Source: Candidatus Borrarchaeum weybense (GTDB lineage Archaea > Asgardarchaeota > Sifarchaeia > Borrarchaeales > Borrarchaeaceae). From it: a stretch of 12,861 nt of DNA. Shown here piece by piece: positions 1 through 12,861 of the stretch (position 1 is its first letter; each line of letters starts with the position of its first letter). A model generated the notes under the pieces. The model did no database searches. It was not told the DNA's origin and worked only from the letters and a program-made list of their open reading frames with translations. Where the stretch lies: positions 649,547 through 662,407 of the forward strand of contig JAHQJS010000004.1 in NCBI GenBank assembly GCA_019057385.1. Direction: 5' to 3'. The translations under genes were made by a program, and so were the position numbers.

Positions 1-25
1 AAATCTATAAATGAATACGTGAGGG

Positions 26-655
26 ATGCTTATCGTCATTCATAATGTTTATATGTACAGGGATTCTGGTGAATTGTTATACCATGAAGATTACCATTCC
101 ATATCTCAGGAAGTCGATCCTGTAGTTGTGAGCGGCTTTTTTTCTGCCATACAGTCCTTTGGCAAAACGATGACTGGCGATGAAAGTGATATTAAAGAGA
201 TTGACACAGAGAAATTTTTGATCACTTTTAGCAGGGATCCTGATTTTGGTGTAACTGTAGCACTAGTGGTCGATCCAGAAGATAGAAAATGGGCTGGTAC
301 CGCAATTCTACAGTTATTAAAATTAGTTAAAGAAAAACTACGTGGCTTCCCTGAATCTCTATTCATCACAGAATTACCCCTTAAAAGCTTAAAAGGATTT
401 GATGAAGAAGTCGATAAGATCATCAGGCAATTTGTTGACAAAGCTATAAGTCAAAAAAAGAAGGTAATTCCGATTCTACTAAAGAAGGATAATATTAAAG
501 TCTCGTTGGAACAAAGCCAAATTTTGAATCTTGTAGATGGTGAACGTTCGATTTCGGAGATCGCTGATCTTTTAAATTTGCTCTATTTCCGTGTTATGAT
601 GATATGTTTAGACTTGAAGAAAAGGGGCATTATAGATACGAAGGAGATATTTTAG
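26..655 (+). CDS. Longin/roadblock-like regulatory-fold protein with C-terminal winged-helix-like module
   Basis: 209-aa ORF with ATG at 26. The N-terminal ~110 aa show the strand/helix pattern I associate with longin or roadblock (LC7/MglB) folds: IVIHNVYMYRDSGELLY, DPVVVSGFFSAIQSFGKTM, KFLITFSRD, VTVALVVD, AILQLLKLVKEKL. The C-terminal ~50 aa (SQILNLVDGERSISEIADLLNL...ICLDLKKRGII) look like a small wHTH / DUF4388-type module. The fold call is by pattern only. Confidence 0.55.
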   Translation: MLIVIHNVYMYRDSGELLYHEDYHSISQEVDPVVVSGFFSAIQSFGKTMTGDESDIKEIDTEKFLITFSRDPDFGVTVALVVDPEDRKWAGTAILQLLKLVKEKLRGFPESLFITELPLKSLKGFDEEVDKIIRQFVDKAISQKKKVIPILLKKDNIKVSLEQSQILNLVDGERSISEIADLLNLLYFRVMMICLDLKKRGIIDTKEIF

Positions 656-804
656 TTAACCTTTTAGACCGCAAATTTGTCCCCCCCTCTTAACACCAAA
701 AGAAATATATTTAGCCCTTACGTCATTCTCTAAGAGAACTGTGAGTTTAGAATTTTGATTTTTCCATAACGGTTGAATTAAAGGAACTCAATGAGGTTAG
801 AAAC

Positions 805-1317
805 ATGGGTGTTAAGGGTTGGCTAGGCCATAAATTAAAGACAAAGAAAACAAGTCTTGAATTATATCAAGCGACAATTGCTGGTATTGTGGATACCTTC
901 TTAGCAAAAAATGAGGGTGACATTGAGAAAACAAATGCAGATATCAAAGATCTTGGAGAAAGGATGACAGCAACACTTCTCATGGGTTACGCAGAAAAAA
1001 TGAAAGAACATGCCCCTTCCTTTGAAAAATTTAAAGATACGTTGTCTTTAGCTTACAAATTCTACTCAGGAAATAGTTTTACAGATGCAGTATATGATCC
1101 ACAACGCAAAGTAATCCGCTTTGAGGACGACAATTGCTTTATATGCCGTGGTATTACATTATCTGATGACTTGAAAGATTTAAAATACTGTAGTGTAGTC
1201 CCAGGTATTTTTACTGGTGTAATGAAGCTTAGAGGTTTTCCTGCCGATTGTAACCAAATCGAATGCAAAGCTGCTGGTGGGCAGACGTGTGCTTATGAAT
1301 TAGTGTCCTTTGAATGA
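805..1317 (+). CDS. V4R (4-vinyl reductase / Bet3-like) domain protein
   Basis: 170-aa ORF. GAGGT (793-797) lies 7 nt upstream of ATG 805. The C-terminal half carries the V4R cysteine pattern: CFICRG ... YCSVVPGIFTGV ... ECKAAGGQTCAYEL. Confidence 0.8.
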   Translation: MGVKGWLGHKLKTKKTSLELYQATIAGIVDTFLAKNEGDIEKTNADIKDLGERMTATLLMGYAEKMKEHAPSFEKFKDTLSLAYKFYSGNSFTDAVYDPQRKVIRFEDDNCFICRGITLSDDLKDLKYCSVVPGIFTGVMKLRGFPADCNQIECKAAGGQTCAYELVSFE

Positions 1318-1319
1318 GG

Positions 1320-1362
1320 TTTTTCTATTAACGATTTCTCATTCTTTTTTTGTCTTGTTTTT
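1320..1362 (+). terminator. Oligo-T tract cluster downstream of the V4R gene (archaeal-style terminator)
   Basis: T5 (1320-1324), T7 (1345-1351) and T5 (1358-1362) directly follow the TGA at 1315-1317. A 140-nt AT-rich gap then precedes the next gene. Confidence 0.5.
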
Positions 1363-1440
1363 CTAGATATTCAAATATAAAAGGTCGCGCTGCATTCTGC
1401 AGCAAATTGCCTTCCAAGTGATACTGTGGCTATTACAAAA

Positions 1441-1490
1441 ATTTTTTATAATTATTTACGTTTTTTAACGCGAAAGAAATAATAATAGTA
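1441..1490 (+). promoter_or_regulatory. AT-rich region with two TATA-like boxes upstream of the MoxR-vWA gene
   Basis: TTTTTTATAATTATTTA (~1443-1458) and AAATAATAATA (1477-1487) precede the first possible start (GTG 1503). No SD is visible, so the transcript may have a short leader or none. Purely positional inference. Confidence 0.3.
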
Positions 1491-1502
1491 TCAGATTTCT
1501 TC

Positions 1503-3482
1503 GTGTTATATCCACTTTATATAATTACAAATAAGAAGGCTTCGCGTTTGAAATCTATCGACAAGACACCGGTTGATCAAGAAGGGAATGTTTGTGATTT
1601 AAAGCTAGCTGTGTGTGACCCAAAAGAGTTATACGAGAAACTGACAGATGACAGAAGCGGAATTGTGGGACGTAAGCGCGAACTTAAACTAATTTTGAGT
1701 GCAATTTGCTCAGGCAAATCCATCCTCCTCGAAGGACCTCCAGGCACCTCAAAATCCACTATACTTCACGAACTGTGCTGTTCGCTCGGATTATGTCTAT
1801 TTTATTGTGAAGGTAATGCTGATTTAACTGCATCGAAGATGGTGGGATACTTTGATCCAGCAGCTGTACTACAAACTGGATACGTTCCCGAAAATTTCAA
1901 TGAAGGAGTTCTCACTAGAGCAATGGGAAGTGGTGGTATACTGTACATCGAAGACATAAACAGAGTACCGCCCGATGCACTTAATGCGTTAGTGACGGTG
2001 CTCTCTGAAAGAGAAGTTCACATTCCCCGATATGGGATGATTAAAGCTCACGGTGATTTCCGTGTTGTGGCCTCATTAAGTATTTTCGATAGTTTAGGCC
2101 CTGTTAAATTAAGTCGTGCAATTCTTGACCGTTTCGTCAAGATCAAATTAGATTATCAATCTGAAGAAGAGGAAAAAGAAATAGTAAACCGCGTCACTCA
2201 GATCGATGCACCTTGGTTGGTGGATCTTGGTGTAAAAATTGGTCGTGCAACACGAGAACATCCTGACCTAAAGGTGGGTGCGAGTATTAGAGGTGCCATT
2301 GATTTTGCGCGTCTTGCTTCCGATGAGATACGCTTTAATTCATCTCTGCAGCTCCAAGATCATCTTCTACAAATTGCGTATCTCGCTTTTTCAGCGAAAA
2401 TCAAGAGAAAACCGACATGTGAACTGACAGAAGAAGAAATCATAGAGGAATTATTCAGAACAGCTATGATGGGAGGTTCTCTTGATGAGTTATTAAAAAG
2501 AAGGGCAGAGGACAAAGGCGAAGACGCACAAATGAGTTTCGTTCGTGGTCCCGAGCCTGACTGGGACTTAGTTGATGCAATTCGTGAGAAAAGACTATTA
2601 AAACTTAAACAGATTGCTGAAGAGGGTGATATGGGCGCAACAAAATTAGGACAAGCGTTGTCTAAAATCCCTGATAAAAGTATGTTTCAAGACGTATTTC
2701 AAGGGCCATTAGCGCCAGAACTCTATGTCCTCATAAGACAGGCTTTAGAAAAGCGTCGTAAAGCCTTAGCGAGAGAATTAGCAACTCAAGTTATTCTTGA
2801 TCGGGCCCAAAACATGACTTTTTTTGGATTACGTGATGGTGATCGAAAGCGGTTTAGGTTTGATGGAGATGGGGTTATCGATATTGATCGAACCGTAGAA
2901 AATATTGTGGAGAAGGGACCGCGAAATGTTGAGCCAGATGATATAATTGTTACTAAACGTGAGAGAGTAAAACGAGCATGTTTATTGATGATTGATGCTT
3001 CGGAAAGCATGCTTAAAGAGAAGTTAGGACTTGCAGCACTTGCAGCGGCAGTTATTTCGCTTAAATATTCTTCAAGGAATGATTTCTACGGTGTAGTTGC
3101 ATTTCATTCAAAGCCATTCCTTCTCAAACAAATAGATCATGATACCCCAGTCGATAAGGTTATAGAGTATATTCTAACTCTAGAAGCGAGTTCACTGACC
3201 AATTACTACTCAGCGTTCAAAGAGGCAAGTACTGAATTTTCAAAGATAACTTCATTCAAAAAAGAGATTTTTCTGATGACTGACGGTGTTTGGACTTACG
3301 GAGAAGATCCAATACCTTTTATTCAAAATAATGCCAATATAAGCCGAGTTAATGTTCTGTATTTAGATCCGGGAAACCTCCAATTCGCTAAAGAATTAGC
3401 TTACAAAGGACAAGTGATTAAGATTGATGGATGGCCCTCCATTGTCAGAGGTATCAATCGAATTATGAACACGCCTTATTAA
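1503..3482 (+). CDS. MoxR-type AAA+ ATPase fused to a C-terminal von Willebrand factor A (vWA) domain
   Basis: 659-aa ORF.
- Walker A: LLEGPPGTSKS (1734-1757).
- MoxR-like Walker B region: ILYIEDINRVPPDALNALVTVLSEREV (E150-D151 at 1950-1955).
- AILDRF arginine-finger region, then QSEEEEKEIV and GASIRGAIDFARLA lid-like helices.
- C-terminal vWA with a complete MIDAS: LLMIDASESM (DxSxS, 2994-3008), a downstream T (SLTNYY) and LMTDG.
- There is no in-frame ATG near the 5' end. The start is GTG 1503, or possibly TTG 1548 or GTG 1608. Confidence 0.85.
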   Translation: MLYPLYIITNKKASRLKSIDKTPVDQEGNVCDLKLAVCDPKELYEKLTDDRSGIVGRKRELKLILSAICSGKSILLEGPPGTSKSTILHELCCSLGLCLFYCEGNADLTASKMVGYFDPAAVLQTGYVPENFNEGVLTRAMGSGGILYIEDINRVPPDALNALVTVLSEREVHIPRYGMIKAHGDFRVVASLSIFDSLGPVKLSRAILDRFVKIKLDYQSEEEEKEIVNRVTQIDAPWLVDLGVKIGRATREHPDLKVGASIRGAIDFARLASDEIRFNSSLQLQDHLLQIAYLAFSAKIKRKPTCELTEEEIIEELFRTAMMGGSLDELLKRRAEDKGEDAQMSFVRGPEPDWDLVDAIREKRLLKLKQIAEEGDMGATKLGQALSKIPDKSMFQDVFQGPLAPELYVLIRQALEKRRKALARELATQVILDRAQNMTFFGLRDGDRKRFRFDGDGVIDIDRTVENIVEKGPRNVEPDDIIVTKRERVKRACLLMIDASESMLKEKLGLAALAAAVISLKYSSRNDFYGVVAFHSKPFLLKQIDHDTPVDKVIEYILTLEASSLTNYYSAFKEASTEFSKITSFKKEIFLMTDGVWTYGEDPIPFIQNNANISRVNVLYLDPGNLQFAKELAYKGQVIKIDGWPSIVRGINRIMNTPY

Positions 3483-3523
3483 GATTCTCAATTTCTTTTG
3501 GAACAAACCAGAGAATAGTGGAA

Positions 3524-4552
3524 ATGGTTATGCAGATTGAAGAATGGCCGCTTAGGGATGGCGATGTTATTTTAACCAAAAAGGGCTTTATTTTTTACAC
3601 CTTTGGATATAATCATCCAAAAGATCATATTATTACATTTCTAAAGTATATTCCGCTGAAATACAAAGACTTATTTGACGCAAAAATTAATTTTCTAGAA
3701 TGGCAATGGATGCTTAACAACGAACCACTCGTTCGACCCACTGAATTGTACTATGGAGACATTTTATTATCCATATTACGAGAAAACTTTCCAGAATATC
3801 TTTATTTTTCTAAGGTTTTCAACAAAGAAATCATTGTAGTTCCAAAGCTAGAAATCAAAACTATTTTTGTCCCAAAAAAGGGGTTTTCGCTACTTGTAAA
3901 TAAAGAAAATCCGGATACACTAGAAAAAGAAGCGATTTCTCTCATTAAATTACTATCTAAGACAAGCGAAGTGCCTCTTAACAACTTTGGAATCCATGGA
4001 TCAATACTGCTTGGAACTCACAATGAAAAAAGTGATATAGATATAGCAGTTTACGGGTATTCTAATTTTAAAAAAGTTAAAGACTCAATGAGGACTTTAG
4101 TATCGTTAGATCCGTCAATTGAATATCTTCTTGATCATAAATATGACATGTTCCGGAAAAATCGAGGTCTCTACAATTCCCGACGTTTTGTGATCAATGC
4201 TACCCGGCAAAAAGAAGAAATTCAAGAAGTGTATGGCAATAAAGTTTATACGCCTCTGGCTGACATTTCCTTTCAGGCAAAGATAACTGATAACACAGAA
4301 GCAGTCTTTCGTCCGGCACATTATAAAATTATAGATTTCATTAATTTAAGTTCTAGTCTTCCGTATGTTATACCTGATGAAGTTATATCTATGATTGGTC
4401 AATACCGCGATATTGCGGACGTAGGTGATAGGCTTCAAGGAAAAGGCGTTCTTGAAGAAATTCGCAATATCATAACAAACGAGAAAACCTATAGAATAGT
4501 TGTTGGTTCAGGAAGGCCCCATGAGTATATTGAGCCTTATGAGCAACCATAA
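3524..4552 (+). CDS. Pol-beta-superfamily nucleotidyltransferase with C-terminal OB-like barrel (paralog A; archaeal COG1665-like family)
   Basis: The NTase signature hG[GS]-x(10-13)-DhD is present as FGIHGSILLGTHNEKSDIDIAVYG (3998-4042). The N-terminal motif WPLRDGDVILTKKGFIFYTFGYNHP is shared with the next gene. The C-terminal beta-rich segment (ISFQAKITDNTEAVFRPAHYKI...VGDRLQGKGVLEEI) looks OB-like. I moved the start from the track's 3431 to ATG 3524 (or 3530), because the paralog alignment begins there and 3431-3482 overlaps the upstream gene. Confidence 0.75.
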   Translation: MVMQIEEWPLRDGDVILTKKGFIFYTFGYNHPKDHIITFLKYIPLKYKDLFDAKINFLEWQWMLNNEPLVRPTELYYGDILLSILRENFPEYLYFSKVFNKEIIVVPKLEIKTIFVPKKGFSLLVNKENPDTLEKEAISLIKLLSKTSEVPLNNFGIHGSILLGTHNEKSDIDIAVYGYSNFKKVKDSMRTLVSLDPSIEYLLDHKYDMFRKNRGLYNSRRFVINATRQKEEIQEVYGNKVYTPLADISFQAKITDNTEAVFRPAHYKIIDFINLSSSLPYVIPDEVISMIGQYRDIADVGDRLQGKGVLEEIRNIITNEKTYRIVVGSGRPHEYIEPYEQP

Positions 4553-4572
4553 AGTAAACCCAGTGATTCATA

Positions 4573-5664
4573 GTGGATGCAGATAACCTCAAATTAAGAG
4601 ATAGAGACGATATACTTACACAAGAGGGAATTATCTTCCGTGTCTTGGGTTATCAGCATCCTCCAGAGGGTTGGATTTGTGAGCCTATTTATGCTCCTAA
4701 ATCTATATTTTCATCAAACAACCCGAAAAGTCCAAGAGGGTTTCCCGAAACATCTTATTACAAATTTTATGAAAACGAGGGAATGACGTGGGTGTGGAAG
4801 AATTATCCCTCCTACAGGGTTTATAACAGACCACTTCAAACTAAATTAATCGGTGTAAAAAATAATCAGATCGTCATACTTAGAAAACCAAGTGTTGGAT
4901 TAAAGGAATTAATGAAAGAAAGGAAATCTAATGATGTTCTTGCACAGAAAGCAATTGAGATCCTTGAATTTGTTTTAGATGAAACTGAGTTACGAGTTGA
5001 CGACTTCGGGATATTTGGATCATTATTACACGGTTTTCATCATCCATTAAAAAGCGATCTTGATTTTGTGGTTTATGGTCGTAATTCGCTATCGAAGCTC
5101 TTGCCTACTCTTGAGGATTTGTATTCAAGGAACAAAGGGAATATTGTGTTGAAAAATGAATATGATGGATTCCATAAAACCTATATTGAACAAAAAAACT
5201 GGCGCTTCACATGGATGTCTATTGAAGAATATATCTCTCACGAAAGACGAAAATTAATTTGGGGCTCCTATAAAGACTCCTCGACAAATAGGGATATTAA
5301 AATCGAATTCGAGCCTGTAAGAACTTATGATGAAATCGAGGATGAATATTCAAATACAGAGAGAATCATATCCGAAGGATGGATTGTTATAGAAGGTGAA
5401 ATAGTCGAAGATAAAGATGCGTATTTCATGCCATCCGTCTATGGCATTACATTAGAAAAAATCGTAGAAGGAAAGATCCCAGATAACGAATTAAAAAGAA
5501 TTATTTCATTTGTCGAAGAATTCAGGGGTCAAGCAAGAATCGGCGACCGAGTATTGGTCACTGGAACTCTTGAAAAGGTTGAAATGAAATCTAGCGAATT
5601 TTATCAAATCACTCTTACTTACTGTGAAAGATATTTCGACCAAGTAATGAAAGTGATCTCTTAA
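4573..5664 (+). CDS. Pol-beta-superfamily nucleotidyltransferase with C-terminal OB-like barrel (paralog B)
   Basis: 363-aa ORF starting at GTG 4573. AGTGAT (4562-4567, matching part of the GGAGGTGATC-type SD) lies 5 nt upstream. NTase motif: FGIFGSLLHGFHHPLKSDLDFVVYG (5017-5064). N-terminal LKLRDRDDILTQEGIIFRVLGYQHP parallels paralog A. The C-terminal barrel-like segment is WIVIEGEIVEDKDAYFMPSVYGI...IGDRVLVTGTLEKV. Confidence 0.75.
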   Translation: MDADNLKLRDRDDILTQEGIIFRVLGYQHPPEGWICEPIYAPKSIFSSNNPKSPRGFPETSYYKFYENEGMTWVWKNYPSYRVYNRPLQTKLIGVKNNQIVILRKPSVGLKELMKERKSNDVLAQKAIEILEFVLDETELRVDDFGIFGSLLHGFHHPLKSDLDFVVYGRNSLSKLLPTLEDLYSRNKGNIVLKNEYDGFHKTYIEQKNWRFTWMSIEEYISHERRKLIWGSYKDSSTNRDIKIEFEPVRTYDEIEDEYSNTERIISEGWIVIEGEIVEDKDAYFMPSVYGITLEKIVEGKIPDNELKRIISFVEEFRGQARIGDRVLVTGTLEKVEMKSSEFYQITLTYCERYFDQVMKVIS

Positions 5665-5690
5665 TCAGCATTTTAAGTAGATTGGGAAAC

Positions 5691-6863
5691 ATGACTAAAC
5701 TCAACTTAGAACTAGTCAATCATTTTGTTTTGAATAAACAACATTTAACAGATCGTTCAAAAATTGATGATATTACACAAATTGCCAAAGACCTTGTAGG
5801 TCTACATGCCACCTTGCCAACAACACCCTATTTGTCTCTTTTTGCTAGAACTCGAAAATTTACAAAAGAGCAGTTCGATAAAGAGTCCTATATTGAAAAA
5901 AATCTCGGTAAGATTCGATTTGTCCGAAAAACGATACATATTCTCCCACGAGATATGATTTCATATGCGTTTTCAGCAACAAGAAAGATGGCGGAAGTGG
6001 TTTCTGAACGATACAGTAAATATCTTGGTGCCGATCAAGATACGTATGAAAGGATCTCTCTACTGATCTTAGAAATACTTAAAGAAAAAGGCATGACAAC
6101 CACAGAACTCAAGAAAGCGTTAGACACTAAGTTAAAACTCTCTTCAATTCTTAATTTAATGTGTGATCAAGGTCTATTGATTCGTGGGCCTCCAAAAAAA
6201 GGATGGAATAGTAATATTCACATATATTATCTTTTTCAAGAGTATTTTCCAGAAGTAACTTTGAATGAGTTTGATGAAGAAAACGCAAAAAAATTCGTGG
6301 TGAAACAATACATTGGCTCGTTTGGCCCTGTAACAGTAAACGATGTTTCATGGTGGACAGGATTTCGTAAGACAGAAACTAAGCAGATATTAGAAAGTTT
6401 CCAAAACGATTTAACTCATGTTGAAATTTCGCACTTAAAAGGAAATCATATCATCCTTCTTTCGGATCAAAAAAACCTAAATTCTCTAACTGCGCCACAA
6501 AAACACGTTGTTAATTTTTTACCACCACTTGATCCGTACACGATGGGGTATAAAGATCGTGAGAGATATTTATCTAATGAATACTATTATCATGTCTTTG
6601 ATCGTTCTGGTAACGCTACATCATCAGTACTTCTTGATGGAAAAGTAATAGGGGTCTGGGATTTCAAAGAAGACAAAACCGCTCAAGTTAAGTTGTTTCT
6701 TTTTGAAGAAGTTGAAAAAAACGTCTTAAAAGACATTCATACAAGCGCCCAAAAAGTTGGAAAATTCATATCTGAGAAGGAAGTTGAAATAAAAGAAGTT
6801 GACTCTATGATCCCCTTGACAAAGCGAACCGCTGGAGGATTTATGTCACCGCTTAAAGACTAA
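5691..6863 (+). CDS. AlkZ/YcaQ-like winged-helix protein (HTH_42 / DUF1006-type, DNA glycosylase family)
   Basis: ~390 aa, the typical length for this family. The N-terminus has the family pattern: VLNKQHL..(~15)..AKDLVGLHATLPTTPYLSLFARTRKFTKEQF, compared with the canonical ...RQ.L....GLQAQ....P.L.L.AR. A conserved-looking C-terminal region follows: FLPPLDPYTMGYKDRERYL...FDRSGNATSSVLLDGKVIGVWD. The start is probably ATG 5691; the track uses TTG 5682. Confidence 0.7.
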   Translation: MTKLNLELVNHFVLNKQHLTDRSKIDDITQIAKDLVGLHATLPTTPYLSLFARTRKFTKEQFDKESYIEKNLGKIRFVRKTIHILPRDMISYAFSATRKMAEVVSERYSKYLGADQDTYERISLLILEILKEKGMTTTELKKALDTKLKLSSILNLMCDQGLLIRGPPKKGWNSNIHIYYLFQEYFPEVTLNEFDEENAKKFVVKQYIGSFGPVTVNDVSWWTGFRKTETKQILESFQNDLTHVEISHLKGNHIILLSDQKNLNSLTAPQKHVVNFLPPLDPYTMGYKDRERYLSNEYYYHVFDRSGNATSSVLLDGKVIGVWDFKEDKTAQVKLFLFEEVEKNVLKDIHTSAQKVGKFISEKEVEIKEVDSMIPLTKRTAGGFMSPLKD

Positions 6864-7000
6864 AAAGTTGCTTTAAATTTATTATATGAGGTTTCAAATT
6901 TTAATAGAAAACAAGGCAGTGCCACACTTTTTGGCATCCAACAAAAGTCTTAAGAACCTACTTACTTATGATAATTCTTAACTAGGTCAAACTTGGTGCT

Positions 7001-7006
7001 AGGAGG
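7001..7006 (+). promoter_or_regulatory. Shine-Dalgarno AGGAGG for the zinc-ribbon gene
   Basis: AGGAGG lies 7 nt upstream of TTG 7014. Confidence 0.6.
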
Positions 7007-7013
7007 CTAATAA

Positions 7014-7250
7014 TTGAGTCGTAGTAAAGGAAAAGTATGCTCAATTGAAAACTGTGAAACTGAGTCAGTTAGATCTCTCTCAATCGAAAAGGCGGGAGAA
7101 GCTCTTAACTCAGCAGGTTTAAGCTATAAAGTAGCCCGACGACGGAACAGAATCTATCTCTGTGCAGAACATTATAAAAAGATAAAGAAATACTTAAAGA
7201 AGGCTCAAAAAGAGGAACGTTTACGTCAAACTAGAGGTCGTCCGTTTTAG
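7014..7250 (+). CDS. Small basic zinc-ribbon-like protein (CxxxxC ... CxxH) with lysine-rich tail ending in RGRP
   Basis: 78-aa ORF with a TTG start behind a perfect AGGAGG. Candidate metal ligands are C9, C14, C50 and H53 (KVCSIENCE ... YLCAEHYKK). The C-terminal tail KKIKKYLKKAQKEERLRQTRGRPF is very basic, and its RGRP core resembles an AT-hook. T6 at 7256-7261 follows the stop. Confidence 0.6.
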   Translation: MSRSKGKVCSIENCETESVRSLSIEKAGEALNSAGLSYKVARRRNRIYLCAEHYKKIKKYLKKAQKEERLRQTRGRPF

Positions 7251-7259
7251 CTTGATTTT

Positions 7260-7412
7260 TTAGTCTGGTAAGCCTCCTATATTGCTCTCGCTAATAAATT
7301 CGAGTAATTCTTCTACTAAAAAGTTTTGCCCTATTGTCAGACCCACAGCAAATGTAAGTACTGCAATAACTAATAAGATTAATCCAATGACACGCGGTCT
7401 CAATTTTACCAC
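7260..7412 (-). CDS. Candidate small single-pass membrane protein (47-50 aa), not in the supplied ORF track
   Basis: My own minus-strand translation reads (GTG 7412 / TTG 7403) ..LRPRVIGLILLVIAVLTFAVGLTIGQNFLVEELLEFISESNIGGLPD*, with the stop at 7260-7262. It has a basic N-terminus, a ~21-residue hydrophobic helix and an acidic tail. There is no ATG start and only a weak SD, so this is tentative. Confidence 0.3.
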   Translation of the reverse strand: MVKLRPRVIGLILLVIAVLTFAVGLTIGQNFLVEELLEFISESNIGGLPD

Positions 7413-7570
7413 TCACTTAACTGAGCTTTAGTTTAAATCAATTTATATAAGTATTTACTTTTAATATCAAATATTGATAACCCGATGATTTCGCTCGGTA
7501 AACTGATTTCAAAGCCATGAAGGTTTGAAACATGACTGTCCCACGCAGGTACTGAGGGTTGTCTTTTCTC

Positions 7571-7593
7571 AAAAAGTGAAGCCAGAAACAAAA
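7571..7593 (-). terminator. T-rich tract downstream of the KaiC-like gene
   Basis: The minus strand reads CTGTTTTGTTTCTGGCTTCACTTTTTGAG immediately after the TAA at 7598-7600. A bulged hairpin (TTTCAAAGCC-ATGAA-GGTTTGAAA) lies further downstream at 7507-7530. Confidence 0.35.
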
Positions 7594-7597
7594 CAGA

Positions 7598-8347
7598 TTA
7601 ACGTTTAGTTATTAAAATTTTCCCTTCTGTGAATTCATACCAGAATTCATCACGAGAGTACTCACCTTCTGGCATTTTTTGGATCCTCAATGTGGTACGG
7701 AATGTATGCCATTCTTCTAACTCAGTCTTTGTAAGACTTATCACACCGTCAACCATATGCTCAAACGCTCTAAGGTAATGTTTCTGATGTGCATCGGCAT
7801 GCACTATCATAACCAATACTCTGTCAGTTTTCTTCTGAGCTGCTATTTGGTGTTGTAAATATGCCAATGGTGCTTTTTCGATATCAGAAGTTACAACCAT
7901 TGTTGAAAAACTATCAACGACGCCTCGAATTTGAATCTGCGGGTTTACATGGAGTAGAGCTGACCTCACGACTTGGTTCACTTCACGAGTATCTGAGATG
8001 TTGCGGACGAAATATTTTGTCTCAGGTCTGAACTCTCCCCAAGAAAAGGGGTCTGTGAATGCATCAATATATATGAGTCGCCTAGTCTCTGTAACGATTT
8101 CGGGGTTTACTCCTAACGCCTTTAATAAACCTGAGTAAAATACAAATGGATGTTCTGTGCTTAAGATATATCCATATTCACCCTTCCGTAAAGCTTCCGT
8201 AAGAAATTTCATAACCAGTGGAGCTGGCTCTACACCAACTTTATCTTCTATTAATATAACTGATCCTCTAGGGATTCCTCCTCCTAATGCTAAATCTAAT
8301 GTTGGAATACCAAATTTGGCTTTTGTAAGTTTTTTTTCTTCTTCCAA
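7598..8347 (-). CDS. Single-domain KaiC/RecA-superfamily protein with degenerate Walker A (probable pseudo-ATPase)
   Basis: 249 aa. The N-terminus is typical of archaeal KaiC-like proteins: FGIPTLDLALGGGIPRGSVILI. Where G-x-P-G-T-G-K-[ST] is expected, the sequence reads E-D-K-V-G-V-E-P-A-P. A Walker-B-like strand (RRLIYIDAF) and LSTEH are retained. The start is TTG 8347, with GGAAGGGA (8353-8360, minus strand) 5 nt upstream. Confidence 0.8.
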   Translation of the reverse strand: MEEEKKLTKAKFGIPTLDLALGGGIPRGSVILIEDKVGVEPAPLVMKFLTEALRKGEYGYILSTEHPFVFYSGLLKALGVNPEIVTETRRLIYIDAFTDPFSWGEFRPETKYFVRNISDTREVNQVVRSALLHVNPQIQIRGVVDSFSTMVVTSDIEKAPLAYLQHQIAAQKKTDRVLVMIVHADAHQKHYLRAFEHMVDGVISLTKTELEEWHTFRTTLRIQKMPEGEYSRDEFWYEFTEGKILITKR

Positions 8348-8352
8348 AATTG

Positions 8353-8360
8353 TCCCTTCC
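8353..8360 (-). promoter_or_regulatory. SD-like GGAAGGGA in the 15-nt gap between the coiled-coil and KaiC-like genes
   Basis: The minus strand reads TAA-TAGGAAGGGACAATT-TTG. This implies translational coupling of the two genes. Confidence 0.5.
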
Positions 8361-8362
8361 TA

Positions 8363-10051
8363 TTATAATTGATTATTGTGTCCCTTTGGTATAATTTCGT
8401 CGAATTGTTTCTTATAATACTCCCCTGTTTCCTCTGATATAAAGTTTTTTTCTTTCAGTTCAGATAAGCCTTTGAACAAAACTTCCTTCTTTGCCTTATC
8501 TGTTGTAAAATTTAACTGCAACAAAGCCTCATCAAAGATTTTCTGTAGTTTTTGATCTCCTTTTAACTTATCATTAATCATTTTATTTAATGCACTGATC
8601 CTTTCTTGAATCGGATGTGTTGTTGATTTCATTTGTTCATTAAGAGCTTTTGAAGACTCTAAGTCGATAATGACAGGAAGTCTTATGTTTAACCTAATAC
8701 GGTTTCTATCATCTTTCTTCGCATATTTGTTAAGAATAAGCGGAATATACACCAATTTATGTTCATTAACCTTTTCAATCCATTTCGGTTGAAATAAAAC
8801 TGATGATGTCCATTGAGTGCTTTGAATGGTTGACTCCGTATTATTTAGTGCTTCTTTAAGATTTTTTATTTCTTTTAGTAGTTGTTGCTTTAGAAGTTCT
8901 AATGCTTCCAGTTTTTTTTGCTTATCATTTTTCAGGTTCACGATTTTTTGCTGTTCATTTTCTATTCTTTCAGAATTGTCCTTCTCAAGCTGCTCTTTTT
9001 TAGCTTCAGATTCCTCATAAATATGCTTAATCTTGTTATTGCATTTCTCATAGGAATAAGCAATTCTTCGAACGATATCTTCTATCTTTTTTGCGTCTTT
9101 CTTTGCAAATTTTACCATTGTGCCAGCTTTGTTCAATATATTTTCCGCAAACTGCTCTCCTTGAGCTTTTTGAACGTCATTGATTTCTTTATATGTATCG
9201 CGTACTTCTACATACAGCAAGCGAAGAACGTTTATATGTGGCTCTAATTCTTCTCGAAGCGTATGTATTTCACTATTTGTTTTGTTTTGTTTATCTTCAT
9301 TTAACTGATGGATTTCACTTTCTAGCATTGCAATATATTCACTAATATTTTCATTCACTTTTGTAGTCATTTGATTGATTTGTGAATCATAATTTTCTTC
9401 TTGTATTATGCTCGTTTTAGCAATATCTTGAACCCAATTAGAGCTATTAGTTAAAACGGCTTGTTTAAATCCCTTGAACTCAACAAGGTTTTTGTCTATT
9501 GAAGACAGGAGATTATTGAATTCTTTGGTATATTCTTTTGCAGTGGTTTGTGATATTAAAGGCATAATGGGAATAATCTCTTCTTTATCAGTTTTTTTTG
9601 CGAGTTCAAGTAGAGAGGAAATCATTTCCATTAAATCTGGTTTAAAAAATCCAGAAATCTTTAGTTTATCTTTCTTTGGTCTTCTTTTCGATATTTCTGT
9701 CTTAATACTCTTTAGAATGTTCAAATAGTCATCTATCTCGACATTTAGTTTCTTTAAGTCGTTATAACGAGGAGGGGTTGTTATCTGGATATCTGCGCTT
9801 GAGATCTGTAGCCCATCAATAAAATACCCATAGTTTGTGTCAATAAGAAACGTCCAAAAAGGCCAACCTATTTTCGAAAATCCAATTATATCTTCATCGT
9901 CCTCTTTGTTCATATCCGTAGTCATAAATTGAATTGCAAATTCTATCGCCTGTGAAATCAGCGATTCTGCGTCTTTAATAGTTGCTTCTTTTTCAGCTTC
10001 TACTGTCCCTAGCACAAAAGGAACGAAAAGATGCGTATCTATTGATTCCAT
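8363..10051 (-). CDS. Large coiled-coil protein of unknown function (globular N- and C-terminal domains flanking a long K/E/N/Q-rich helical region)
   Basis: 562-aa ORF with ATG at 10051 and GAAGG ~8 nt upstream.
- The N-terminal ~130 aa are aromatic-rich: IIGFSKIGWPFWTFLIDTNYGYFIDGLQISSADIQITTPP.
- Residues ~215-410 (~8820-9410) are heptad-like and charged: EAKKEQLEKDNSERIENEQQKIVNLKNDKQKKLEALELLKQQLLKEIKNLKEAL.
- The C-terminal ~150 aa are mixed: LVYIPLILNKYAKKDDRNRIRLNIRLPVIID.
- I see no TM segment, no NTP-binding motif and no family I recognise. Confidence 0.8.
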   Translation of the reverse strand: MESIDTHLFVPFVLGTVEAEKEATIKDAESLISQAIEFAIQFMTTDMNKEDDEDIIGFSKIGWPFWTFLIDTNYGYFIDGLQISSADIQITTPPRYNDLKKLNVEIDDYLNILKSIKTEISKRRPKKDKLKISGFFKPDLMEMISSLLELAKKTDKEEIIPIMPLISQTTAKEYTKEFNNLLSSIDKNLVEFKGFKQAVLTNSSNWVQDIAKTSIIQEENYDSQINQMTTKVNENISEYIAMLESEIHQLNEDKQNKTNSEIHTLREELEPHINVLRLLYVEVRDTYKEINDVQKAQGEQFAENILNKAGTMVKFAKKDAKKIEDIVRRIAYSYEKCNNKIKHIYEESEAKKEQLEKDNSERIENEQQKIVNLKNDKQKKLEALELLKQQLLKEIKNLKEALNNTESTIQSTQWTSSVLFQPKWIEKVNEHKLVYIPLILNKYAKKDDRNRIRLNIRLPVIIDLESSKALNEQMKSTTHPIQERISALNKMINDKLKGDQKLQKIFDEALLQLNFTTDKAKKEVLFKGLSELKEKNFISEETGEYYKKQFDEIIPKGHNNQL

Positions 10052-10067
10052 TTTTGAGCCTTCTTAC

Positions 10068-10082
10068 ATTATCATTGATAAT
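10068..10082. promoter_or_regulatory. Perfect 15-bp palindrome ATTATCATTGATAAT in the divergent promoter region (candidate operator)
   Basis: The palindrome is read directly from the sequence. It sits 17-31 nt upstream of the coiled-coil gene ATG (10051, minus strand) and ~70 nt upstream of the nikR start (10152). Confidence 0.4.
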
Positions 10083-10151
10083 TAACTATTTAACGACTTA
10101 ATGGTTTTTATGAAAAATAAGCATTAGCAATAACTAGTAGGAGATAAACCT

Positions 10152-10583
10152 TTGACTGAAGAAAAATTTATTCGATTCTCAGTAAGTCTGTCAGAGGATT
10201 TACTAAACGAATTCGATAAAATTAGGCAATTAAGTGGTTTTGAAACCCGAAGCGATGGAATACGATCTGCAATGCGAGACTTCATTGTCAATTACAAGCA
10301 GTTAGAACAATTAGAGGGTGATCGTGCGGGAACTATCACTATTATACTCGATCATCATGGAGAAGCGGGGGTTATGGACCAATTAACTGATTTGGAACAT
10401 CATAATAGATCCATTATTACGGCGAATCTCCACATTCATCTAGATGAAGAAAATTGTATGAATATTCTAGCCGTCCGTGGGGATGTAGAACAAATAAAGA
10501 ATTTGGTTAGTAAACTCAATGCATTGCCACTTAAATACATCCGTCCAACATTGACAGTCCCTGGAGAAGAAATCCCAACGTAA
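10152..10583 (+). CDS. nikR: Nickel-responsive transcriptional regulator NikR (RHH + ACT-like metal-binding domain)
   Basis: 143 aa. The N-terminal ribbon-helix-helix is FIRFSVSLSEDLLNEFDKI...RSDGIRSAMRDFI. The C-terminal domain has the NikR Ni-site spacing H-x-H-x5-C (LHIHLDEENC) plus an upstream LEHH. The start is TTG 10152, with AGGAGA (10139-10144) 7 nt upstream. Confidence 0.9.
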   Translation: MTEEKFIRFSVSLSEDLLNEFDKIRQLSGFETRSDGIRSAMRDFIVNYKQLEQLEGDRAGTITIILDHHGEAGVMDQLTDLEHHNRSIITANLHIHLDEENCMNILAVRGDVEQIKNLVSKLNALPLKYIRPTLTVPGEEIPT

Positions 10584-10665
10584 ATTGGGGCGAATGGATA
10601 ATCACCACTAAACGATTGTTGCTTTGAAAACAAGATGTAAAAAAATGAAATGTGATTAATTAAGC

Positions 10666-10687
10666 CTTAGATATTGATAAATCTAAG
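10666..10687. terminator. Hairpin between the convergent nikR and DedA-family genes
   Basis: CTTAGAT-ATTGATAA-ATCTAAG forms a 7-bp perfect stem and an 8-nt loop. It ends 3 nt from the DedA-family stop codon (10690-10692). Confidence 0.35.
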
Positions 10688-10689
10688 TA

Positions 10690-11370
10690 CTATACTGTTT
10701 TCTCGATTTTATGCAAGAGGCGGTCACTAAATTTCTTTTTATAGACAATATAGGCCACTATTATGACCACAATGGCCACGAGGGTGATCGTCTCAAAGAA
10801 ATCAATTGCTTCTGCTAGACCTGCATATGTGCGCCCGACAATCCAACCAAGGGCAGCCAAAGAAAAACAACGCGGCAGTGCCCCAAGAAATGTCCAAATT
10901 GTGAATTTTTCAACTCTAATTCGTAAAACGCCAAAAATAAAGGACATTACAGAAAGTGGGATGATTGGGATTGCCCGTAATGTAAAGATAATGCCTGGGA
11001 TAGCCCCTGGACGTGCTTCAAATTTATTTTGCATAATATCAAGTTCTTCTACTGAGACTCCGAAGAGCCATTTGTATTTTTGAATCGCTGGACGTCCGCC
11101 GTAATATCCAATCCCATATCCGATGTAGGAGCCTAATGTTGATGCAAACGCACCAACTACTGCGATTAATAGAAGTTGGATTATCGCAGCAGTTATTCCT
11201 AGATCTGGGGACAGCAAAATGAACCCCGCTCCCATCATTATCAAAGGAGAGGGAATAGGAATAATAACTGACTCGATTATTACACCCAGAAATACTCCAA
11301 ATAAACCTAATGTACGTATCCAGTTTATCACGGTAGTAGTGAAGGTTTCTACTAGTTCTCCAAGAATCAT
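10690..11370 (-). CDS. DedA / VTT-domain (SNARE-associated, TVP38/TMEM64-like) integral membrane protein
   Basis: 226 aa, polytopic and hydrophobic. It has the DedA-type N-terminal re-entrant region (GLFGVFLGVIIESVIIPIPSPLIMMGAGFIL), followed by GYGIGYYGGRP and RAIPIIPLSVMSFIFGVLRI. Confidence 0.85.
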   Translation of the reverse strand: MILGELVETFTTTVINWIRTLGLFGVFLGVIIESVIIPIPSPLIMMGAGFILLSPDLGITAAIIQLLLIAVVGAFASTLGSYIGYGIGYYGGRPAIQKYKWLFGVSVEELDIMQNKFEARPGAIPGIIFTLRAIPIIPLSVMSFIFGVLRIRVEKFTIWTFLGALPRCFSLAALGWIVGRTYAGLAEAIDFFETITLVAIVVIIVAYIVYKKKFSDRLLHKIEKTV

Positions 11371-11450
11371 AATAATTCAACCATCCAAGTTTAGATTTTG
11401 AAAGCAATGAGTCAAATATGTGGAATCATTAAAAATCTTACTATGACTAA

Positions 11451-11840
11451 GCCAGAAAGCACTACAGCTTCAGCGTGGTGATGAATGGCGCGAGGTTTAT
11501 ATAGTTTGTGAAGATAGGTTATAGGAACAGCAAGACGGCTCAAAACATTAGCACGGGGGAGTTCACATCATGCAACAGGTGATTACGGGAGTGCCGACCG
11601 CACCCTCAAAAAACGAAGCCATCAAAGCTACCTTGAAAGCTACTAAAGCGCGCCACACGCGTCAACGCTGTCGGGTGTTTGAGGTAAAACTCGACAGCTC
11701 ACACCTTAACCAGCACACACAAGCACAGTTGAAGTGTTTATTTCTGGAAGCCAAATGGCTGTATAATCATATTCTCTCGCAGCCTACTGTGTTTGCCATG
11801 GACTATAAACTCGCTGCAGTGCCGGTCAAAGTCAACTTCC
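11451..11840 (+). mobile_element. Remnant of an IS200/IS605-family (tnpB-bearing) element
   Basis: This patch is visibly much more G+C-rich than the flanks (roughly half G+C by eye). It contains the 5' part of a tnpB-like ORF. No tnpA, no 3' half and no recognisable right end are present. Confidence 0.55.
11570..11835 (+). pseudogene. tnpB: Truncated tnpB (OrfB, RNA-guided nuclease family), N-terminal ~90 codons only
   Basis: ATKARHTRQRCRVFEVKLDSSHLNQHTQAQLKCLFLEAKWLYNHILSQ...DYKLAAVPVKV matches the N-terminal pattern of TnpB/OrfB proteins (x-hFEhKh-x-L-x(5-8)-L..LF.EA+W.YN..L). Full-length TnpB is ~350-450 aa. The rest of the 116-aa track ORF (11836-11920) is antisense to the uppP terminator and 3' end, so it is not real coding sequence. 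Confidence 0.65.
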
Positions 11841-11857
11841 CTTTGAAAAACTCAAAG
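11841..11857 (-). terminator. Hairpin immediately downstream of uppP
   Basis: The minus strand reads TGA-CG-CTTTGA-GTTTT-TCAAAG: a 6-bp stem with a T-rich loop, 2 nt after the stop at 11860-11862. Confidence 0.45.
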
Positions 11858-11859
11858 CG

Positions 11860-12672
11860 TCAAATTAGCGGCAAAAGTCCTAGAATAACCGCTATTAATC
11901 CTATAATAACACAAAAGTAGGCAAAATTGACCTTTTTAGCAATTACTAAAAGAAAATCCATGCTAAGTAAACCAAAGACAAATGCTACACCGATCATTAT
12001 TATTAATACATAGATGGAAATGCCTGCCAATTTAGGGACGCCTGAAATTAACAAATCGAAGATAAATGCCCCAAGAATCACAGGAACACTCATAAGAAAA
12101 CTATATTTCAGACAATTTTCTTGCTCAATTTTCCTCCCTAGAAGGGTAGCAACTGTAGTTCCAGAGCGACTTATTCCAGGAAGGATACTAAACCCTTGAA
12201 TCAATCCTAAAAGAATTATTTCCTGAAGTGTAAGATCTGTAGCAGGTCGATATTCACGGATATTCCTAAAGAAATAAAGGATGATACCTGTAACAATAAG
12301 GAATATGCCAATCAAAGCCGAAATGATATCCCCGTAGATTGGGTTAAATAGTTCATTTAGAAGAAGATAAAGTGGAATCGCTGTTACCCCAGTGGCCAAA
12401 GTTGCGATAATTAGAAATCTTCTAAGATAACTGAATTCGGCTGTTTTAGAAAATATTATATTAAAATACTCTGAGCGATATTTTAGAAGTGCTGATCCAG
12501 CTGTTCCAAGATGTAACCAAATAATTAGTGACAATATTGTTGATAGTTCGGTGATATTGAATACGTAAAGCATAACAAGCGTGATTTGTCCTTCCGAACT
12601 AATTGGTAACCATTCTAGCAGCCCTTGTAGTATTGCAATAAGAATAAATTGCAAAAAACTCAAATAAATCAC
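11860..12672 (-). CDS. uppP: Undecaprenyl/polyprenyl-diphosphate phosphatase (UppP/BacA family)
   Basis: 270 aa, polytopic. Both UppP signature regions are present: ILQGLLEWLPISSEGQ (E. coli VEGLTEFLPVSSTGH) and ILPGISRSGTTVATLLGRK...YSFLMSVPVILGA (E. coli LWPGFSRSGATISGG...FSFLLAVPMMMGA). The start is GTG 12672, with TTG 12663 as an alternative. Confidence 0.9.
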   Translation of the reverse strand: MIYLSFLQFILIAILQGLLEWLPISSEGQITLVMLYVFNITELSTILSLIIWLHLGTAGSALLKYRSEYFNIIFSKTAEFSYLRRFLIIATLATGVTAIPLYLLLNELFNPIYGDIISALIGIFLIVTGIILYFFRNIREYRPATDLTLQEIILLGLIQGFSILPGISRSGTTVATLLGRKIEQENCLKYSFLMSVPVILGAFIFDLLISGVPKLAGISIYVLIIMIGVAFVFGLLSMDFLLVIAKKVNFAYFCVIIGLIAVILGLLPLI

Positions 12673-12687
12673 ATCTCCCGACCCAAG

Positions 12688-12708
12688 CCCCTACCCTTTA
12701 GGGTGGGG
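12688..12708. other. G+C-rich bulged hairpin in the uppP upstream/leader region
   Basis: CCCC(T)ACCC-TTTA-GGGTGGGG forms 8 G/C-dominated base pairs with one bulged base. It sits inside a short G+C-rich patch (12673-12720), 16-36 nt upstream of the uppP start. Confidence 0.5.
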
Positions 12709-12778
12709 TAATTGACGTTCCTGCTTATTCTTTGGTCTATATAGTAGCAACTGGTTTTTTTGGATATTATAACTGAAT

Positions 12779-12861
12779 TGATGACTAAACTCTTTTATGA
12801 TTATTCTGATGACTAAACTCTTTTATGATTATTCTGATGACTAAACTCTTTTATGATTATT
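12779..12861. repeat. Perfect 28-bp head-to-tail tandem repeat, at least 2.96 copies, truncated by the window end
   Basis: The unit TGATGACTAAACTCTTTTATGATTATTC occurs at 12779-12806 and 12807-12834, and the copy at 12835-12861 has 27 nt in the window. All copies are identical, with no spacers between them. Confidence 0.95.

Follow-up and report, generated by a model that had tools for sequence, protein, structure and literature searches.

The window (the whole stretch of DNA that was analysed, 12,861 nucleotides) contains two minus-strand genes that are separated by a spacer of 15 nt (8348-8362, minus strand) and are preceded by a divergently oriented nikR gene. The upstream gene of the pair (P0001; 8363-10051, minus strand, ATG start) encodes a 562-aa protein, a longin-less member of an apparently undescribed archaeal family of head-and-stalk coiled-coil proteins. 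The downstream gene (P0002; 7598-8347, minus strand, TTG start) encodes a 249-aa putative pseudo-ATPase with a single KaiC/PH0284-like domain that belongs, as an ortholog, to an Asgard-wide, single-copy family. The original prediction of a minus-strand pair with a 15-nt gap and an SD-like sequence is accurate in each of these respects: both open reading frames and the gap are present, and the SD-like GGAAGGGA is located at 8353-8360, before the TTG start of P0002. Both genes are subject to purifying selection (dN/dS of 0.23-0.28 for P0001 and 0.07-0.14 for P0002), which indicates that these are real genes. The 15-nt spacer is identical in G002, G004, L097 and L098, all of them close relatives. 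In G003, the spacer is approximately 65-70 nt long, and in the sister family, an additional gene, encoding an 8-Cys mini-protein, intervenes between the coiled-coil family member and the pseudo-KaiC. Thus, it is the adjacency of the two genes that is conserved, and not the tight coupling.

The KaiC affinity of P0002 is readily detectable. The protein matches the Pfam KaiC family (PF06745) over residues 11-248 with a score of 67.2 bits (cut-off 26.6), and the profile search of the PDB initiated with the P0002 family yields KaiC (8zn5, 1.7e-30), PH0284 (2dr3, 1.7e-26) and SSO2452 (2w0m, 2.3e-17). The latter two are stand-alone, single-domain archaeal KaiC-like proteins that have the same length and domain as P0002 and are its best full-length relatives with solved structures. 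The Walker A site is degenerate: residues 35-42 (8222-8245, minus strand) are D-K-V-G-V-E-P-A in place of the expected G-x-x-G-x-G-K-[ST]. None of the 18 aligned orthologs, which come from diverse Asgard archaea, possesses the loop, and the intact P-loop of PH0284 (GGPGTGKT) is aligned with Edevgves of the P0002 family, so that the absence of a functional Walker A motif that had been claimed for this single gene extends to its orthologs. Given the lack of the P-loop, canonical ATP binding by P0002 is unlikely. The Walker-B-like strand R-G-V-V-D-S (residues 141-146; 7910-7927, minus strand) retains the aspartate, D145, which aligns with vvDS of PH0284 at the end of the hydrophobic strand; among the orthologs, R141 does not vary, and D145 and S146 hardly vary. 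Of the catalytic glutamate pair after strand 2, one residue is retained, with S-T-E-H in P0002 opposite L-E-E-H in PH0284. The family-wide loss of the P-loop combined with the strong conservation of R141, D145 and S146 is typical of a pseudo-enzyme that has been maintained, and the alignments support the view that P0002 is a maintained pseudo-ATPase with a predicted KaiC fold. The family is represented in 35 of the 121 genomes, with a single match in each. Catalytically intact KaiC paralogs, which had been anticipated as well, are encoded in the same genome (9 domains with G-x4-G-K-[ST]).

Several other identities of P0002 were considered and rejected. With the ArlH/FlaH archaellum protein model (NF052589), the score is 38.4 bits, below the cut-off of 215, and there are no arl genes in the window. 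For RadA/RadB/Rad55, the E-value in the PDB profile search is 5e-4 for RadA compared to 1e-30 for KaiC, and TIGR00416 scores 19.6 bits against 403. The scores for the Elongator-type candidates Elp4 (PAXNEB, PF05625; 24.1 bits against a cut-off of 28, residues 13-47 only) and Elp6 (ELP6, PF09807; 15 bits against 31.6) are below the respective thresholds.

Inactivated KaiC domains (iKaiC) have been recognised as one class of signalling modules in archaea (PMC5847659, citing Makarova et al. 2017). P0002 combines a KaiC fold, disrupted catalytic motifs and retention by selection (dN/dS 0.07-0.14), and judging by these sequence features, it falls into this class. The likeness to the iKaiC of Makarova, Galperin and Koonin (2017), as cited in PMC5847659, involves the disrupted nucleotide-binding motifs, the selection, the variable partner genes and the presence of intact KaiC paralogs elsewhere in the genome. 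However, iKaiC, as far as they are covered in PMC5847659, are mostly fused to REC, HalOD1, MEDS or DUF835 in Euryarchaeota and Thaumarchaeota, whereas the P0002 family is stand-alone, Asgard-wide and single-copy, and is partnered by an 8-Cys mini-protein, by coiled-coil proteins or by small GTPases.

P0001 shows no match to any Pfam or NCBIfam family, and literature searches retrieved no description of the coiled-coil family to which it belongs. As far as we could find, this is a large, undescribed family that is not covered by a Pfam or NCBIfam model; it comprises 730 clusters and is present in 82 of the 122 Asgard genomes and in Bathyarchaeia as well. The fold searches are equally devoid of a characterised family, in agreement with the original prediction that this product matches no recognised motif. 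Searches of the 122 Asgard genomes detected no member in 40 of them, which argues against the identity of the family with arCOG01159, a near-universal archaeal coiled-coil protein.

In the AF2 model of P0001 (mean pLDDT 88.7), the helices 168-296 and 302-411, connected by a turn at 297-301, form one antiparallel hairpin stalk of approximately 17-19 nm (8819-9550, minus strand), with pLDDT values of 94-98 across most of both helices. With such a single antiparallel hairpin, the chain enters and leaves the stalk at one end, and in the model the N- and C-terminal domains are found together there, at its base. A rod of about 200 charged, heptad-like residues between two globular domains had been proposed for this protein. 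The long helical core does exist and spans approximately 245 residues (168-411); the rod is replaced by a predicted head on a hairpin stalk. The N-terminal alpha/beta head domain (residues 1-155; 9587-10051, minus strand) contains the most conserved residues of the family, namely P11, E37, the W63-P64-F-W66 motif and D79. The C-terminal head domain (residues 420-560; 8372-8794, minus strand) is modelled as a small beta-sheet with four helices and includes the conserved residues P437, P459, G528 and L532. When folded alone, the N-terminal domain (pLDDT 82.3) loses some strands of the full model and shows no structural neighbour, so the idea that this domain is longin-like is unsupported; neither a longin nor a roadblock fold was matched. 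The profile of the C-terminal domain compared with the PDB gives nothing below an E-value of 0.98, whether a winged-helix protein or any other solved relative, and the ESM Atlas search with both head domains yields unnamed clusters only, with scores below 0.9.

The best Foldseek matches of P0001 are the arms of Lamassu LmuB, Smc and Rad50, with coverage of approximately residues 180-415, that is, the coiled coil alone. The likeness to SMC/Rad50 consists in the long antiparallel intramolecular coiled coil of the AF2 model, but P0001 has no ABC-ATPase head, hinge domain, Walker or signature motifs, and its stalk includes about 120 residues per strand compared to 300 or more in SMC/Rad50. With no Pfam or NCBIfam match of that kind, the assignment of P0001 to the SMC/Rad50 family was rejected. 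Long paralogs of P0001 carry an N-terminal longin domain of the MON1/FUZ type (PF19036 in 5 of the 6 members, best E-value 8.8e-8), which P0001 itself lacks. At the level of sequence, the start of these paralogs matches the first longin domain of the eukaryotic tri-longin proteins (MON1, FUZ, HPS1; PF19036), but they have a single longin domain, after which come the novel head and the hairpin, in contrast to the three longins of the eukaryotic proteins.

The adjacency of P0001 and P0002 is observed in 9 of the 9 orthologous loci, which represent one clade (4 genomes of the genus and 5 metagenome loci) and are not independent of each other. All 5 independent metagenome loci, in which the identity of P0001 is 70-92%, show the adjacency, and within the clade it persists down to 65-70% identity. 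In the sister family, the order of the genes is coiled-coil family member, 8-Cys gene and pseudo-KaiC, and the identity to P0001 is approximately 20%. In a preliminary family tree, the P0001 clade occupies a long branch of its own; the backbone of this tree is unresolved (row L014, which is the neighbouring ThrRS ORF, is to be disregarded), and the sister-family protein is a candidate ortholog of P0001. A KaiC-type neighbour is found in none of the 38 other loci that hold a member of the P0001 family, and the two paralogs of P0001 examined in the same genome have none either. The conservation of the pairing in relatives, on which the original prediction depended, thus applies to the orthologous loci and, in a looser form, to the sister family, and does not extend beyond the class. 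The phyletic patterns of the two families are largely independent: the P0001 family is present without a P0002 ortholog in f7, f10 and f18, and the reverse is the case in f4, f9, f13, f15 and f21. Around the other P0001-family members, the conserved neighbours are of the housekeeping type (genes for GNAT acetyltransferases, a radical-SAM enzyme, MoCF-type and MBL-fold proteins) and provide no functional hint.

The more widely conserved neighbour of the pseudo-KaiC is not the coiled-coil protein, it is the 8-Cys mini-protein, which adjoins it in f2, f4 and f5; the respective gene is not detectable in the present genome. Other P0002 orthologs have different neighbours. One locus (L056) has a coiled-coil protein of 882 aa, with a weak match to a winged helix of the TrmB type, and an Arf-like GTPase; in another (L061), the ortholog is accompanied by a coiled-coil protein of 437 aa and by another member of the KaiC family (127 bits). 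In three f5 loci, a Ras/Rab-family GTPase is encoded either immediately next to the P0002 ortholog or at a distance of one gene; in f9, an Arf-like GTPase is encoded two genes downstream.

The reading that we tentatively favour, with chances that seem slightly short of even, is that the pair forms an operon specific to a lineage of Asgard archaea of the Sifarchaeia type, the product of which is most likely an adaptor complex without catalytic activity. In this complex, P0002 would be an inactivated KaiC that keeps the RecA/KaiC fold, the Walker-B-like aspartate and one catalytic glutamate, has lost the P-loop and most likely provides a platform for protein binding or oligomerisation. P0001, encoded upstream, would have become the partner dedicated to the pseudo-KaiC in this lineage, apparently at a locus that in relatives from other families includes the 8-Cys mini-protein. 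The two proteins would bind each other, and the complex might feed a regulatory network, perhaps one that includes small GTPases or KaiC-type ATPases. The conserved adjacency (with the looser gene order of the sister family), the 15-nt spacer with its SD-like sequence, the purifying selection, the family-wide loss of the P-loop together with the conserved R141, D145 and S146, the recurrent charged or coiled-coil and signalling neighbours, the longin domain of the long P0001 paralogs and the precedent of the iKaiC class make such a complex nearly as probable as not. The points against it are the largely independent distributions of the two families, the lack of a KaiC-type neighbour in the 38 other loci and next to the two paralogs examined, the origin of the nine orthologous loci from a single clade, the wider spacer in G003 and the unresolved backbone of the family tree. 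Cytoskeletal and membrane-remodelling roles, which had also been suggested for it, gained no specific support.

Alternatively, the two genes could be co-transcribed neighbours without a dedicated complex, such that the pseudo-KaiC uses other partners, as elsewhere in Asgard archaea, and the P0001 gene came to lie upstream where the 8-Cys gene no longer intervenes. This possibility, somewhat unlikely in our judgement but a serious one, is compatible with the independent phyletic patterns of the two families, the P0001-family members without a KaiC neighbour, the ancestral-looking position of the 8-Cys protein next to the pseudo-KaiC (f2, f4, f5) combined with the lack of a detectable 8-Cys gene in this genome, and the spacer range of 15 to approximately 70 nt. 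However, the adjacency has outlived the divergence of P0001 to 65-70% identity in the clade and to approximately 20% in the sister family, whereas gene order around P0002 orthologs is otherwise poorly conserved in Asgard archaea, and the long, separate branch of the P0001 clade fits specialisation to a new partner.

A link to small GTPases appears improbable. Under this scenario, proteins of the head-and-stalk family would act as platforms or tethers linked to longin, and the pseudo-KaiC would connect as an adaptor to some Rab- or Arf-like GTPase from a different locus. Longin and roadblock domains are known to serve as platforms for GTPases (PMC10933270), so the longin domain of the long P0001 paralogs is in line with this scenario, as are the Ras/Rab-family and Arf-like GTPases near P0002 orthologs in f5 and f9. 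However, P0001 has no longin domain, its N-terminal domain matches neither the longin nor the roadblock fold, the Pfam and NCBIfam searches detect no GTPase gene within the window, and the neighbours of the other P0001-family members are of the housekeeping type. Moreover, Asgard genomes encode dozens of small GTPases, so that some adjacency to P0002 orthologs is expected by chance. The third possibility, a DNA-repair or chromosome-organisation pair of an SMC/Rad50-like coiled-coil protein and a Rad55/RadB-like recombination mediator, is highly improbable: the database name 'RAD55 family ATPase' of P0002 homologs, the LmuB, Smc and Rad50 arms among the fold matches and the nearby AlkZ-like glycosylase gene (5682-6863) are outweighed by the lack of an ABC-ATPase head, Walker A/B, SMC_N or AAA_23 match in P0001, the confinement of the fold matches to the coiled coil with scores typical of any long helices, the far greater proximity of P0002 to KaiC and PH0284 (1e-30, 1e-26) than to RadA (5e-4), and the location of the AlkZ-like gene on the opposite strand.

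Returning to the adaptor complex, the compact two-gene pair is suited to a co-expression test of a dead KaiC as an adaptor. P0002 represents a single P-loop-less KaiC family that many Asgard lineages have retained, with partners that differ from one lineage to another, and the P0001 locus defines a large family with a confidently predicted architecture, an N-terminal head without a fold match and, in some members, a longin domain of the eukaryotic type. A bolder and rather doubtful extension is that the head-and-stalk proteins, with or without the MON1/FUZ-type longin domain, are archaeal coiled-coil tethers or GTPase platforms, one paralog of which was wired in Sifarchaeia to the Asgard-wide dead KaiC; this would be a prokaryotic forerunner of the eukaryotic longin-based GEF/tethering assemblies on a pseudo-ATPase scaffold. 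Should the link to small GTPases be true, two kinds of unexplained Asgard proteins would gain a concrete, testable partner, which bears on the question of how the many longin, roadblock and small-GTPase genes of Asgard archaea are wired.

Finally, the region upstream of the pair shows its own pattern of conservation. The divergent gene (10152-10583, plus strand; 143 aa) is nikR, as originally proposed, with scores above the family cut-offs (NF002169, 141.5 bits with a cut-off of 111; NikR_C, 74.3 with a cut-off of 22, 9.2e-21; RHH_1, 21.4 with a cut-off of 20.5), and it is retained in every orthologous locus that covers the upstream region (L002, L004, L097, L098 and L099). The palindrome noticed over the promoter is present in the P0001/nikR intergenic region (10052-10151) as a 15-bp element at 10068-10082. 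It is perfect only at this locus and in L098 and hence is not conserved as a palindrome, although its TATCAA half-site is conserved. Also conserved in this region are the TATA-like TTAAATAGTTAAT at 10081-10093 and AGAAGG at 10059-10064, before the ATG of P0001.

Both minus-strand genes of the pair are present as first described: P0001 (8363-10051; ATG start) encodes a coiled-coil protein of 562 aa and P0002 (7598-8347; TTG start) encodes a 249-aa KaiC-like protein without a P-loop (hereinafter pseudo-KaiC), the two being separated by a 15-nt spacer that holds GGAAGGGA. Database homologs carry such names as Candidatus Borrarchaeum, Sifarchaeia and Promethearchaeota, and purifying selection acts on both genes (dN/dS: P0001, 0.23-0.28; P0002, 0.07-0.14). 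Elsewhere in the window, a plus-strand ORF of 170 aa (805-1317) may encode a TRAPPC3/V4R-like protein, as suggested by weak, sub-cut-off matches to V4R (E 2e-4) and TRAPP/Bet3 (E 8e-4).

The pseudo-KaiC matches the Pfam KaiC family (PF06745) at 67.2 bits, where the cut-off is 26.6, and falls far under the cut-offs of all specific NCBIfam models, including those for ArlH, RadA, RecA and circadian KaiC. The nearest relatives of a profile built from 18 orthologs are KaiC (8zn5; 1.7e-30) and then the stand-alone Pyrococcus protein PH0284 (2dr3; 1.7e-26), with RadA much more distant (5e-4). The place of the P-loop is occupied by D-K-V-G-V-E-P-A, and the motif is lost in all 18 aligned orthologs, from sources labelled Heimdall-, Hod-, Thor- and Promethearchaeota, in agreement with the original prediction of a pseudo-enzyme. 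R141 is invariant, the Walker-B-like strand has two nearly invariant residues (D145 and S146), and one glutamate of the catalytic pair is kept; with the ortholog-wide loss of the motif, this makes it a long-established pseudo-ATPase family that has been maintained, not a product of recent decay. The family is single-copy and is present in 35 of the 121 Asgard genomes sampled. The catalytically intact paralogs anticipated in the same genome do exist, as nine KaiC domains with G-x4-G-K-[ST], along with three further degenerate ones.

P0001 belongs to no Pfam or NCBIfam family and, in this respect, remains the uncharacterised partner it was taken for, but it is not an orphan. Close orthologs (64-96% identity) are found in sediment metagenomes, and 730 clusters, mostly of 530-560 aa, match the family profile at E up to 0.001 among 1.84 billion representative proteins; among the named members are Hel-, Frey- and Bathyarchaeia. 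The family is represented in 82 of 122 Asgard genomes, with one to seven matches each, and at five separate places in the window's own genome. The confident AlphaFold2 model of P0001 (101-sequence alignment; mean pLDDT 88.7, pTM 0.71) replaces the rod with a globular domain at each end, as originally proposed, with a head on a hairpin stalk. In this model, an N-terminal alpha/beta domain (residues 1-155) is followed by a pair of very long helices (168-296, then 302-411) that are connected by a short turn and form an antiparallel hairpin of about 17-19 nm, and by a C-terminal domain consisting of a small sheet and four helices (420-560). Because the predicted hairpin brings the chain back to its start, the N- and C-terminal domains must sit side by side at the stalk base. 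Several strands dissolve when the N-terminal domain is folded by itself, which fits an intertwined head, and the nearly invariant residues of the family (E37, P64, D79, P437, P459, G528 and L532) all map to the head.

The gene pair is a unit within the clade but not beyond the class. P0002 directly follows P0001 in three other genomes of the genus (G002, G003 and G004) and in all five recovered metagenome loci (P0001 identity 70-92%); the 15-nt junction is retained in near relatives only and reaches about 65-70 nt in G003. The single genome of the sister family (f2) encodes a 601-aa coiled-coil family member, then a 137-aa ORF and then the pseudo-KaiC. Across the coiled-coil family, a KaiC-type neighbour is found in 3 of 41 loci, all from GTDB families f1 and f2, and the two P0001 paralogs examined in the window's genome have none. 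Conversely, no clear coiled-coil family member adjoins the pseudo-KaiC in any of the 19 other loci with a complete ortholog, the sole match being weak (L061; E 0.002). The phyletic patterns of the two families are largely independent: the coiled-coil family occurs without P0002 in f7, f10 and f18, and P0002 without the coiled-coil family in f4, f9, f13, f15 and f21. The best reading, which we put forward tentatively, is a lineage-specific, non-catalytic adaptor complex in which the pseudo-KaiC would serve as a platform for binding or oligomerisation and P0001, with its head and stalk, as the partner that it gained in this clade. The main rival, that the genes are merely co-transcribed neighbours, seems less probable. 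In f10, a 543-aa coiled-coil family member lies in a conserved co-directional cluster (L012 and 14 further loci: L070, L073-L078, L080-L084, L086 and L089), in which it is preceded by a gene for an unannotated protein (about 290 aa) and followed by one or two genes for GNAT acetyltransferases.

The proposed regulation of the operon is sustained in part. The nikR gene is divergent upstream of the pair at every orthologous locus where the region is present, and the intergenic region contains a conserved TATA-like block, TATCAA half-site and AGAAGG before the ATG, which supports a conserved promoter. A conserved palindromic operator is unsupported: outside the window, the 15-bp palindrome is perfect in just one metagenome locus, and it is weak evidence for regulation. 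With the position of nikR conserved, nickel-responsive control is possible but unproven.

Long paralogs of P0001 (about 680-720 aa) possess an additional N-terminal module of about 130 aa that, in five of six members, matches PF19036, the first of the longin domains in FUZ/MON1/HPS1 (best E 8.8e-8), with weaker matches to sigma-adaptin and SNARE-type longin models. One such domain is encoded on the window's contig (L013:6591-6995, G000:C4); the other long paralogs are in L006, L007, L008, L010 and L011. P0001 is a longin-less paralog, alone on a long branch of the family tree. No description of the longin-head-hairpin architecture was found in the literature searched. Independently, small GTPases are encoded near P0002 orthologs. 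In f5, a Ras/Rab-family GTPase adjoins the pseudo-KaiC or is one gene off in three of four loci (L047:4752-5378, L049:6765-7370 and L063:4752-5309), and in f9, a 319-aa protein and the pseudo-KaiC precede a coiled-coil protein of 882 aa, which has a weak TrmB/MarR winged-helix match, and the last in the row is an Arf-like GTPase extended by about 120 aa at its N-terminus (L056:9436-10560). Both lines are circumstantial, and a small-GTPase-linked role of the pair appears rather improbable. An SMC/Rad55-type DNA role, which did not pass the defining tests, is very unlikely.

Other lineages combine the pseudo-KaiC with different partners. In f2, f4 and f5, one homologous 8-cysteine mini-protein of 100-137 aa is encoded directly upstream (L060:5599-6012, L045:5390-5761, L047:3491-3820, L048:5598-5900, L049:5576-5899 and L063:6834-7160); this looks like the ancestral partner, and it was not detected in the window's genome by tblastn. 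A 319-aa protein precedes the pseudo-KaiC in f15, and a coiled-coil protein of 437 aa and then another KaiC-family protein (127 bits) come after it. The f12 orthologs carry C-terminal tails of 120-200 aa (L053:5605-6729, L051:5968-7170 and L054:5362-6723); the tail of the only aligned ortholog is acidic, rich in proline and low in complexity. What the lineages share is a dead KaiC whose partners, small or coiled-coil, change, joined in two of them by a small GTPase. Another conserved neighbour in f2 and f4, encoded downstream of the pseudo-KaiC (L060:7106-7972 and L045:7416-8360), is a protein with 4Fe-4S (Fer4_5) character and a length of 288-314 aa.
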